A stretch of DNA of 63,804 nucleotides from Desulfobacterales bacterium (GCA_029940035.1 JAOZRT010000002.1:1-63804); one strand, 5' to 3'. Positions 1-63,804 are shown, counted from the stretch's first letter. A program made the numbers and translations. The notes: generated by a model not told the origin, from the sequence alone.

Positions 1-632
1 AAACATTCACCAGAATAAAGGGTTTCGCTATCGTTCGAGAAAACAACCTCGACGCTTGAATCAGAATTGATCCACTGAGATGTTTGCGGTGGTTCCAAAG
101 ATATCTTTATATGAAAAGAGTTTGAAGAAAACTCAGTTAAAGTGCCTTTGAATATAACGCTGTTCTGAATTACCTGGGCGTTTATTCCTATACAGGGATG
201 ATGCTCGATTTTTTCTATTTCCAGTGGATAGTATTGCTCGGACAGTATCAGGTAAATACCGGATTCATCGATATCTACCAACTCAGGCTTTAAATTAAGA
301 TTACTATTCTCATGCGTTAAGCTGATACTTTCAAATTCATATGATATAAGCTTTCTACGGACTTCATCAGTATTGGCCCACAAGCAGGTAAGTTCATTGC
401 CAGTGCAGGGCTGCGGTTTGGCCTGAAGCGACACAATGTGTGCAAACCGGGAATGCTTCAAATTTATTACAATAAAGTCATCCTGAAAATTGACATAGTT
501 CAACAGATTGATTATTTGCTTTCGACTGATTTTTTTTTTGGGTTTCTCTTCCCGCGCCGGTTCCTGACTTACAATTTTAGGGGTATTGACTATTCTATCG
601 TCTGTGCCCGTTTTGATTATTTCGTAGCCCAT
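1..632 (-). CDS. hypothetical protein, partial (3' end runs off the window)
   Basis: This ORF is absent from the supplied track because it has no stop inside the window. My reverse-strand translation from the ATG at 632..630 (MGYEIIKTGTDDRIVNTPKIVSQEPAREEKPKKK...) stays open for about 210 codons in AT-rich DNA. I checked the first 120 nt triplet by triplet for stops and found none. I recognise no family. Confidence 0.5.
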   Translation of the reverse strand, partial: MGYEIIKTGTDDRIVNTPKIVSQEPAREEKPKKKISRKQIINLLNYVNFQDDFIVINLKHSRFAHIVSLQAKPQPCTGNELTCLWANTDEVRRKLISYEFESISLTHENSNLNLKPELVDIDESGIYLILSEQYYPLEIEKIEHHPCIGINAQVIQNSVIFKGTLTEFSSNSFHIKISLEPPQTSQWINSDSSVEVVFSNDSETLYSGEC

Positions 633-950
633 CTGTTGTTGTTCCTTCTTTATATGATTGCCTTCTTACAACGCTCAGGATGTGACCAAACTGGAATAAT
701 TACAAGCCTAATTTCTAAACCAGCTAGAAACCATAGATATTTAGCATATATAGCCAGCTTATTCAAGACAGTTGCACACGAGCAGGACCAGAAAGCCGCA
801 TGGTTGTAATCGACCTCATTCCATATCATAAGTGGCTTGCCCTTACATTTTCCGCCGCCCTGGCAGGTATTTATGTTCTGTCGTTATGGGAGGGGGGGGG
901 AGCCGCTGGTTTTATTTTTATCAGGAAGGATACAAACTGGTCTTCCACAC

Positions 951-1757
951 CTAGGCCGGTTTCTTGCCCCTGCACAGGATTATCGGGGTGTAGGTAAAGC
1001 GCCGGGGATCTTCAAAGGCCCGCTTGAACTCATCGAAAAACTCATCATAGCCACCTTCGTACTGGTCAAATTTATACACTGATTTTACGCCCTCTGACGT
1101 AACTTTCAGCTTCCAGTTAAAGGCATCTATTTCATTCAGCTCCCCGAAAATAAGGTGATGGGGGGCAAGGTGCATATCGATATCCCGAAAACCCAGGTCG
1201 TATAAATACGCATAGAGCTTACGGCCAACATAGGGATCAAAATTGGCTTTTTCCTCAACCATCGTCATCATGCCCCTGACGGCTGATTCAAGCCTTTCCG
1301 GCAGGCCGAAATGGGTAAGACAGTTATAATCGAGGTCGGCCAGGCAAAGGACCCCGTCGGGCTTTAAAAGATTGGTTACGTTCTTGACGATATCAAAGCT
1401 CTCGGAACGGTAATATTCCAGCACAAAGCGAACCCAGATGAAATCAAACTGCCCCAGTTCGCTGAGATCCTGCCGAATATCCTTCTGGACAAAGGACAGG
1501 CCGTCATCCTGGTATGTCGATGATGCAAATTCTATACGCTGCTTTGCATTGTCCACGCCGATGGTTTCACCACCCGGCTGCGCCAGCTTGTTCAGGTAAT
1601 ATGATGTCTTTCCGGATCCGCACCCCAGATCGGCCACCCGCATCCCCGGCTTAAGCCCCGCCCAAAGGGCATGCTCCTGCACTGCCTTGGGAACTGTTTT
1701 CAAATCCAGGCGACGTGCTTCTTCATCGCCTTCCATCATGTAACCGCTGGCGCTCAT
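951..1757 (-). CDS. class I SAM-dependent methyltransferase
   Basis: 268-aa ORF. It has the SAM-binding motif I VADLGCGSGKTS, a downstream acidic loop (IGVD) and post-I/II motifs typical of the Rossmann-fold methyltransferases. Confidence 0.85.
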   Translation of the reverse strand: MSASGYMMEGDEEARRLDLKTVPKAVQEHALWAGLKPGMRVADLGCGSGKTSYYLNKLAQPGGETIGVDNAKQRIEFASSTYQDDGLSFVQKDIRQDLSELGQFDFIWVRFVLEYYRSESFDIVKNVTNLLKPDGVLCLADLDYNCLTHFGLPERLESAVRGMMTMVEEKANFDPYVGRKLYAYLYDLGFRDIDMHLAPHHLIFGELNEIDAFNWKLKVTSEGVKSVYKFDQYEGGYDEFFDEFKRAFEDPRRFTYTPIILCRGKKPA

Positions 1758-1916
1758 ATAGGTCCCTTCGTTGGCTGATGCCTGATTGGCAGCATATTTC
1801 AGAGAATAATCCTCCGCGAATTATTACAGGATAGGCTTTTTGTCAATATTGTTGATAAAAAAGAAGCCGCCAGCGGCGACTTCTCTGTGTACAATAAAGG
1901 CGCTGATTGTGTTTTA

Positions 1917-2129
1917 TCAATCTGCCCCATACTTGAAAGAAAGGGCGACACGGGCCCGGTAGGCAACCACCTGTCCGTCCTCGACTTTCATGTCCAGCTT
2001 TGTAATTTCCGCCACCCTCAGTTCCCTGAGGCTTTTGGATGCCTTGTCCACCGCATTTTTAGCTGCATCTTCCCAGGAAACAATGCTCGTTCCTACAAGT
2101 TCGATAATTTTGTAAACACTGTTAGTCAT
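1917..2129 (-). CDS. dodecin family protein
   Basis: 70-aa ORF MTNSVYKIIELVGTSIVSWEDAAKNAV...VAYRARVALSF. The size and the VYKIxELxGxS...A...A signature match the dodecin flavin-binding family. Confidence 0.75.
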   Translation of the reverse strand: MTNSVYKIIELVGTSIVSWEDAAKNAVDKASKSLRELRVAEITKLDMKVEDGQVVAYRARVALSFKYGAD

Positions 2130-2402
2130 TGTGGCCTCCTTTCCTTAAAAATGGTTTATTCTGAAGAGCCCATCCCCTTACATTGCAATGGCATTTATGC
2201 AACTCAGGGATATACCTTTTCCGGGCATATTTTTCATTGAAGGATTACGGCCAGAAACCGGTCGGACTGATGGTGGTATACAGATCAAGGTTCAGAAAAG
2301 ACCGTTAACCAGGAGTGAGCGCGGAATTAATAATGCCCGGATAAATTAATGATAGGGTTGCAGCCCGGTTAAGTCAAACAAAATATTATCTCTTTAAAGG
2401 CT

Positions 2403-2801
2403 CTAAGATTTGCCGGCTTCCACAGCACCAATGGCATCGATTTCAACACGCAGGCCAAAGGGCAGCTTATCTACCTGAACACAGGTTCGTGCCGGATGAT
2501 TGCGGTCAAAGAATGTTTCATACACGCTGTTAAACCTTCCGTATTCCCGAATATTCGTCAGGTAGGCCGTAACCTGCAGCAAGTTGCCCATGGATGACCC
2601 GGCAGCCTGCATAATAATACGGATGTTCTCCATGGCCAGCCGGGTCTCGTGCTCGATGGTCCCGGTCCTTACCTGATTGTTGCATGGGTCCACAGCCCCC
2701 TGCCCAGACAAAAATATCAACCCGTTATGCGTGACCGCCTGGGCATAGGGTCCGCCCATCTCCGCTGCATCGGCAGTGCACACCGGCACCTTGCTCACCA
2801 T
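2403..2801 (-). CDS. RidA/YjgF family reactive-intermediate deaminase
   Basis: 132-aa ORF with GPYAQAV..NGLIFLSGQ and the C-terminal PARTCVQV..LP....VEIDAI motifs of the YjgF/RidA family. Confidence 0.85.
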   Translation of the reverse strand: MVSKVPVCTADAAEMGGPYAQAVTHNGLIFLSGQGAVDPCNNQVRTGTIEHETRLAMENIRIIMQAAGSSMGNLLQVTAYLTNIREYGRFNSVYETFFDRNHPARTCVQVDKLPFGLRVEIDAIGAVEAGKS

Positions 2802-2825
2802 GATACCCCCTGTTCGATGTATAGG

Positions 2826-5800
2826 TTAATCCTCTTCAGGCTCCGAGCCGGTCAGACGATAAAAAGGTGCCCAATAAGCTGTTCTCACCGCTTTTGCCCA
2901 TCTGGACAAAGCAAGTCTGGTGGTGTGGATCAGTGCGTAGAGTGTGGGCACGACAATGAGCGTCAGAATTGTCGCCAGGGCCAGTCCAAAAATGACCGCA
3001 CTTGCCATGGAACTCCACCATTGGGTGGATTCACTTACCCAGGAAATCTCCATTTTGTGGAAATTATAAGCCACGCCCGTAACCATGGGCAGCAGTCCCA
3101 GGATGGTCGTTATGGCTGTCAGCAGGACCGGTCTGAGCCGTGTACACCCGGCGGCAACAACGGCATCCCGGAAACGCATGCCCCGCCTATGCAACCGGTT
3201 GGTGTAATCGATGAGGACAATGGCGTTGTTCACCACGACACCGGCCAGGGAAATAACCCCAACGCCGGTCATGACCACGCCGAAGGGATACTCCATGAAG
3301 GACAGCCCCAGAAATACGCCCCCCAAGGAAAGAACCACCGAGGTCAGAATAATCAGCGGCTGCAAAACAGAGTTGAACTGGGTGACCAGTATAAGCATGA
3401 TGAGAAACAGGGCCGCAGCAAAGGCTTTTAAAAGGAAGGCCTGGGCTTCATCCTGTTCCTCCTGTTCTCCGGTAAGGCGGATCCCGTATCCTGGGGGCAG
3501 CTTCAATTTATCCAGTATTTTGGCGGCCTCGGATCTCACCACCGCGCTGGGGACGTGCTGTTCTTCGACGTTGGCTGTTACGGTTACCACCCTTTCGTGG
3601 TTGATACGATTGATCTCCCCCAGGCCGCCGGTGATCTCAAACTTGGCAATGGTGCTCAGCGGGACCAGTCCTTCGCCCGTGGGAATAAGGAGCTCCCGAA
3701 GAACGTCTGTGGCTTTGCGGTCTTCTTTGGACAACTGGACCGTGATGTCATAATCTTCATTACCTTCCCTGAAAGTGGAGACCTTGATGCCGTTAAAGGC
3801 CACCTTCAGCGCAAAGCCGATAATTTCCGTGGACAACCCCAGCATGGCAGATTTTTGCCGATCCACACGCACCTTGACCGTAGGCGCGCCTGCTACGTAA
3901 TTATCGCGGATATCCTGAACAAAGGGAATCTTCTCCAATGTATTGCGGATTTCCTTGGAAATACGGCCAAGGACCGCAAAATTGTCCCCTGAAATTTCTA
4001 TGCTGATGGGCGCTCCGGTGGGCGGACCTTCCTGCTGCTCGGCTATGCTGATACGCGCCCCTGGAATACCGTCAATGCGTTTGCGGATTTCCTCGGTGGT
4101 ATCCTTGGATGATTCATTGCGGTCTTCAAGATCATGAAACTGAATACCGATATGGTTGGGCGAGTTACTCTCGAACTGGGAGCTGCCCCCAAGAATAGCG
4201 ACCGTACGTGAATAGATATCCTTCACATTTTCCATATCTGTCAGGCCCACCACCTGACTGCCTTTTCTCAGGGTGTGGTATTTCTGATCCGTGTTGCTCT
4301 CATAGCAATCCAGCGGATCGGCATCCTGTGAAGACAGGGGCTGGCCTGGGCCGTTGCAGAGCGCCATCTCCACCTGGCGGGCAATGCGGTCCGAATAGCT
4401 GATGTCGGCACCTTCAGGAACATCGAGGTTGATAAAAATGCTGCTCGGGTCCACACTGGGAAAAAATTCCACCGGTCTTTCAAGGCCGATGCGGTAGAAC
4501 CATATCATAGCCATGGCGATTACCGCTAAGAACGCCATAACCAGCACCGCCATTCGGTGGTTCAAAGCGCGTTCCAGAAACCAGCGGTAGGCTTTCAGCA
4601 TGGGGCCGCGGATGGTGATGGGCGCCTCGCCGGCCCGTTCGATTTCTTCAGCCGATACCCTGGCCATGAGCATGCGTTTGGCCAACGGCAGTTTCAGAAA
4701 AATAGCGGCCATGGCCGGATTGATCACCATGGCAACGAAAAGCGACGACGACAGCGTTATGATGACGGCTTTGGGAAGATAGGACATGAATTCGCCCATT
4801 ATGCCGGGCCAGAAAACCAGCGGAAAAAAAGCCGCCACCGTCGTGAGCGTCGAAGCGATAACCGGCCGGGCCACCTCTGCCGTGCCCCGCATGGCTGCCT
4901 GAACACGGGGCACCCCCTGTTCCATGTAGCGGAAAATATTCTCGACGATAACGATGGCATTGTCCACCAGCATGCCCAGGGCCAGGGTCAGCGAAAAAAG
5001 GACCACCATGTTGAGGGTGATGCCCAGGGCATCCAAAATGATAAAGGATATGAACATGGAAAACGGAATAGCCATGCTCACCAGAACCGCATTGCGCACC
5101 CCCATCACGAAAAAGAGGACGATCACGACCAGGATAAGGCCGGTAACGATGTTGTTCTCGAGGTCGGAAACCATCATCCGGATCTCTTTGGCCTGATCCA
5201 TCAACTTGGTGATTTCCGTTCCCGCTGGCCAGGTTCGACGTTTTACCTCTATGATCCGTGACACCTCTTCCATGATATCCAGGATATTTTCACCGGCCCT
5301 TTTCTTGATTTGTATGTTGATGGCCTGCCTGCCGTTGAGTTGGGAGCGTCCGACCTCGTCTTTGTAGTTGTTCACCATTTTGGCTACATCTTTGAGATAT
5401 ATAGGTTGTTCATTGTGCAGGTTCACCACTAGGCCGTAAATCTCTTCGGGCGTCCTGAACTCGCCCGGCACGCGCAACTGGAAGCGGCCGTCCCCCATCT
5501 GAATGGCCCCACCGGATACATTCTGGTTCTCCTGGGAAATCACATCCTGCAGCATCAGAATGGAAAGTCCAAAATAGGCCAGCTTATCAGGGAAGGGTTC
5601 GACGCGCACCTCGCGCTCCAGCCCGCCGGTTATATCCACGTCCAGCACCCCGGTGATCGATTCGAAATCCTCTTCCAGGTCCTCACCAATATCCTTCAAC
5701 CGTTCCAGGCCGGCCGTTCCGGACAGGGAAAAAACCACGATGGGCATTTCAGAGATGTTGATCTCACTTACATCCGGATCATCCTCCAGGTCCCGGGGCA

Positions 5801-6155
5801 AGTCCGGTTTGGCCATGTCAACTTTGTCTTTGGTCTTGGGCAGGACCTCGTCGATATCGGTTCCGGCCTCGAATTCGACCACTATGGAGCTCATGCCCTC
5901 GGTGCTGGAAGATTCGATGCGCTTGACCCCTTCAAGGCCTTTCAGCTTTTTCTCAATGGGTATGGTAATCGAGTTTTCGATGTCCTCGGGCGCGACACCG
6001 GCATAGTTCGTCATGATGAAGACATAGGGAATGGTGATGTCTGGAGCGGATTCACGCGGAAGGGTGGTATAGGAAACCACCCCGAAAATAATGATCATCA
6101 GGGCCAGGACCATGACACTGGTTCTTTTTTTTACGGCCAGGTCGGAAACGATCAT
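2826..6155 (-). CDS. efflux RND transporter permease (AcrB/HAE family)
   Basis: 1109-aa ORF with two 6-TM blocks separated by large periplasmic loops. AcrB-like sequence runs throughout (e.g. GMLVDNAIVIVENI, VVVNNAIVLIDY). Confidence 0.95.
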   Translation of the reverse strand: MIVSDLAVKKRTSVMVLALMIIIFGVVSYTTLPRESAPDITIPYVFIMTNYAGVAPEDIENSITIPIEKKLKGLEGVKRIESSSTEGMSSIVVEFEAGTDIDEVLPKTKDKVDMAKPDLPRDLEDDPDVSEINISEMPIVVFSLSGTAGLERLKDIGEDLEEDFESITGVLDVDITGGLEREVRVEPFPDKLAYFGLSILMLQDVISQENQNVSGGAIQMGDGRFQLRVPGEFRTPEEIYGLVVNLHNEQPIYLKDVAKMVNNYKDEVGRSQLNGRQAINIQIKKRAGENILDIMEEVSRIIEVKRRTWPAGTEITKLMDQAKEIRMMVSDLENNIVTGLILVVIVLFFVMGVRNAVLVSMAIPFSMFISFIILDALGITLNMVVLFSLTLALGMLVDNAIVIVENIFRYMEQGVPRVQAAMRGTAEVARPVIASTLTTVAAFFPLVFWPGIMGEFMSYLPKAVIITLSSSLFVAMVINPAMAAIFLKLPLAKRMLMARVSAEEIERAGEAPITIRGPMLKAYRWFLERALNHRMAVLVMAFLAVIAMAMIWFYRIGLERPVEFFPSVDPSSIFINLDVPEGADISYSDRIARQVEMALCNGPGQPLSSQDADPLDCYESNTDQKYHTLRKGSQVVGLTDMENVKDIYSRTVAILGGSSQFESNSPNHIGIQFHDLEDRNESSKDTTEEIRKRIDGIPGARISIAEQQEGPPTGAPISIEISGDNFAVLGRISKEIRNTLEKIPFVQDIRDNYVAGAPTVKVRVDRQKSAMLGLSTEIIGFALKVAFNGIKVSTFREGNEDYDITVQLSKEDRKATDVLRELLIPTGEGLVPLSTIAKFEITGGLGEINRINHERVVTVTANVEEQHVPSAVVRSEAAKILDKLKLPPGYGIRLTGEQEEQDEAQAFLLKAFAAALFLIMLILVTQFNSVLQPLIILTSVVLSLGGVFLGLSFMEYPFGVVMTGVGVISLAGVVVNNAIVLIDYTNRLHRRGMRFRDAVVAAGCTRLRPVLLTAITTILGLLPMVTGVAYNFHKMEISWVSESTQWWSSMASAVIFGLALATILTLIVVPTLYALIHTTRLALSRWAKAVRTAYWAPFYRLTGSEPEED

Positions 6156-7297
6156 AGGGCCAGAATCTCCTGGGGACTGCCGACATTTTGCACCACATCA
6201 ACCATCTGCCCCTCTTCAAGAAGCCGGTGCCCGACAATCACCAACCTGTCGCCAGCCGTAAGACCGGAGACAACCTGAATCTGCCAGTCCACAAGCATGC
6301 CCACTTCGACCTGCCGTTTTTCCGCCTTGCCCTTGTTTTCCACAAAAACAAAGCGTTGATCCCCCTGGTTGATAACGGCGTAAAGCGGGATGACCAGCGC
6401 ATCCTCATATACTCCCTTGACCAGTTCGACCCTGGCGAACATCCCCGGCAGAATCTGCCCGTCAGGGTTGGGAACCACCAGTTCGAGGTCGAAAAGGCGC
6501 GCCAGGTTTCTGGGCTGTCTTGAAAGAAAAACTTTTTTCCCTTTCACCCGCCGTTTTCCCAGCGCTTCTATTACCACTTCCGACGATTCAAGGTTAAAGA
6601 AAGAGGCCACATCGCTTTCCGGGATGCCGACCTTTACCTTCACATCTGAAACCTGCAGGATCTGGGCTATCTCCGCACCGGTTTGTATGAGGTCCCCCTG
6701 TTTTGCCGCTATGTTGTTGATCCACCCGCTGATGGGTGCGGTGATGCGCGTCCTCTCCAGGGCCAGGTTGGCTTCATCCAGTTGGACGGCCACATCCTTA
6801 TATCTGGCGCTGGCTTCGTCCATGCGGTTGGCTGCCGTGATTCCCTTTTTGTCCAGGGAAGCGGTGCGATCATACTCCAGCTTGGCCAGGTCATAGGCCG
6901 CCTCGATACGGGAAAGCCGCAATCGATAGTCCCGGTCATCCAACTCCACCAGGATCTGGCCCTTTTTCACGGTCTGCCCTTCCTTCACCGGAATATTCAC
7001 TACCTGGCCGCCGACTTCGGCCTTGACCCGGAGATCCTCGTATGGGTCCACGTATCCCGGCAGGTTGATCTTGTCCTCCAGACGAACGGGTTCGAGCGTG
7101 AGGGTGATGACGCTGACCGGCACGGTCTCAATTTTGATCGCTGACTGTTTGGCCTTTTCAAGACGGGTCTTCTCATGTTGAATGCGTTCGCCCAGGAAAA
7201 AGAGAAAGGCCACGATCCCGGCAACCAGCAGCCACGGGAAAATACTCCACACAATATGCAGCAGTTTTGTTTTCAAACCGGAAGGTTTCATGGTCAA
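6152..7297 (-). CDS. efflux RND transporter periplasmic adaptor (MFP/HlyD family)
   Basis: 381-aa ORF whose stop overlaps the permease start by 4 nt. It has an N-terminal TM anchor, a coiled-coil hairpin, and the lipoyl/beta-barrel motif TRITAPISGWI. Confidence 0.9.
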   Translation of the reverse strand: MTMKPSGLKTKLLHIVWSIFPWLLVAGIVAFLFFLGERIQHEKTRLEKAKQSAIKIETVPVSVITLTLEPVRLEDKINLPGYVDPYEDLRVKAEVGGQVVNIPVKEGQTVKKGQILVELDDRDYRLRLSRIEAAYDLAKLEYDRTASLDKKGITAANRMDEASARYKDVAVQLDEANLALERTRITAPISGWINNIAAKQGDLIQTGAEIAQILQVSDVKVKVGIPESDVASFFNLESSEVVIEALGKRRVKGKKVFLSRQPRNLARLFDLELVVPNPDGQILPGMFARVELVKGVYEDALVIPLYAVINQGDQRFVFVENKGKAEKRQVEVGMLVDWQIQVVSGLTAGDRLVIVGHRLLEEGQMVDVVQNVGSPQEILAL

Positions 7298-7548
7298 TGT
7301 CTGTTCTTACTTTTTAAAGGATATAATAAGGTTCGGTTCAATTATTCAGACACCAAAAAAGAAATATGTAATCCTAATATTTAGCTCTTGTCAAGATATC
7401 GTAAATAGGATGGTCTGCAACAATCGGTTCTGCTTCCATATATGGGAACTGTTCAACACTGCAACCTGTTGGCAGATTTAGCTTGCACGGGCGTTCATTT
7501 CAAACTATGTATATGGTTTTATGTAATTGGCATGAAAGGTGAGACAGA

Positions 7549-8580
7549 ATGAATGCGTATGCATTAAAGAAACTGCAGGAGCTGGCCATCGACATTGATG
7601 CCGTCGCCGGGCTGATTGCAGATACTCAGAAGCAAAACGGAGAGATCCCCTGGAGCCCCGGTGACAAGACCGATCCGTGGGACCATGTCGAGGCAGCCAT
7701 GGGCCTCTGCGTCGGCGGCCATCTGGACAGGGCCAGAAAAGCCTATCGCTGGCTGGCTGACACGCAGCTTGAGGACGGAAGCTGGTACTCGGCCTACTGG
7801 GACGGGACGCCCGATGACAAGACCCGGGAATCCAATATGTCCAGCTATCTGGCCGTGGGCCTGTTTCACTATTACCTGACAACCGGCGACAAAGCCTTTC
7901 TGCAGGAAATGTGGTCAACCATGCAGAAGGGTATCAACTTTGCCCTTAACCTTCAGACAGCAAACGGTGAAGTATACTGGGCCATCAGCCCCGATGGCCG
8001 CATTGACCAAATGGCCCTTTTGACCGGATCGAGCTCCATTTACATGAGTTTGAAATGTGCCATCGCCATCGCCAAAATTCTGGGGCATGCCCTACCTTCC
8101 TGGCAAACGGCCCTTGAAAAACTCGGTCACGCCATTTTGCACAAACCACACCTTTTCAACATGACCAAATCCCGCTTTTCCATGGACTGGTTTTACCCGG
8201 TTCTGGCCGGTGTTTTTCAGGGGGAGGAGGCCCAGAAGCGCATCGACCAGCAGTGGAAAAAGTTCATCATCACCGGCCAGGGGGTGCGTTGCGTGTCTGA
8301 CGAACCCTGGGTTACCCTGGCGGAAACATCCGAACTGACCCTGGCGCTGGCCGCCATGGGCAACCGCGAATTGTCCGAAATTATCTTCAATTGGATTATC
8401 GGTCGCAAATTCGAGGACGGTTCCTACTGGTGCGGCTATACCTATCCTGACACCATTGTGTGGCCGGAGGAAAAAATCACCTGGACCAATGCCGTTATTC
8501 TTATGGCCGCGGATGCTATTTATGGACTGACACCGGCAAGCCAGATTTTCAGCCATCGCCTCTGGGCCACCAATCACTGA
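7549..8580 (+). CDS. (alpha/alpha)-toroid protein, prenyltransferase/glucoamylase-like
   Basis: 343-aa ORF with repeated DGSW/NGE(V/I)xW motifs (QNGEIPW, EDGSWYS, ANGEVYWA, EDGSYWCG). These are typical of terpene-cyclase/prenyltransferase-like six-hairpin folds. The exact function is not assignable. Confidence 0.55.
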   Translation: MNAYALKKLQELAIDIDAVAGLIADTQKQNGEIPWSPGDKTDPWDHVEAAMGLCVGGHLDRARKAYRWLADTQLEDGSWYSAYWDGTPDDKTRESNMSSYLAVGLFHYYLTTGDKAFLQEMWSTMQKGINFALNLQTANGEVYWAISPDGRIDQMALLTGSSSIYMSLKCAIAIAKILGHALPSWQTALEKLGHAILHKPHLFNMTKSRFSMDWFYPVLAGVFQGEEAQKRIDQQWKKFIITGQGVRCVSDEPWVTLAETSELTLALAAMGNRELSEIIFNWIIGRKFEDGSYWCGYTYPDTIVWPEEKITWTNAVILMAADAIYGLTPASQIFSHRLWATNH

Positions 8581-8704
8581 ACCTTCAAGCACCTGAATCC
8601 TGCATGAGAATTGATAATGCTTCAGCAAACCCTAAGCTATTGTGGATTCGGTGGCAGAAACAACTAATTTCAAAACAACCTAAAGGGTTAAGAGGTAACC
8701 CGCT

Positions 8705-9424
8705 TTGCGCAAAGATCACCGACCTTATTTTTTAAAGCAGCTCTACCTCCGTCTGCAAAAGCGTTACGGTGCCCATTTTATCAGCCCCCAGCTCCAGTCC
8801 CTCGGCCAAGGTACGACCTTCATGAAGCCCTGGCACGTACAGATATTCGGCGGCCCCATCCACATCGGCGACTATGCTACCATCATCGCCTCGTCAGACA
8901 AGAAGGTCCGGATATCAGTATGGCCGCAGAGTCAGGGAAAAGGCGTTGTACATATCGGGAACTATTGCATGCTATGCCCTGGTGTCCGCATCAGCGCTGC
9001 CGACGAAATCCGCATCGGCCACAGCTGCATGTTCGCCAACAACGCCTACATTACCGATTCTGACTGGCACGACCTTTACAATCGTGTCATCACCGGCAGA
9101 ACAGCGCCGGTTCACATTGCCGACAATGTCTGGATAGGGGACGGCACCATCGTCTGCAAGGGTGTTACCATTGGGGAAAACAGCATCGTCGGTGCTGGCG
9201 CGGTGGTAACCGGGGACATCCCGGCCAATACGGTTGCCGCCGGCAACCCGGCAAAGGTCGTTAAACAGCTCGACCCCGGCAGACCCGTTACCACCCGGGC
9301 CCACTGGTTCGACCAACCTGACAGACTTTTCAGTGCTTTCGACGCCTACGACAAGGAAATGCTGAAAAACAACCGCATTATGGACTGGGTGAGATCTCTT
9401 TTCTTCCCTTCAAAAATTGACTAA
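8705..9424 (+). CDS. left-handed beta-helix (hexapeptide-repeat) acyltransferase
   Basis: 239-aa ORF with a TTG start in the track. Hexapeptide repeats are present (IGHSCMFANNAYI, VWIGDGTIVCKGVTIGENSIVGAGAVV) with the C-terminal AAGNPAKV motif of Mac/LacA-like O-acetyltransferases. Confidence 0.75.
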   Translation: MRKDHRPYFLKQLYLRLQKRYGAHFISPQLQSLGQGTTFMKPWHVQIFGGPIHIGDYATIIASSDKKVRISVWPQSQGKGVVHIGNYCMLCPGVRISAADEIRIGHSCMFANNAYITDSDWHDLYNRVITGRTAPVHIADNVWIGDGTIVCKGVTIGENSIVGAGAVVTGDIPANTVAAGNPAKVVKQLDPGRPVTTRAHWFDQPDRLFSAFDAYDKEMLKNNRIMDWVRSLFFPSKID

Positions 9425-10740
9425 GACTTTCTGAAGAACGAATCCATGATACCCATATAATGCTCGCCACGCCACGCGGCATCCGGATTGGTGTCAACCG
9501 ACGTCAGAATATCCTTGTTCACAAAGGGAAGGAAGTCCGAAATGCCCGGCAAAACCGCACGCACCACGGGAAATTTCAGCACCGGGTGGGTGAGATCCAA
9601 AACGATGCAATCGGTTTCAAGTTCACAGCATATTTTCTTCATCCCTTCTATTTCCGAAAAAATATCGCTGCTACTGAAATCCCGGTAAGCGACGACCTCG
9701 CCTTTTTCCAGGAAAGAAACATCTTTCTGAGAAACACAGCACTTGAACAACAGGTAGAGGTTTTCGACACGGGATCGGGGTATGACCGGACGGTCCAGGC
9801 CAGGAGTGGGCGCCTTCAGTGTCTGGCGGCCCTGCACAACCTCTGTCAGGCACCGGCTGAGCGCTTCATCCATTTTGAAGGAAACCCCCGGGACCAGAAT
9901 TTTATGCTCCAGTCTCCCCGGACGAAGGTTGTGATTGATGAAAAGTACGCCGATGCTCGGGAAAAGACCACCCAGGGAGAAATCCTTTAACACGATCTCC
10001 ACGTTCTCATTTTCATAAAAAGCCATCATGGCTTTCAAGCGGTTGTTTTTCAGGGTGCTTTTATCGACGGTGGGAACAACCTTCTCGGGCTTGATAATTT
10101 GAATCTGAGTATACCGTTCAAACACTTCACAAGAAGCCTGGATCAATGCTTCTTCCAGTGTATTGCCAGCAGCCATGCCGTTGGAGGCATTGATATAGGC
10201 AATGAAATTGATGGGAACTTTGACAATTTTGTCCTGCGTCACGGAATAGCCGTCCACCCAATGGCTGGCCATCCGGCTGCTCTTAATTTTCTCGATATGT
10301 GCCGGCATCAGGTGAGACTGGCGGCTAAGCAGCGCCTCGATGGTCAGGTGATCTTCCTTCAGGTTGTCCTGGTGGCTGTTGACATAACCACTTAACCACT
10401 CATAACTTAAAAAACGGTTGACCTGGCGGCTGTAAAGGGCGGGCATGTTAAAACGGACCTGCTCTTCAAAGTCCTGGAAGAACAGTCCTCCGCTGAAGCG
10501 TTCGGCCAGCTCAGCATGGGCGCTGGCTTTTGCAAGCGCCGGTGTCATCCCTTTTCCCTGGCACTGCAGATTAATGGCGTCGATACAGATATGGGACCAG
10601 TGAATCCCCTCGGCCACCTGAAAGGGTGTATAACGGATATCATACCCCAACCTGCCGAAACCCTTAGTGATGTTGCCTATGGTGTTCTCCGGCGTGTCTG
10701 TTTTTCCGAATTCGTTGCGGTCTCGATTTTTAAAACGCAT
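9421..10740 (-). CDS. YcaO-like family protein (ATP-dependent amide-backbone activating enzyme)
   Basis: 439-aa ORF. YcaO signatures are present: KGMTPALAKASAHAELAERF near the N-terminus and SNGMAAGNTLEEALIQASCEVFERY in the ATP-binding core. Confidence 0.85.
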   Translation of the reverse strand: MRFKNRDRNEFGKTDTPENTIGNITKGFGRLGYDIRYTPFQVAEGIHWSHICIDAINLQCQGKGMTPALAKASAHAELAERFSGGLFFQDFEEQVRFNMPALYSRQVNRFLSYEWLSGYVNSHQDNLKEDHLTIEALLSRQSHLMPAHIEKIKSSRMASHWVDGYSVTQDKIVKVPINFIAYINASNGMAAGNTLEEALIQASCEVFERYTQIQIIKPEKVVPTVDKSTLKNNRLKAMMAFYENENVEIVLKDFSLGGLFPSIGVLFINHNLRPGRLEHKILVPGVSFKMDEALSRCLTEVVQGRQTLKAPTPGLDRPVIPRSRVENLYLLFKCCVSQKDVSFLEKGEVVAYRDFSSSDIFSEIEGMKKICCELETDCIVLDLTHPVLKFPVVRAVLPGISDFLPFVNKDILTSVDTNPDAAWRGEHYMGIMDSFFRKS

Positions 10741-10790
10741 GCAATCTTTTCCTTTTTGAACGGCAGCGAATGACTGCCTGTTTTAATGCA

Positions 10791-11945
10791 TCATTTTTTT
10801 CGGTCCATAAACCCGAAAACGACGAAAATCCCCCCCCCGGCGAGGGCAAACAGCGCACTCACCAGAAAACTGAACTGGGCACCGGCACGTTCGTACATAA
10901 ATCCACTGATAAAAAAGCCTGCCATCAAACCTAACCCATAGGTCACGGCATTGTTGATGGATTGTCCCAGGGTTTTGGCACCATCAGGAGACAGCCGATC
11001 CATGTAGAGAATACTGGCCATGTGGAACATGGCGTAGGTTCCGGCGTGCAGGACCTGAAGCATCAGAATGGCATACCAGGAACGCAGCGTTCCCAAAAGC
11101 ACCCACCGGAAAATCGCGATGATGAATGCGGCGACCAATGCCTTTTCGAGCGACAAATACTTAAAGATTCGCTTGGAATTGACCATCACCACAATTTCAG
11201 CAATGATCGCCAGCGCCCAGGCAATACCGATGAAACTGCTGCTAAAGCCCTGGCGCTCAAGGTATATGGAAAAGAAGCCATAGTAGGCGCCATGTCCGAC
11301 AAGCATCAAAAATGCGCAAAAAAGAAACACCAGCACCCGCTGATTCATAAAAGCCTTAATGCTTTTCCAAAATAGTGTTTTCGATGTGCCGGCTGCAGCG
11401 GGCATCTTCAACCCGGCCAGGCTCAGTAGCACACTTCCCGTAAGAATGAACACCAGAATGGCCTTTATGGGCAGCCAACCGAGGATCCACCCCACCATCG
11501 TAACCACCACAATAAAGGCAATTGAGCCCCAGACCCGGATCCTGCCATAGCCGCTTTTTCCGCTCCCCAGAAGATCCATGGAAAAGGCTTCCAGAAAGGC
11601 GATAATGGGCGCATAAAAAACCCCGTAGCAGGCGGTAACCAGAAACACCGCCCAGAAACTTTCGGCAAAAAAGTAGAAGCCCCAGATGAAGGTACTAATG
11701 ATATTGCACAATACATACAATCGTTTACGTACAAGAAACCGGTCAGCGATCACCCCCCAGGCCAACGAAAAAACCACCAGGACCACTGACCGCAGGGATG
11801 ACAGAGCACCTATCTGGACACCGCTGAACCCCAGATGATAACAGTAAAGGTTGAAATAAGGCAGAAACACCCCGAGTGTGCCGAAGTAAATCGCATACTG
11901 GATGGAGATGATCTTCCGGGCCCTGATGTGGAGATTGTCGTGCAT
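10791..11945 (-). CDS. MFS transporter
   Basis: About 12 TM helices. I prefer the ATG at 11945 (MHDNLHIR...) over the TTG at 11981 given in the track. The gene lies 50 nt upstream of the YcaO gene on the same strand. Confidence 0.8.
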   Translation of the reverse strand: MHDNLHIRARKIISIQYAIYFGTLGVFLPYFNLYCYHLGFSGVQIGALSSLRSVVLVVFSLAWGVIADRFLVRKRLYVLCNIISTFIWGFYFFAESFWAVFLVTACYGVFYAPIIAFLEAFSMDLLGSGKSGYGRIRVWGSIAFIVVVTMVGWILGWLPIKAILVFILTGSVLLSLAGLKMPAAAGTSKTLFWKSIKAFMNQRVLVFLFCAFLMLVGHGAYYGFFSIYLERQGFSSSFIGIAWALAIIAEIVVMVNSKRIFKYLSLEKALVAAFIIAIFRWVLLGTLRSWYAILMLQVLHAGTYAMFHMASILYMDRLSPDGAKTLGQSINNAVTYGLGLMAGFFISGFMYERAGAQFSFLVSALFALAGGGIFVVFGFMDRKK

Positions 11946-12127
11946 GTCTTGAATATTAAAGGAATTGCTTGAAAATCGCAATTTCTATCTTACCTTTACA
12001 AAAGCAGGCCTTAATGATAATTTTGTCAAAAACCAGCCATTGACAATCACGCGAATGCACAATCAACCAATAGTTGCCTGCTTTGCCATTCAAGGCCGAG
12101 CACAACGATTTATCCAGGAGCACAGAA

Positions 12128-12583
12128 ATGGACTATATCAAGATACGGTTCAGCAATGAATTCGAGAAGGTGCAATCCAAAGTCGAAAGCTCCATTGAAG
12201 ATATTTTCCGTTCCATCAACCCCCTGTTTTCACTGGATGAACGAACGTGGAAACCGCCCATGGACATCTATGAAACCACGGATAACATTATCATTCGTGC
12301 GGAAGTTGCCGGGGTGGACAAAGACATGTTGGAAGTCGAAATCAGCAGCCGGGCCGTAAAAATATTCGGTACCCGGCGGGAGCTGCCGCGTAGTGCCGGC
12401 GCCACCTACCGGTTGGCAGAAATCCAATACGGCAACTTTGAACGCATTCTCTATCTTCCGGCACTTATTGATACTGAAAACGTATCGACATCTTATGCCA
12501 ATGGGTTTCTTGAAGTCCGGCTTGCCAAACAGAAAACAGAAAAAGCCTATAAAATACCCGTATCGAGTAAAAAGAACGACTAA
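12128..12583 (+). CDS. Hsp20/alpha-crystallin family small heat-shock protein
   Basis: It carries an alpha-crystallin domain (WKPPMDIYETTDNIIIRAEVAGVDKDMLEVEI...LPALID...A.Y.NGFLEV.L.K). I prefer the ATG at 12128, which is preceded by AGGAG. The track ORF starts further upstream at 12074. Confidence 0.85.
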   Translation: MDYIKIRFSNEFEKVQSKVESSIEDIFRSINPLFSLDERTWKPPMDIYETTDNIIIRAEVAGVDKDMLEVEISSRAVKIFGTRRELPRSAGATYRLAEIQYGNFERILYLPALIDTENVSTSYANGFLEVRLAKQKTEKAYKIPVSSKKND

Positions 12584-12621
12584 AACAACAGCTTGTTACT
12601 AATGGAATAGTGGAGGACAAC

Positions 12622-14970
12622 ATGGATGATCAGAATACCGGTCTGGACTTCGATCCCGGCAAACTGCCTGAAGTGCTGCCCATATTGCCCCTGTATGATA
12701 CCGTCCTTTTCCCTAAAATGGTTCTGCCGCTTGTGGTCATGCAGCAGGAATCAGTGCAGTTAATCGACGATGCCATGTCCAATGACCGCATCATCGGACT
12801 GCTGGTTTCAAAAAACCCGTCAAGTGAAAAGCAGTCTTCCCATGAAGAACTGTACCGGATTGGAACCAGCGCCCTTATTCTGAAAATGGCCAAAACAGAC
12901 GACAACAAATCCCAAATCCTGGTTCAAGGCCTGTCCCGGTTCAAGGTGGCGGAGTTTGTCGGAGATAAACCCTACCTCATGGGCAATACAGACTACATCG
13001 AGGAAAAGGAGAAGAAGAATACGGAAACGGAAGCCTTGATGTCCAACATCATCCACCTCTTTTCCCGGGTTGTCGAGCTTTCACCTGTTCTGCCCCCTGA
13101 AATCAGTGCCATGGCCAAGTCGATCCAGGATCCGGGCACCCTGGCCAATATGGTTGCCTCGAGCATCAGCGCCACCGCGGAGGAGAAACAGAAGGTCCTC
13201 GAAGTCGACAGCGTCAAAAAGCGCCTCAAAGAAGTCATGCGGCTGGTCAACCACCAGCTTGAAGTGCTGGAGTTGGGCAACAAAATTCAATCCCAGGTCA
13301 AAGGCGACATGGACAAAAGCCAGCGCGAATACTACCTGCGGCAGCAGCTGAAGGCCATCCAGGAAGAACTGGGCGAAAAAGATGACACAGCCGTTGAAAT
13401 TGAAGAGTACCGGACTAAAATCCAGGAAAACAATCTGCCGGAGGAAGCGGTCAAAGAGGCTGAAAGAGAGCTGAAGAGGTTGTCAAAAATGCATCCCAGT
13501 TCTGCCGAATACACCGTGGCCTCAACCTATCTGGATTGGATGACCTCCCTGCCATGGGAAACGAGTACCAAGGACAACCTCGACATCAAAAAAGCCCGCA
13601 AATTGCTGGATGAAGATCATTTTGGTCTTGAAAAAGCCAAAAAAAGAATTATCGAATACCTGGCGGTCCGAAAACTGAAACCGGACTCCAAAGGGCCGAT
13701 CCTTTGTTTTGCGGGCCCTCCCGGAACAGGCAAAACATCACTGGGGAACTCCATTGCCCGAGCCTTGGGACGCGAATTTATCCGCCTTTCCCTGGGCGGC
13801 GTCAGGGATGAAGCCGAAATCAGGGGCCACCGGCGCACGTACGTTGGAGCGCTTCCCGGCCGGATTATCCAGGGCATCCGGCGGGCCGGGTCCAATAATC
13901 CCGTTTTTATACTTGACGAAATCGACAAGGTCGGTAGTGATTTCCGGGGAGACCCCTCTTCAGCCCTTTTGGAAGTTCTCGACCCGGAACAGAATTTTTC
14001 TTTTTCCGACCATTACCTGGACGTTCCGTTCGACCTTTCCAAGGTCATGTTCATCACCACTGCCAATGTTCTTGACACCATTCCGCCCGCACTGCGGGAC
14101 AGGATGGAGGTTATCCAGCTTTTGGGTTACACGGCCGATGAAAAAATAAAAATCGCCAACCGCTACCTTATCCCCCGCCAGCGTAAGGCCCATGGCCTGA
14201 AAGCGGACCAGATACGGTTCAGCAACGGGGCCGTAAAGTACATCATCACCGGCTATACCCGGGAAGCCGGGTTGCGTAACCTGGAACGTGAAATCGCCGC
14301 GGTCTGCCGGGGTGTGGCCAGCAGCATTGCGGAAGAAAAAACAACCGCCCAGAACATTAACGTGGTCAATCTTTCCAAATACCTGGGCCCGGTTAAAATC
14401 ATAGCGGAAACCAAAACACGTATCTCGACACCCGGCATCGCCAGGGGCCTGGCCTGGACACCCACCGGCGGTGAACTCCTGTTTATCGAGGCCACGGCTA
14501 TGAAAGGCCAAAAAGGCCTGACTCTCACCGGGCAGCTTGGGGATGTCATGAAAGAGTCCGCCACGACGGCGCTGAGCTATATCCGCACCAATGCGAAGGC
14601 CATGGGGATCGAAGAAGATTTTTTTGATAAGCATGACATCCATATTCACGTGCCGGCCGGAGCGATTCCAAAAGATGGCCCGTCTGCCGGGGTTACCATG
14701 CTGACCGCCTTGACGTCCCTATTGACCAACACCACCATCAAAAAGGACCTGGCCATGACCGGGGAAATTACCTTGCGAGGCCAGGTACTGCCCATAGGTG
14801 GGATCAAGGGAAAAGCCCTCGCCGCCCACAGGGCCGGCATTAAAACCATTATTCTGCCGAAATTGAACGAAAAGGACCTTGAAGAGCTGCCCAAAAAAGT
14901 TCTCAAGGATATCAAGTTTCATGCTGTGGATAAAATGGAAGATGTGCTGAAAATTGCACTCGAAAACTAA
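12622..14970 (+). CDS. lon: ATP-dependent Lon protease (endopeptidase La)
   Basis: It has a Lon N-domain, an AAA+ module (GPPGTGKTS Walker A, ILDEIDK Walker B) and a C-terminal protease domain with PKDGPSAG (catalytic Ser). The ATG at 12622 follows GGAGG. The track starts at the GTG at 12610. Confidence 0.95.
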   Translation: MDDQNTGLDFDPGKLPEVLPILPLYDTVLFPKMVLPLVVMQQESVQLIDDAMSNDRIIGLLVSKNPSSEKQSSHEELYRIGTSALILKMAKTDDNKSQILVQGLSRFKVAEFVGDKPYLMGNTDYIEEKEKKNTETEALMSNIIHLFSRVVELSPVLPPEISAMAKSIQDPGTLANMVASSISATAEEKQKVLEVDSVKKRLKEVMRLVNHQLEVLELGNKIQSQVKGDMDKSQREYYLRQQLKAIQEELGEKDDTAVEIEEYRTKIQENNLPEEAVKEAERELKRLSKMHPSSAEYTVASTYLDWMTSLPWETSTKDNLDIKKARKLLDEDHFGLEKAKKRIIEYLAVRKLKPDSKGPILCFAGPPGTGKTSLGNSIARALGREFIRLSLGGVRDEAEIRGHRRTYVGALPGRIIQGIRRAGSNNPVFILDEIDKVGSDFRGDPSSALLEVLDPEQNFSFSDHYLDVPFDLSKVMFITTANVLDTIPPALRDRMEVIQLLGYTADEKIKIANRYLIPRQRKAHGLKADQIRFSNGAVKYIITGYTREAGLRNLEREIAAVCRGVASSIAEEKTTAQNINVVNLSKYLGPVKIIAETKTRISTPGIARGLAWTPTGGELLFIEATAMKGQKGLTLTGQLGDVMKESATTALSYIRTNAKAMGIEEDFFDKHDIHIHVPAGAIPKDGPSAGVTMLTALTSLLTNTTIKKDLAMTGEITLRGQVLPIGGIKGKALAAHRAGIKTIILPKLNEKDLEELPKKVLKDIKFHAVDKMEDVLKIALEN

Positions 14971-15003
14971 AAAGGGCTGCGCTCTTTTTATAACAATGTT
15001 CAT

Positions 15004-15762
15004 GTGCGGAGTCTTGTGTTGAGAAGTAACACCAACAATTGGATGGTGCCTGTAATCCTGATGTGCCTGCTGTTGTTTGCGATCAGCAGCTGCAGTCAGC
15101 GCAGTCCGCAACCGGCGGCAAAGCCCGGTCAGCCCAAACCGTACCGCGTGGGCAAAATATGGTACTACCCGGTTTCGGATGCTTCCAACTTCAGGCAAAA
15201 GGGGAAGGCCTCCTGGTACGGCAAAAAATTCCACGGCAAAAAAACATCCTCCGGTGAAATCTATAACATGCACGCCATGTCCGCGGCCCATAAAACCCTG
15301 CCCCTGGGAACCTACGTCCGAGTTCACAACCTGGCTAACGGTAAATCCATTGAAGTCAGAATCAATGACCGCGGCCCATTTGTGCACGGCCGGATCATAG
15401 ACCTCTCCTATGCTGCCGCCACAAATCTGGACATTGTCGGACCGGGTACCGCACCAGTGGAAATCGTGGCCCTGGGAAAGGCCGGGGCATCAGACAGTGC
15501 ATCAGGCTATGTACCTGTGGATTATTATTCGGGGAATTTCACCTTCCAGGTTGGCGCCTTCAGCCAAAAAGAAAATGCCGTCCGCCTGAAACAAAAGCTC
15601 GAAGAAAAATATATGAACGTCCACATCATACCCTATGACGACGGCAAAAGAGTCATGTACCGGGTGCGTGTGGGCAAAGCCTCATCTTTAGAACAGGCTG
15701 AGGAGTATGAAAATATTCTGATACAACAGGGGTTTAATGGTGCCTTCATCGTCGCCGAATAG
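15004..15762 (+). CDS. rlpA: septal ring lytic transglycosylase RlpA family lipoprotein (DPBB + SPOR)
   Basis: It has a lipoprotein signal ending in AISSC and the DPBB core ASWYG..FHGKKT.SGE.Y......AAHKTLP.GT.V.V.N..NG.S..VRINDRGPF. The C-terminal SPOR domain reads FQVGAF...NA.....L. Confidence 0.9.
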   Translation: MRSLVLRSNTNNWMVPVILMCLLLFAISSCSQRSPQPAAKPGQPKPYRVGKIWYYPVSDASNFRQKGKASWYGKKFHGKKTSSGEIYNMHAMSAAHKTLPLGTYVRVHNLANGKSIEVRINDRGPFVHGRIIDLSYAAATNLDIVGPGTAPVEIVALGKAGASDSASGYVPVDYYSGNFTFQVGAFSQKENAVRLKQKLEEKYMNVHIIPYDDGKRVMYRVRVGKASSLEQAEEYENILIQQGFNGAFIVAE

Positions 15763-16339
15763 ATCGCCTGGGCCTGTTGTTTTTCTTGACAGAGACGGGG
15801 TTATCAACCGCGATTCACCGGCATACGTCAAATCCCTGGCTGAATTCGAATTTCTGCCCCGCAGCCTATCCGCTATTCACAAGCTGGCAACAAACGGCAT
15901 TAAAACCATTGTCATCACCAATCAGTCCGCTCTGCATCGTGGCTTGATATCCCAAAAGACCCTCGACACGATGCATGCCGCCATGACGACCGAAGTCCGT
16001 GCCCAAGGCGGTCGCATCCATGATATTTTTTACTGCCCGCACACCCCGCAGGAAAAATGCAGCTGCCGCAAGCCCGCACCTGGTATGATTCATAACGCCA
16101 GGATCAAGCACGGTATCGATCTTTCCTTGGCCGGCATGGTGGGCGACAGCGCCAAAGATATCGCCTGTGCCCGCAACGCCGGGGTCAGGCATGCCGTCCT
16201 GGTTAAAACCGGCAACTTTGCCAAGGCGCAGCAGGAACTGGACGACCTTAACCTCACGCCCGATCGGGTGACTCAAGACCTGTACCTGGCCGTGGAGTGG
16301 CTGATTGAACAGTTCCAAACCGTACACAGGAAATACTGA
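15737..16339 (+). CDS. gmhB: D-glycero-beta-D-manno-heptose-1,7-bisphosphate 7-phosphatase (HAD-IIIA)
   Basis: It shows the HAD motif I VFLDRDGVIN, the Zn-binding C.C.....C.CRKP loop, and GD motif IV (MVGDSAKDI). Confidence 0.8.
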   Translation: MVPSSSPNRSPGPVVFLDRDGVINRDSPAYVKSLAEFEFLPRSLSAIHKLATNGIKTIVITNQSALHRGLISQKTLDTMHAAMTTEVRAQGGRIHDIFYCPHTPQEKCSCRKPAPGMIHNARIKHGIDLSLAGMVGDSAKDIACARNAGVRHAVLVKTGNFAKAQQELDDLNLTPDRVTQDLYLAVEWLIEQFQTVHRKY

Positions 16340-18529
16340 ATGGCAGATCAACCCACTACGCTGGAAGGCCATCTGGTCCACATCACCTTTTACAACCCAA
16401 CCAACCATTTCACCATTGCCCGGTTCAGGGAAAACACGTCCGGGAGCACCATCAGCATCCTTGGCCACCTGCCGGACCCCAACCTGGGCCAAAACCTCAG
16501 AATCGACGGTGCCTGGCAACATCACGCCAAGTACGGCCCCCAATTCCGGATAGAGCGGTTTGACATTCTGCTGCCGGAAACGCCCGACGGCATCCGCAAA
16601 TATCTTTTGTCGGCCCGCATTAAAGGTGTCGGCCCGAAAATGGCATCGCGGATCATCAAACAATTTCGTGATCAAACGCTGGAAATAATAGAACATACCC
16701 CGCACAAGCTGGCAGCCGTCAAAGGTGTCGGCCAGGGAAGGATTCAACAGATAACGGATTCATGGAAAGCCCACCACACCCTGCGCAACCTGCTGGCATT
16801 TTTGCGCCAAAATGGGGTGGATCTCTCCTACGGCGCCAGAATTTTCAGGGAATATGGCGCCGAGGCCATGGAAGTTCTTCGGAACAACCCTTTTCAAATT
16901 ATCAACGACATCCCCGGCATTGGTTTTTTTATTGCCGACCAGATCGTTAAAAACTCCGGAGAGCCCATTGACGAACTGGAGCGGGCCAAGGCGTGCGTCC
17001 TTTTCCTTCTCAAGCAGGCCGGTGATGAAGGGCATGTGTTCCTTTTTCACGGCCGACTCCTCGAACGCTGTCTCAAACGGTTTGACATCCATGAAGATCT
17101 GCTGGAGGACGCTATTGCCGAGCTTGCCGCAGGGGATAAGATCGAGGCCATTCCCTGTGAAATGGACGGTGGTATTGAAACAGCTGTCTACCCGAAGGCG
17201 CTCTTCCTTGCCGAAGAAGCCAGCGCCAACAAACTGGCTGCAATGCTTTCCATACCTGACACCATACCGGTCATGAATCCTGAAAGCATCCACCGGGAGA
17301 TTCTCAACAAACTGGCCTTACAGCTCTCTCCGGAACAGTTCGACGCGGTAAACGGCGTCCTATCCGAACGGGTAGCGGTTATTACGGGTGGGCCCGGCAC
17401 CGGCAAGACCACGCTCATCCGTTCCATTGCGGCTGTTTTCGATGCCCTCGGGGAAAAAACACTGCTAGCGGCACCCACCGGGAGAGCAGCCAGGCGCATA
17501 TCTGAAATCTCCGGCAAGCGAGCCGCCACCATTCATAAGCTGTTGCAATACAACCCCACAGAGATGGTCTTTGAAAAAAACAGGGACAACCCGCTCGATG
17601 CAGGCGTGGTTATAGTTGACGAGGCATCCATGGTCGATATCCATCTGATGCACAGCCTGCTCAATGCCCTGCCCATAACCGCAAAACTCATCCTGGTGGG
17701 CGATCCGGCACAACTGCCGTCCGTGGGACCGGGGAACGTGCTGGCCGACCTGATCTGTTCGGAAAAAATACCAACATTAACCCTCACAACCATCTTCCGG
17801 CAGTCCCGGCAAAGCCGTATCATTGTCAATGCCCATCAGGTATGCCAGGGCCAGCTGCCTGCCCTGGACGAACCAGCTACCCGCGAACAGCTGCCGGAAT
17901 TCAGTTTCATTGAAGAGAACGATCCTGAGCGCGCATCCAGGCGCATCGTGGACCTGAGCTGTGACATTATCCCGAAAGCAACGGGTTTTGACAGCACCCG
18001 GGACATTCAGGTGATAACCCCCATGCACAAGGGCGTCGTGGGCACGCTCCACCTGAACAGCCTGCTGCAAAAGCGTCTGAACCCAGTCCCGAAATCACGG
18101 TCATCCTCTGGCCTCCGTTACAAACCTGGGGACAAGGTCATGCATCTTAAAAACAACTACCAGAAAGACGTTTTCAACGGCGACATCGGCATTGTTACCA
18201 TGGTGGATCAAAACAAGGAGCTCCTGGAAGTGAATTTCGAGGGCCGGACAATTGGCTACGAGTTGTCAGAAATGGATGAACTGACCCTGGCTTATGCCAT
18301 TTCGGTGCACAAGTCACAGGGGTCTGAATATCCCGCCGTGGTGGTACCGCTCATGACCCAGCACTTTCCGCTTTTGCAGCGCAACCTGCTTTATACCGCC
18401 ATCACAAGAGGTAAACATCTGGTCGTACTACTCGGCAATCGCAAGGCGGTCCACATCGCGCTGCAAAACGACAAGCCGCGTCTACGCGCCAGCAGGCTGG
18501 CCCAACGGATTGCCGACATGGAACGGTGA
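16340..18529 (+). CDS. recD2: ATP-dependent RecD-like DNA helicase (RecD2 type)
   Basis: 729-aa ORF. It has an N-terminal OB/HhH region, Walker A (ITGGPGTGKTT), Walker B (VIVDEASMV), LVGDPAQLPSVG, and the C-terminal AISVHKSQGSE motif of SF1B helicases. Confidence 0.9.
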   Translation: MADQPTTLEGHLVHITFYNPTNHFTIARFRENTSGSTISILGHLPDPNLGQNLRIDGAWQHHAKYGPQFRIERFDILLPETPDGIRKYLLSARIKGVGPKMASRIIKQFRDQTLEIIEHTPHKLAAVKGVGQGRIQQITDSWKAHHTLRNLLAFLRQNGVDLSYGARIFREYGAEAMEVLRNNPFQIINDIPGIGFFIADQIVKNSGEPIDELERAKACVLFLLKQAGDEGHVFLFHGRLLERCLKRFDIHEDLLEDAIAELAAGDKIEAIPCEMDGGIETAVYPKALFLAEEASANKLAAMLSIPDTIPVMNPESIHREILNKLALQLSPEQFDAVNGVLSERVAVITGGPGTGKTTLIRSIAAVFDALGEKTLLAAPTGRAARRISEISGKRAATIHKLLQYNPTEMVFEKNRDNPLDAGVVIVDEASMVDIHLMHSLLNALPITAKLILVGDPAQLPSVGPGNVLADLICSEKIPTLTLTTIFRQSRQSRIIVNAHQVCQGQLPALDEPATREQLPEFSFIEENDPERASRRIVDLSCDIIPKATGFDSTRDIQVITPMHKGVVGTLHLNSLLQKRLNPVPKSRSSSGLRYKPGDKVMHLKNNYQKDVFNGDIGIVTMVDQNKELLEVNFEGRTIGYELSEMDELTLAYAISVHKSQGSEYPAVVVPLMTQHFPLLQRNLLYTAITRGKHLVVLLGNRKAVHIALQNDKPRLRASRLAQRIADMER

Positions 18530-18952
18530 TCAGGAGTCTGAATCGGTTGAGGCGGGCAGGGGGACCTTGAAAAACGGAATGCCTTCCTCCTTCAAGGTTT
18601 TTTCTTCCTCTTTGGTGCTGACCCCTCTGATATTTCTGGGTTCTTCAACACCATAGTGGATTTTGAGGGCTTCTTTTGTAAAATCACAGCCGACGTTGTC
18701 GAAATTCTTTTCCACGTATTCGGTCAATTCATGGCTGATTCTCTGAAGATCAGGATGTTTCTGGAGATTATCCGGCAGGGTTGGTGATCCCTTAATGGCA
18801 AACGTTGAGGGCAGCTTGGCAACAGATGTCGAATTGCAGACCGGGCAGGCGATCATATTTTTTTTCTTCTGGCGCTCATAGGCCTTCCCGTCTTCAAACC
18901 ATCCTTCGAACGTGTGGCCATTGGCGCATTGAAGATCAAATGCTATCATCAA
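18530..18952 (-). CDS. DUF1178 family zinc-ribbon protein
   Basis: 140-aa ORF starting MIAFDLQCANGHTFEGWF......Y.......I.CP.C, the characteristic DUF1178 N-terminus. Confidence 0.7.
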   Translation of the reverse strand: MMIAFDLQCANGHTFEGWFEDGKAYERQKKKNMIACPVCNSTSVAKLPSTFAIKGSPTLPDNLQKHPDLQRISHELTEYVEKNFDNVGCDFTKEALKIHYGVEEPRNIRGVSTKEEEKTLKEEGIPFFKVPLPASTDSDS

Positions 18953-19115
18953 TCAAATCTCACTTTGCCGATCCGTCTGATCCTTAGCCATAATTCAGGC
19001 CGGATAATGGGTTATCTTAAAAGACAAAATTACCATAATTGTCTGCAGATTAAAAGAAATTATTGACAGCGTCCGCTTTTTCAACACAAAATAAGGTCAC
19101 AAGAAAGGAAATGAT

Positions 19116-19772
19116 ATGGACCTGCGTATCAAATACATCGGCCTTTTCCTTTTGGGCGTCATCCTGGTTGCATTCCCGGCCTCCGCTGAAACGAACTATG
19201 TCAGTGATGAAATGCACATCACATTCCGGTCCGGACCCGCGGCTGACCGAAAGATAGTCAAGCTGCTCTTGTCGGGGCAACCGGTGGAGGTGCTGCAGAA
19301 AGACGGGGAGTGGGCTCAGGTGCGGCTTCCCGACGGCAAGGAAGGCTGGGCTCTGCACCGTTACCTCACCGCCGAAGAACCTTGTGACATGGTGCTCGGG
19401 CGCCTCAGTTCCAAACATACCGCCCTGGCTGCCCGGGCGGATGTACTTGACAAGGAAAACGATTCACTGACGTCCCGCAACAAATCACTGGCAGCCGACC
19501 TGCATACCACCCAGGTGGACCTGGCGAAAACGCAGAAGGCGTTCAACGATCTCAAAAAAGAATCCAGCGCCTATCTGGAATTGAAAGCCGAACACCAGAA
19601 AGCGGCCGCCCGGTTGGCCGAACAGACCGAACGGGCGGACGACTTCGAAAATGAATTGGCCAGAGCTACAAACAATTACAAAATGTTCCTCACCGGTGCC
19701 GGCCTCCTGGTGTTGGGCCTCATCATAGGGTTGTTCTCCAGGCCCAAAAAGAAAAGATCTTCACTGGCATGA
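19116..19772 (+). CDS. bacterial SH3-domain membrane protein (TIGR04211-like)
   Basis: It has a signal peptide and an SH3b core (YVSDEMHITFRSGP......V..L.SGQPVEVL....EWAQVRLPDGKEGW). A long coiled coil and a C-terminal TM anchor follow. Confidence 0.75.
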   Translation: MDLRIKYIGLFLLGVILVAFPASAETNYVSDEMHITFRSGPAADRKIVKLLLSGQPVEVLQKDGEWAQVRLPDGKEGWALHRYLTAEEPCDMVLGRLSSKHTALAARADVLDKENDSLTSRNKSLAADLHTTQVDLAKTQKAFNDLKKESSAYLELKAEHQKAAARLAEQTERADDFENELARATNNYKMFLTGAGLLVLGLIIGLFSRPKKKRSSLA

Positions 19773-21406
19773 AAGAGGATTGGGACTTTCTCGTCATCGG
19801 CAGCGGTGTGGCCGGGCTTACCTTTGCCCTAAAAGTGGCAAAATTCGGATCTGTGGCCATCATTACCAAAGAAGGCGTGATGGACAGCAACACGAGTCTC
19901 GCCCAGGGCGGCATTGCCTCTGTTTTTGATGAACTCGACTCCTTCGACCTCCATATTCAGGACACCCTCGCCTCCGGAGACGGCCTGTGCAATCGTGGTG
20001 TGGTTGAAAAAGTAGTTAAAAACGGTCCAGACAGGATTCGGGATCTCATTCAGCTGGGTGTACACTTCAACCTGGAAGAAAATCAACAGCAGGCCAGCAC
20101 CCCACCCCGGCTGGACCTGGGCCGGGAAGGCGGCCACTCCAAAAGTCGCATTGTACATGCCCAAGACATGACCGGGAAGGAATTGGAACGTGTTTTGGTG
20201 GAGCATGTGGGCCGGCGTGAAAACATCACGGTGTTTGAAAACCATATTGCCATCGACCTGATTACCCGGTCAACCCAAATGAAACGAGGGATGGTCACCA
20301 CGGCCCACGACGATATCTGTTGCGGCGCATATGTCCTGGAAAAGCAAACCAACCACGTAAAAACCTTCTGTGCCCATACAACGCTTCTGGCTACCGGTGG
20401 AGCCGGCAAAGTTTATCTGTACACCAGTAATCCCGACATCGCCACCGGCGACGGCATTGCCATGGGATACCGGGCCGGGGCAACACTGGCCAACCTGGAA
20501 TTCGTACAATTTCACCCCACCTGCCTATACCATGCGGATGCAAAAAACTTTCTGATTTCCGAGGCAGTTCGCGGTGACGGGGGCGTCCTTGTGGATCAAG
20601 CCGGAAATCCGTTCATGCACCGCTATGACCCCCAAAAAGACCTGGCTTGCAGAGATGTAGTCGCCCGCGCCATCGACACCGAGCTGAAAAAAAGCGGCGC
20701 GGATTCGGTGTTTCTCGACATCTCGCAAAGGGATTCCGCCTTTGTCAAACAACGCTTTCCCAATATTTACCGCCGGTGCCTGGAACTTGGAATCGACATG
20801 ACCGCGGAACCGATTCCCGTCGTTCCCGCAGCCCACTACATGTGCGGGGGCATCGCCACGGATACCAAGGGGCGCACCGATATCAAACAATTGTACGCCA
20901 TCGGTGAGACAGCGTGCACCGGGCTGCACGGCGCCAACCGGCTGGCCAGCAACTCTCTGATTGAAGCCCTCGTCTATGCCCACAGTGCCGCCGATCAAGC
21001 CATCAAAGATCTTAAAAGTATCGACCTGCAGCCTGTGCAGCCGCCGGAATGGGATGAAACGGGCACCACCGACAGTGATGAAGGCATCATGGTGTCCCAC
21101 AACTGGGATGAAATCCGCCGCCTCATGTGGAACTATGTGGGTATTGTCCGCTCCAACAAACGTCTGGCGCGAGCCAGGCGGCGCATTGACATCATCCAGA
21201 AGGAAATTCAGGAATATTACTGGAACTTTAAAGTGGCCCCGGACCTGATTGAACTGCGCAACATTGCCACGGTTGCAGAACTCATCATCAAATGTGCATC
21301 CTGCCGCAATGAAAGCCGCGGGCTCCACTACAATATTGAATATCCACAAAAAAATGATCAGCGCTGGCAAAAGGACACTCTCACCCACCGATCCTACCTG
21401 GACTGA
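19769..21406 (+). CDS. nadB: L-aspartate oxidase
   Basis: 545-aa ORF. It has the FAD motif DFLVIGSGVAGL, the A.GGIA, HPT, and RGDGG-type active-site blocks, and TGLHGANRLASNSL. Confidence 0.95.
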   Translation: MKEDWDFLVIGSGVAGLTFALKVAKFGSVAIITKEGVMDSNTSLAQGGIASVFDELDSFDLHIQDTLASGDGLCNRGVVEKVVKNGPDRIRDLIQLGVHFNLEENQQQASTPPRLDLGREGGHSKSRIVHAQDMTGKELERVLVEHVGRRENITVFENHIAIDLITRSTQMKRGMVTTAHDDICCGAYVLEKQTNHVKTFCAHTTLLATGGAGKVYLYTSNPDIATGDGIAMGYRAGATLANLEFVQFHPTCLYHADAKNFLISEAVRGDGGVLVDQAGNPFMHRYDPQKDLACRDVVARAIDTELKKSGADSVFLDISQRDSAFVKQRFPNIYRRCLELGIDMTAEPIPVVPAAHYMCGGIATDTKGRTDIKQLYAIGETACTGLHGANRLASNSLIEALVYAHSAADQAIKDLKSIDLQPVQPPEWDETGTTDSDEGIMVSHNWDEIRRLMWNYVGIVRSNKRLARARRRIDIIQKEIQEYYWNFKVAPDLIELRNIATVAELIIKCASCRNESRGLHYNIEYPQKNDQRWQKDTLTHRSYLD

Positions 21407-21575
21407 TCTTTAGTACCCCAAGGTGGCAATTGACAACCCTGTATTCGGCATTATTTTATTTAATTAATTACCAAAACAGGCCGGATGCAACGAACCTAAA
21501 ATATATGCTTCTGCCAAAAAGGCAGGAGGCTGATCTCCGTTCGTTTGAAACGGAAAACCGACAAGTGGCAGGTCA

Positions 21576-22694
21576 ATGGAGAGTAAAAGAGATTACTACG
21601 AGGTGTTGGGTGTAGATCGTTCCTCATCTGACATTGAAATTAAAAAAACCTACCGTAAGCTGGCCTTAAAATACCATCCCGACAAAAACCCCGGCAACCA
21701 GGAAGCTGAGGACAAGTTCAAGGAAGCTGCAGAAGCTTACGAAGTGCTCCGGGATGATAAAAAGCGCGGTATTTACGACCAGTATGGACACCAGGGACTG
21801 GAAGGCGCTGGATTTTCGGGTTTTGGAGGCTTTGACGATATTTTCTCCAGTTTCGGGGACATTTTTGAAGATTTTTTCGGGTTCAGTTCCAGTGGTCGTT
21901 CAGGCCGGAGCCGTGCCCAGAGAGGTACCGATCTCCGATATGATCTCTCCATCTCTTTCCTGGATGCGGCGTTTGGCACGGAAACCGAAATAGACGTGGA
22001 AAAAATGGAAACCTGCCCGACGTGCGAGGGCAGTGGCTGTGAACCGGGAACCTACTCTGAAACCTGCAGCAGCTGCAACGGCCACGGCCAGGTATCCAGG
22101 AGCCAGGGTTTCTTTACCGTGCGTACCACCTGCCCCAATTGTCGCGGCGCAGGGCAGACCATTGTCAGCCCCTGCAAAACCTGCCGAGGCGCCGGCCAGG
22201 TCAAAACCGGTAAAAAGGTCTCGGTCAAAATCCCGGGTGGTGTGGACACCGGGTCCCGGCTGCGCCTTTCAGGTGAGGGCGAGGTCGGACAACGTGGTGG
22301 ACCCAATGGAGATCTTTACATTTTCATCCACGTCCAACAGCATGAGTTCTTTGCCCGGAACAACACGGACATTGTCTGTGAAATCCCGGTCTCGTTTGTT
22401 CAGGCAACCCTGGGGGGTGAGATCAATGTACCCACCTTGGACGGTGAAAAGGCACTGAAAATACGCAAAGGAACCCAGCCTGGCGAGACTTACCGATTTC
22501 GTGCGGAAGGCATTCCATCGTTGAGGACCGGGAGAAGAGGGGATCAGATTATCCAGATTGCGGTAAAAACCCCCACCCATATTTCCAAAAAGCAGGAATC
22601 CCTGTTGCGGGAGTTCGCCAAGCTGGAAACCAACAGTATTTCTGACAAATTGAAAAATATTTTCAAGGGCGGCGCAGAGAGAGCCGCCCAATAG
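21576..22694 (+). CDS. dnaJ: molecular chaperone DnaJ (type I, canonical)
   Basis: The J domain has an intact HPD ([11 protein letters not shown]). A G/F-rich linker and four CxxCxGxG zinc-finger repeats ([32 protein letters not shown]) follow, then the C-terminal substrate domains. Confidence 0.95.
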
Positions 22695-22704
22695 CATATG
22701 AGGA

Positions 22705-23088
22705 ATGACAACTGATATGTTTGAACTCAAAGTAACCAACCACTTCGCCGGGGCCCACCAGCTCAAGATGGTTTCAAAAAAATGCGAGAATCTACACGGT
22801 CATAACTGGAAAATAGAAGTTCGTATCGCCGGAAAAGGCCTGAACGATGCGGGCGTGGTCATGGATTTCGGTATTATCAAGCAGCTCGTTTCCGAAATAA
22901 TGAATACCCTTGATCACAAATTCTTAAATGAACTGGAGTATTTTCAGGATGGCAACCCGTCATCGGAGAACATCACCAAATATATCGCCGACGCGTTGCA
23001 GGAAAAAATAACAGAACCGGATATCCGTGTTGCGAGTGTCACCGCCTGGGAATCTGATGACGCCTGCGCAACCTATTTCCCGGAATAA
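22705..23088 (+). CDS. queD: 6-carboxytetrahydropterin synthase
   Basis: 127-aa ORF with the C.N.HGHN motif (KKCENLHGHNWKIEV) and LDHKFLNE, typical of QueD/PTPS. Confidence 0.9.
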   Translation: MTTDMFELKVTNHFAGAHQLKMVSKKCENLHGHNWKIEVRIAGKGLNDAGVVMDFGIIKQLVSEIMNTLDHKFLNELEYFQDGNPSSENITKYIADALQEKITEPDIRVASVTAWESDDACATYFPE

Positions 23089-23116
23089 AATCGTGTTCCA
23101 CGATCTAGTGATACGT

Positions 23117-23683
23117 CTATAGACCTTTCCAGTACGCCACCAGTTCATCCCGGGTAATGACCACGGAAACGTCCGGCACATGCTGGCGTATGTTCTCTAC
23201 ACCGCCTTCCTGACGGTCCACGAGGATCACCGCCTTGACCACCACCAACCCTTCTGAAGCGGCCCGCTCTATGGCCTTGATGGTTGATCCGCCGGTTGTG
23301 GCGACATCGTCGATAATGACAACCCTGTCCCCCGGTTCAAGGTCACCTTCAACCCAGCGGATGACGCCATGGTCCTTTCTGTCTTTTCGTATGGAAAAAG
23401 CCTGCAGCGGTTGTTTTTTCAATTCAGATGTGTACGCCGTTGCCACGGCAATGGGGTCCGCCCCGAAGGTGAGGCCGCCGACCCCCCTGGCATCCAGACC
23501 CTGCACTTGTTCAAAAACCAGGTTTCCGACCAGGAACATACCCCTCGGGCTCAGGGTCGTGGGCTTACAATTGACGTAAAAACGGCTCATCCGCCCGGAT
23601 ACCAGCTTAAAGGTCGGTTCTTCGGTATAACGAAATGATTTTTCGCAAAGGTGTTTGATAAGTTCATTTTTCATGCCGGTCAT
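23117..23683 (-). CDS. pyrE: orotate phosphoribosyltransferase
   Basis: It has the PRPP-binding loop [13 protein letters not shown] and the FKL.SG..S..Y.N motif. The start is uncertain: the track begins at TTG 23719, and I prefer an internal ATG (23683 or 23674). Confidence 0.85.
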
Positions 23684-23927
23684 CCTTTTTTCCTTACCCC
23701 GGGCAGCTTTCCGAAACAAGAAATGGTTGATTTTATAGCATCTATCAGGTAATAAAAAGCCTCCACCGATTGGAAGAAGCGAGATTAATGGGTTTCAGTG
23801 GAGGCTCTGAGAAAGGAAAACTAGTGACAGCACTCCTTGATCTCAATGGAGAATTTAACAGCAATTGACAAGCAGGTCAAACCTAAATCCATCTATGGTT
23901 CAGGCCATTGACCAGGATTCAACGCCA

Positions 23928-25232
23928 ATGAAAACCAAATGGAAAACGCTCCGCACGCTGGCTTTAAGCGCCATAGCGTGCGTTCTCATCCCCGCTTCGG
24001 CGGCAGGCGAAGAAGGCTCGGGCGCCGCCTTGTCTCTGCAGCAGGTCATTGACATGGCCATCGAAGCCAACATCAACCTCAAATCATCCAAAGAGGGAAC
24101 CAACGCCGCCCTGGCCACCAAAAAGCAGAGCCGCTCGAGTTTCTTTCCAACCCTCAGTGCCAACTATCAATATACGCGCCATGATGATCACTCGGTCGCC
24201 AAGAGTGTTTTTACCGATTTAAACGAATACAATTTCTCCGCTTCATTTACACAACCGCTTTTCACCGGCTTTGCCCTCACCAATCAATACAAAATGGCCG
24301 GTTACAGCCTCGACATTGCCCAGGCCAATGAACAGTTTGTGCGGCAGAATGTTATCCTGGAGGCACGGTCAGCCTATTTTACGGTGCTGAAGGCCGATAA
24401 GCTGCTGAAGGTATCTGAGGAAACGGAAAAACAGATAGAGGCCCAGAAGGATGTAGCCAATAATTTTTATGAAGTGGGTATGTCCCCCCTGAACGACCTG
24501 CTCCAGGCGCAGGTGGAACTAGCCAACGCCACCCAGAATGTCATTCTGGCCAAAAACGATCTTCAAAATGCCGAGTCCGATCTCAACATCCTGCTGCGCA
24601 GATCCATCAATACACCGGTTGTGCTAGTGGATATCCTCGACTTTTCGCCCTTCCAGGACAACCTCGAGTATTGTCTCCAGACCGCCGAGGAAAATCGGGT
24701 TGAAATTAAAATGGCCAACATTGAAATTGCCATGGCTGAAAAGAACAGGAAGCTTGCTCAGAAGGATTACTACCCCACGGTCAATCTCACCGGGAGCTAT
24801 TATAGAATTGGCGAAGAGTGGAATGTCGAAGATAGTGACCTGTGGGACATCCGCGCCATCGCATCCTGGGATTTCTGGGAATGGGGTCGGACCACCTACG
24901 GGGTCAGGGAAAAAAACAGCCGCCTGTCCCAGGCTGCCCTCAAAAAAAGTAAAACCCTGGATGATGTCAGTGCAGAGGTGAAACGGGCCTACCTCAGAAC
25001 CCGGGCAGCGGAAGAGTTCATCACCACGGTGGAAACGGCCATCGAGCAGGCCGAAGAGAACTTTCGCATCAACCAAGAACGCTATAAAGAACAGGTGGCA
25101 ACCGCCACTGATGTCCTTATTGCCCAGACGCTCCTTTCCAGAACCATGACCAATTATTACAGCGCCCTGTATGAATACAAAATTGCCAAGGCATCCCTTT
25201 ACCGGGCCATGGGCCAGGAAGTTATGGAATGA
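23928..25232 (+). CDS. TolC family outer-membrane efflux protein
   Basis: A signal peptide follows the ATG at 23928 (MKTKWKTLRTLALSAIACVLIPASAAG). Two OEP repeats carry the characteristic coiled-coil/beta-strand pattern. The track ORF begins earlier at TTG 23865. Confidence 0.85.
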   Translation: MKTKWKTLRTLALSAIACVLIPASAAGEEGSGAALSLQQVIDMAIEANINLKSSKEGTNAALATKKQSRSSFFPTLSANYQYTRHDDHSVAKSVFTDLNEYNFSASFTQPLFTGFALTNQYKMAGYSLDIAQANEQFVRQNVILEARSAYFTVLKADKLLKVSEETEKQIEAQKDVANNFYEVGMSPLNDLLQAQVELANATQNVILAKNDLQNAESDLNILLRRSINTPVVLVDILDFSPFQDNLEYCLQTAEENRVEIKMANIEIAMAEKNRKLAQKDYYPTVNLTGSYYRIGEEWNVEDSDLWDIRAIASWDFWEWGRTTYGVREKNSRLSQAALKKSKTLDDVSAEVKRAYLRTRAAEEFITTVETAIEQAEENFRINQERYKEQVATATDVLIAQTLLSRTMTNYYSALYEYKIAKASLYRAMGQEVME

Positions 25233-25900
25233 AACCCCATGAAGATGCCCTGATACGGCTGTTTCATGTTTACAAACGCTATGGTGCCTATAACGCACTG
25301 TTCGATATCTCTCTGGACATTTTCAGGAATGAGTTTCTGTTTCTTGCCGGCCCCAGCGGCGCCGGGAAATCCACCCTCCTCAAACTGCTCTACCTCGGGG
25401 AAGCCCTGTCGGAAGGGCAAATTCTGATCGACAGGGTGAACCTCGCAAGAGTATCTCGCAGGCGCACGCCCGAATTGAGGCGGAAGCTTGGGATCATATT
25501 CCAGGATTTCAAACTCATTCCCACGAAAACCGTTTATGAAAATGTTGCTCTTGTTCTGGAAACTCGGGGAATGAGCCGTAAGTTCATCCAGAAAAAAGTG
25601 AACAGTGTGTTGAGAACCGTGGGAATGGAAGATCGGCAAAAATCCTTTCCGCCGGGGCTTTCAGGGGGCGAACAACAGAAAGTCGCAGTAGCTCGCGCCG
25701 TTGTGGGCGAGCCTAAAATAATTTTGGCGGATGAACCTACCGGTAGCCTGGATGCGGACTCGGCCGAGGCGATATTTAATCTATTGATCAATATCCACGC
25801 ACGCGGCGCCACCGTTTTGGTGGCGACCCATGCCAAAGAGCTGATCAGCAACGCAAAGGGCCGGGTTATCCAGCTCAAAGAGGGCAAGCTCATCGCATAA
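25229..25900 (+). CDS. ftsE: cell-division ATP-binding protein FtsE
   Basis: It has Walker A (GPSGAGKST), the ABC signature LSGGEQQKVAVARA, and Walker B (ILADEPTGSLD). The ATGA overlap joins it to the TolC stop, and an FtsX gene follows directly. Confidence 0.9.
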   Translation: MKPHEDALIRLFHVYKRYGAYNALFDISLDIFRNEFLFLAGPSGAGKSTLLKLLYLGEALSEGQILIDRVNLARVSRRRTPELRRKLGIIFQDFKLIPTKTVYENVALVLETRGMSRKFIQKKVNSVLRTVGMEDRQKSFPPGLSGGEQQKVAVARAVVGEPKIILADEPTGSLDADSAEAIFNLLINIHARGATVLVATHAKELISNAKGRVIQLKEGKLIA

Positions 25901-26781
25901 TGAAGCTATTTTTTTTTAAAAGGGCCATACAGGACATTCTGAACAACCGTTTTCTGAATACGGTAACGCTCATCACCATCTCTCTGTCCGTTCTCATCGT
26001 CAGCTCTTTTGCCCTTTTTTTCAACAATACCAACGAACTTCTCGACACCTGGAAAAAAGGCATCCGTGCGCTGGTTTACCTCAATCCGGACGCTGACGAT
26101 GCCAATCGCCTTGATCTGAAATACAACATCCAAAACCTTGAGGGTGTCAGTGAAGCCCGCTTCATCTCCCGCAAGGAAGCCCTGGCTCAGATGAAGGTGC
26201 AAATGGGCAGACAGGCGTCTCTTTTGGAAGGCCTGGAGTCAAACCCCCTGCCAGACGCCTTTGAGGTGCGTTTAAAACCCGAGTCCCAGACAATAGCGGA
26301 AATTGAAAGGCTGTCCAAGGCCATCGAAGCCCTCCCTCATATCGACAAAGTGGAATACGGGCAGCAATGGATAGGCAAATTTACCAGTATTATCAATGTG
26401 TTCAAGTTTGTTGGGTCTGCCATGGGCGGTCTGTTTTTAGTAGCGACCCTGTTCATCGTTGCCAATACCGTACGCCTGGTTCTTTATTCACGGCAAGAAG
26501 AAATTGCCATCATGCGCCTGGTCGGTGCCACGGACAGGTTCATTAAAACCCCCTTTTACATTCAGGGAATGGCCCTGGGAGGACTGGGGGGCATTATCGG
26601 AATGGCTGGACTCTATATAGCTTTTCATTTCATCTCTGAAAAGTTCCACAACAGCCTTTCGGCCGAACTCCTGGACATACACTTTCTCAGCCTGGAAATG
26701 ATTGCCGGCTTTGTTGCCGGCAGCATGCTCATTGGATGGATCGGTTGTTATGTTTCCCTGAAACAGTTTCTTAAAGCATGA
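25900..26781 (+). CDS. ftsX: permease-like cell-division protein FtsX
   Basis: 293-aa ORF with a TAATG overlap onto ftsE. Its topology is 1 TM, a periplasmic domain, then 3 TM, with the conserved E..IM.LVGAT..FI..PF block. Confidence 0.9.
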   Translation: MKLFFFKRAIQDILNNRFLNTVTLITISLSVLIVSSFALFFNNTNELLDTWKKGIRALVYLNPDADDANRLDLKYNIQNLEGVSEARFISRKEALAQMKVQMGRQASLLEGLESNPLPDAFEVRLKPESQTIAEIERLSKAIEALPHIDKVEYGQQWIGKFTSIINVFKFVGSAMGGLFLVATLFIVANTVRLVLYSRQEEIAIMRLVGATDRFIKTPFYIQGMALGGLGGIIGMAGLYIAFHFISEKFHNSLSAELLDIHFLSLEMIAGFVAGSMLIGWIGCYVSLKQFLKA

Positions 26782-26836
26782 AGGTGCCTTTCCTTTGAAC
26801 AGGCCTATTTTTTATATCACATCCCTGTGGACCAAA

Positions 26837-27964
26837 ATGAATGTTCTGCTGCCCGTGTTGTGCCTGTTCCTTGGCACGGCCATGGGAACCCTTGCAGCTG
26901 AAGCTGAAAATGATGAAATCAAAGTTCACCAAAAAAATATCGCCGTTATCGAAAAAAAAGAAATGGCCGTTATCGATGATCTGCATGACATTGACTACAC
27001 CTTGAACACTAAAAAGAAAGAGGTTGCTGCGCTGAAGTCCGCCATTGCAGGCATCGAAAAAAAGATCGATCTCAATACGAATCGTTCGCAGGAACTGGCC
27101 GGGGAAATCCGGAAAAATAAAACCTATGCCTCCCGGCGCATCGTTGCCCTCTATAAACTCAATCAACTGGGAACGTTAAATTATCTTGTATCGGCCGACT
27201 CCTTGTACCAGTTTTCTTACCGCCGAACCCTGCTGGAAACCGTTCTCCACCAGGACCGGAATATGCTCAACGCGTTGGCAGATGTCACCGATGATCTCAA
27301 GCGGGTTTCCAGTGATTTGGACCGGCAGAAACAGGAACTGTCACTCCTGAAACAAGATCTGACCCTTCAGATTAACCGGATGACCGTTGTTAAAAACAAA
27401 CGTACCGCTTTGCTGAAAAAGATCCGCAGCGAAAAATCTCTGGAACTGGCGACTATTGAGTCGTTGAAACATTCTGCCAAAGCCCTGAACGAAAAAATCA
27501 GCCGCCTGCAGGATGATTCTGTTCTACTTAATGAAGAGGAGGGGTCCCAGGTTGATATATTCACCGAAGTAAAAGGCTTGCTTATGATGCCGGTAAAGGG
27601 TAAAATCATACACTTTTACGGTACGTATACGGATACGCGCTTCAACCTGGTCAACTTCAGAAGCGGCATCAGCATCAAAGCCGACCGGGGTGAACCCGTG
27701 CATGCCGTATTCAAAGGCACGACCCTTTACGCCAGCTGGTTCAAAGGGTACGGCAACATGATCATCATCGATCACGGCGACCATTATTATACCGTATACG
27801 CACATGCCGAAGAGCTTTTTAAAAAGAAAGGAGATCCTGTCGGTGCCGGCGAAGTCATTGCCACGGTGGGCGACAGCGGCTCTGTAGAAGGTCCTGGGTT
27901 ACACTTCGAAGTGCGCTACCATGGAAAGCCGGTGGACCCCATGCATTGGATAAGAAAGTCCTAA
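26837..27964 (+). CDS. M23 peptidase-domain murein hydrolase activator (EnvC-like)
   Basis: It has a signal peptide, about 230 aa of coiled coil, and a C-terminal LytM/M23 domain (GI.I.A..G.PV.AV..G.......F.GYGN.IIIDHG..YYT.YAH). Its position after ftsEX matches EnvC. Confidence 0.85.
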   Translation: MNVLLPVLCLFLGTAMGTLAAEAENDEIKVHQKNIAVIEKKEMAVIDDLHDIDYTLNTKKKEVAALKSAIAGIEKKIDLNTNRSQELAGEIRKNKTYASRRIVALYKLNQLGTLNYLVSADSLYQFSYRRTLLETVLHQDRNMLNALADVTDDLKRVSSDLDRQKQELSLLKQDLTLQINRMTVVKNKRTALLKKIRSEKSLELATIESLKHSAKALNEKISRLQDDSVLLNEEEGSQVDIFTEVKGLLMMPVKGKIIHFYGTYTDTRFNLVNFRSGISIKADRGEPVHAVFKGTTLYASWFKGYGNMIIIDHGDHYYTVYAHAEELFKKKGDPVGAGEVIATVGDSGSVEGPGLHFEVRYHGKPVDPMHWIRKS

Positions 27965-27975
27965 AAGGAGAAATA

Positions 27976-29325
27976 ATGACTGTTACCCACAACAAAAACC
28001 TGAAGCTGTGGCTGGTGATCGGCATTACCGTTATCATAAGCACCATAGGCACAGGGTTCTACCATAAGCTGTCCGCAGATAATGCGGAAACCTATAAAGG
28101 GCTGAAAGTTTTTTCTGATGTTATTGAACTGATTCAAAAAAATTATGTCGATCCGGTTGACACCCAGGAACTGATAGAGAAGGCCATCCAGGGGATGGTA
28201 AGCAGCCTGGACCCCCATTCGGCTCTGCTCCCGCCGGATGATTTTGAAGAATTACGCATCGACACTAAGGGCAAGTTTACAGGGATCGGCATCCATATCA
28301 CCATGCGGGACGGGTTTGTTACGGTCGTGTCACCCATCGAAGGGACGCCCGCCTACAAGGCCGGCATTAAAGCCATGGATAAAATTTTCAAGGTGGATGG
28401 TGAAGAGACCACCGATCTGAGGGATGCGGTCAACAGAATGAGGGGCCCCAAGGGAACCACGGTTGTGGTTTCCGTTATCAGAGAAAATGTGCAGGATCCC
28501 ATTGAATTCAATCTTGTCAGGGATGTAATTCCCATTGAAAGCGTCAAGTCAGTTTCATTGGAGCCGGGCTTCGGTTACGCCTGGGTCACCAATTTCCGGG
28601 ACAAAACCACCGATGATCTGGTTGAGGCACTGGACAAACTGGAAGCGGAGAACCCCGGCATGAACGGTTTGGTTCTCGATCTACGCAACAACCCGGGCGG
28701 CATTCTCAGCCAGGCCATCAAGATTTCAGATATTTTCCTGGAAGAAGGCACCATTCTCACCATCAAGGGCCGTGAAGGCAAGCACACCAAAACCTACAAA
28801 GCACGGCCGGACGCCCATAAAAGAGATTACCCGCTGGTCGTATTGATAAACGGCGGCAGCGCCAGTGCATCGGAAATAGTCGCCGGTGCGCTGCAGGACC
28901 ACAAACGGGCTCTCATCCTGGGTACGACCTCTTTTGGGAAAGGTTCTGTTCAGACCGTCGAGACCTTGAGGGATGGGTATGGCCTCAAGTTTACCATCGC
29001 GCGCTATTATACGCCCAGCGGCCGATCGATTCAGGCCAAGGGGGTAGTGCCGGACATCACCATCGAACATGTTCGCTTCGATGAGAACGAGGATAATAAT
29101 AACTTCGGCAGGATGCTGAAAGAAAAAGACCTGAAAAATCATCTCGACGCAAAGCCCTTGGAAAATAAGCATGAACTGAAAAAACAGAAAGAAAAGAACG
29201 AGGAAAAAGAGCCGTTGTCACCCGAATCACTCATGCTCAAAAGACTTCATGAAGATAATCAGGTTATGCGCGCACTCGATATATTGATCAGCTACGACAT
29301 TTTCAAAGACATCCGGAATGGCTAA
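27976..29325 (+). CDS. S41 family carboxy-terminal processing protease
   Basis: The ATG at 27976 follows AAAGGAG. The protein has a TM anchor, a PDZ domain, and the S41 catalytic blocks (DLRNNPGG, LINGGSASASEI, G..SFGKGSVQ). Confidence 0.9.
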   Translation: MTVTHNKNLKLWLVIGITVIISTIGTGFYHKLSADNAETYKGLKVFSDVIELIQKNYVDPVDTQELIEKAIQGMVSSLDPHSALLPPDDFEELRIDTKGKFTGIGIHITMRDGFVTVVSPIEGTPAYKAGIKAMDKIFKVDGEETTDLRDAVNRMRGPKGTTVVVSVIRENVQDPIEFNLVRDVIPIESVKSVSLEPGFGYAWVTNFRDKTTDDLVEALDKLEAENPGMNGLVLDLRNNPGGILSQAIKISDIFLEEGTILTIKGREGKHTKTYKARPDAHKRDYPLVVLINGGSASASEIVAGALQDHKRALILGTTSFGKGSVQTVETLRDGYGLKFTIARYYTPSGRSIQAKGVVPDITIEHVRFDENEDNNNFGRMLKEKDLKNHLDAKPLENKHELKKQKEKNEEKEPLSPESLMLKRLHEDNQVMRALDILISYDIFKDIRNG

Positions 29326-30283
29326 GGCAAAGACCAGGGGACGCAAAAAGAAGCCGTCGAAACGGAAGCCCGCGCGCAAAAAAACGGCTAGAACATCTCA
29401 GGTGTTGAAGATCATCGCCGGCCTCGGCATATTGATCTTCCTGGTCGTCACCGCCGGTGTACTTGTTCACTATCTGCTTCAGCGTAGCCAGCCCCTGCTG
29501 GCTGATAAAGGGCAAACCGGCCCTAAAACCGAGCCGCCCTTTGAAATCTATCCTGAGGAAGACCTGCCGCCGACACAGCCCCACAAAGAACCGCCACCAC
29601 CGGCGCATGACCGGCTTCCCAAGGTTGCCATCATTATCGACGATCTCGGAAATGACCGGCGGTTGGCCCGGAAATTTATCCGGCTCGACAGCAACCTGAC
29701 CATCTCTATACTGCCCCTTAGCCCATACACAAAACATATTGCCAGGGACGCCCGGGAAAATGGACTTGAAATCATGCTTCACCAGCCCATGGAACCCAAT
29801 GAATATCCCAAGGTCAATCCCGGTCCCGGGGTTTTGCTTACCGCCATGTCCCCGGATGCGATCATCGATCAATTGAATGCCAACCTGGATGCAATTCCGG
29901 AAATCAAGGGCATCAACAACCACATGGGCTCTAAAATGACCACCAACTCACCGCAGATGCGCCAGATATTTTCCGTCTTGAAAACAAAGGGACTCTACTT
30001 TGTTGACAGCCGGACAACCCGTGACTCCATGTGCAAAATGTCAGCCAGTCTGCTGCAAGTCCCCTTTGCCGAGCGGGATGTGTTTATCGACCATCGCCAC
30101 AATTCAGATTTTATCCGCCGGCAGCTTAAGGAACTTGTGCGCATCGCAAAAAAGCAGGGCTTTGCCATCGGCATTGCCCATCCCCACACGTCCACCTACG
30201 AAGTGCTGCTGGAAACCCTCCCGGAGATAAAAAAGCGGGTTGAGCTGGTACCGGTTTCCCAGATCGTTAAAATTGTTTCCTGA
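29318..30283 (+). CDS. divergent polysaccharide deacetylase family protein (YibQ-like)
   Basis: It has a basic N-terminus plus a TM segment, then KVAIIIDDLGN, the H.PMEP motif (MLHQPMEP), NNHMGS and IGIAHPH, all characteristic of the YibQ family. Confidence 0.8.
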   Translation: MAKAKTRGRKKKPSKRKPARKKTARTSQVLKIIAGLGILIFLVVTAGVLVHYLLQRSQPLLADKGQTGPKTEPPFEIYPEEDLPPTQPHKEPPPPAHDRLPKVAIIIDDLGNDRRLARKFIRLDSNLTISILPLSPYTKHIARDARENGLEIMLHQPMEPNEYPKVNPGPGVLLTAMSPDAIIDQLNANLDAIPEIKGINNHMGSKMTTNSPQMRQIFSVLKTKGLYFVDSRTTRDSMCKMSASLLQVPFAERDVFIDHRHNSDFIRRQLKELVRIAKKQGFAIGIAHPHTSTYEVLLETLPEIKKRVELVPVSQIVKIVS

Positions 30284-31211
30284 GGTCGTTTAATCTGCAG
30301 GCAATGCAGGCCCACTCCTCTTGGGTCTGGACTTCCAGGATATCGTACCCCCGGCGGGTCATTTTATCTGTCACTGCCTTTGCATTGCGACGGATAATGC
30401 CCGAACAGACAAGGATGCCGCTTTTCTTTAGATTATGATGAATGGTGTCCAGAAGCGCCGTGACAACGTCAAAGAGAATGTTGGCTGTAATAAAATCAAA
30501 GCGGTCCTCTACGGATTCCGCCAGGTGGCCCGAGCGGAACTGGTAAGTCCCGGGATCGATCAGGTTCAATTGCATATTTTCCCCGGCAATCCGTACAGCG
30601 AGCTCATCGTTGTCGATGCCCAGCAACCTTGCGGCCCCTAATTTCGCGGCTGCCAGCATCAGGATGCCGGAGCCGGTACCCACATCCAGGAATGAATAGC
30701 CCGGTTCCAGATATGTTTCGATCTGATGAACGCACATGGCGGTGGTGGGGTGGGTGCCCGTGCCAAAAGCCATTCCGGGATCGATTTCCAGCACGGTCTC
30801 ATCCGGCCCGGGGGTATATTCCCGCCAGGTTGGCTTGACCACAATACGGTCTGTTATGTGCTCCGGCCAGAAAAAGGCTTTCCATGATTCCGCCCATTCC
30901 TCTTCATCCATACGGCGCATGTTGAGGTCATGGGTGAAGCCGATGTCTCTTCCGAGCTGTTCGATCTTACTTTTCAGCAGCCGTTGGTTTGCATTAGCCT
31001 TTTCTGTACCTGGAAAGTAACCGGTTACGGCATGCCGTTCGGGTCGACCCACGGCATCGCTGCCCCAGCCCTCATCCGGTACAAGCTCCGGATCATCGAC
31101 AACGACACCCTTCAGCCCGAACCCGTAGAAAACATCGGCGATTAAATCCGACACGAGGTACGGATCACCGCTGTCGAAAAGAACCTTTATTTCAAGCCAA
31201 TCATTCATCAT
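30267..31211 (-). CDS. prmA: 50S ribosomal protein L11 methyltransferase
   Basis: 314-aa ORF with the PrmA N-domain, IDPGMAFGTGTHPTT, and the SAM motif LDVGTGSGIL. Confidence 0.9.
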   Translation of the reverse strand: MMNDWLEIKVLFDSGDPYLVSDLIADVFYGFGLKGVVVDDPELVPDEGWGSDAVGRPERHAVTGYFPGTEKANANQRLLKSKIEQLGRDIGFTHDLNMRRMDEEEWAESWKAFFWPEHITDRIVVKPTWREYTPGPDETVLEIDPGMAFGTGTHPTTAMCVHQIETYLEPGYSFLDVGTGSGILMLAAAKLGAARLLGIDNDELAVRIAGENMQLNLIDPGTYQFRSGHLAESVEDRFDFITANILFDVVTALLDTIHHNLKKSGILVCSGIIRRNAKAVTDKMTRRGYDILEVQTQEEWACIACRLNDLRKQF

Positions 31212-31315
31212 CTACTCATAAAATAACCATATGAAACGAGATCTATCCAAAATCGCAAGCCTCATTCCTGCAGCGGGAAACTCAAACTAAAAAAATAACG
31301 GCGAAGCCGTAAAAC

Positions 31316-31366
31316 AAAATAAAATGGGATTGCATTTGATCTTTTAATGCAATCCCATTTTATTTT
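31316..31366. terminator. long AT-rich perfect hairpin (21-bp arms, 9-nt loop)
   Basis: The arm aaaataaaatgggattgcatt (31316-31336) is the exact reverse complement of 31346-31366. The hairpin overlaps the stop of the radical SAM gene, and T-runs follow on the minus strand. Confidence 0.7.
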
Positions 31367-32640
31367 GGGGGATTAAAATAGCCATGCCTTACTCCCGGAA
31401 ACCGATCATGGATGGTGTCGATGATTGCCCGCATGCCCAGCACCTGCTCTTCCCGACCATCCTGACCCATGGCCTGCCAGTAACGGATCGGGTCAAAATT
31501 CAGATTGCGCCATTGAATCATGTTAATGGGGTGGGCTTCGATAAATGCCGTGAGTGTGTCCAACTCGCCGGCCGTATCCGTAAAACCGGGCATGTTCAAA
31601 TAGTTGATGGCCACGTGCCGATCTTTTTCTAGGGCCAGGTCGATGCTCCTGACGACATCCGCAAACACGTAACCCCGGGGGTTGAAATACGCCTGGTAGG
31701 CTTCTTCGCGCACACTGTTCATACTGATGCGGATGCTGTCGAGACCGGCATCCAGAAGTTTTTTCAACACCTCCGGCAGCCCGCCGTTGGTGTTCATGTT
31801 GATGGTCCCCTGATCGGTTCGGACGCGTATCATCCGTATGGCCGGCTCGATAACACCGGCCGCTAACAAGGGGTCCCCCTCACAGCCCTGGCCGAAGCTA
31901 ACCACACTATTTTTGACTTGGCCGATATGTTCCAGGGCCACACCGGCGATCTCCTCCGGGTCCGGCGTGAATCCGATACGCTCCTGGCTGCAGGGGATAT
32001 CCGTGTCCTTCTGCAGCGACAAACACCCCAGGCAGGCGGCATTGCACGCCTTGGCTGTGGGCAGGGGTGCCTCGAAACGGCCCAGGAAAAAATTCTTGCC
32101 CGCCGGGCAACCATATTCAAGTGCGCATTTCTCCAGGTGTTTTCTCAACCGATTGCCCGGAAGCTTGTTACGCATGAATTCAATGCCGTGCAGGATGTCT
32201 TCCTGCTTCATGAACCGCAGATCCTGCCGTGGCTCCGAATCAACCAGGATGGCTGCCGAGCGAAAGCCGTCCCCGTGCCACCCCACCGCCCCATAGGAAA
32301 AAAGCGGCAGAATATCCGCATGGCGTCTTTCCCGATAGGCACAGACACTGAAAATGACATGCCCGGGGGAGTTGAAGGCTGCCACCGGAAAGAGGTCTTC
32401 ATCCGGCTGAAAAGGGTTCTTGTCCATCATCTCGAACTCAGCGGACGCTATATCATACAGAATAGGAATTCGGTCCGGCAGGCGCATCAGTTCGCTGCCA
32501 AAGGGCAATTCAATGGAGTCGTCAATCGTCAGCGGATACAGGCTCCTGCCAGCCATTCCCACGGCAGCGTATCCCTCAAGGTCGAAAATCTCACCCTGGT
32601 CATTGGAGACCACTGCGGTTATCATTTGTTTGACATCCAT
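31360..32640 (-). CDS. radical SAM protein with ~190-aa N-terminal extension
   Basis: 426-aa ORF with a CX3CX2C cluster motif (CNAACLGC) at about residue 200. TIM-barrel-like G-rich motifs (SFGQGCEGDPL) lie downstream. The subfamily is not recognised. Confidence 0.75.
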   Translation of the reverse strand: MDVKQMITAVVSNDQGEIFDLEGYAAVGMAGRSLYPLTIDDSIELPFGSELMRLPDRIPILYDIASAEFEMMDKNPFQPDEDLFPVAAFNSPGHVIFSVCAYRERRHADILPLFSYGAVGWHGDGFRSAAILVDSEPRQDLRFMKQEDILHGIEFMRNKLPGNRLRKHLEKCALEYGCPAGKNFFLGRFEAPLPTAKACNAACLGCLSLQKDTDIPCSQERIGFTPDPEEIAGVALEHIGQVKNSVVSFGQGCEGDPLLAAGVIEPAIRMIRVRTDQGTINMNTNGGLPEVLKKLLDAGLDSIRISMNSVREEAYQAYFNPRGYVFADVVRSIDLALEKDRHVAINYLNMPGFTDTAGELDTLTAFIEAHPINMIQWRNLNFDPIRYWQAMGQDGREEQVLGMRAIIDTIHDRFPGVRHGYFNPPK

Positions 32641-32646
32641 TCTTTT

Positions 32647-33165
32647 TTATCCAGAATACACATGCTTGACGATGTGGCCCAGCTCTGGAAATATCAGGGC
32701 CTTGCAGGCCAGCTTGCAGGCTTTTAAACTACCCGGCATGCAGAAAACCGCTGTTTTTCCCTTAATACCGGCCATGGCACGCGACATGAGAGCGGCGGAA
32801 TCGATCTCCTCGAAAGATAGCTGGGCAAAAAGGGCGGCAAAGGCGGTGAGCTCCTTGTCGAGCAGGGGTTTGATGGCTTCGATGGTCACATCTTTTTCGC
32901 TGATACCGGTGCCGCCCGTCACCAGCACCGCATGGGGAAGGCTTTTTTCCATACAGCTCCTGAGAGCTTCGGAAATCGCGTAGGTCTGGTCCGGCACCAC
33001 CTCATGCGACACGACTGCATGGCCTTCCTTCCTGGCCAGCGTTGCAATCCAATGGCCGCTTTTGTCTTCTTCCAACGTACGCGTGGTCGAAACCGATATT
33101 ACACTGATTTTCAGATTTTTCGGCGCTTTGGATTTGTGCTCTATAGTACTCATGCGTCCTCTCAA
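32647..33165 (-). CDS. moaB: MogA/MoaB family molybdenum cofactor biosynthesis protein
   Basis: 172-aa ORF with ISVS..R...EDKSG and the TGGTG.S..D motif (LVTGGTGISEKDVT), plus the GS..A closing block. Confidence 0.85.
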   Translation of the reverse strand: MRGRMSTIEHKSKAPKNLKISVISVSTTRTLEEDKSGHWIATLARKEGHAVVSHEVVPDQTYAISEALRSCMEKSLPHAVLVTGGTGISEKDVTIEAIKPLLDKELTAFAALFAQLSFEEIDSAALMSRAMAGIKGKTAVFCMPGSLKACKLACKALIFPELGHIVKHVYSG

Positions 33166-33403
33166 ATTTCTTTGGCACGGTTGCCTTGCCCCATGCTGCT
33201 CAATCGACCATGGGACACCGGTCCATGGGCAAAGCTTTACGTTGTTGTCGGTCCACTATCATGGTTTCTATAACCATTAGAAACAATCACCACAAGCATT
33301 AAATATTACTGAATTATGGAGATTTGCTCTAATCTCATTGGTTTTGACAAGAGGCATGTTTCTAATGCTTGATTTTAAACCTTTGTTTATCTATTGTGCC
33401 TGC

Positions 33404-34018
33404 ATGTTGAATCGAGGGTGCACCGGGGTCATCCTGGCCGGAGGTCAAAACAAGCGCTTTGGAGGAATGGACAAGGCTTTTGAGCGTGTTGGCGAAGCGT
33501 CCATCTTTGAACACATATACCATATTTTCAGGGAGCAGTTCGGCCAGATCCTCCTGGTTACCAACCACCCTGAAAAATTCATGGCCTGGGATATTCCCAT
33601 GGCCGCAGACCTGTTCGGTTTTCGCAGCTCCCTCACCGGGCTCCACACGGGTCTGTTTTACACGACGACCCCCTATGCATTTTTTGCCGCGTGTGATACA
33701 CCTTTTCTTAAAAAAGAAATGGTTCAGGCCGTCCTAAACGCCATCGAGCCCAAACTCGACATCGTCGTTCCCCAGACAGAGCTGGGGTTCGAACCGCTGT
33801 GCGCTGCCTACAGCCGGCTATGCCTGAAACCAATTCAGGCACAGCTGGAAAAAAAGGAACTTCAGATCCAGCGTCTGTTCAAAACCATGCGTACCCGTAA
33901 AATACCGGAAACGGCCTTACGAAAAATCGATCCGGAGCTGACCTCTTTTTTTAACATCAACACCCCTGAAGATCTTGAACGGGCCAGACAAATGGCAGGA
34001 GGAAACCCAACCAAATGA
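33404..34018 (+). CDS. mobA: molybdenum cofactor guanylyltransferase
   Basis: The N-terminal motif is GVILAGGQNKRFGG.DK, followed by the ACD.PF block. I prefer the ATG at 33404 over the track start at 33338. Confidence 0.8.
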   Translation: MLNRGCTGVILAGGQNKRFGGMDKAFERVGEASIFEHIYHIFREQFGQILLVTNHPEKFMAWDIPMAADLFGFRSSLTGLHTGLFYTTTPYAFFAACDTPFLKKEMVQAVLNAIEPKLDIVVPQTELGFEPLCAAYSRLCLKPIQAQLEKKELQIQRLFKTMRTRKIPETALRKIDPELTSFFNINTPEDLERARQMAGGNPTK

Positions 34019-34389
34019 AACTGGAGCAATTAATCGATAAAATCAAGCAGCATCCTGATTATCATCAATCTGGAATGATTCTGGCCCACAATGGTGTGGT
34101 GCGGCAGACCTCCCGGGATGGCCGGAGTGTTACCGGCCTCAGGGTTGCGGTGGACCGTAAAAAATTGGGGGATATCATCGCCCGCCAAAAAGAAACCCCG
34201 GGGATTGTTGAAATACTGGTGGAAATATTCGATGACCGGGATCTGGCCGTGGGGGATGACGTCATGTTCCTTGTGGTGGCAGGGGATATCCGGGAAACCG
34301 TTATTGCGACCCTTAAAGAGACGGTGGATGAGATAAAAGGCACAGTGACCCAGAAAACAGAGTTTTATACCGATGAGGACAACCTTTAA
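34015..34389 (+). CDS. MoaE-like (molybdopterin synthase large-subunit fold) protein
   Basis: 124-aa ORF overlapping the mobA stop. It matches the overall MoaE pattern (G.....G.VR.....G..V..L....D...L..I........GIV......I..L.VGD....V.V.G..R). It is shorter than MoaE and lacks some conserved residues. Confidence 0.5.
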   Translation: MKLEQLIDKIKQHPDYHQSGMILAHNGVVRQTSRDGRSVTGLRVAVDRKKLGDIIARQKETPGIVEILVEIFDDRDLAVGDDVMFLVVAGDIRETVIATLKETVDEIKGTVTQKTEFYTDEDNL

Positions 34390-34431
34390 TAATACTTTGT
34401 GTCCTTTGTGGTTTCCAGCCAAAGGAGGCGT

Positions 34432-34914
34432 ATGTCAAAATTTACCCACATCGATGAAAAAGGGCGGGTACGCATGGTGGATGTCACCACCAAAAAGCCC
34501 ACCGACCGTAGAGCCACGGCTCAAGCGTGTATCTCCATGACCCCGGAAACATTTATTGCGATCATGGACCAGACCGTCAAAAAGGGCAATGTATTGGAAA
34601 CCGCCCGGATTGCGGGCATCATGGCGGCCAAAAAGACCGCGAGCCTGATTCCCATGTGCCACCCCCTCAACATTACCCATGTCCAGATAGATTTTTTTCC
34701 GGATCCGGCTGACAATACCATCCGCATTGAATCTTTGGTGCGCATCGTCGATCAGACCGGGGTGGAAATGGAAGCGTTGACCGCTGCATCCATTGCCGCA
34801 CTGACCATTTACGACATGTGTAAGTCCCATGACAAGACAATGACCATCTCGGAAATAATGTTGTTGAAAAAGAGCGGCGGAAAAAGTGGTGCATTTAATA
34901 GGGACCTAAATTGA
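34432..34914 (+). CDS. moaC: cyclic pyranopterin monophosphate synthase
   Basis: The ATG at 34432 is preceded by AAAGGAGG. The protein reads MSKFTHID..G...MVDV..K..T.R.A.A......, then PMCHPL and TGVEMEALTAAS..ALT.YDM.K. Confidence 0.9.
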   Translation: MSKFTHIDEKGRVRMVDVTTKKPTDRRATAQACISMTPETFIAIMDQTVKKGNVLETARIAGIMAAKKTASLIPMCHPLNITHVQIDFFPDPADNTIRIESLVRIVDQTGVEMEALTAASIAALTIYDMCKSHDKTMTISEIMLLKKSGGKSGAFNRDLN

Positions 34915-36161
34915 GCGATAAAAAAATGAAAGCTGCCAAGACTGCCCCTGAAACTTTTGTACGGCCCATTCATCTTGTGATAGCACTGATATTCCTTCTT
35001 TTTTCCGCTGGTTGCAGCCTTTTTATCAAACCCGATATTACGAAAATGAATTCCCTCGAAAGGATCCCTGTTTCGAAGTATCCTCTTTTCAAAGACAACG
35101 GTGATTTTAACGACCTCATTGCCGGCATCGACGGGAGTTTAGCGTATCTATCCAGGATACCCGCCGAGAGGGAATTCTATTTCAATGAAGATATTTACAC
35201 CGCCGGGCATCTAAAAAACTCCCTGCTTGTTTTTCGGAATAAAGTGGCAGAAAAGCCGGTCCCCATGGATTTGAACCGCTTCATCAGGGAAAATTACCTT
35301 CTCTACCGGTCCGTAGGCAGCAACGGCAGGGGGGAAATGCTCTTTACCGGATACTATGAACCTGCCATAAAGGGCCGTCTCGAAAAAAGCCCGGGCTACC
35401 CTTACCCGGTATATGCCAGCCCGAATGACCTGACCACCATCGACCTGTCGTTGTTCGGGGATGACTTCAAAGGGAAAAAAATTATAGGCCGACACACCGG
35501 CCGCACCGTCGTACCTTACTACGATCGCAGCGAGATAGACCATACCGGTATTCTTGACGGTCACAGCGAGATCCTGGCTTGGGTCGGTGACCCTATCGAC
35601 TTGTTTTTCCTTCAAATTCAAGGATCCGGCAAAATCATTCTGGAATCGGGGAACTATATAAACGTTCATTATCATACAATCAACGGTCACCCCTACCGCA
35701 GCATCGGCAGAATGCTGATCGATGAAGGTAAAATTGCCAGAGAAGAGATGTCCATGCAAAAAATTCGATCCTACCTCAAAGAGCATCCCGAAGAGGTGGA
35801 GCGTGTGCTCAACTACAACCCGAGTTATGTTTTTTTCAAATTGGAAGACGATGGCCCCATCGGCTACATCCAGGTGAAACTGACCCCTGTGCGCTCCATC
35901 GCCCTGGACCGTAAAATATTTCCTCCGGCTGCCCTGGCCTATATTGAAACACAAAAGCCCGAACTCGACCGATTCGGTGAAATCTATCAGTGGCAACCGC
36001 TCAGCACGTTTGTGCTTAACCAGGACACCGGCGGTGCCATCAAGGGACCGGGAAGGGCGGATGTCTTCTGGGGCAATGGCCATTATGCGGAAGTTGCCGC
36101 CGGCCACATGCAGCATCCCGGGAAACTTTATTTTCTAGTTCTCAACCCGGATACGCTGTAA
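34911..36161 (+). CDS. mltA: murein transglycosylase A
   Basis: MltA blocks are present (FTGYYEP, PYYDR.EI, L.WV.DP.D.FFL.IQGSG, Y...NGHPY.SIG) along with the 3D domain DTGGAIKG..R.D.F.G. Confidence 0.85.
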   Translation: MSDKKMKAAKTAPETFVRPIHLVIALIFLLFSAGCSLFIKPDITKMNSLERIPVSKYPLFKDNGDFNDLIAGIDGSLAYLSRIPAEREFYFNEDIYTAGHLKNSLLVFRNKVAEKPVPMDLNRFIRENYLLYRSVGSNGRGEMLFTGYYEPAIKGRLEKSPGYPYPVYASPNDLTTIDLSLFGDDFKGKKIIGRHTGRTVVPYYDRSEIDHTGILDGHSEILAWVGDPIDLFFLQIQGSGKIILESGNYINVHYHTINGHPYRSIGRMLIDEGKIAREEMSMQKIRSYLKEHPEEVERVLNYNPSYVFFKLEDDGPIGYIQVKLTPVRSIALDRKIFPPAALAYIETQKPELDRFGEIYQWQPLSTFVLNQDTGGAIKGPGRADVFWGNGHYAEVAAGHMQHPGKLYFLVLNPDTL

Positions 36162-36394
36162 ATTTTTCAGAACCTGAACAGATTTATGACCGCCGGTATA
36201 ATAGGTTGACACATTATTCAAAACTAATGTATTTCAATTGGGTTCATTGCTTAAACGGTTGTAGCATAACTTTAAATCATTAATTTGAATTTACCTGGGT
36301 GATGTGTGTACCCGATGTTTTTCAATTCGATTCCCACAGTGTGTGAGAACGGATAAAAAGAATACAAAAATTCAAATTTAAGGGGTAACATAAT

Positions 36395-36868
36395 ATGTTC
36401 GGTATCGGAATGCCGGAAATGATTTTGATTTTGGCGGTAGCGCTCATCGTTATCGGCCCGAAAAAACTGCCTGATCTTGCCAAATCCCTTGGGAGAGCCA
36501 TGGGCGAATTCAAAAAAGCCACCAGCGACCTTAAACAGTCCATGGAGACGGATACGGGCTTGTCCGAGGTCAAGGAAACCTTGGATGACATTAACAGCGA
36601 TATTAAACAGTCTATCAGTTTCGATAATATTGAAGATTACGAACCCGCTGCTAAATCCGCTGAAAGTGACACCCAAAAGTCGACGGAAACCGGTGAATTT
36701 AAGGAAAGAAAAAGCAACCCCGAGGCCATGGACGACTTGAAAAATGCGTTTGCTGAAATGAACAATGCAGACGATGTCGAATCCTCTTCTGGCGAAACCG
36801 ATCAAACCGAAAACGACTCAGCGATAGAAACGACAGAAGAGGGAAAGACCCAAGATGAAAGAGGATGA
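36395..36868 (+). CDS. Sec-independent protein translocase, TatA/TatB family
   Basis: The N-terminus MFGIGMPEMILILAVALIVIGPKKLPDLAKSLGRAMGEFKKA has the TM plus amphipathic-helix signature. The long acidic tail (157 aa total) fits TatB-like length. It lies directly upstream of tatC. Confidence 0.85.
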   Translation: MFGIGMPEMILILAVALIVIGPKKLPDLAKSLGRAMGEFKKATSDLKQSMETDTGLSEVKETLDDINSDIKQSISFDNIEDYEPAAKSAESDTQKSTETGEFKERKSNPEAMDDLKNAFAEMNNADDVESSSGETDQTENDSAIETTEEGKTQDERG

Positions 36869-37613
36869 AAAGCTCCCCTTTACCATACACCTCGAGGAGC
36901 TGAGGCGTCGGCTCATTACCGGTTTTGTCGCCATCGGTATCGGCTTTGCCGGCTCATATGCCTTTAAAGAACAGCTGTTTGAAATTCTGACCGCACCCCT
37001 CATCTCGGTGATGAAGCCCGGCGAAACCCTCATTTACACCAACCTTCCGGAAGCATTCTTCACTTTCTTAAAGGCAGCGCTTATATCCGGTATCATGCTG
37101 GCCTCGCCCGTCATCATTTACCAATTCTGGATGTTCATCGCCCCCGGGCTCTACCAAAAAGAGAAACGCATGATGATTCCGGTGGTGATTCTTTCCACCC
37201 TCTTTTTTTTAGGCGGCTCTTTGTTCGGCTATTTCATCGTTTTTCCCTTTGGATTTAAATTTTTTCTGGGGTTTGCATCGGAAACGATCCGACCGCTTCC
37301 ATCCATGAAAGAATATCTCAGTTTTTCCTCCAAACTACTTCTGGCCTTTGGATTGGTTTTCGAGCTCCCTCTGGTGCTCACCTTCCTGGCTAAACTGGGT
37401 ATTGTATCTGTTGATTTTTTAAAGAAAAACCGTAAATACGCCTTGCTCCTGTTCTTTGCCGGAGCAGCCATCTTAACCCCCCCTGATGTCGTTACCCAGG
37501 TCATGATGGCCCTGCCCATGATGCTCCTCTATGAAGTCAGCATCGTCGGGGCCAGGATTTTCGGTAAAAAGAAAGCTAAACCGGAACCCGAAGAAGAGTC
37601 CACACCCGGTTGA
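36855..37613 (+). CDS. tatC: twin-arginine translocase subunit TatC
   Basis: 252-aa ORF with 6 TM segments. It has the HLEELRRRL N-terminal motif and the P..PGLY..E block. Confidence 0.9.
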   Translation: MKEDEKLPFTIHLEELRRRLITGFVAIGIGFAGSYAFKEQLFEILTAPLISVMKPGETLIYTNLPEAFFTFLKAALISGIMLASPVIIYQFWMFIAPGLYQKEKRMMIPVVILSTLFFLGGSLFGYFIVFPFGFKFFLGFASETIRPLPSMKEYLSFSSKLLLAFGLVFELPLVLTFLAKLGIVSVDFLKKNRKYALLLFFAGAAILTPPDVVTQVMMALPMMLLYEVSIVGARIFGKKKAKPEPEEESTPG

Positions 37614-37735
37614 ATCCCTCTGAACCAGCTTTATCATTGACACATCAACACAGAATTGATACTTGTAGTGGCGTAATAACGAGTTGAATTTAAAGATTTA
37701 AAAAGGACCATGAAAAAAGGAGGCACAAGAACGCT

Positions 37736-38209
37736 ATGTTGAAAAAGGGCTTACTTGCAGCGGCGGTTATCGCCTTTGTCACCGTGTTTGCTATCGGGGG
37801 GCTTCAAGCCGGAACCGATGTGGCTGACGAATTTATGATGAAAAGCGACTATCCCCATAAAAAGGGTATTGTCAAGTTCACCCACAAAAAGCATATTGAC
37901 GAGTACGGAGCCACGTGCGGTGAGTGTCATCATGATGCCGACAACAAACCGCGCAACGATTTGAAAATGGGCGACGATGTTCAAAAATGCATTGAGTGCC
38001 ATAAAAAACCCGGTGAGGTTACCAAGGAACTGAAAAAGGAATGGAAGGCCAAAAAAGTAAAAAAGAAGGAAAAGGACAAGCTGGCCAGAGAATTCCACGC
38101 CGAAGCCGTGCATGACAATTGCAGGACCTGCCACAAGGCACACAACAAGAAAACCAAGACCAAAGACGCGCCCACCACGTGCGCCAAGTGTCATCCCAAA
38201 GAAGGATAA
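37736..38209 (+). CDS. tetraheme cytochrome c3 family protein
   Basis: It has a signal peptide and four CXXCH heme motifs (CGECHH, CIECHK, CRTCHK, CAKCHP) within 157 aa, with interspersed His ligands. Confidence 0.85.
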   Translation: MLKKGLLAAAVIAFVTVFAIGGLQAGTDVADEFMMKSDYPHKKGIVKFTHKKHIDEYGATCGECHHDADNKPRNDLKMGDDVQKCIECHKKPGEVTKELKKEWKAKKVKKKEKDKLAREFHAEAVHDNCRTCHKAHNKKTKTKDAPTTCAKCHPKEG

Positions 38210-38213
38210 ACCC

Positions 38214-38258
38214 AAAGAGAAAATGCCCGCATGAAAAACATACGGGCATTTTCTCTTT
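38214..38258. terminator. bidirectional intrinsic terminator (16-bp perfect stem)
   Basis: The arm aaagagaaaatgcccg (38214-38229) is the exact reverse complement of cgggcattttctcttt (38243-38258). It sits between the convergent cytochrome c3 and PrmA-like genes. Confidence 0.75.
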
Positions 38259-38270
38259 GTAAATTTTTAA

Positions 38271-39152
38271 TTATTTCTTTTCAAATCCGCTTGTCGGCTC
38301 AAAAACCAGCCCGGCCCATTCTTTTTCAATGCCCTCCCAGAAAACAGCCATCCTGTGTTCCGTTGACACCATTTTCAGTGGCTCAATTTCATTATTTTTT
38401 ATACCGGACACGATTAAAAAACCATTGGTGTCTAATAACTCAACCATCCGTGTGAAATAGTCTTTCAGGGTTGGAAATCGCAGGTTGGCAATAACAATTG
38501 AAAAATTACCTGCTATAGCGTCGAGAGAGTCGCCTGAAATGTCAATCTTTGCAGCCAAATTATTCAACGTCACATTTTCCAACGCCTCCACACGGGCACA
38601 TGGATCGATATCGATCCCAATACCGTGATCAAGGCCCAGCCTGATCCCCGCGATCACCAGGACGCCCGAACCGGTGCCGATATCCAGCAGATGGGTCCGA
38701 TTTTTGGATTCTGGCAATGGAAAACACCTGCAAACCCACTCCAATGCTTGCAGAGACAGGCGGGTTGTTGGATGAAAGCCTGTTCCAAAGGCAGCCCCCT
38801 TTTTGATGCTGATCGCAATATCCCCGGGCAAGGCCTCATGGTATGACAGATAGTCGCATTCTGGCGGCTTGAGGACAATCGAGTTGGCTACCCGCACCGG
38901 CTTTTCAAAGGAGGGCTCCAGAAAGGAATGACCAAACTGGTACGTGTAAATGAGCGCCCTTTGCTGCACAAGGCGCTTTATCGAGGATTCAATCCGGCCG
39001 CGTTCTAGAGTCCGGCACACGTGTTTAGCCAGGCGTTTCAGTTCGAGAGGTGTCAGACGGTCGAGGGAGTTGCTCACGATACCGAGGACACGGGCATCAA
39101 GGGTTGCATCAGACATTGCCGTAGCGATGCTTGTTGGTGGCGAACCGTTCAC
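38271..39152 (-). CDS. PrmA-family (L11-methyltransferase-like) SAM-dependent methyltransferase paralog
   Basis: 293-aa ORF with AAFGTGFHPTT and the SAM motif LDIGTGSGVL, as in PrmA, but with an unrelated N-terminal region. Its GTG start overlaps the dsrN stop (GTGA). An alternative ATG lies at 39116. Confidence 0.75.
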   Translation of the reverse strand: MNGSPPTSIATAMSDATLDARVLGIVSNSLDRLTPLELKRLAKHVCRTLERGRIESSIKRLVQQRALIYTYQFGHSFLEPSFEKPVRVANSIVLKPPECDYLSYHEALPGDIAISIKKGAAFGTGFHPTTRLSLQALEWVCRCFPLPESKNRTHLLDIGTGSGVLVIAGIRLGLDHGIGIDIDPCARVEALENVTLNNLAAKIDISGDSLDAIAGNFSIVIANLRFPTLKDYFTRMVELLDTNGFLIVSGIKNNEIEPLKMVSTEHRMAVFWEGIEKEWAGLVFEPTSGFEKK

Positions 39153-40615
39153 GACAATGTCAACCTGCCTGATTTGTCTCGAAAATTCCGTGCTTTTTCA
39201 ATAAGAGCACCTGCCCAGGTGGTGGTGCCCAAGGCATGGATGTGGGTGTAGGTGGCCAGAACATTCTTATAACAAATGCCGTCTTTGCCATCCATCAAGC
39301 CAACGCCGCGCTGCATGTCGAAAGCGAGACAGCTTTTATCGCCTTTGAATTGAATGGCTTTGGAATAGTGGAATTCATGCCCTTTGATCTGCATCCCCAT
39401 TGGGTAAAAAGGATTCGGTGCGGTCACCTTGACAATCGTGTACCCATGCCCCTGGGGCTTGCGGTGAAAATCAAACTTGATGGGAAAAATATTGGCCATG
39501 GGATAGGTTTTCCCGCCTAAAATCAGCGACGTCCCCAGGTACATCAATCCACCGCACTCCGCGTAAATGGGCAACCCTTTTTCAGCCAGGGATTTGATCT
39601 TGTCGCGATATGTCCGGCAATCGGCAAGCTCCCGGGCGTGCGTTTCCGGAAACCCCCCGCCAATGTAAAGTGCGTCCACTTCGGGTAGCGTCTCATCTTT
39701 AAAGGGGCTGGTGAAGACCAGTTCAGCGCCGGCACACCTGAGCGCTTCCAGGTTCTCGGGATAGTAAAACTGAAACGCTGAATCCTGGATAATGCCTACT
39801 TTGGGCCTTTCTTCGGTCGCATCAACATCAGGTTTCTCGACTTTTTCCGCTGCGAGCTCAACGATGTGGTCGGCCTTTGGCCTTTCTTGCAGGCCGGACT
39901 CATCCTGGGCAATGTCCTGGATAGCACCCAGATCCAGGTAGGTTGATGCAATTTCAGCAATCGACTGGATGGATTCCTTGGCCCACTCGTGCTCGGGTGT
40001 GGGCACCAATCCCATGTGCCGTTCCGGAAAACTATGCTTCTTGAGTTTGGGCACGGCGCCCAGCACAGGAATGTTGCAGTAATGCTCGATGCAATCCTTC
40101 AGATTCTTCTGGTGCCGTTTCCCGGCTACCCGGTTCAGGATAACCCCTCGAATTTTCACTTCCGGATCGAAATGCATGCATCCCAGCACGACAGCTGCCA
40201 TGGTGCGCGTGGTTTTGGTCCCGTCGATGCACAGAATGACCGGCAGGTCCAGCCATTTGGCGAGTTCGGCCGAACTGGTTTTACTTTTGCGGTCAATACT
40301 ATCGTAAAGACCCCGGTTGCCTTCGATAACAGCCAGGTCTGTCTGTTGGGTAGACCGTTGAAATGAATCGAGAATAGTTGGTTTGTCGATCAGGTAGGTG
40401 TCCAGGTTGTAGCAAGGCCGGCCAGCCGCCAAACCAAGCCAGCCGGCATCGATATAGTCTGGACCTTTTTTAAAGGGAGCAATGGCTCTGCCGGCTTTTT
40501 TCAAGGCTGCTATAATGCCGACAGAAAAAATAGTCTTTCCCGACCCGCCGCGCAGGGCTGCGACAACAATACCGGGGGAAGCCTTTTTCCCTTGCCCTTT
40601 TTGATTGGGTTTCAA
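39149..40615 (-). CDS. dsrN: cobyrinate a,c-diamide synthase family amidase, DsrN by context (siroheme amidation)
   Basis: 488-aa ORF. It has a CbiA/CobB N-terminal ATPase P-loop (GSGKT) and a C-terminal GATase-1 domain with YAECGG. Its position just downstream of dsrABD fits DsrN. Confidence 0.8.
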   Translation of the reverse strand: MKPNQKGQGKKASPGIVVAALRGGSGKTIFSVGIIAALKKAGRAIAPFKKGPDYIDAGWLGLAAGRPCYNLDTYLIDKPTILDSFQRSTQQTDLAVIEGNRGLYDSIDRKSKTSSAELAKWLDLPVILCIDGTKTTRTMAAVVLGCMHFDPEVKIRGVILNRVAGKRHQKNLKDCIEHYCNIPVLGAVPKLKKHSFPERHMGLVPTPEHEWAKESIQSIAEIASTYLDLGAIQDIAQDESGLQERPKADHIVELAAEKVEKPDVDATEERPKVGIIQDSAFQFYYPENLEALRCAGAELVFTSPFKDETLPEVDALYIGGGFPETHARELADCRTYRDKIKSLAEKGLPIYAECGGLMYLGTSLILGGKTYPMANIFPIKFDFHRKPQGHGYTIVKVTAPNPFYPMGMQIKGHEFHYSKAIQFKGDKSCLAFDMQRGVGLMDGKDGICYKNVLATYTHIHALGTTTWAGALIEKARNFRDKSGRLTLS

Positions 40616-40658
40616 AATTTAAATTACAGGGAAAACAAGTTTTTACAATACACAATAA

Positions 40659-40898
40659 TTATTCTTCGTGCTCGGCGCCCGCCTGTTTTCCGGTTCCGCA
40701 CAGCCCATACATGGAGGTGCTGCCACTGGACCAGTACTCCAGCACACCCTCGACAACCATCTGGTTGACATACTTCTTGGCTGCTCGCGGCTTTTCACCA
40801 ATGAGTTTGGCCAGATCGTTAAAATAAAACTTGGACTTGTTTTTCAGCTTTTTTGTCAAACCGGCGACGACTAAATCTTTTGCCTCTTCGTAATCCAT
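40659..40898 (-). CDS. dsrD: dissimilatory sulfite reductase D
   Basis: 79-aa ORF immediately downstream of dsrB. It has the winged-helix K-rich signature (KSKFYFNDL.K......R..KK........G.L.YWSSGST.MYGL). Confidence 0.9.
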   Translation of the reverse strand: MDYEEAKDLVVAGLTKKLKNKSKFYFNDLAKLIGEKPRAAKKYVNQMVVEGVLEYWSSGSTSMYGLCGTGKQAGAEHEE

Positions 40899-40964
40899 CG
40901 GTTAACCCCTTTTTCTCTTAAATTCAATGGGGACTCAACCAAGAGTCCCCATTGATTTGCTGTA

Positions 40965-42110
40965 CTAGAACTTGAATTGTGATGTCTGACGCCAGGTAAA
41001 ATAAGCTGGATCACGGAAATCATCGATCAAATGATGGGTAAAGTCAATTTCACATTTTTCGAAAAATCGCTCCCATCCGATTCTTTCCGCCCAATCACCC
41101 AGACGCTCATACTTGTTGGCACCGGCGGAATAGGCCTCGACAATCCTTTTGATGGTAGCGGTTGTGGACGGCCAACGCGGTGCCTCATTGGGCAGGAAGG
41201 CCACGACCACCTTGGAGAACTTGGGTGCGGAGATCCGGTTGGAGACCTTGCCGCCGGCCATGATAACGATACCGTCGCCCACATCGTCCGCCAGGGGCAT
41301 GGAGGGGCACATGGTGTAGCAGTTGCCGCAGAACATACAGCGTTCATTCTTGACGGCCACACTGTTCAGTTTCTTACCATCGACCTCGACCTTGGACGGC
41401 TTGATGGCTGCCGTGGGGCAGGCGGCGATGGCCAGCGGAATTTCGCACATCTTGTCCAGATATTCGTGATCCAGAATGGGCGGCTTGCGGTGATACCCCA
41501 GAATGGCGATGTCGGAACAGTGGACCGCACCGCACATGTTCAGGCAGCATGCCAGGGAAACCCGCAACTGGGCCGGAAGCCTGTGGTCCTTGAAGTCATC
41601 GAACAGGACATCCATGGTGGCCTTGACCGGGCCGGATGCATCGGTGGCCGGTGTGTGGCAGTGGATCCAGCCCTGGGTATGAATGATGTTGGTCACGCCG
41701 GCACCGGTGCCGCCGACAGGGAACTTGAAGCTGCCACCGTCAAACTTGCGGCTTTCCAGATCCTGGATCAACGGATCGACCTTGTCCTTGCTGTCAACCA
41801 TGAACTCGATATTGTTTCGCGTGGTAAAACGCAGATATCCGTCACAGTGCTTGTCAGCAATCTCACAGATTTCACGAATGTGAGTGATACTCATGAGTCT
41901 ACATCCAGCGGCCCTCACTGTGTAGACTTCGTCACCTGACTCGGAAACATGGACCAAAACACCCGGCTTCAATATTTCATGGTACAGCCATTTACCCTTG
42001 TTATTTGCAATAACCGGAGGGTAAAATTCATCGTATTTTCTAGGCCCGATATCGGTGATCCGGTCTGTCATCGGTTTGTCCGGATTGTAACCTGAAGAAA
42101 TAAATGCCAT
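40965..42110 (-). CDS. dsrB: dissimilatory sulfite reductase beta subunit
   Basis: 381-aa ORF with the [13 protein letters not shown]-terminus and siroheme/[4Fe-4S] Cys clusters ([17 protein letters not shown]). It also carries the ferredoxin-domain insert [12 protein letters not shown]. Confidence 0.95.
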
Positions 42111-42122
42111 GATTTTAACCTC

Positions 42123-43439
42123 CTATCTTTGATGATATTTTCTGAATTCGTTAATGTCTCGTTCGAAACCACCCGGGACTTCATCCTCTTTCCAGAAAAT
42201 GTACGGATTTGTCCGTGGTTCTTGCACCATTCGTGGATCAGGATCAAAACCTGTCGCTTCAAGCAGTCTCTGAAAACCTTGCCGTTTCATAAGCTCTCCC
42301 AGACGCTCACGGTTCTTGCCTTCTTCCATCCACCAATCCCAGATAGGTTCTATGACCTTTTCTTTTATCTCATCATACGGCTCTTCGACTTTGATAAACG
42401 GAACAATAAGCGATCCCATTTGTGCGCCATCCAGAATGGGTGCCTTGGCACCGGCCAAAATGGAACACCCTCTGTCATTACCGATTCTAAGAGCTCGCGG
42501 CATGACATTGATGCAGTGCATACAACGGGTGCACTCCCTATTGTCGATCTTGAGCTCCTTGCCATCCATCCACATGCAGTTGGTAGGACAGAGACCGATG
42601 ACTTCCTTCTCAATATCAAAAGCACCCCAATCACGGCCGGAGTGGGCATTGGCATTGGGCATGATCTCGCCACCTATGTAGGCCTGTACAGCTTCCTGGT
42701 CGATGCGGATATCGTCCCGCCAGGTGCCGATAAACGACAGATCGGCACGCGCAATTGATGCCACACAGCAGTTGGGGCAGCCGTCGAACTTGAATTTGAA
42801 CTTATAGGGAAAAGCCGGACGATGGAGTTCGTCCTGGTACTCATTGGTCAGGTCATGACACAATGCCTGGGTATCAAAGCAAGCGTATTCACAACGGGCC
42901 TGGCCGATACAGTCGGACGGGGTTCTCAGGTTGGAGCCCGATCCACCCAGATCTTGATTCAAATTATGGGTCAGTTCATAAAAAACCTCTTCCAGTTGAG
43001 GCGTGGTCGTTCCCAGAAATATAATATCACCAGTGGATCCGTGCATATTGGTGACACCACTGCCCCGCCGTTCCCACAATTCACAGATGCTTTCCAAATA
43101 TTTGGTTGTGTAGAATTTCCCTGCCGGCTGACTTACCCGCATGGTGTGAAAATGCGCAACACCCGGAAACTTTTCAGGCTGGTCGCAGTAACGGCCGATG
43201 ACACCGCCGCCGTAACCGAACACGCCCACGATACCGCCGTGTTTCCAGTGGGTTCTACCATGCTCATAGGAGAGCTCCATTATCCCGATAAGGTCTTCAA
43301 CCACATCCTGGGGAATCTGGTACTCTATGTTGTTTTCATTCTTTGCCCTTGATGCGGCTTCTTGTTTCAGATCGGACACGAAACTTGGCCATGGACCAGT
43401 CTCTAACTGGTCCAACATAGGGGTTTCATGCTTTGCCAT
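42123..43439 (-). CDS. dsrA: dissimilatory sulfite reductase alpha subunit
   Basis: 438-aa ORF with the N-terminus MAKHETPMLDQLETGPWPSFVSDLKQEA, Cys clusters, and a ferredoxin insert (CTRCMHCINVMP). It lies directly upstream of dsrB. Confidence 0.95.
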   Translation of the reverse strand: MAKHETPMLDQLETGPWPSFVSDLKQEAASRAKNENNIEYQIPQDVVEDLIGIMELSYEHGRTHWKHGGIVGVFGYGGGVIGRYCDQPEKFPGVAHFHTMRVSQPAGKFYTTKYLESICELWERRGSGVTNMHGSTGDIIFLGTTTPQLEEVFYELTHNLNQDLGGSGSNLRTPSDCIGQARCEYACFDTQALCHDLTNEYQDELHRPAFPYKFKFKFDGCPNCCVASIARADLSFIGTWRDDIRIDQEAVQAYIGGEIMPNANAHSGRDWGAFDIEKEVIGLCPTNCMWMDGKELKIDNRECTRCMHCINVMPRALRIGNDRGCSILAGAKAPILDGAQMGSLIVPFIKVEEPYDEIKEKVIEPIWDWWMEEGKNRERLGELMKRQGFQRLLEATGFDPDPRMVQEPRTNPYIFWKEDEVPGGFERDINEFRKYHQR

Positions 43440-43741
43440 GTTTTTACCTCCATTCTAGTTTATAATTAACCTGCCTAAATCCAATATACCCCTTGAGGGT
43501 TGTTGTTCTGTCACCTCCTCTCGACTTTTTTATATATTGTCTGTAAATAAACCTACACTTAGCACCTACTTTACAATCAAGGGGCAGATATAAAATTAAT
43601 ATTTATCCTTGTCAATAAAAAACCATGGTTTCATGTGGTTAAACAACGGTTAAATCGGGGAGTGGCTCGGTGTCTCTATAGGGGAGGGTACTGCCGGTCG
43701 ATCACACACTATGTTGTATATATTGCGCTATCAGACAGACG

Positions 43742-44869
43742 TTAAATCAGGGTTCGGATCTGGCGAAAAAAGGCATCGGCGTGCCTTTGAAGATGCGGCT
43801 GAATAACCGGTAAATCCGGGGAGCCCGACGGCAGGTTTTCCCCTATGGAAACAAACAAAGCCCGCATCTCTGCAGCGGTTATTTCTGTCAGAAAGGACTT
43901 GAAGTATTCGCTGAACCCCATGGGGATGCGTTCATTTTTTTGTTGGAACGCCAACCCGCTGAAAAAGCCTTCCAGGCTGCCGGCGACGATGAAATCATCG
44001 ATCCAGCATAAGTCCTTGACACCATCCAGCCGGTCCAGACGCATGTGAATCGACATGTTCAGCAGGAACAGCAGCAGGCCGTTCAATACCGCCTCGGCGT
44101 TGTTTTCCACCACGTTGAGCAGGGGGGCATATCGACGCACCGTCACCAGCTTTACATATGGCGTCCCCTGTTCATCAAGATTGACCACAAAATCACCGGC
44201 CGCATGGTGCCAGGCAGAAATCTGCTCAAATGTCTGGATATCATAGCAGGCGGTCAGGATCATGGCCGCTTGTTCATAAATTGAACGACCTTGATCCGTG
44301 GTCATGAAAACACGGTTATTGGCAGAATCCCAGACCCTTATATGTCTCGAATTGTCTTTCTTTATGTCCGACACATGAAATTCGTGGTAGGCGCTGAACC
44401 ACTCTCCCATGAACATGCTGACGGTTCTGGATAGGTCCACCGCTATCTCCCGGCAGGCGTAAACTTTGGGCAGAAAAGAATACCCGTACTTTTTCTCCAG
44501 CATTTTCAGTGTTTCGTATTCATTTTCCAGATATTCCCTGCCGGTTTTCGAAAAAGCCACATTGAGCACATATTCATCCATGCGACTTCCCCTGGAAACG
44601 GTTATCCGGCTAGGGTGATAGAACGCGCCGTGTTTTTCAAGGTATACGGAAACGTTGTCAGGGGATGGACCTTTGACATTGCTGATGTATTCCGGGCAGG
44701 TATGAATAAAGGCTTCTACGGCGGAAAAGTACTCCCCGTAAGTCAGAACCTTCTTTGTTAAACCATCATCAAGCAACGGACCGCCCTGCCGGGAAACAGG
44801 CAGGGGCTTTTTCCACAGCTCACGGTTCCTGTCTGCGGGATTGTCCTGATTAGATACATAGAATCGCAT
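43742..44869 (-). CDS. hypothetical protein (possible kinase-like fold)
   Basis: 375-aa ORF with normal codon usage and no recognised family. A WHHAAGDFVVN segment faintly resembles the catalytic HxDxxxxN loop of aminoglycoside-phosphotransferase/kinase-like proteins. Confidence 0.55.
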   Translation of the reverse strand: MRFYVSNQDNPADRNRELWKKPLPVSRQGGPLLDDGLTKKVLTYGEYFSAVEAFIHTCPEYISNVKGPSPDNVSVYLEKHGAFYHPSRITVSRGSRMDEYVLNVAFSKTGREYLENEYETLKMLEKKYGYSFLPKVYACREIAVDLSRTVSMFMGEWFSAYHEFHVSDIKKDNSRHIRVWDSANNRVFMTTDQGRSIYEQAAMILTACYDIQTFEQISAWHHAAGDFVVNLDEQGTPYVKLVTVRRYAPLLNVVENNAEAVLNGLLLFLLNMSIHMRLDRLDGVKDLCWIDDFIVAGSLEGFFSGLAFQQKNERIPMGFSEYFKSFLTEITAAEMRALFVSIGENLPSGSPDLPVIQPHLQRHADAFFRQIRTLI

Positions 44870-44961
44870 CGCGATTTCAGCGTGGCCCTTTTATGGGCCC
44901 AAAGAAACGACGGCAGCAAGAAAAAAATCTTTGTGTTCTTCGTGTCTTTGAGGTTTCGAGG

Positions 44962-45582
44962 TTATCGATGTGCCTCCAGCTCCTCCAGAATTTCGGATGC
45001 CACATCATAACCCATCTCAACGGCCTTATCGGCATTGTCGATGGCCAGCGCGAATTCACCTTTTTCCATATAAGCGATGGCCAGATTATTGTAGGCTACC
45101 GGAAAGGAGGGCTCCAGTTCGATTACCTTCAGGCTGGTTTCGATACTCTCCTCAACCATTCCTTTCATGATATACGCATTGGCAAGGGTTGTGTAAGCCT
45201 GGAGAAAACTGGGGTTCCAACGGATGGCTTTTTCAAGCGCCCAGATCGCCTCATCGATATTACCCAGCTGAAGTTGGGCAAATCCGATATTCCCATATCC
45301 TTCTGAGAATCCAGCCCTGGATTTTACCGCCATCTGATTATATTGCAGACAACCCTCAAGGTCCCCCCTATTGAGGCAGATGCCACCAAGCTGAACATAT
45401 GCTTCAGCAAGCGTTGGACTGTTTTCAAGAGCATCCTGAAATGAGCCCTCGGCTTCACTATATTTTTTTTGTCCCAACAAAGCCACGCCCAAATTGTAAT
45501 GGGTTACACCGCATTCTGGATTGCTGGTCAACGCGGCACGCTGTGTGGCGATATACTCTTCTACATTTTTTGCTTTTTCCAT
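44962..45582 (-). CDS. tetratricopeptide repeat protein
   Basis: It contains about six tandem 34-aa TPR units (e.g. AEAYVQLGGICLNRGDLEGCLQYNQMAV, AYNNLAIAYMEKGEFALAIDNADKAV). I prefer the ATG at 45582 over the TTG at 45618. Confidence 0.8.
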   Translation of the reverse strand: MEKAKNVEEYIATQRAALTSNPECGVTHYNLGVALLGQKKYSEAEGSFQDALENSPTLAEAYVQLGGICLNRGDLEGCLQYNQMAVKSRAGFSEGYGNIGFAQLQLGNIDEAIWALEKAIRWNPSFLQAYTTLANAYIMKGMVEESIETSLKVIELEPSFPVAYNNLAIAYMEKGEFALAIDNADKAVEMGYDVASEILEELEAHR

Positions 45583-45876
45583 TTTCCTGTCCTTAATTAC
45601 AGAAGGGCCTTTTATCAATTAATAACGATTTGGTTCTGGTGTGCCGTGGCAAGCACCATCTTTACTAAAATGCATTCATAACTATTAGGCACGTGTGCTC
45701 CCGAATGGAACCTTTTCTAAAATGTTAAAACTAGTACGGTCACTATCGATTGTCAAGGATAATTTCCTTCGTCATGCTTTCGCAAAAAAGTTTAAAACAA
45801 CTGTTTTATGAATGCATCGCTTTCTTTATCTTAAAAAAGCGTATCATTCCAAAAAACCGATGTGGTGATAAGTTGC

Positions 45877-45904
45877 TTGACAAAAAATAAATTTTTTTTA
45901 TAAA
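45877..45904 (+). promoter_or_regulatory. putative sigma70-type promoter
   Basis: The -35 is TTGACA (45877-45882), followed by a 16-nt AT-rich spacer and a -10 of TATAAA (45899-45904). It lies about 130 nt upstream of the small ORF and dapA pair. Confidence 0.45.
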
Positions 45905-46035
45905 ATCTATCAAAATATTCAACGTATATTGGGCCAAACAAAATCCTCCGGCAGGGCCGGTAGGATGAGGAAAGCCTTTAAAATTGCCTCACGCTACTTA
46001 TGGTCGCTAATTGGCATTCAAAAGGAGGAATGATT

Positions 46036-46368
46036 ATGTCGGACTGTTATATCAATGTATTTCTGGATGAAGAAAAATTAAATAAAATTAAAGAAATCGG
46101 TTTGGCCGATGAGGTAAAAGACATAGATGGCAAAAAAGCAATACAGGTCCTAATGACCAAAAAAGATAAAAAGAAACTTAAAAAGGGTTTCAAAGACTTA
46201 ACCTTTGATGATTCCGATACTTGTGTCCTTCCCGAAGATGGGGAACAAACATTGTTGGATATCATTCTGGAAATGAAGTCCGTCGATGTCATGAAATTTG
46301 CCATAACCAAGCTGTACAATCCGCTTGCGGGCAGAGATGTGTTTGGAAGAGGAACGGGAATGCGTTAA
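46036..46368 (+). CDS. hypothetical protein (110 aa, Lys/Asp-rich)
   Basis: A strong RBS (AAAGGAGG) sits 7 nt upstream of the ATG at 46036. The gene ends 6 nt before the dapA-family start. No family is recognised. Confidence 0.55.
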   Translation: MSDCYINVFLDEEKLNKIKEIGLADEVKDIDGKKAIQVLMTKKDKKKLKKGFKDLTFDDSDTCVLPEDGEQTLLDIILEMKSVDVMKFAITKLYNPLAGRDVFGRGTGMR

Positions 46369-46374
46369 AAAGGA

Positions 46375-47421
46375 ATGATCATGAAACCAGGATGTTACAC
46401 CGCCATCATTACGCCTTTTCAGCAAGGCGGTGCGGGCGTCGATTACGATGCCCTGGCCCAACTTGTTGATTTTCAAATAGAAAACGGGATCCGTGGTGTG
46501 CTTGCCGCGGGAACCACCGGGGAAAGCCCCACCCTGGCCTGGAAGGAGCACAACCAGGTCACCGAAAAAGTGCTTGAACGGACAAAAGGCCGCTGCATAG
46601 GCATTGCCGGAACCGGCAGCAACAATACCGCCGAGTGCCTGTCAGCCACGGAGCACGCGGTCAAGGCGGGTGCGGATGCCGTGCTGCTGGTGGACCCGTA
46701 TTACAATGGACCCAGCTCCCTTGAAATTCGAAAAGAATATGTGGCACCCGTTGCCAGGCAGTTCCCGGACACGACCATAATCCCGTATGTGATTCCGGGC
46801 CGTACCGGTGCCCAGCTTTTTCCGGAAGACCTGGCCCTGCTGTTCAAGGAGTTCGGCAATGTGAACACGGTCAAAGAAGCCACCGGTAACCTTGACAATA
46901 TGAGACGCACCCGCGAATGCTGCGGGCCAGATTACATGATCCTGTCCGGCGATGACGGCATCACCTTTGACATGATGACCGATGGCGGCATCACCGCCGC
47001 CGGCGTAATATCCGTTGTCACCAATGTTGCCCCCAAGGCGGTAGCCGACATGGTGCAGCTGCTGCACGACGGTAACCTGGCCGAAGCAAAGCAACTGAAG
47101 GATGCCCTGGATCCGCTTTTTGGGCTGGTAACGGTAACCACCAAGGAGACGACTCCCTACGGGGAGGTGGTCTGCCGCGCCAGAAATCCCCTGGCCGTTA
47201 AAACGTTGATGACAATCCTGGGCATGCCGTCCGGCGGCTGCCGCCAGCCCCTCGGAAAAATGTCTGCAAACGGCTTGAGCAAGGTTCTGGATACCGCCCG
47301 CACGATTCAGGAACGCAACCCGGAAATCCTGGCCCCTGTAGCGGACTTTTTCAATGTGGATGTCGAAGAACGGCTCAACAGTGCCGCCTATCAGGAAGGG
47401 CTCTGCTATAACGCTTACTAA
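46375..47421 (+). CDS. dapA: 4-hydroxy-tetrahydrodipicolinate synthase family (DapA/NAL-type aldolase), long form
   Basis: It has the GTTGES motif (AAGTTGESPTL), Y.NGPS, and the Schiff-base lysine block NTVKEATGN. At 348 aa it has a C-terminal extension of about 50 aa relative to typical DapA. Confidence 0.75.
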   Translation: MIMKPGCYTAIITPFQQGGAGVDYDALAQLVDFQIENGIRGVLAAGTTGESPTLAWKEHNQVTEKVLERTKGRCIGIAGTGSNNTAECLSATEHAVKAGADAVLLVDPYYNGPSSLEIRKEYVAPVARQFPDTTIIPYVIPGRTGAQLFPEDLALLFKEFGNVNTVKEATGNLDNMRRTRECCGPDYMILSGDDGITFDMMTDGGITAAGVISVVTNVAPKAVADMVQLLHDGNLAEAKQLKDALDPLFGLVTVTTKETTPYGEVVCRARNPLAVKTLMTILGMPSGGCRQPLGKMSANGLSKVLDTARTIQERNPEILAPVADFFNVDVEERLNSAAYQEGLCYNAY

Positions 47422-47422
47422 A

Positions 47423-47462
47423 GATAAAATATGCCCGCCTTCAAAGGCGGGCATATTTTATC
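47423..47462. terminator. bidirectional intrinsic terminator (18-bp perfect palindrome)
   Basis: The sequence is gataaaatatgcccgcct-tcaa-aggcgggcatattttatc. It sits between the convergent dapA-family and cysteine-cluster genes and overlaps the latter's stop codon. Confidence 0.8.
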
Positions 47463-48276
47463 TTCGCGCCTGATCTTCCGGCGGCGTCTCTTTGAAAAAA
47501 ATATCTTTAAGCCAGTTAATGCCAAAATTGAGCAATTCGATGTCGTCGTGTTTAATTTTTTCCTGAATTTGCGGGGTAACGGCAAAGCGCTCCAGAAAGG
47601 TGCTCTCGAACACGAACTGCCTGAACTTGTCGATATTGTAGCTCACCATGAAAAACATCTCTTTGGCTTTGTCGGTCAGTTTGATGTTGGGCGGAAAGGA
47701 ACGCTTTCTGACCACCAGGTCCGTCCAGCTACGGTTGATGTCATCGTGGATATCCACACCCTGGTCCCTGCGCCATTCCGTGACGGTCCACTCCCGCTCC
47801 TCTTCGAAGCCCAGGCAGTGGGGCTCATTCACAAAAAAATAAAAGCCCTCATCGTCAGCGCCTTCCTTGTGGCTCAGGGTCGCCACGCCCAATGGATAAT
47901 AGCGGCAGGTCGTCGGCCGGTCCTCGTACAGAAAGCAGCCGTCTTCTCTCAAGAAGGGGCACGCTTCCTTTTCATCATCAACCATTTTCAGGGTTACCAC
48001 CGGCAGATCGGTTTTCTCGAGAAGATGCGGTTCCGTGTATATGGCCAGAAACTCTTCCGACGTTAACTGCAGCCGTTTCTTAAGCCGTATCATGTCGTAA
48101 GGCGTCAGGGTTATGCGTATGCCGCTGCAGCATTTTGTGAAACACTTCACCCCTTTGTGGCACTCGAATTTGAATTTGCTGTTGGGGCCGAGTCGAACCG
48201 GTTCGATGTTGGCCATTTTATCCATGGGTTCCATATGTATTCCTTTCGGCTTGAATTGAGTGCTCAAATGGAACAA
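47458..48276 (-). CDS. YkgJ-like cysteine-cluster (putative Zn/Fe-chelating) protein
   Basis: 272-aa ORF with an N-terminal F.C.....C...CC motif (FECHKGVKCFTKCC) and a second Cys pair (CPFL..DGC), as in the UPF0153/YkgJ family. Confidence 0.6.
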   Translation of the reverse strand: MFHLSTQFKPKGIHMEPMDKMANIEPVRLGPNSKFKFECHKGVKCFTKCCSGIRITLTPYDMIRLKKRLQLTSEEFLAIYTEPHLLEKTDLPVVTLKMVDDEKEACPFLREDGCFLYEDRPTTCRYYPLGVATLSHKEGADDEGFYFFVNEPHCLGFEEEREWTVTEWRRDQGVDIHDDINRSWTDLVVRKRSFPPNIKLTDKAKEMFFMVSYNIDKFRQFVFESTFLERFAVTPQIQEKIKHDDIELLNFGINWLKDIFFKETPPEDQARR

Positions 48277-48493
48277 AAATCCCGCTCCACCATCTCATTA
48301 ATCTTTCAAACATATTCATCGCTCATACAAAATTCAACCACTCAATTACGTTCAATTAACTTTTTTGCCTTATTATTGACATTTGATTGGATCGGATTAA
48401 GGTTTTACCTTTCTAAACCCTTGCGCGGTATGGTACCATCCGCTGAATCAACCCCGCACGGTTAAACGAAACCTATTTCTACAATTTGTATTT

Positions 48494-50086
48494 ATGAATA
48501 ATCTGCAAACACAAGTTCTTATCATTGGCGGCGGGATTACCGGGGCCGGAATTGCGCGCGATCTGTCCCTCAGGGGAATAAACTGTATCCTGGCGGAGCG
48601 CTACGATGTCAATGCCGGAGCATCCGGCGCCAACCACGGATTGCTTCACAGTGGGGCCAGATATGTATCCAATGATGCCACGGCTGCCGAGGAGTGCCGG
48701 CAGGAAGGCGCACTGCTGAAAAAGCTCGCCCCCGACTGCATCGATGACACGGGCGGCCTGTTTGTGGCTATCCAGGGAGACGATGATAACTTTGTCGCTG
48801 ATTTTCCCGGCCTGTGCGCCCGGTCCGGCATTGAAGCCCGGTCGGTATCCCTTGAAGAGGCCCGCGAAATGGAACCCGTCCTGTCGGACAAGCTGGTGGC
48901 CGCCTACCAGGTCCCGGACGCATCCGTCGACCCGTTTAAGCTCACCCTGGAAAATATTCTCCAGGCACGCTCTTTGGGAAGCACGCTTCTGCGCCACTCG
49001 GAAGTGCTTGGTTTTGAAATCGACCAGCGGCGCATCGTCCGTACGAGGCTGAAGAACCTCCTGACCAATGAAGATTTCTTCGTGGAAGCCGAACAGGTGG
49101 TGAACGCTTCGGGGGCCTGGGCCAAGTCTGTTGCCGCCCTGGCCGGTTGTCCTGTTGATTTGCTCTATTCCAAAGGGAGCCTTCTGGTCACCCATAATCG
49201 CATCACCCAAAAGGTGATCAACCGGCTCCGCCCGTCCTCCAACGCCGACATCCTGGTGCCCGGCGGTACGGTATCCATCCTGGGAACCACCTCTATCCGG
49301 ATTGAAAACCTGGATGCCATCTATCCCACGGTCAAAGAAATCGACTTTATCCTCGAAGAGGGTTCCGCCATGATCCCGGCCCTGGAAAAGACACGCTATA
49401 TTCGTGCCTATTCGGGCGTGCGGCCATTGCTGGGGTCGACCACCGCAGGCGACGACCGCAGTGTGAGCCGCGGATTTGCCCTCCTGGATCACCAGGAAAA
49501 CGGCCTGGACAACCTTGCCACCGTCACCGGCGGGAAATTGACCACGTACCGCCTGATGGCCGAAAAAGCCGCCGATCTGATCTGCTCTCGACTCGGCATA
49601 TCCACACCGTGCCTCACCCGTACGGAGCCGCTCCCTTCCGGGGCCGGCGCCAAATGGACCAAGCCGGGCCTGACACCCAAGCTGTGGGCCAAACATCACG
49701 ACCCGGACGACCTTCTGCTCTGCGAATGCGAGATGGTGCCCAAAAGCGTGGTGGACAGCCTGATCAGCTCCATTCACCAACAGAACGGCACACCCGACCT
49801 GAAAGCATTGGGTGTCCGGAGCCGGATCGGCAAGGGTGCCTGTCAGGGAACGTTTTGTGCTCTGCGCACGAGCGCTTATCTGTATGATGTCGGCGAAGTA
49901 AGCCGCGATGAAGGCCTGAACGGCATCCGGGCCTTTATCTCCGAGCGTTGGCGGGGAATCCGACCCCTTCTGTGGGAAACCCCGCTCATTCAGGCGGAAC
50001 TCCAGGAAGCCATCTACTGCGGCATGTTCGGTTTGGAAATAGGCCAAAAAACAGAGCCACAGAGGTCGGAGGTCGGAAAACAGTAG
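48494..50086 (+). CDS. glpA: anaerobic glycerol-3-phosphate dehydrogenase subunit A
   Basis: It has the FAD motif VLIIGGGITGAGIARDL and the C-terminal BFD-like [2Fe-2S] Cys pattern (CECE....., GKGACQGTFC). Confidence 0.9.
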   Translation: MNNLQTQVLIIGGGITGAGIARDLSLRGINCILAERYDVNAGASGANHGLLHSGARYVSNDATAAEECRQEGALLKKLAPDCIDDTGGLFVAIQGDDDNFVADFPGLCARSGIEARSVSLEEAREMEPVLSDKLVAAYQVPDASVDPFKLTLENILQARSLGSTLLRHSEVLGFEIDQRRIVRTRLKNLLTNEDFFVEAEQVVNASGAWAKSVAALAGCPVDLLYSKGSLLVTHNRITQKVINRLRPSSNADILVPGGTVSILGTTSIRIENLDAIYPTVKEIDFILEEGSAMIPALEKTRYIRAYSGVRPLLGSTTAGDDRSVSRGFALLDHQENGLDNLATVTGGKLTTYRLMAEKAADLICSRLGISTPCLTRTEPLPSGAGAKWTKPGLTPKLWAKHHDPDDLLLCECEMVPKSVVDSLISSIHQQNGTPDLKALGVRSRIGKGACQGTFCALRTSAYLYDVGEVSRDEGLNGIRAFISERWRGIRPLLWETPLIQAELQEAIYCGMFGLEIGQKTEPQRSEVGKQ

Positions 50087-50295
50087 GGAGTAAGGAGAGG
50101 CCAGAAGACAGAGGACAGCGGCCATGTAGGGGCTGGCCTTGTGCCTGCCCGTTTAGGCTGTCAGCGGATAGCGAACCTGAAATCTGGCAATAGTGACAGT
50201 TTTGATCAGGACCTGATCTTATTAACGATTACATAGCGTTATAACCTTCTTCAACCGTTGACAATCCATTAATAGCTCATAATCAGGACAAAACC

Positions 50296-51570
50296 TTGAA
50301 TGATGAAATAAATTGTGATCTTGCGGTTGTCGGTGCCGGTATGACCGGCATGGCGGCATCCCTTTTTGCCGCCAATCGAGGTGTGGATACGGTTCAGATC
50401 GGCGTTGCCAGCCAGATCATCTTTTCCAGCGGTCTTCTGGATCTTCTGGGGGTTCACCCTGTTGAAGAGGGGAACACCTGGGACGATCCCTTCCTGGCAC
50501 TCGATCAATTGATTGCCGACCTGCCGGACCACCCTTACGCCCGGGTCGAAAAAAGCCACATCCTCAAAGCATTCCAGGAGGTAACCGGTTTTCTGGCCGA
50601 GGGAGGGCTGGTCTATCAGGTAAACGAGGGCCGCAACACCCATGTGATTACCTCTCTGGGAACACTCAAACCAACCTATGGCGTACCCCGGACCATGTGG
50701 AACAGCGTCAAGGCCCTTGAAGAAAAAAGACCCGGCCTGATCATCGATATCAAGGGCTTGAGGGGGTTCAGCGCTTTGCAGATAACCGAAACCCTGAAGC
50801 CGGTGTGGCCGGGCCTGCGGCATGCCAGAATTTTATTTCCGGACATGCAAAGCACCCAGGAACTGTACACCGAACCCATGGCCAGGTCTTTGGCGGTCCC
50901 GGAAAATCGGAAAAAACTGGCAGACCTGATTCGGCCCTTGGCAAAGGATGTCGGCATTGTCGGCCTTCCCGCCATCCTCGGTATGCAGGATTCGCATGAT
51001 GTTCAACAGCACCTGGAAGAGATGATCGGCCTCCCCCTTTTTGAAATTCCCACCATGCCACCCTCTATCCCCGGCCTGCGCATTCGGGAAACCTTTGAAA
51101 TGAAACTTCCCGAAAAGGGCGTACGGCTTCAATACCAGAACCGGGTTTCACAGATCAGCAGGGACAAAGATGCCTTTCTGCTGGAGATCGGAAGCAATTC
51201 CCCGGTCTCCCGGGTTCGCGCCAGGGGCGTCATCCTGGCCACCGGCCGTTTTCTGGGCAAGGGCCTTTATGCCGACCGGAAACTCATTCGTGAACCGCTG
51301 CTGAACCTCCCGGTGTATCAGCCGGGCATACGCCCGGATTGGCACCGGTTTGACTTCATGGATCCCCGCGGACACCTGATAAACCGGGCCGGCCTGGAAA
51401 TCGATGACCGTTTCAGGCCGCTTGACAACTCGGGAAAACCAGTCTTTGACAATCTTTTCGCAGCCGGCTCCATCCTGGCTCACCAGGACTGGATGCGTAT
51501 GAAATGCGGCTCGGGCATGGCCATGGCCACGGCCTATGCCGCAGTGAATGCGTTTATTGAAAGGGATTGA
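50296..51570 (+). CDS. glpB: anaerobic glycerol-3-phosphate dehydrogenase subunit B
   Basis: 424-aa ORF with a TTG start. It has the FAD motif DLAVVGAGMTGMAA, follows glpA, and carries a GlpB-like C-terminus (F..L.AAGS.LA). Confidence 0.85.
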   Translation: MNDEINCDLAVVGAGMTGMAASLFAANRGVDTVQIGVASQIIFSSGLLDLLGVHPVEEGNTWDDPFLALDQLIADLPDHPYARVEKSHILKAFQEVTGFLAEGGLVYQVNEGRNTHVITSLGTLKPTYGVPRTMWNSVKALEEKRPGLIIDIKGLRGFSALQITETLKPVWPGLRHARILFPDMQSTQELYTEPMARSLAVPENRKKLADLIRPLAKDVGIVGLPAILGMQDSHDVQQHLEEMIGLPLFEIPTMPPSIPGLRIRETFEMKLPEKGVRLQYQNRVSQISRDKDAFLLEIGSNSPVSRVRARGVILATGRFLGKGLYADRKLIREPLLNLPVYQPGIRPDWHRFDFMDPRGHLINRAGLEIDDRFRPLDNSGKPVFDNLFAAGSILAHQDWMRMKCGSGMAMATAYAAVNAFIERD

Positions 51571-51774
51571 TCATAGGCTGTCCACAAACCGCCGCCTCCG
51601 TATATTCCCCGCCCTTCACGGGAGGGGTAGGAGAGGGTGAGAAACAACAAACTCTTTTTAAATCCACCTTTTCGACCCTAAAATAACGCTCCTAAGCTTA
51701 TTTTCAGGCCTTCTTTAAGGGTCATTGTCTGAGATTTCAATCAATTGGACTGGTCCGACCCCAGAGCTGCTTGC

Positions 51775-52113
51775 TTAGCCCTTGATCAAATGGTCTTTTA
51801 AAACAGAGATGGCCCAGACACGAAACTGAGTTCCACGGGTAGATCTCATCCGATAACCAACCGAAATATTGACATCGAGGGTATAATGGGCAAACTGGTA
51901 TATTTTATCATTAGTGGCAGTTGTTGCATTTTTTGCACATACTTGATTCTAATCCACCTCACCTTCTTTTTAAACTACTGCATTTTATGCAACAGTTGCT
52001 GCTCATTCAAGCTCACCACTCTGATAAATATTCTGAATATGCCTCGAAATTACAGCCTTATCTCGGTCAAACGGCTCAGCTAACTGATTCAAGGTCAGCC
52101 AGACAGTCTTATC
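51775..52113 (-). pseudogene. RhuM-family protein remnant (N-terminal part only, in-frame stops)
   Basis: My reverse translation gives DKTVWLTLNQLAEPFDRDKAVISRHIQNIYQSGELE*...VCAKNATTATNDKIYQFAHYTLDVNISVGYRMRSTRGTQFRVWAISVLKDHLIKG*. The TVWL..Q.AELF.RDK..I.+HI and ISVGYRV.S.RGTQFR.WA blocks are the RhuM signature. Several stops interrupt it, and the remaining ~200 aa of the family are missing. Confidence 0.7.
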
Positions 52114-52134
52114 GCTGCCTGTACGGCGGTGAAC
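52107..52134 (-). repeat. type I-F-like CRISPR repeat relic (single, degenerate)
   Basis: The minus strand reads GTTCACCGCCGTACAGGCAGCGATAAGA. Its first 21 nt differ at one position from the classical I-F repeat GTTCACTGCCGTACAGGCAGC as I recall it. It is a single copy with no array. Confidence 0.35.
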
Positions 52135-52201
52135 CAAACATAGCAACGGAATCAGACCTACAGGAACATCATCTGATGGTTGGAGTCATAGTATATGGTG
52201 G

Positions 52202-52230
52202 CGGTTCATCCCCACGTGTGTGGGGAACAT
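52202..52230 (-). CRISPR. solitary type I-E-like CRISPR repeat
   Basis: The minus strand reads ATGTTCCCCACACACGTGGGGATGAACCG. This matches the I-E repeat architecture GTGTTCCCC-(loop)-GGGGATGAACCG, with a 7-bp GC stem (CCCCACA/CGTGGGG). It is a single copy lying exactly at the truncation point of cas3. Confidence 0.7.
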
Positions 52231-53498
52231 GTGCCAACGCCGACATCGGCCAACAAAGCCTTTTTCCGACTATCGGCCAGCCATGCGTGGCAATAAACCG
52301 TGGCGCTCAGCTCCTGTTCCCACTCATCATGGCCATCTGTGTAGTTCAGGTCGTCTGCTTGATTCTCCGGGAGACATACTGATTTACGAAACGCATTGGA
52401 TAGTTCCCGCGCTCCATGCGCCAATATCAATGAAGGTAGATCGCTGCTGCTTTCGTAAAAGCGGCGATATACTTCACCCACCCTCTTGTACATGGCATTG
52501 GCGGTGGCCATAGTTGGCAATGCCACATACAAACCATCCGCTAATCCTGCACTTAACAAACGGTGTGTCAGAATCAGAGCAGCTTCTGTTTTACCGGCAC
52601 CAGTGACATCTTCGAGAATAAAAAGTTGTGGTTTATCATTTAACTGTTCATTGATTGCGTATTCCTGTAATGGAGTCGGCTGTTTGATAAACGGGAACAG
52701 GTTGCTTAGACCTTGAAACCGGCTCGTTTTCGGCTTTGCGGGCATGGATTGGATCGATTTTTCTGCTAATGGCAGAGCGTGTTTAGACCAATAATCAGAC
52801 AACGCCTCCGGTTCGCTACAGTACTTGAAATAATCCTGGTTTGATCCTAGCCAATCCGCCAGCACTGTGATACCAGCCAGTTGCCAAGAGACGGTTTTCA
52901 GCCGTTGTTTCAAGCCGTTGTCTTGCAGAGCAGCATGATCAAACTCGGAGAGGAATAAACTGTGTATATTCCGTACAAAATGGCTGGCCGCCTCTTCATC
53001 TTCTATTTCAAATAAATTTGAAATTCGGCCACCTGATTTTTTCGGCGGCATGCCGTGATGACCCGTAACAATCTCCAGCCAACACTCAATTTTGCTCAGC
53101 CATTCACCGTTACCGGAAAGCTGTTTTTCAAGTTGAAGAGATAGACTCTCCCCCCATAACCAAAAGCCGAGGGTATCATGCCGCTCAGTATACTGCATCC
53201 TTGGGTTGGCCTTAACCAAATCAGGCGATAGATCTGTTTTCAACCCCTGAAAGGTTCTTGAAAATTTACCCATATCGTGAAGTGCCAAACAAAAGACGAA
53301 AAAGTCACGTAGCCAGCCCGGTTCAACCCCAAGCTGTTCTGCCACGCGAAAACAAAGCGATTTTTTGGGGTTTAGCAAAATCCACCCAACAGCCGCCACA
53401 TCCAAACAATGATATGGCAGCAGGTGATATGAAAAACTACCATCTTCGTTCTTTGAAACCTTCCCCCAATATTTGAAATAAGATGGATAATTGTCCAT
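52206..53498 (-). pseudogene. cas3: type I-E cas3, truncated after HD domain and helicase motif I
   Basis: 430-aa ORF. HD-domain signatures are present (YWGK, YHCLDVAAV, LHDMGKFSRTFQ, VTGHHG), along with LADWLGS, Walker A (TGAGKTEA) and LILAHG. The reading frame leaves cas3 sequence after ...LLADVGVGT (normally VGTIDQ). It then runs into the CRISPR repeat (CSPHTWG*). Roughly the C-terminal half of a normal ~900-aa Cas3 is absent. Confidence 0.85.
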
Positions 53499-53606
53499 TG
53501 TTAAGCTCCAGCGACCAAAGTGGACATAACGTATTGTTTTCTAATATCACCCGCATTTGACAGATGAGGTCAAACTTATCTTTTTTTTATAAAAACTTGG
53601 TTGTTT

Positions 53607-54045
53607 TTATAAAATCCCAAGAAAAAGTTCTGGATTCCCGCCTTCGCGGGAATGACGATTCAGTCTAAGTGCCTGCCGCTCTTTCTCTTTTGGAGACAAG
53701 ACTCCAATAAGTATGCTCAAAATATGAATTGCCCCGCCCACTCCGCTCAAAAAGGCCATCACACCCATCACCCGGCCTCCGATAAAGCCCGGTTTCGGCA
53801 ATGACGGCTGTGTCGCAGAAATAGCATGATCCGATTCGTTGCGGGTGATGGCAATAGCCCGATGGAGGGCCGTCCACTATCATCAAATTGTGGGGAGGTC
53901 CATAATAACGGCAGTTGGCGCAGCAACGGAACCGCTTATCGATGGGTGTATCTTGCCGGGCACGCTGGTACGCGGCAACGAGGGCCTTTATAAAATTTCT
54001 CGGGGTCGCCATGGGAGCACGACGTCTGCTGGGCGGTAATGCCAC
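53607..54045 (-). pseudogene. Cys-rich small protein gene, apparently frameshifted (Cys-rich N-part + TM C-part in different frames)
   Basis: The 53665..54045 ORF encodes ...RFRCCANCRYYGPPH...GYCHHPQRIGSCYFCD. The overlapping 53607..53801 ORF, in another frame, encodes a clean TM helix (VMGVMAFLSGVGGAIHILSILIGVL). No family is recognised, so it could also be two unrelated short ORFs. Confidence 0.3.
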
Positions 54046-54376
54046 AACACACCTCCACAGATGCTCGTATTTGCTTTCCGGTCGGGAGAAAACAAGATCT
54101 TATTTTGTAGGTAAAAAAGGTGGGACGAAACTATTTTTTAGCTGTTCTTCAAAAAACAGTCAAGTTTTTTTTTAAACCAAAGGATCATATTGCTTTACAA
54201 CATTGAGACTGGTCTTGAATCCATCGTTTCTTATTTGTCAGTAATGGGAATGTGCCCCACAAAAAATTCTTACAAATTGAGAATTCAATCAGCATATTGT
54301 AAAATTATTGTTGTCATTTTTACTGGTTCATGCCATATTCAGTTGAACCTTTGACTGGCAAACCAAGGAATAAAAA

Positions 54377-55555
54377 ATGGATATGATACCCAGAAAGGCT
54401 GCAAAAAAAACCCTGCAATATGCCGATCAATACCCGGTCATCACCATCACAGGCCCCAGGCAATCAGGAAAAACAACGCTTTGTAAAATGATTTTTCCCC
54501 AAAAGGACTATGTGTCCCTTGAGGACGTTGATGTGCGCAATTTCGCGCAGCAGGACCCTCGGGGATTTTTAAGCAGATTTCCCAAGGGGGCGGTGATTGA
54601 TGAAATTCAGCGCGTTCCCGACCTGCTGTCTTATATTCAAACCATTGTGGATCACAAACAGGAAGCCGGTTTTTTCATCCTCACCGGCAGTCAGCAATTT
54701 GAACTGTTGGAGGGAATATCCCAATCGTTGGCCGGACGAACCGCTCTTATGCGGCTATTGCCCTTAACGCTCAATGAGGCCTACACCGACAAAAAAGCCG
54801 ATATTTCGCTTGAAAAGGTTCTCTGGACCGGGTTTTACCCCCGGATTTTCGATAAAAAACTGAACCCGACGGAAGCGATGCTTTTTTATGTCAACACCTA
54901 TGTGGAACGAGATCTGCGCATGCTGATCAATATTAAGGACCTCTCCAAGTTTGAAATATTTCTCAAACTCTGTGCCGGCAGGACAGGGCAGATACTCAAC
55001 CTTTCAAGCCTCGGCAATGATTGCGGGATTAACCATACGACAGCCAAAAGTTGGATCTCCGTCTTGGAAGCCAGCTACATCATTAAATTGCTGCGTCCTT
55101 ATTATAAAAATTTCAATAAGCGACTCGTTAAATCACCCAAGCTCTATTTTCTGGACACCGGCCTGGCTTCATTTTTGTTGAATATTCAAAATAAGACCCA
55201 AATGGCCACCCACCCTCTCAAGGGCGCGTTGTTCGAAAGCTTCATCATATCAGAAACCCTGAAACATCGTTTTAATTCGGGGAAAACAGACAATCTTTAC
55301 TATTTCAGGGACAATATCGGCAATGAAGTCGATTTAGTCTGCGATCATGGTATAAATCTGGATGCCGTAGAAATCAAGTCCGGCCAGACCATTGCGTCAG
55401 ATCACTTCAAAGGTCTGAAATACCTTAATAAACTTACAGATTCAATCCGGAATTCTCATGTCGTGTATGGCGGTGACAAGTCCTATGTTATGAACAATGT
55501 AAACGTTGTGAGCTGGAAGCAGCTCCATTCAAATTTGGGCATCAGCAAGGACTAA
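54377..55555 (+). CDS. AAA-family ATPase with C-terminal DUF4143-type domain
   Basis: 392-aa ORF with Walker A (ITGPRQSGKTTL) and Walker B (AVIDEIQRVPDL). The overall layout is that of the AAA_14 + DUF4143 family, which is frequent in variable genome regions. Confidence 0.8.
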   Translation: MDMIPRKAAKKTLQYADQYPVITITGPRQSGKTTLCKMIFPQKDYVSLEDVDVRNFAQQDPRGFLSRFPKGAVIDEIQRVPDLLSYIQTIVDHKQEAGFFILTGSQQFELLEGISQSLAGRTALMRLLPLTLNEAYTDKKADISLEKVLWTGFYPRIFDKKLNPTEAMLFYVNTYVERDLRMLINIKDLSKFEIFLKLCAGRTGQILNLSSLGNDCGINHTTAKSWISVLEASYIIKLLRPYYKNFNKRLVKSPKLYFLDTGLASFLLNIQNKTQMATHPLKGALFESFIISETLKHRFNSGKTDNLYYFRDNIGNEVDLVCDHGINLDAVEIKSGQTIASDHFKGLKYLNKLTDSIRNSHVVYGGDKSYVMNNVNVVSWKQLHSNLGISKD

Positions 55556-55638
55556 CAGCTTGAATTGTGAATAAAAATGAGTTCCTTTACAATCTGCCTG
55601 GATTAAAACACTATGCACCAACATGTAGCGATTTTCTA

Positions 55639-55667
55639 TTGACACCCTACCACGCGCTTTGTATTTT
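55639..55667 (+). promoter_or_regulatory. putative sigma70-type promoter of the Hsp70 cassette
   Basis: The -35 is TTGACA (55639-55644), followed by a 17-nt spacer and a -10 of TATTTT (55662-55667). It lies about 40 nt upstream of the 828-aa ORF start. Confidence 0.3.
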
Positions 55668-55705
55668 TCGGCTCTTACCGAATTGTAAATCAGCTTGGAT
55701 GGCAT

Positions 55706-58192
55706 ATGGGAAAGAAAAAAAAGAAAAATCGAAGGAACCGCAAAAAGCCGGTATCTACTGAAACCCTTCAAAAATCGGCCGATGCTCATTTGCGCGCAGG
55801 CCGTTACCGACAGGCCAAGGGTCTATTTAAACAGCTGTGCAAACAACACCGGGATAAATACCTCCCCGGGCTTGTTGAATCATGCCGCCGTCTGTTTCAC
55901 CTGTTGCTGGACCAGGAAAAAGTTAGGGATGCGAAGACCGTTTTGACATCGCTTGAAAACATCACCGATCCTCCAAAACTGTATCCCGAAGTGGTTCGGC
56001 TGGCCATGGCTGAAGAAAACTATTCCCAGGCTGCAGGTATTGCGGTAGAGGCGCTTGCCGGCCGTGAGCCTCCTTTTACCGAAAGCGAATTATTGTTGGG
56101 GGATGCTCTGGTCATTGCGTTTGAAGATATGGATCGATCAATTCCCTTGCCCTCGCCTTTGCAGACCGATATCACCCGCATCCAGTCATCGTTAGCCGCT
56201 GTTGCGCAAGAACGATACACGGATGCGCTGTCTTCGATCCGACCGATGGGAATGCGCTCCCTCTTTGCCCCATGGAAGTGGTTTATCAAGGGTATTTGTG
56301 CATTCTATACCCACGATGATGCAAGAGCCGGAAAAGCTTTCGAAAAAATTTTCCCGGGGACGGTACCCGCTAAGGCCGCCAAAGCGTTTCTGATGATTCT
56401 TAAAGAGGCAGGATGGCTTGCAACAGAGCACAAGAAAATCGATTTACTGAGTGATATCTGCCATTTGGCGGGAGATGAAAAACTCGCTGGTTGTCTGCCC
56501 CGGGCGGAATACCTATGGCGGGTGGGAAGACACCGGGACTCGTATAAGCACCTGCGATCCAGGCTGGATGATTTTCCTTCGCAAAAACCCGGGATGCAAC
56601 GATCCCTGACCACTTTTTATTTCAATGCCATAACGGATATGGAGGACATGCCGTTAGGAAAGTACTTTGATTTTCTTTTCGATCTCGCTCTGCAAAAAGG
56701 GAAAAAAAGAGGTTTTGAAAAACTGCAGGCAAGCCGGTCCTTGGCGCTTTCCTTTGAAACCGATCCGTATGCAGATAGAGAAATACTGCAGGAATGGGAG
56801 TCCTTTTTATTCGCCTACCAGCAGCACCATGGTAGAAACAAACGTGTTGAGGCCGCCGTATATGCCCATTTGGGCGACCTCTATTCCATGGAGGACCTTG
56901 AAGATGCAATGATCCCTTTCTTTTTTTCCCAACGGAATCGCCGGGGGACGGCACTGAAAAACGAAACCCTGGCGGAAAACTGTTATCGAAAAGCCCTAGT
57001 GTATCACCCGGAAAACGTGAAGGCCCATTTTTCCCTCTTGGAACTCTATGAAAAGACCAACCAGAAAGCAATGGTCAATAAAACGCTGGATGACATCATT
57101 AAACGGTTTCCTGGTGAAAAAAAGAGCCTCTATAAAGCCGGACTGCGATGCCTCGAAAGAAACGCGCTGATCAAAGGCTTGAAATACCTTGAGCAGGCCT
57201 TGAACCTTGACCCCCTCGACAGCACGCTCAGGACGTATTTTATCATTGCCTGTATCAAAGCCGGCTTGAGGTATGCCCAAAAAGGGGCTATGGAAAAATG
57301 TCGGGACCTGCTGGCCATAGCCCTGGAGCGGGCTCAGGGGCAATCCGAAGATTTCAACCGTGGCCAGGCATACCTGTTTGCGCGGTGGGCGACTTTCGAA
57401 TGGCTGGCCGGAAATGAGAAAGAAGGCGCAAAACTCAAGCTGCAGGCCCTTGATCTGTGTGGCAGCAAATTGAAGCTTCACTGTTTTTTGTGGGTCATGG
57501 GTCACATTTACGGAGTCCCGGACAGATATTTGAAGGAGCATGGAAGCATCCTGGATGACATATACTCCAGACAACCTGCGTCCGGCCCCGCGGCAGAACT
57601 CGTTGAAACTTTCAGCTACATTCGTCAAATCCCATCCAAACATTCCTGGATAAAAAGGGAAATGGTACGATTGAACAGATATTTGCAGGAAATCCTTGAG
57701 AAGGGTGTTTCCAGAGAGGTCGCCGCTAAGGTGATCGAATACGGCCTTGAAGGAACAAGAGACGATCAGGGTGTTGCCCGGAAATATATCGCCAAAATGC
57801 TCAAACTGCATCCGGACGATGCGAAAATGCGAATGTTCCGGTATCTGTCCCGGCAACAATGGGGGCTGGACTACCAAAACCCCGCAGGAAATCTGGAGGA
57901 ACTGCGGATTATCTTGGGCCTTGCGGAAAAGCAGGGGGAACGGGATTTTGCCTCCCGTGTGCGCCAGGCAATAAGGAAAGCTGAAAATGCCTTATCATTG
58001 ATGGAGTCTTTCGGCATGCCCACCGAAGAGGAATGGTTTGACGATGACGACGAGGAGGATGATGGCTTTGACCCATTTTCCCCGCCTGCAAAGGAGGGCA
58101 ATCGAGAATCTCAAAAAAAATTCTCGAACAGGGATTCGAAGTCTACACCATCTAAAAAGAGCCGCAATCGGCAGCTCGACCTATTTGAATGA
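55706..58192 (+). CDS. 828-aa all-helical TPR-like scaffold protein with poly-basic N-terminus and acidic/basic C-terminal tail
   Basis: It is a long uninterrupted ORF. The N-terminus reads MGKKKKKNRRNRKKP. TPR-like helix pairs occur throughout (e.g. AENCYRKALVYHPENVKAHFSLLELYEKTNQKAM, LKYLEQALNLDPLDSTL). The C-terminus reads EEEWFDDDDEEDDGFDPF...SKKSRNRQLDLFE. It is the first gene of a tightly packed five-gene operon. Confidence 0.75.
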   Translation: MGKKKKKNRRNRKKPVSTETLQKSADAHLRAGRYRQAKGLFKQLCKQHRDKYLPGLVESCRRLFHLLLDQEKVRDAKTVLTSLENITDPPKLYPEVVRLAMAEENYSQAAGIAVEALAGREPPFTESELLLGDALVIAFEDMDRSIPLPSPLQTDITRIQSSLAAVAQERYTDALSSIRPMGMRSLFAPWKWFIKGICAFYTHDDARAGKAFEKIFPGTVPAKAAKAFLMILKEAGWLATEHKKIDLLSDICHLAGDEKLAGCLPRAEYLWRVGRHRDSYKHLRSRLDDFPSQKPGMQRSLTTFYFNAITDMEDMPLGKYFDFLFDLALQKGKKRGFEKLQASRSLALSFETDPYADREILQEWESFLFAYQQHHGRNKRVEAAVYAHLGDLYSMEDLEDAMIPFFFSQRNRRGTALKNETLAENCYRKALVYHPENVKAHFSLLELYEKTNQKAMVNKTLDDIIKRFPGEKKSLYKAGLRCLERNALIKGLKYLEQALNLDPLDSTLRTYFIIACIKAGLRYAQKGAMEKCRDLLAIALERAQGQSEDFNRGQAYLFARWATFEWLAGNEKEGAKLKLQALDLCGSKLKLHCFLWVMGHIYGVPDRYLKEHGSILDDIYSRQPASGPAAELVETFSYIRQIPSKHSWIKREMVRLNRYLQEILEKGVSREVAAKVIEYGLEGTRDDQGVARKYIAKMLKLHPDDAKMRMFRYLSRQQWGLDYQNPAGNLEELRIILGLAEKQGERDFASRVRQAIRKAENALSLMESFGMPTEEEWFDDDDEEDDGFDPFSPPAKEGNRESQKKFSNRDSKSTPSKKSRNRQLDLFE

Positions 58193-58214
58193 TAATGCCC
58201 ATGGAGTAGAACCT

Positions 58215-58517
58215 ATGAACCCTTACGATGTTTTGGACATCCCATGTGATGCAGATGATTCGGCTGTGCGGAGCGCCTATCTCGAACTGATCAAGATTTA
58301 TTCACCGGAGCAGTTTCCGAAGCAATTCAAACAGGTCAGCGAAGCCTATCATACTTTGAAGAACGAAGACCAGCGGCTGCAATATGATTTGTTTAATCGA
58401 AATACCGGTATTGGATCGCCCTTCGAGGTCTTGCTGGACGGCTTCACCCTACGTAAACGAACGCCCGTAAAATTTGGGGCCATGCAAAGGTATCTGAGGC
58501 AATGCGCGAAAAAATAG
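58215..58517 (+). CDS. small J-domain-like protein with degenerate HPD motif (SPE)
   Basis: The ATG at 58215 follows GGAG by 8 nt. NPYDVLDIPCDADDSAVRSAYLELIKIYSPEQFP...QVSEAYHTLKNEDQRLQYD aligns helix for helix with the canonical J domain at 21576 (DYYEVLGV...[14 protein letters not shown]...EAYEVL.D..KR..YD). The HPD motif is replaced by SPE (58302-58310). Confidence 0.7.
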   Translation: MNPYDVLDIPCDADDSAVRSAYLELIKIYSPEQFPKQFKQVSEAYHTLKNEDQRLQYDLFNRNTGIGSPFEVLLDGFTLRKRTPVKFGAMQRYLRQCAKK

Positions 58518-59242
58518 ATGAAAATGAACAACGGACGGGCCGAGAACGTACCCCTAATGCTGAAAACCGTCCTCCAACCAGCAGCGGGAGGAAAACATGG
58601 AAAGCCCTGCTGGTCCGGAATTTCAAACGGTGGGTTAACGAGGTGGATTCATGGCCAATACGGCAGGACCCTGTCCCCGATCCACCTGATCTTTATTCCT
58701 TTTATGAAGAACTCTGCGTATTGCGTGGCGAAGTACGCAAGGATGCCCGTCGAAACCATGATGCATTTACCCGCTTTAATGATGCATTGAATGATTTTCA
58801 CACGATGGTAAAACCGCTGGTTCAGTCGACCCGGCGGATTGAAAAAGAGGATTTGAAGCATGGCCACGTTGGTGGGGTTTCGCATAGAGAACTATTTATG
58901 CCCCTTGTGGAGTTAATTGAGAGAGTAAAGCGTATAGAAATGAAATTTTCCAAACCACCGGAAACCGGCTTTTTCCCCTCACGGAAAAAATGGCTGGCAG
59001 AATGGGAGACGCTGAGTCAAGGCATTGTGATAATAAGAGACCACTTCGAACAGCTGCTGCAAGGTCATGGTATCACGGCGATGCACACCCTTTCCAAACC
59101 ATTTGATCCAGCGTGCATGAAAGCCGTAGAAATTGTTACTTCCGAATCCGTTGAACCCAATACTGTCGTCGAGGAAAGCGCAGGTGGGTACCTTTATAAC
59201 GACCAGGTTATCAAATTTGCCGAGGTCAAAGTGGCTGGGTGA
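58502..59242 (+). CDS. GrpE-like nucleotide-exchange factor homolog
   Basis: 246-aa ORF overlapping the J-like gene by 16 nt. The N-terminal half is helical. The C-terminal beta-domain pattern is G(I)....L..PFDP....AVE.V.......NTVVEE...GY.....VI+.AEVKVA, as in GrpE, with the usual His of FDP..H replaced by Met. Confidence 0.65.
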   Translation: MREKIDENEQRTGRERTPNAENRPPTSSGRKTWKALLVRNFKRWVNEVDSWPIRQDPVPDPPDLYSFYEELCVLRGEVRKDARRNHDAFTRFNDALNDFHTMVKPLVQSTRRIEKEDLKHGHVGGVSHRELFMPLVELIERVKRIEMKFSKPPETGFFPSRKKWLAEWETLSQGIVIIRDHFEQLLQGHGITAMHTLSKPFDPACMKAVEIVTSESVEPNTVVEESAGGYLYNDQVIKFAEVKVAG

Positions 59243-59256
59243 AAAGGAAATAAAAG

Positions 59257-60987
59257 ATGAGTATTTGCATAGGAATCGATCTGGGGACCACCAACTCCGA
59301 AGTTGCCGTGGTTAATGATGGTCAGCCGGAAATTGTCCCGGTAGAAGGAAGTTCGGTGATGCCCTCTTGTGTCGGACTCGATGCAAAAAGGAATTTGATC
59401 GTCGGTACGACAGCCAAAAATCAGATGATTGTCAGACCCGATGCGACGATTCTTTCCATTAAAAGGAAAATGGGGGAAAGCGCCAAGGTCGGCCTGGGGG
59501 ATCAAAAGCTGGCACCGGAGGAGATATCCGCTTTAATCCTTAAGAAACTAAAACATGCCGCTGAAAAATATCTTGGAGAAAAAGTTGACCGGGCAGTGAT
59601 AACGGTGCCGGCTTATTTCGACGACGCCCAGAGGAAAGCTACCCGAAATGCCGGAATTCTAGCTGGACTTGATGTTGCCAGAATTATCAACGAACCCACT
59701 GCCGCCGCGCTGGCTTACGACGCAAATCTTGAAACCGATGAGACGGTTCTGGTTTATGACCTCGGTGGTGGAACGTTCGATGTTTCATTGGTTGTCGTTG
59801 AAAACGGTGTGGTGGAGGTGAAAGCCAGTCATGGCGACACGCACCTTGGCGGTGATGATTTTGACAACCTGCTTATGGAACATGTTTCCGGCCGGTTCCA
59901 GGCGCAATACGATATCAACCTTATGGATGATAAGGCCACCCGCAACCGCCTGTGGTCCGCAGTGGAATCCGGGAAACGGCAATTGTCCAACGCCCCTTAC
60001 GCACAAATCCGGGAAGAATTCATCCATGGCGATCATCATCTCGACCTGGAGATATCGCGCCTGGACTACGAGGATATGATTCGTCCCCTTGTCCAAAAGA
60101 CAATGGATTCCGTCCATCAATGCCTGAAAGATGGCACCATGCTGCCGGGAGCTGTAGACCGGGTCATACTCGTCGGTGGCGCATCCCGTACTCCGCTCGT
60201 CACGGAAATGATACAAAATGCCTTCAGAATCGAACCCCGGCATGAAATCAATCCCGATCTCATTGTGGCAATGGGCGCGGCGATACAAGGGGGGGCACTC
60301 TCCGGAAAGAAAACCCGGTCCATCTTGGTGGATATTACCCCTTACACTTTTGGGACCAGTGCCGTGTCAATGCATGAGGGGGATCTTCGACCCGATGTGT
60401 TTGTACCGATTATCCGCCGCAATACCCCCCTGCCTGTGGAAAAAAGTGATGTTTTTGCCACCATGATTCACGCCCAGGAAGCCGTTGATGTGCAGATCTA
60501 TCAAGGGGAGGCGCCCATCACCGATGAGAATATTTTTATCGGAAATTTTCTCATCGAGGGGTTGGGCAATGTGCCGGCCGGAAACCAAATTGTACTGAAC
60601 CTGTCCCTGGATCTCAACGGTATCCTTCAGGTGACGGCCGTTGAAAAATGCACGGGTTTATCCAAATCCGTTCGCATGGAAATCGATTCTGATAAAATGA
60701 CATTCGACTTGGATCAGGCAGAAAAAAACCTTAACGCATTCATCGATGAGGGTGCTGCCCGCGATGATGAAAAAGGCGGCGCGAGCACAAAACCGGATTT
60801 GCTTTCCCGGGCGAAAAGGCTTCGGAAGCGGGTATTGGACCTTGTCGATCATGTGGATGAAACCGATAGAGAGGAGCTGCGCGCCCTCGTCGATAAGAGT
60901 AAAAAAGCAGTAACCTCCGGGGACGATGTCGTCCTTGCGGAGCTGAACGAATCATTGAGCGATATGCTTTTTTATCTGGAGGATTGA
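59257..60987 (+). CDS. Hsp70 family protein (non-DnaK paralog, 576 aa)
   Basis: It has phosphate-1 (GIDLGTTNS), phosphate-2 (DLGGGTFDVS), the adenosine motif (LVGGASRTPLV), an interdomain linker (LVDITPYTFG), and a canonical beta-sandwich substrate-binding domain. The helical lid is short and the protein ends ...DMLFYLED. Confidence 0.9.
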   Translation: MSICIGIDLGTTNSEVAVVNDGQPEIVPVEGSSVMPSCVGLDAKRNLIVGTTAKNQMIVRPDATILSIKRKMGESAKVGLGDQKLAPEEISALILKKLKHAAEKYLGEKVDRAVITVPAYFDDAQRKATRNAGILAGLDVARIINEPTAAALAYDANLETDETVLVYDLGGGTFDVSLVVVENGVVEVKASHGDTHLGGDDFDNLLMEHVSGRFQAQYDINLMDDKATRNRLWSAVESGKRQLSNAPYAQIREEFIHGDHHLDLEISRLDYEDMIRPLVQKTMDSVHQCLKDGTMLPGAVDRVILVGGASRTPLVTEMIQNAFRIEPRHEINPDLIVAMGAAIQGGALSGKKTRSILVDITPYTFGTSAVSMHEGDLRPDVFVPIIRRNTPLPVEKSDVFATMIHAQEAVDVQIYQGEAPITDENIFIGNFLIEGLGNVPAGNQIVLNLSLDLNGILQVTAVEKCTGLSKSVRMEIDSDKMTFDLDQAEKNLNAFIDEGAARDDEKGGASTKPDLLSRAKRLRKRVLDLVDHVDETDREELRALVDKSKKAVTSGDDVVLAELNESLSDMLFYLED

Positions 60988-61316
60988 TGCAAATCCTTTG
61001 TCCGGCATGTAAAAAGCTAAATGACTCGGCGGATAAATGCAATCGTTGCGGTGGAAATCTGTCCGATTTAAGACGAATACGCCGGGCCGCTGTTGAAGAA
61101 TTGAAACTCGGCAAAAGGCATCTTCTACGAATGAATGCCGAGAAAGCCCTGCTGAGCGCCAAATCGTCATGGCGGTTGAAAAAAAGTGCTTCTGCCGCAA
61201 AACTGGCCTTTTTGGCAAGCCTGATGGGAGGGCATTTTTCCGAAGCCACCCGGTGGTACAGTATGGCAGCCGCAGGCGGCAATTCGGCCCCTGCCCGGAA
61301 TACAGACTGTTCATGA
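60987..61316 (+). CDS. zinc-ribbon protein (CPAC-x9-CNRC) with helical tail
   Basis: Its ATG overlaps the Hsp70 stop (TGATG at 60985-60989), indicating translational coupling. The N-terminus is MQILCPACKKLNDSADKCNRCGG. The last ~10 codons run into an SNF2 gene fragment, so the native C-terminus may be lost. Confidence 0.6.
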   Translation: MQILCPACKKLNDSADKCNRCGGNLSDLRRIRRAAVEELKLGKRHLLRMNAEKALLSAKSSWRLKKSASAAKLAFLASLMGGHFSEATRWYSMAAAGGNSAPARNTDCS

Positions 61317-61450
61317 CCACCAATGCCGGTGCCACTGGTTTAAACCTGCATGCCGCCTATACCGTCATCAACCTTGACCTTCCCTGGAACCCAGCAGTCC
61401 TCGAGCAACGCATCGGCCGGGTTCATCGCGGTCGATCTTTTTCTGCTTGA
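61293..61450 (+). pseudogene. orphan SNF2-family helicase fragment (motifs V-VI only)
   Basis: It encodes PEYRLFMTTNAGATGLNLHAAYTVINLDLPWNPAVLEQRIGRVHR, paralogous to 62095-62235 of the neighbouring SNF2 remnant. There is no upstream ATPase domain, and it ends after ~50 codons. Confidence 0.75.
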
Positions 61451-61620
61451 ACGGTGATTGTGGAGGTTGCTCATCAATATCAATCGCCTTGATGAAAATA
61501 TCCCAGCATACACATATCAATGGGCGAGAAAAATCAATTGAATTAATCAATTTCATCAGACATACTGCGCACGATTAAGCGCTGTGTAACCCACTAAAAA
61601 ATAGATACGGATTGAAAACT

Positions 61621-62754
61621 ATGATCAACTTAAAAGATAAACTCTCGCACCTTTCATTTATCCAGGCCTGCAAACTCTTGGGGCCCCAGGGCAAAGATCA
61701 CCTCATCCAGGGCGGAATGTGGGACGTCGATCTGGAGGAACAGGTGATCTTAAAAAGGGATCTTTTTCATCTCGATCTCGGGGAAGCCGGCGTGACCCTT
61801 CGCCTGGACCCTGCCAAAAATCATAAAATTGACATCTCATGCAGTGTCTGCCCGGTGTATTGTGACCATCAGGGAGCCGCTCTATCTTTAATCCTTGAAG
61901 AAAAACTGGCCCTGGGCCTTGCCGCACCACCCAAGGAACGCGTGCCCATCGAAAGCCTCAGTGACAGCGAGCTTGTGGCCCATGCTGAACCTGATTGAGC
62001 AGTTTCTGACGGAACGACAGGTTAATTATGTGCGGTTGGATGGAAGCGTTCCCCAGAAAAAGCGGCAGGGCCTGGTGCACCAATTCCAGAAAAATCCTGA
62101 ATGCAGACTGTTCGTGACCACCAATGCCGGTGCTACCGGCTTAAATCTGCAGGCCGCCAACACGGTGATCAATGTGGACCTGCCGTGGAACCCGGCAATT
62201 CTCGAACAGCGCATCGGCCGGGCCCACCGGATGGGTCAGAAAAGACCAGTGCAGGTGTTTGTCCTGGTTACCGAAAAAACCCTTGAAGAAAGCCTGCTGA
62301 ACACCCTCGCCTCCAAACACGCTCTGTCCATGGCCGCCCTTGATCTGGAGTCCGATGTATCTGAAGTCAATCTTGTCAGCGGAATTGATGAGCTGAAACA
62401 ACGCCTTGAAGTTCTGATCGGTCAAAAACCAGATGCCGCGGTTGATGAAAGCCAAAAACCCATGTCGAAAAAGAAGCCGCACTTCTGGCCAGAAAGAAAA
62501 AAGTCGCTTTGGCAGGGGGGCAGATGATCAGCGCTGCCTTCAACTTTCTCGGTGAATTGTTTCCCCGGATAGAAGCATCCGAAAAAACCCTTTCGGCAAC
62601 CGACGCCTTTAAGCAAAAACTGTCTGAGGGAATGGAACGGGGAGTGGACGGCAGTTTGAAAATGACAATTGCTTTTCCCGATGAAAAAGCCCTGGACAAC
62701 CTTGCCAACACACTGGCCCAGATGGTTGGTTCGACCACAACCGACAACTCATAA
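61621..62754 (+). pseudogene. SWIM-zinc-finger SNF2-family helicase with internal deletion and frameshifts
   Basis: The N-terminal ~120 aa carry a SWIM-like CxCx(n)CxH motif (CSVCPVYCDHQGAA). Near 61980 this joins, in a different frame, directly to the helicase C-terminal domain (MLNLIEQFL...LDGS...LFVTTNAGATGLNLQAANTVINVDLPWNPAILEQRIGRAHRMGQ). The whole SNF2_N ATPase lobe is missing. A further frame change lies near 62500. Confidence 0.75.
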
Positions 62755-62897
62755 TTCCGGAGAAAAAGTCGGCATCCTCTATTCCCGCGGCCTGGGCTAT
62801 GGTAATCCGACTTGCCTTTTCCTGTGTGAATCGGTATATCCCAAGGGCAATTTTGAAAACAACCCCATCAAGTTACATGTAACCAAGGAGAATTCCA

Positions 62898-63701
62898 ATG
62901 AAAAAGATTCTAACAACAACCGTCGGCTTTGCCGTTTTATTGCTCATTTTTTTTACAACCGCCAATGCGGGTCCTGTCATGGACCGCATCGCCGCCAACG
63001 GCAAGATCGTTGTCGGCACCACCGGTTCCCAGCCGCCCCTCAATGCCACGTCAAAAACCGGCGAAATCATCGGTCTGGATGCGGACATCGCCAAATTGAT
63101 TGCCGGAAACATGGGGGTGGCCATTGAATTCAAAACCATGCCCTTTGCCGAACTGCTGCCCGCCCTCACCGCCGGCAAGGTCGACCTGGTGATATCCAGC
63201 ATGACGATCACCCCCGAGCGCAATATGCAGGTGGCCTTTATCGGTCCCTACTTTATTTCGGGAAAAGGCATTCTGACAAAGACAAAACATTTAGATGCCC
63301 TGCAGGCGGCAGCCGGCCTGAATCAGGCCCAGTTCAAAGTGACCGCTTTGAAAAACTCAACCAGTCAGCGTTTTGTAGAAAAAGAAGCGCCCAAGGCCCA
63401 ATTTTTCCCGGCGGATTCCTATGACCAGGCCATTGAAATGCTTTTCGGCGACAAGGTTGATGTGCTGATTGCCGATTCCCCGTTCTGCGCCCTGACCGCT
63501 TTCAGGTTTCCGGGCAAGGGTCTCACTGCCGGTCAGGACAAGCTCACCTTCGAACCCCTGGGGATCGCAATCACGGAAGATGCCCTTTTAATCAACTGGA
63601 TGCAGAACTTTATGCTGATGCTCAAGGGCAGCGGTGAACTCAAACGCCTGACCGAAAAGTGGCTCAAGGATGGTTCCTGGGTTTCTCAACTGCCCGAATA
63701 A
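62898..63701 (+). CDS. ABC transporter substrate-binding protein (family 3, polar amino acids)
   Basis: It has a signal peptide (MKKILTTTVGFAVLLLIFFTTANA). SBP_bac_3 blocks follow (GKIVVGT....PP......G...G.D.DIA..IA, GKVDLVIS.MTIT.ER, D....D). Confidence 0.85.
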   Translation: MKKILTTTVGFAVLLLIFFTTANAGPVMDRIAANGKIVVGTTGSQPPLNATSKTGEIIGLDADIAKLIAGNMGVAIEFKTMPFAELLPALTAGKVDLVISSMTITPERNMQVAFIGPYFISGKGILTKTKHLDALQAAAGLNQAQFKVTALKNSTSQRFVEKEAPKAQFFPADSYDQAIEMLFGDKVDVLIADSPFCALTAFRFPGKGLTAGQDKLTFEPLGIAITEDALLINWMQNFMLMLKGSGELKRLTEKWLKDGSWVSQLPE

Positions 63702-63720
63702 AATCGTGTTCCACGATTTT
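63700..63720 (+). terminator. intrinsic terminator (9-bp stem, 3-nt loop, T-tail)
   Basis: The sequence aaaatcgtg-ttc-cacgatttt lies immediately after, and partly overlapping, the TAA stop of the binding-protein gene. Confidence 0.65.
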
Positions 63721-63757
63721 ATGAAACGCGACTACGTCGCTACAAAAAATAAAAAAA

Positions 63758-63790
63758 GAAAGGTAGCATCGCCCGGTGATGCTACCTTTC
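63758..63790 (-). terminator. intrinsic terminator for a downstream minus-strand gene outside the window
   Basis: The 13-bp perfect stem is gaaaggtagcatc / gatgctacctttc with a 7-nt loop. An A-run precedes it on the plus strand, which is a T-tail on the minus strand. Confidence 0.6.
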
Positions 63791-63804
63791 TGTTGTGCGG
63801 CAAT

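Follow-up and report, generated by a model that had tools for sequence, protein, structure and literature searches.

A conserved five-gene Hsp70 operon of Desulfobacterota and Acidobacteriota whose TPR scaffold ends in a possible sliding-clamp-binding motif

What task would call for an Hsp70 that is encoded together with its own J-like and GrpE-like partners, a large TPR solenoid and a small zinc-ribbon protein? The question is raised by five tightly packed genes on one strand, at positions 55706-61316 of the window (the whole analysed stretch of 63,804 nucleotides from a Desulfobacterales bacterium), an operon uncharacterised so far. The genes follow one another in the order TPR solenoid, J-like, GrpE-like, Hsp70 and zinc ribbon, within a block shared with close relatives:

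55605..61300, plus strand: block of DNA homology with close relatives (blastn), comprising the promoter region and the five genes
55639..55667, plus strand: promoter-like site TTGACA-17-TATTTT 5' of the TPR gene (10/12 match)
55706..58192, plus strand: TPR scaffold gene, 828 aa, an all-alpha solenoid (Pfam TPR_14 and TPR_16, AF2, Foldseek)
58215..58517, plus strand: J-like gene, 100 aa, a His-less J-domain with a conserved C-terminal extension of about 35 aa (Pfam DnaJ)
58502..59242, plus strand: GrpE-like gene, 246 aa, with a canonical C-terminal domain and a divergent N-terminal part (Pfam GrpE)
59257..60987, plus strand: Hsp70 gene, 576 aa (Pfam HSP70)
60987..61316, plus strand: zinc-ribbon gene, 109 aa, with CPAC-x9-CNRCG at nt 60999-61049 and a four-helix mini-TPR

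The genes are joined by a 22-nt gap between the TPR and J-like genes (with GGAG about 10 nt 5' of the J-like start), a 16-nt overlap of the J-like and GrpE-like genes, a 14-nt gap between the GrpE-like and Hsp70 genes, and a TGATG overlap of Hsp70 stop and zinc-ribbon start at 60985-60989, every junction agreeing with the same-strand, five-gene operon of a preliminary description. In blastn comparisons, locus L028 matches the window at 90% identity over 55605-61300 and locus L004 at 84-88% from 55621 on, the flanks differing in both cases. The promoter-like hexamers (-35 and -10) are both kept in these two loci and the sequence farther upstream diverges; the count of promoter-like sites across the region is not above shuffled expectation. 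All five genes are under purifying selection, as had been suspected (dN/dS 0.17-0.46 against two close relatives), and together with a promoter-like region of their own they make up a single conserved unit. The DUF4143 ATPase gene, earlier grouped with the cassette, lies outside this unit, because homology with close relatives begins at 55605, past the end of that gene. At the other edge, the zinc-ribbon ORF runs unbroken through the conserved part of the protein, up to about residue 99; only the variable end, some 7-10 residues, gives way to other sequence where an SNF2 fragment joins near 61300.

Beyond the source genome, the order TPR-J-GrpE-Hsp70-zinc ribbon is kept in 52 of 52 related loci with at least two cassette genes; all five genes are present in 34, the other loci being cut by contig ends, and no cassette gene is lost in any of the 52 wherever the contig continues, and hsp70 is followed by the zinc-ribbon gene in all loci long enough to show it. 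The expectation that the five genes would co-occur elsewhere thus holds, and this colinearity, together with the failure of the Hsp70 to reach the DnaK and HscA equivalog cut-offs, upholds the earlier view of a dedicated, self-contained, non-housekeeping module. The scaffold family comprises 539 representatives (50%-identity clusters, E<=1e-30), ranging over low-GC Desulfobacterota and a high-GC clade with Acidobacteriota among its members; the two clades are deep, their Hsp70s being 52-59% identical between clades versus 36-37% to E. coli DnaK. Among 43 non-redundant locus groups, no sixth gene recurs in the flanks (no family in more than 4 groups) and no replication or repair gene recurs beside the cassette. 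The view that this operon is ancient, has been maintained vertically within Desulfobacterota and Acidobacteriota, and is not defence-island cargo forms part of the explanation developed below and shares with it a single, evenly balanced degree of confidence.

The surroundings bear directly on a second explanation, suggested in the preliminary description, namely a defence or conflict system that resides in defence islands and would detect or remodel proteins of phages or plasmids, perhaps via clamps on invading DNA. In the window the cassette does lie between a truncated cas3, the DUF4143 ATPase (a PADLOC candidate, PDC-S01) and fragments of an SNF2 gene, so that the broken state reported for cas3 and SNF2 is correct; a TOTE-type primase-helicase and an SbcC/JetD-like gene stand directly downstream at locus L009, toxin-antitoxin modules occur at L024, DUF4143 is found nearby in 4 of the 43 locus groups, and Hsp70, GrpE and DnaJ/TPR proteins are known in GTPase-centred conflict systems (PMC7159879). 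The differing flanks of the compared loci fit mobility and long-term rearrangement alike. Against this, most neighbourhoods consist of metabolic and housekeeping genes, typically rpsB-tsf-frr, pyk-pgi, panC-metK-ahcY, rho, carB, RNase G, ABC transporters and oxidoreductases, with core metabolism and translation well represented and defence or mobile genes near a minority of loci only; the broken cas3/SNF2 context is particular to the source genome. Searches of PADLOC-DB v2 gave no match for the J-like, GrpE-like and zinc-ribbon proteins and chance-level matches only for the TPR protein (PrimPol, E 0.0037) and the Hsp70 (PDC-M61B, E 6e-5, partial), the sole strong match being that of the neighbouring DUF4143 gene to PDC-S01. 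Searches of plasmids, phages and viral contigs found no homologs of the TPR protein, none of the five proteins has an effector domain such as a nuclease, pore or NADase, Pfam annotation of the cassette neighbours shows neither a GTPase nor an FNIII domain, and there is no recurrent sixth gene. Altogether, the argument from island cargo gives way to core-gene neighbourhoods essentially free of defence or mobile enrichment, the pattern that the preliminary description had itself named as counting against its claim, and a defence function appears improbable.

As to the components, profile searches agree with the identities first proposed for HSP70, DnaJ, GrpE and TPR_14. The Hsp70 scores 486 bits against PF00012 (cut-off 20.6), which places it in the superfamily, and among PDB entries it is closest to Geobacillus DnaK (E 1e-121). 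It carries the ATPase motifs GIDLGTTNS, DLGGGTFD and VGGASRTP that had been listed for it, within a complete NBD followed by the interdomain linker ILVDITP, an SBD-beta and a short lid; equivalents of R167, N170, E171 and T173 are kept, the insert of about 24 aa of E. coli DnaK is absent, and the substrate-binding loops are altered by an 8-aa insertion and A429M. Assignment to DnaK proper was rejected (NF001413, 520.2 vs 648; TIGR02350, 519.7 vs 822.55; 36-37% identity to E. coli DnaK), as was assignment to HscA (TIGR01991, 414 bits vs a cut-off of 708.55). Its sequence thus sets it apart from both DnaK and HscA, with the ATPase, linker and substrate-binding elements all kept. The protein ends in a short acidic tail, identified by homolog comparison:

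60961..60984, plus strand: C-terminal tail DMLFYLED-COOH of the Hsp70

The last six residues, LFYLED, are found in 116 of 120 homolog clusters, the other four ending in FFLED, YYLED and, twice, LFYLEE; [LI]FYLED occurs in 30 of 30 locus-derived Hsp70s from both clades and is always terminal. The operon of this acidic-tailed Hsp70 also codes for two TPR proteins.

The J-like protein matches Pfam DnaJ (PF00226) at 44.8 bits (cut-off 27.8) over profile positions 1-63, as befits a J fold. An alignment of orthologs locates its departure from the HPD motif:

58302..58310, plus strand: SPE in place of HPD, J-like residues 30-32

At this position, 41 unique orthologs have PPE (26), SPE (5), SPD (5), PPD (4) or TPD (1), and in none of the 41 is there the His of the HPD motif, which stimulation of the Hsp70 ATPase requires. 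The loss of HPD noted earlier is therefore real, whereas the length then given, 101 aa, is to be read as 100. Relative to DnaJ, the loop between helices II and III is shortened by 6 residues, and the C-terminal extension carries SPFE... and YLRQCA. The J fold is kept, and the catalytic His has been lost family-wide. The GrpE-like protein matches PF01025 at 71.8 bits (cut-off 25.8), over residues 167-245 and profile positions 86-164 only, a span that covers the C-terminal beta domain contacting the Hsp70 NBD; its divergent N-terminal part contains the conserved helix PPDLYSFF..LR.E.RK..RR. Housekeeping GrpE was rejected for it, all NCBIfam equivalog scores being far below their cut-offs (the best 39.8 bits vs 137). 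The profile match indicates that the Hsp70-binding C-terminal domain is retained.

These properties also bear on a third explanation, an ordinary stress backup in which a duplicated DnaK-DnaJ-GrpE set widens general proteostasis in large genomes. The ATPase and substrate-binding domains of the Hsp70 are complete, and DnaK paralogs are common in Acidobacteria and some Deltaproteobacteria, where they correlate with proteome size (PMC11019930). A general backup fits poorly, however, with an Hsp70 that shares only 36-37% identity with E. coli DnaK and falls short of the DnaK equivalog cut-offs, with a J partner devoid of His, client-binding domains and a zinc-finger domain, and with the obligatory linkage to a TPR protein of 830 aa and to a zinc-ribbon protein and the invariant terminal motifs, which point to a specific job; this explanation is very unlikely. 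A canonical type I dnaJ at 21576, reported earlier as having an intact HPD, was located in the window and carries KYHPDKN.

The large scaffold matches TPR_14 at 34 bits (cut-off 23.5), as expected of a TPR solenoid; its AF2 model (pLDDT 83) is all-alpha, with helices over residues 18-768, and Foldseek returns generic TPR scaffolds only (IFT-A, Naa15, Ski3, APC; E 1e-7 to 1e-5). The 828-aa protein is accordingly modelled as a platform of TPR helices whose tail is disordered, and three of its segments call for separate mention:

55709..55750, plus strand: polybasic N-terminus GKKKKKNRRNRKKP of the scaffold, kept in the low-GC clade and absent from the high-GC clade
58028..58189, plus strand: disordered C-terminal tail of the scaffold, residues 775-828 (AF2 pLDDT <50)
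58172..58186, plus strand: QLDLF, scaffold residues 823-827, a sequence match to the beta sliding-clamp-binding motif

The tail runs from an acidic stretch through a basic one to the terminal motif and is unalignable between relatives except for that motif, of which Q823, L826 and F827 are invariant in scaffold alignment A2. Q-x-[DNSAG]-[LFM]-F is found in 37 of 45 close family members versus 0 of 624 other ORFs of the same loci, and it also occurs in 83 of the 141 distant representatives; in both sets the motif, written more narrowly as Q-x-[DNS]-[LF]-F, stands 0-7 residues before the C-terminus, a variable distance that argues against recognition of a free carboxylate. The published clamp-binding consensus is QL[S/D]LF, with positions 1, 4 and 5 critical, and QLDLF, QLNLF, QLELF and QLSFF have been shown by experiment to be clamp binders. 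Conservation in the scaffold motif is concentrated at these same positions needed for clamp binding, variants such as QxELPF resemble the hexapeptide class, and the Q-phi-x-L-F pentapeptide within a tail of pLDDT <50 is what sequence would lead one to expect of a beta-clamp (DnaN) partner. A strict match is missing in about one fifth of close and about 40% of distant scaffolds, some of which are truncated or have variant motifs, and in one subclade (L003, L013, L014 and L026) the scaffold ends in a basic tail instead; because many family members have no strict motif, clamp docking is not essential to the core function. The gene for the clamp itself, dnaN, is not in the window, and our literature search found no paper tying Hsp70 or TPR proteins to a clamp-binding motif. 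The scaffold may be recruited to DnaN via QLDLF, which would place the machine at replicating DNA, a link that rests on a well-conserved five-residue motif. This motif, the Hsp70 tail and the family-wide loss of the J-domain His were not part of the preliminary description.

The fifth protein scores below the Pfam zinc-ribbon cut-off, yet CPAC-x9-CNRC is present in its 109 residues and supports the zinc ribbon originally named. Its AF2 model (pLDDT 81.5) has helices at 26-97, for which Foldseek gives weak matches (E 0.07-0.4) to consensus TPR and to the TPR domains of Hip, CHIP, Sgt2 and Hop, mixed with generic TPR; SWRLKK..AAKLAF is invariant.

Taken together, the region may be explained as a stand-alone specialised Hsp70 remodelling machine, in which an Hsp70-J-GrpE triad works with two TPR proteins, one of them a clamp-recruited platform; we give this explanation about an even chance of being right. 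The platform would be recruited to DNA-loaded beta sliding clamps (DnaN) by its C-terminal QLDLF, its basic N- and C-terminal stretches perhaps assisting in the low-GC clade; the Hsp70 would dock on one of the two TPR proteins by its acidic LFYLED-COOH, as EEVD tails do on eukaryotic TPR co-chaperones, the zinc-ribbon/mini-TPR protein being the prime candidate for an adaptor or escort of Hsp70; the GrpE-like protein would reset the nucleotide state of the Hsp70; and the His-less J-like protein, at the J site, would tether or gate it with no canonical ATPase stimulation, which may come instead from the platform or the housekeeping DnaJ. The output would be ATP-driven remodelling or removal of proteins on clamp-marked (replicating or repaired) DNA. 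Docking of the Hsp70 tail on a TPR protein, in an EEVD-like wiring, is put forward as an idea drawn from analogy. In its fullest form, the proposal describes a first prokaryotic Hsp70 machine physically targeted to the sliding clamp, with a DnaN-docked TPR platform, an EEVD-like hold on the tail and ATP-driven stripping or remodelling; this form is possible and distinctly tentative.

The motif can also be read within a client-specific chaperone that has no link to DNA, in which some cellular complex is assembled on the platform, or the platform is itself the client, and the terminal motifs serve internal contacts, QLDLF being a substrate-like peptide for the Hsp70 SBD or an autoinhibitory fold-back into the TPR groove. 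DnaK prefers peptides with a Leu/Phe core and basic flanks, and the scaffold tail, a Leu/Phe core flanked by basic residues, suits such preferences; in addition, no replication gene is found in the neighbourhoods, some clades have no motif, the 8-aa insertion and A429M in the substrate-binding loops suggest narrow specificity, and HscA-HscB provides a precedent for a one-client Hsp70. However, an invariant Gln with conserved positions 1, 4 and 5 and a variable position 2 is a pattern specific to clamp motifs and is unpredicted by Hsp70 binding, which moreover disfavours the core Asp of QLDLF, and the variable spacing to the C-terminus speaks against capture by a carboxylate clamp. A purely client-specific role is, on this evidence, rather unlikely.

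How, then, does the proposed clamp-recruited machine compare with known systems? With canonical DnaK-DnaJ-GrpE it shares the ATPase motifs, linker, SBD-beta, GrpE-type domain, J-fold partner and operon linkage; it differs in an Hsp70 that is below equivalog cut-offs and has a short lid and LFYLED tail, in a J protein without Gly/Phe, zinc-finger and client-binding domains, and in the addition of two obligatory TPR proteins. HscA-HscB is alike in concept, in that there too a specialised Hsp70 serves a narrow range of clients with the help of a minimal J partner, but HscB has HPD, HscA needs no GrpE, and the cassette is without isc context. In Myxococcus xanthus, grpS-sglK (MXAN_6672-MxDnaK2) is likewise a second GrpE-Hsp70 operon of a related lineage with a non-heat-shock role, although MxDnaK2 belongs to DnaK proper (PRK00290 class, 62% identity to E. 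coli DnaK) and its operon of two genes includes none for TPR, J-like or zinc-ribbon proteins. GAP1-N2 conflict systems, with a GTPase and DnaJ- or TPR-fused FNIII-repeat proteins at their core in Actinobacteria and Firmicutes (Kaur et al. 2020, PMC7159879), similarly bring Hsp70, GrpE, J-domain or TPR components into one neighbourhood; membership was rejected, there being no linked GTPase/FNIII protein and no recurrent flanking family.

Clamp-binding proteins (Pol II/IV/V, PolC, MutS, Hda, CrfC, transposases and phage Mu MuC) resemble the scaffold in a terminal QL[D/N/S]LF ending a disordered tail, and its QLDLF is identical to the clamp consensus and to the Pol Y1 and Pol Y2 motifs; to our knowledge, no known clamp partner is a TPR scaffold or a chaperone component. 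The eukaryotic EEVD/TPR co-chaperones (Hop, CHIP, Hip, SGT) likewise pair an acidic extreme Hsp70 C-terminus with dedicated TPR proteins, and the helices of the small protein weakly match the TPR domains of Hip, CHIP, Sgt2 and Hop; the cassette tail is nevertheless LFYLED, not EEVD, the classical TPR clamp has three TPR units versus about two in the small protein, and the cassette is bacterial and operon-encoded. The mitochondrial import motor, finally, comprises mtHsp70, Mge1, the HPD-less Pam16, Pam18, the scaffold Tim44 that places the Hsp70, and the zinc-finger escort Hep1/Zim17. By analogy, the cassette may be likened to it as a set of Hsp70, GrpE-type factor, HPD-less J-like protein, scaffold and small zinc-binding protein, but homology is limited to the Hsp70, GrpE and J folds, the cassette has no active HPD J partner, its scaffold is TPR and not Tim44-like, and its zinc ribbon is not a DNL-type finger. 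If the proposal is true, the operon would be the bacterial equivalent of two designs at once, the wiring of eukaryotic TPR co-chaperones and a scaffold-anchored Hsp70 motor of the kind built from Tim44, Pam16, Mge1 and Hep1.

Five closely packed forward-strand genes make up the cassette, and all of the open reading frames claimed in the preliminary description are present:

55706-58192 (+), TPR scaffold gene, 828 aa
58215-58517 (+), J-like gene, 100 aa, with GGAG about 10 nt upstream
58502-59242 (+), GrpE-like gene, 246 aa
59257-60987 (+), Hsp70 gene, 576 aa
60987-61316 (+), Zn-ribbon gene, 109 aa

The junctions were also correctly described, namely a 22-nt gap, a 16-nt overlap, a 14-nt gap and a TGATG overlap at 60985-60989; the J-like frame exists as claimed, with a length of 100 rather than 101 aa. 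Profile searches (Pfam) confirmed the assignments to HSP70 (486 bits), DnaJ (44.8 bits), GrpE (71.8 bits, C-terminal half only) and TPR, several TPR families matching the scaffold, and left the zinc ribbon, with its CPAC-x9-CNRC motif, sub-threshold. The predicted products show a five-part Hsp70 system: an engine whose ATPase and substrate-binding parts are complete, an exchange factor, a J-fold protein lacking the His, a large TPR platform and a small Zn-ribbon/TPR protein. A tRNA scan and an Rfam scan (gathering threshold) of the whole 63.8-kb window were both empty.

Related loci were gathered through contig look-ups, a species-representative genome scan, a metagenome scan starting from a remote high-GC scaffold subfamily, and an exhaustive profile search. 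The profile search defined a scaffold family of 539 representatives (50%-identity clusters, E<=1e-30), the best 150 of which are nearly all full-length; full-length homologs of 800-860 aa occur in Desulfobacterales and Syntrophales MAGs. The order TPR-J-GrpE-Hsp70-ZnR is colinear in all 52 loci holding at least two cassette genes, 34 of which carry all five, the remaining loci being cut by contig ends. Zn-ribbon frames are present in two loci where they had escaped the gene call (L027) or the tblastn screen (L043). Co-occurrence across lineages is further borne out by two clades sharing this order. The window's clade, of low-to-medium GC, carries the depositor labels Desulfobacterales, Desulfatitalea, Desulfococcaceae or Syntrophales; the second, with a GC of 0.58-0.62, has the same five genes in identical order, and its taxonomy rests on the Acidobacteriota label of one member (P0036, locus L035).

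At closer range, the cassette shares 90% DNA identity with locus L028 and 84-88% with L004, the homology being confined to window positions 55605-61300 and beginning about 50 nt past the end of the DUF4143 gene. Inside this block, before the TPR gene, lies a conserved promoter-like element (TTGACA-17-TATTTT), and the DNA upstream diverges. Site counts in a promoter and terminator scan equalled the shuffled expectation, only the conservation of this one site being informative. Against the same two relatives, dN/dS is 0.17-0.46 for the five genes, each of which is thus under purifying selection, as the earlier reading of a selected module had anticipated. Flank clustering placed no ORF family in more than 4 of 43 non-redundant locus groups, and there is therefore no sixth component. 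The DUF4143 gene was weighed for this role and rejected, since the homology block starts after it, the upstream ORF of L028 differs, and its paralogs around other cassettes share only 30-39% identity and keep no constant position or strand.

The Hsp70 itself is 52-59% identical between the clades and 36-37% identical to E. coli DnaK. It falls below the cut-offs of the DnaK equivalog models (520 bits against 648 and 822) and of the HscA model (414 bits against 708). It is without the ~24-aa insert of E. coli-type DnaK (residues ~72-76), and is thus like Gram-positive DnaK; an 8-aa insertion occupies the first SBD-beta (substrate-binding) loop at residues ~368-380, and Met takes the place of the arch residue A429 in the window protein. 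Together, the insert pattern, the loop insertion and the A429 change hint at an old origin and a shift in client specificity. The sub-threshold scores and indel differences therefore assign the protein to a distinct Hsp70 subfamily, not to the housekeeping chaperone.

We infer that a separate canonical dnaK is present elsewhere in the genome, because the window holds a stand-alone dnaJ, dnaK is near-universal (98.9% of bacteria; PMC11019930), and dnaK paralogs are frequent in Acidobacteria and some Deltaproteobacteria (PMC11019930). The type I dnaJ in question (21576-22694, +), correctly noted earlier as canonical, combines a J domain bearing KYHPDKN with a CXXCXGXG zinc-finger domain and a C-terminal domain. 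It follows an SH3-domain gene and a nadB-like flavoprotein gene, with neither dnaK nor grpE beside it, and the 63.8-kb window contains no other dnaK, grpE or dnaN. The cassette Hsp70 retains the interdomain linker and the equivalents of the J-domain-receiving residues of DnaK (R167, N170 and T173), so that a canonical J-domain could still act on it. We regard a generic DnaK backup as highly improbable.

The partner proteins depart from their canonical counterparts in a consistent manner. As proposed, the J-like protein is HPD-less, with SPE at the HPD position of DnaJ; in 41 unique orthologs this position reads PPE (26), SPE (5), SPD (5), PPD (4) or TPD (1), never with His, and their alignment shows a helix II-III loop six residues shorter. 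On this alignment evidence, the loss of His is ancient and selected rather than a product of decay. The GrpE-like protein keeps the C-terminal Hsp70-binding domain and has a family-specific N-terminal part holding the conserved helix PPDLYSFF..L..LR.E.RK..RR.

Equally constrained is the Hsp70 terminus, which in the window reads ...DMLFYLED. LFYLED forms the final six residues in 116 of 120 Hsp70 homolog clusters, and [LI]FYLED is found in 30/30 locus-derived proteins from both clades, the motif lying invariably at the extreme C-terminus. The Zn-ribbon protein, whose start codon overlaps the hsp70 stop in the window and lies within ~30 nt of it in the other examined loci, is modelled as a zinc ribbon followed by four helices (pLDDT 81.5). 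Its helical part corresponds to two TPR units in weak Foldseek matches (E 0.07-0.4) to designed consensus TPRs and to the TPR domains of Hip, CHIP, Sgt2 and Hop, which bind Hsp70 tails; an invariant basic patch (SWRLKK...AAKLAF) is also present. We considered whether the SNF2 junction truncates this protein and rejected that for its conserved part, which is intact in the window copy: only the variable last residues differ from the 116-aa close relatives, having been replaced at the SNF2-fragment junction near 61300.

The scaffold is predicted by AlphaFold2 to form a single continuous helical solenoid over residues 18-768 (mean pLDDT 83), with residues 775-828 disordered, and Foldseek returned only generic TPR platforms and complexes (IFT-A, Naa15, Ski3, APC subunits). 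An internal DnaJ match (residues 681-706, KLHPDD, Pfam E 0.069) was rejected because P703 and D705 belong to an ordinary TPR loop, LxxxPDD, and the His is not conserved.

The scaffold tail runs from an acidic through a basic stretch to QLDLF-E, with Q823, L826 and F827 invariant in the alignment of close relatives. The form Q-x-[D/N/S/A/G]-[L/F/M]-F, 0-7 residues from the C-terminus, is found in 37 of 45 close family members, to which the QLELF of L009 is additional, in 83 of 141 distant representatives, and near the C-terminus of none of the 624 other ORFs of the same loci. High-GC tails typically end in ...DPNQLDLF-COOH, further tails are hexapeptide-like QxELPF variants, and one subclade (L003, L013, L014, L026) ends in a basic tail in place of the motif; the strict form is absent from a sizeable minority of the family. 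Tails ending ...DD(x)nPF-COOH or QxELPF-COOH (e.g., P0026, P0027, P0029, P0031; P0219, P0230, P0291) are reminiscent both of the C-terminal tip of SSB (DDDIPF) and of the clamp motif in its hexapeptide form (QLSLPL type).

The published consensus for beta sliding-clamp binding is QL[S/D]LF, generalised as Q-phi-x-L-F, with positions 1, 4 and 5 critical. Judged by sequence, the scaffold terminus is such a motif, and its conservation is as expected for clamp binding: Q, L/F and F are fixed, position 2 is free and position 3 is D/N/S/E. Its spacing from the C-terminus varies, which speaks against a free carboxylate being what is recognised. We put actual binding of the tail to the clamp at slightly less than an even chance. 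A point against the clamp link is that no replication or repair gene recurs in the flanks of the 43 locus groups. The main rival is a client-specific chaperone whose terminal motifs serve only contacts inside the system; the conservation pattern speaks against it, and we consider it unlikely.

The preliminary description had further proposed a defence or conflict system, arguing that the cassette is the only intact cargo in a broken island. The island is real, with cas3 truncated and the SNF2 helicase fragmented, but the pattern is specific to this genome and those closely related to it. Elsewhere the cassette occupies core-like positions, its typical neighbours being rpsB-tsf-frr, pyk-pgi, panC-metK-ahcY, rho and eno, carB, aldehyde dehydrogenases, a PAS sensor, ABC transporters, SufBD, RNase G, lactate racemase, glycerate kinase, a GH2 glycosidase, oxidoreductases and KaiC. 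Defence or mobile genes lie nearby in a minority of loci (the window, L004, L009, L024, L017, L008 and L019), including two DUF4143 genes in L004, one in L017, toxin-antitoxin modules with DUF4143 in L024, and IS elements in L008 and L019, at frequencies that look like background for large environmental genomes. Moreover, PADLOC models gave nothing meaningful for the five proteins, none of which carries an effector-type domain, and no scaffold homolog was found in 72,556 plasmids, 50,697 phage genomes or IMG/VR viral contigs. Known GTPase-centred Hsp70/GrpE/DnaJ conflict systems are built around a GAP1-N2 GTPase with FNIII proteins (PMC7159879); those of Kaur et al., from Actinobacteria and Firmicutes, differ from the cassette, which is without such linked genes. 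Core-like placement without defence enrichment, which the preliminary description had itself named as refuting its claim, is in essence what these loci show. A defence role is accordingly improbable.

Several features of the surroundings deserve record in their own right. The intact DUF4143/AAA_14 ATPase gene (54377-55555, +) matches the PADLOC candidate PDC-S01 (E 1e-101), with DUF4143 genes near the cassette in 4 of 43 locus groups overall. What is left of cas3 (52206-53498, -) is the HD domain with ~70 residues from the start of the DEAD helicase domain. The SNF2 gene (61612-62527) is internally deleted or frameshifted, and a helicase-C fragment is duplicated (61295-61421 and 62096-62222, 83% identical), one copy abutting the Zn-ribbon gene end and replacing its last few codons. 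A 114-bp cas3 5' fragment and a 126-aa Cys-rich ORF without Pfam match (window 53665-54045, -) recur together at window 53110-54171, L028 6135-6661 and L004 883-1342, upstream of the cassette in the window and L004 and downstream in L028, a permuted order that points to recombination around the cassette. Directly downstream of the cassette in L009 (10380-15546), a 976-aa AEP-TOTE primase-helicase-PLD protein and an SbcC/JetD-like protein form a real defence neighbourhood that is not recurrent. In three locus groups drawn from both clades (L003/L026, L013 and L043), a gene for a CHASE2-adenylate/guanylate cyclase precedes the cassette, at a distance of only 143 nt in L043; this may be chance.

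Altogether, we consider it probable that the cassette is a dedicated non-defence Hsp70 machine; the fuller statement, in which the tail of that machine also binds the clamp, is evenly balanced. Under the fuller statement, the platform would be recruited through its tail to DNA-loaded DnaN clamps, the LFYLED-COOH end of Hsp70 would anchor it to one TPR protein, in analogy to EEVD-TPR pairs, nucleotide would be recycled by the GrpE-like protein, and the J-like protein would occupy the J site as a tether or gate rather than a canonical activator. Proteins at clamp-marked DNA would thereby be remodelled or removed at the expense of ATP. DnaK's own founding roles lie in the remodelling of replication complexes (lambda O/P-DnaB, P1 RepA).

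The family is large and clean, spanning two phyla, and with its composition of five fixed parts it opens several ideas to direct testing: TPR co-chaperones reading an Hsp70 C-terminal tail, a wiring thought of as eukaryotic, may exist in bacteria; a J-domain without His may act as a tether or gate, as Pam16 does; and a chaperone may reach the sliding clamp, so that protein remodelling would join the activities organised by DnaN. For specialists, the questions raised are how TPR proteins and an Hsp70 tail may be wired together in bacteria and whether a chaperone is delivered to the clamp, and the analysis corrects an unsupported guilt-by-association defence call drawn from one genome's neighbourhood. 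Bacterial DnaK derivatives have been described as largely unexplored "dark matter" in a 2026 review (PMC13580251), and our literature search found no description of this architecture, of an Hsp70/TPR-clamp link or of a matching Hsp70-based defence system. As separate parts, Hsp70, the J fold, GrpE and TPR are of known kinds; what is new is that the parts come in one fixed combination, that His is missing from the J-domain throughout the family, that the Hsp70 tail is invariant and that the scaffold bears a clamp-type motif. By analogy only, the composition brings to mind the mitochondrial import motor, with its Tim44 scaffold, HPD-less J-like protein Pam16, Mge1 and zinc-finger escort Hep1.
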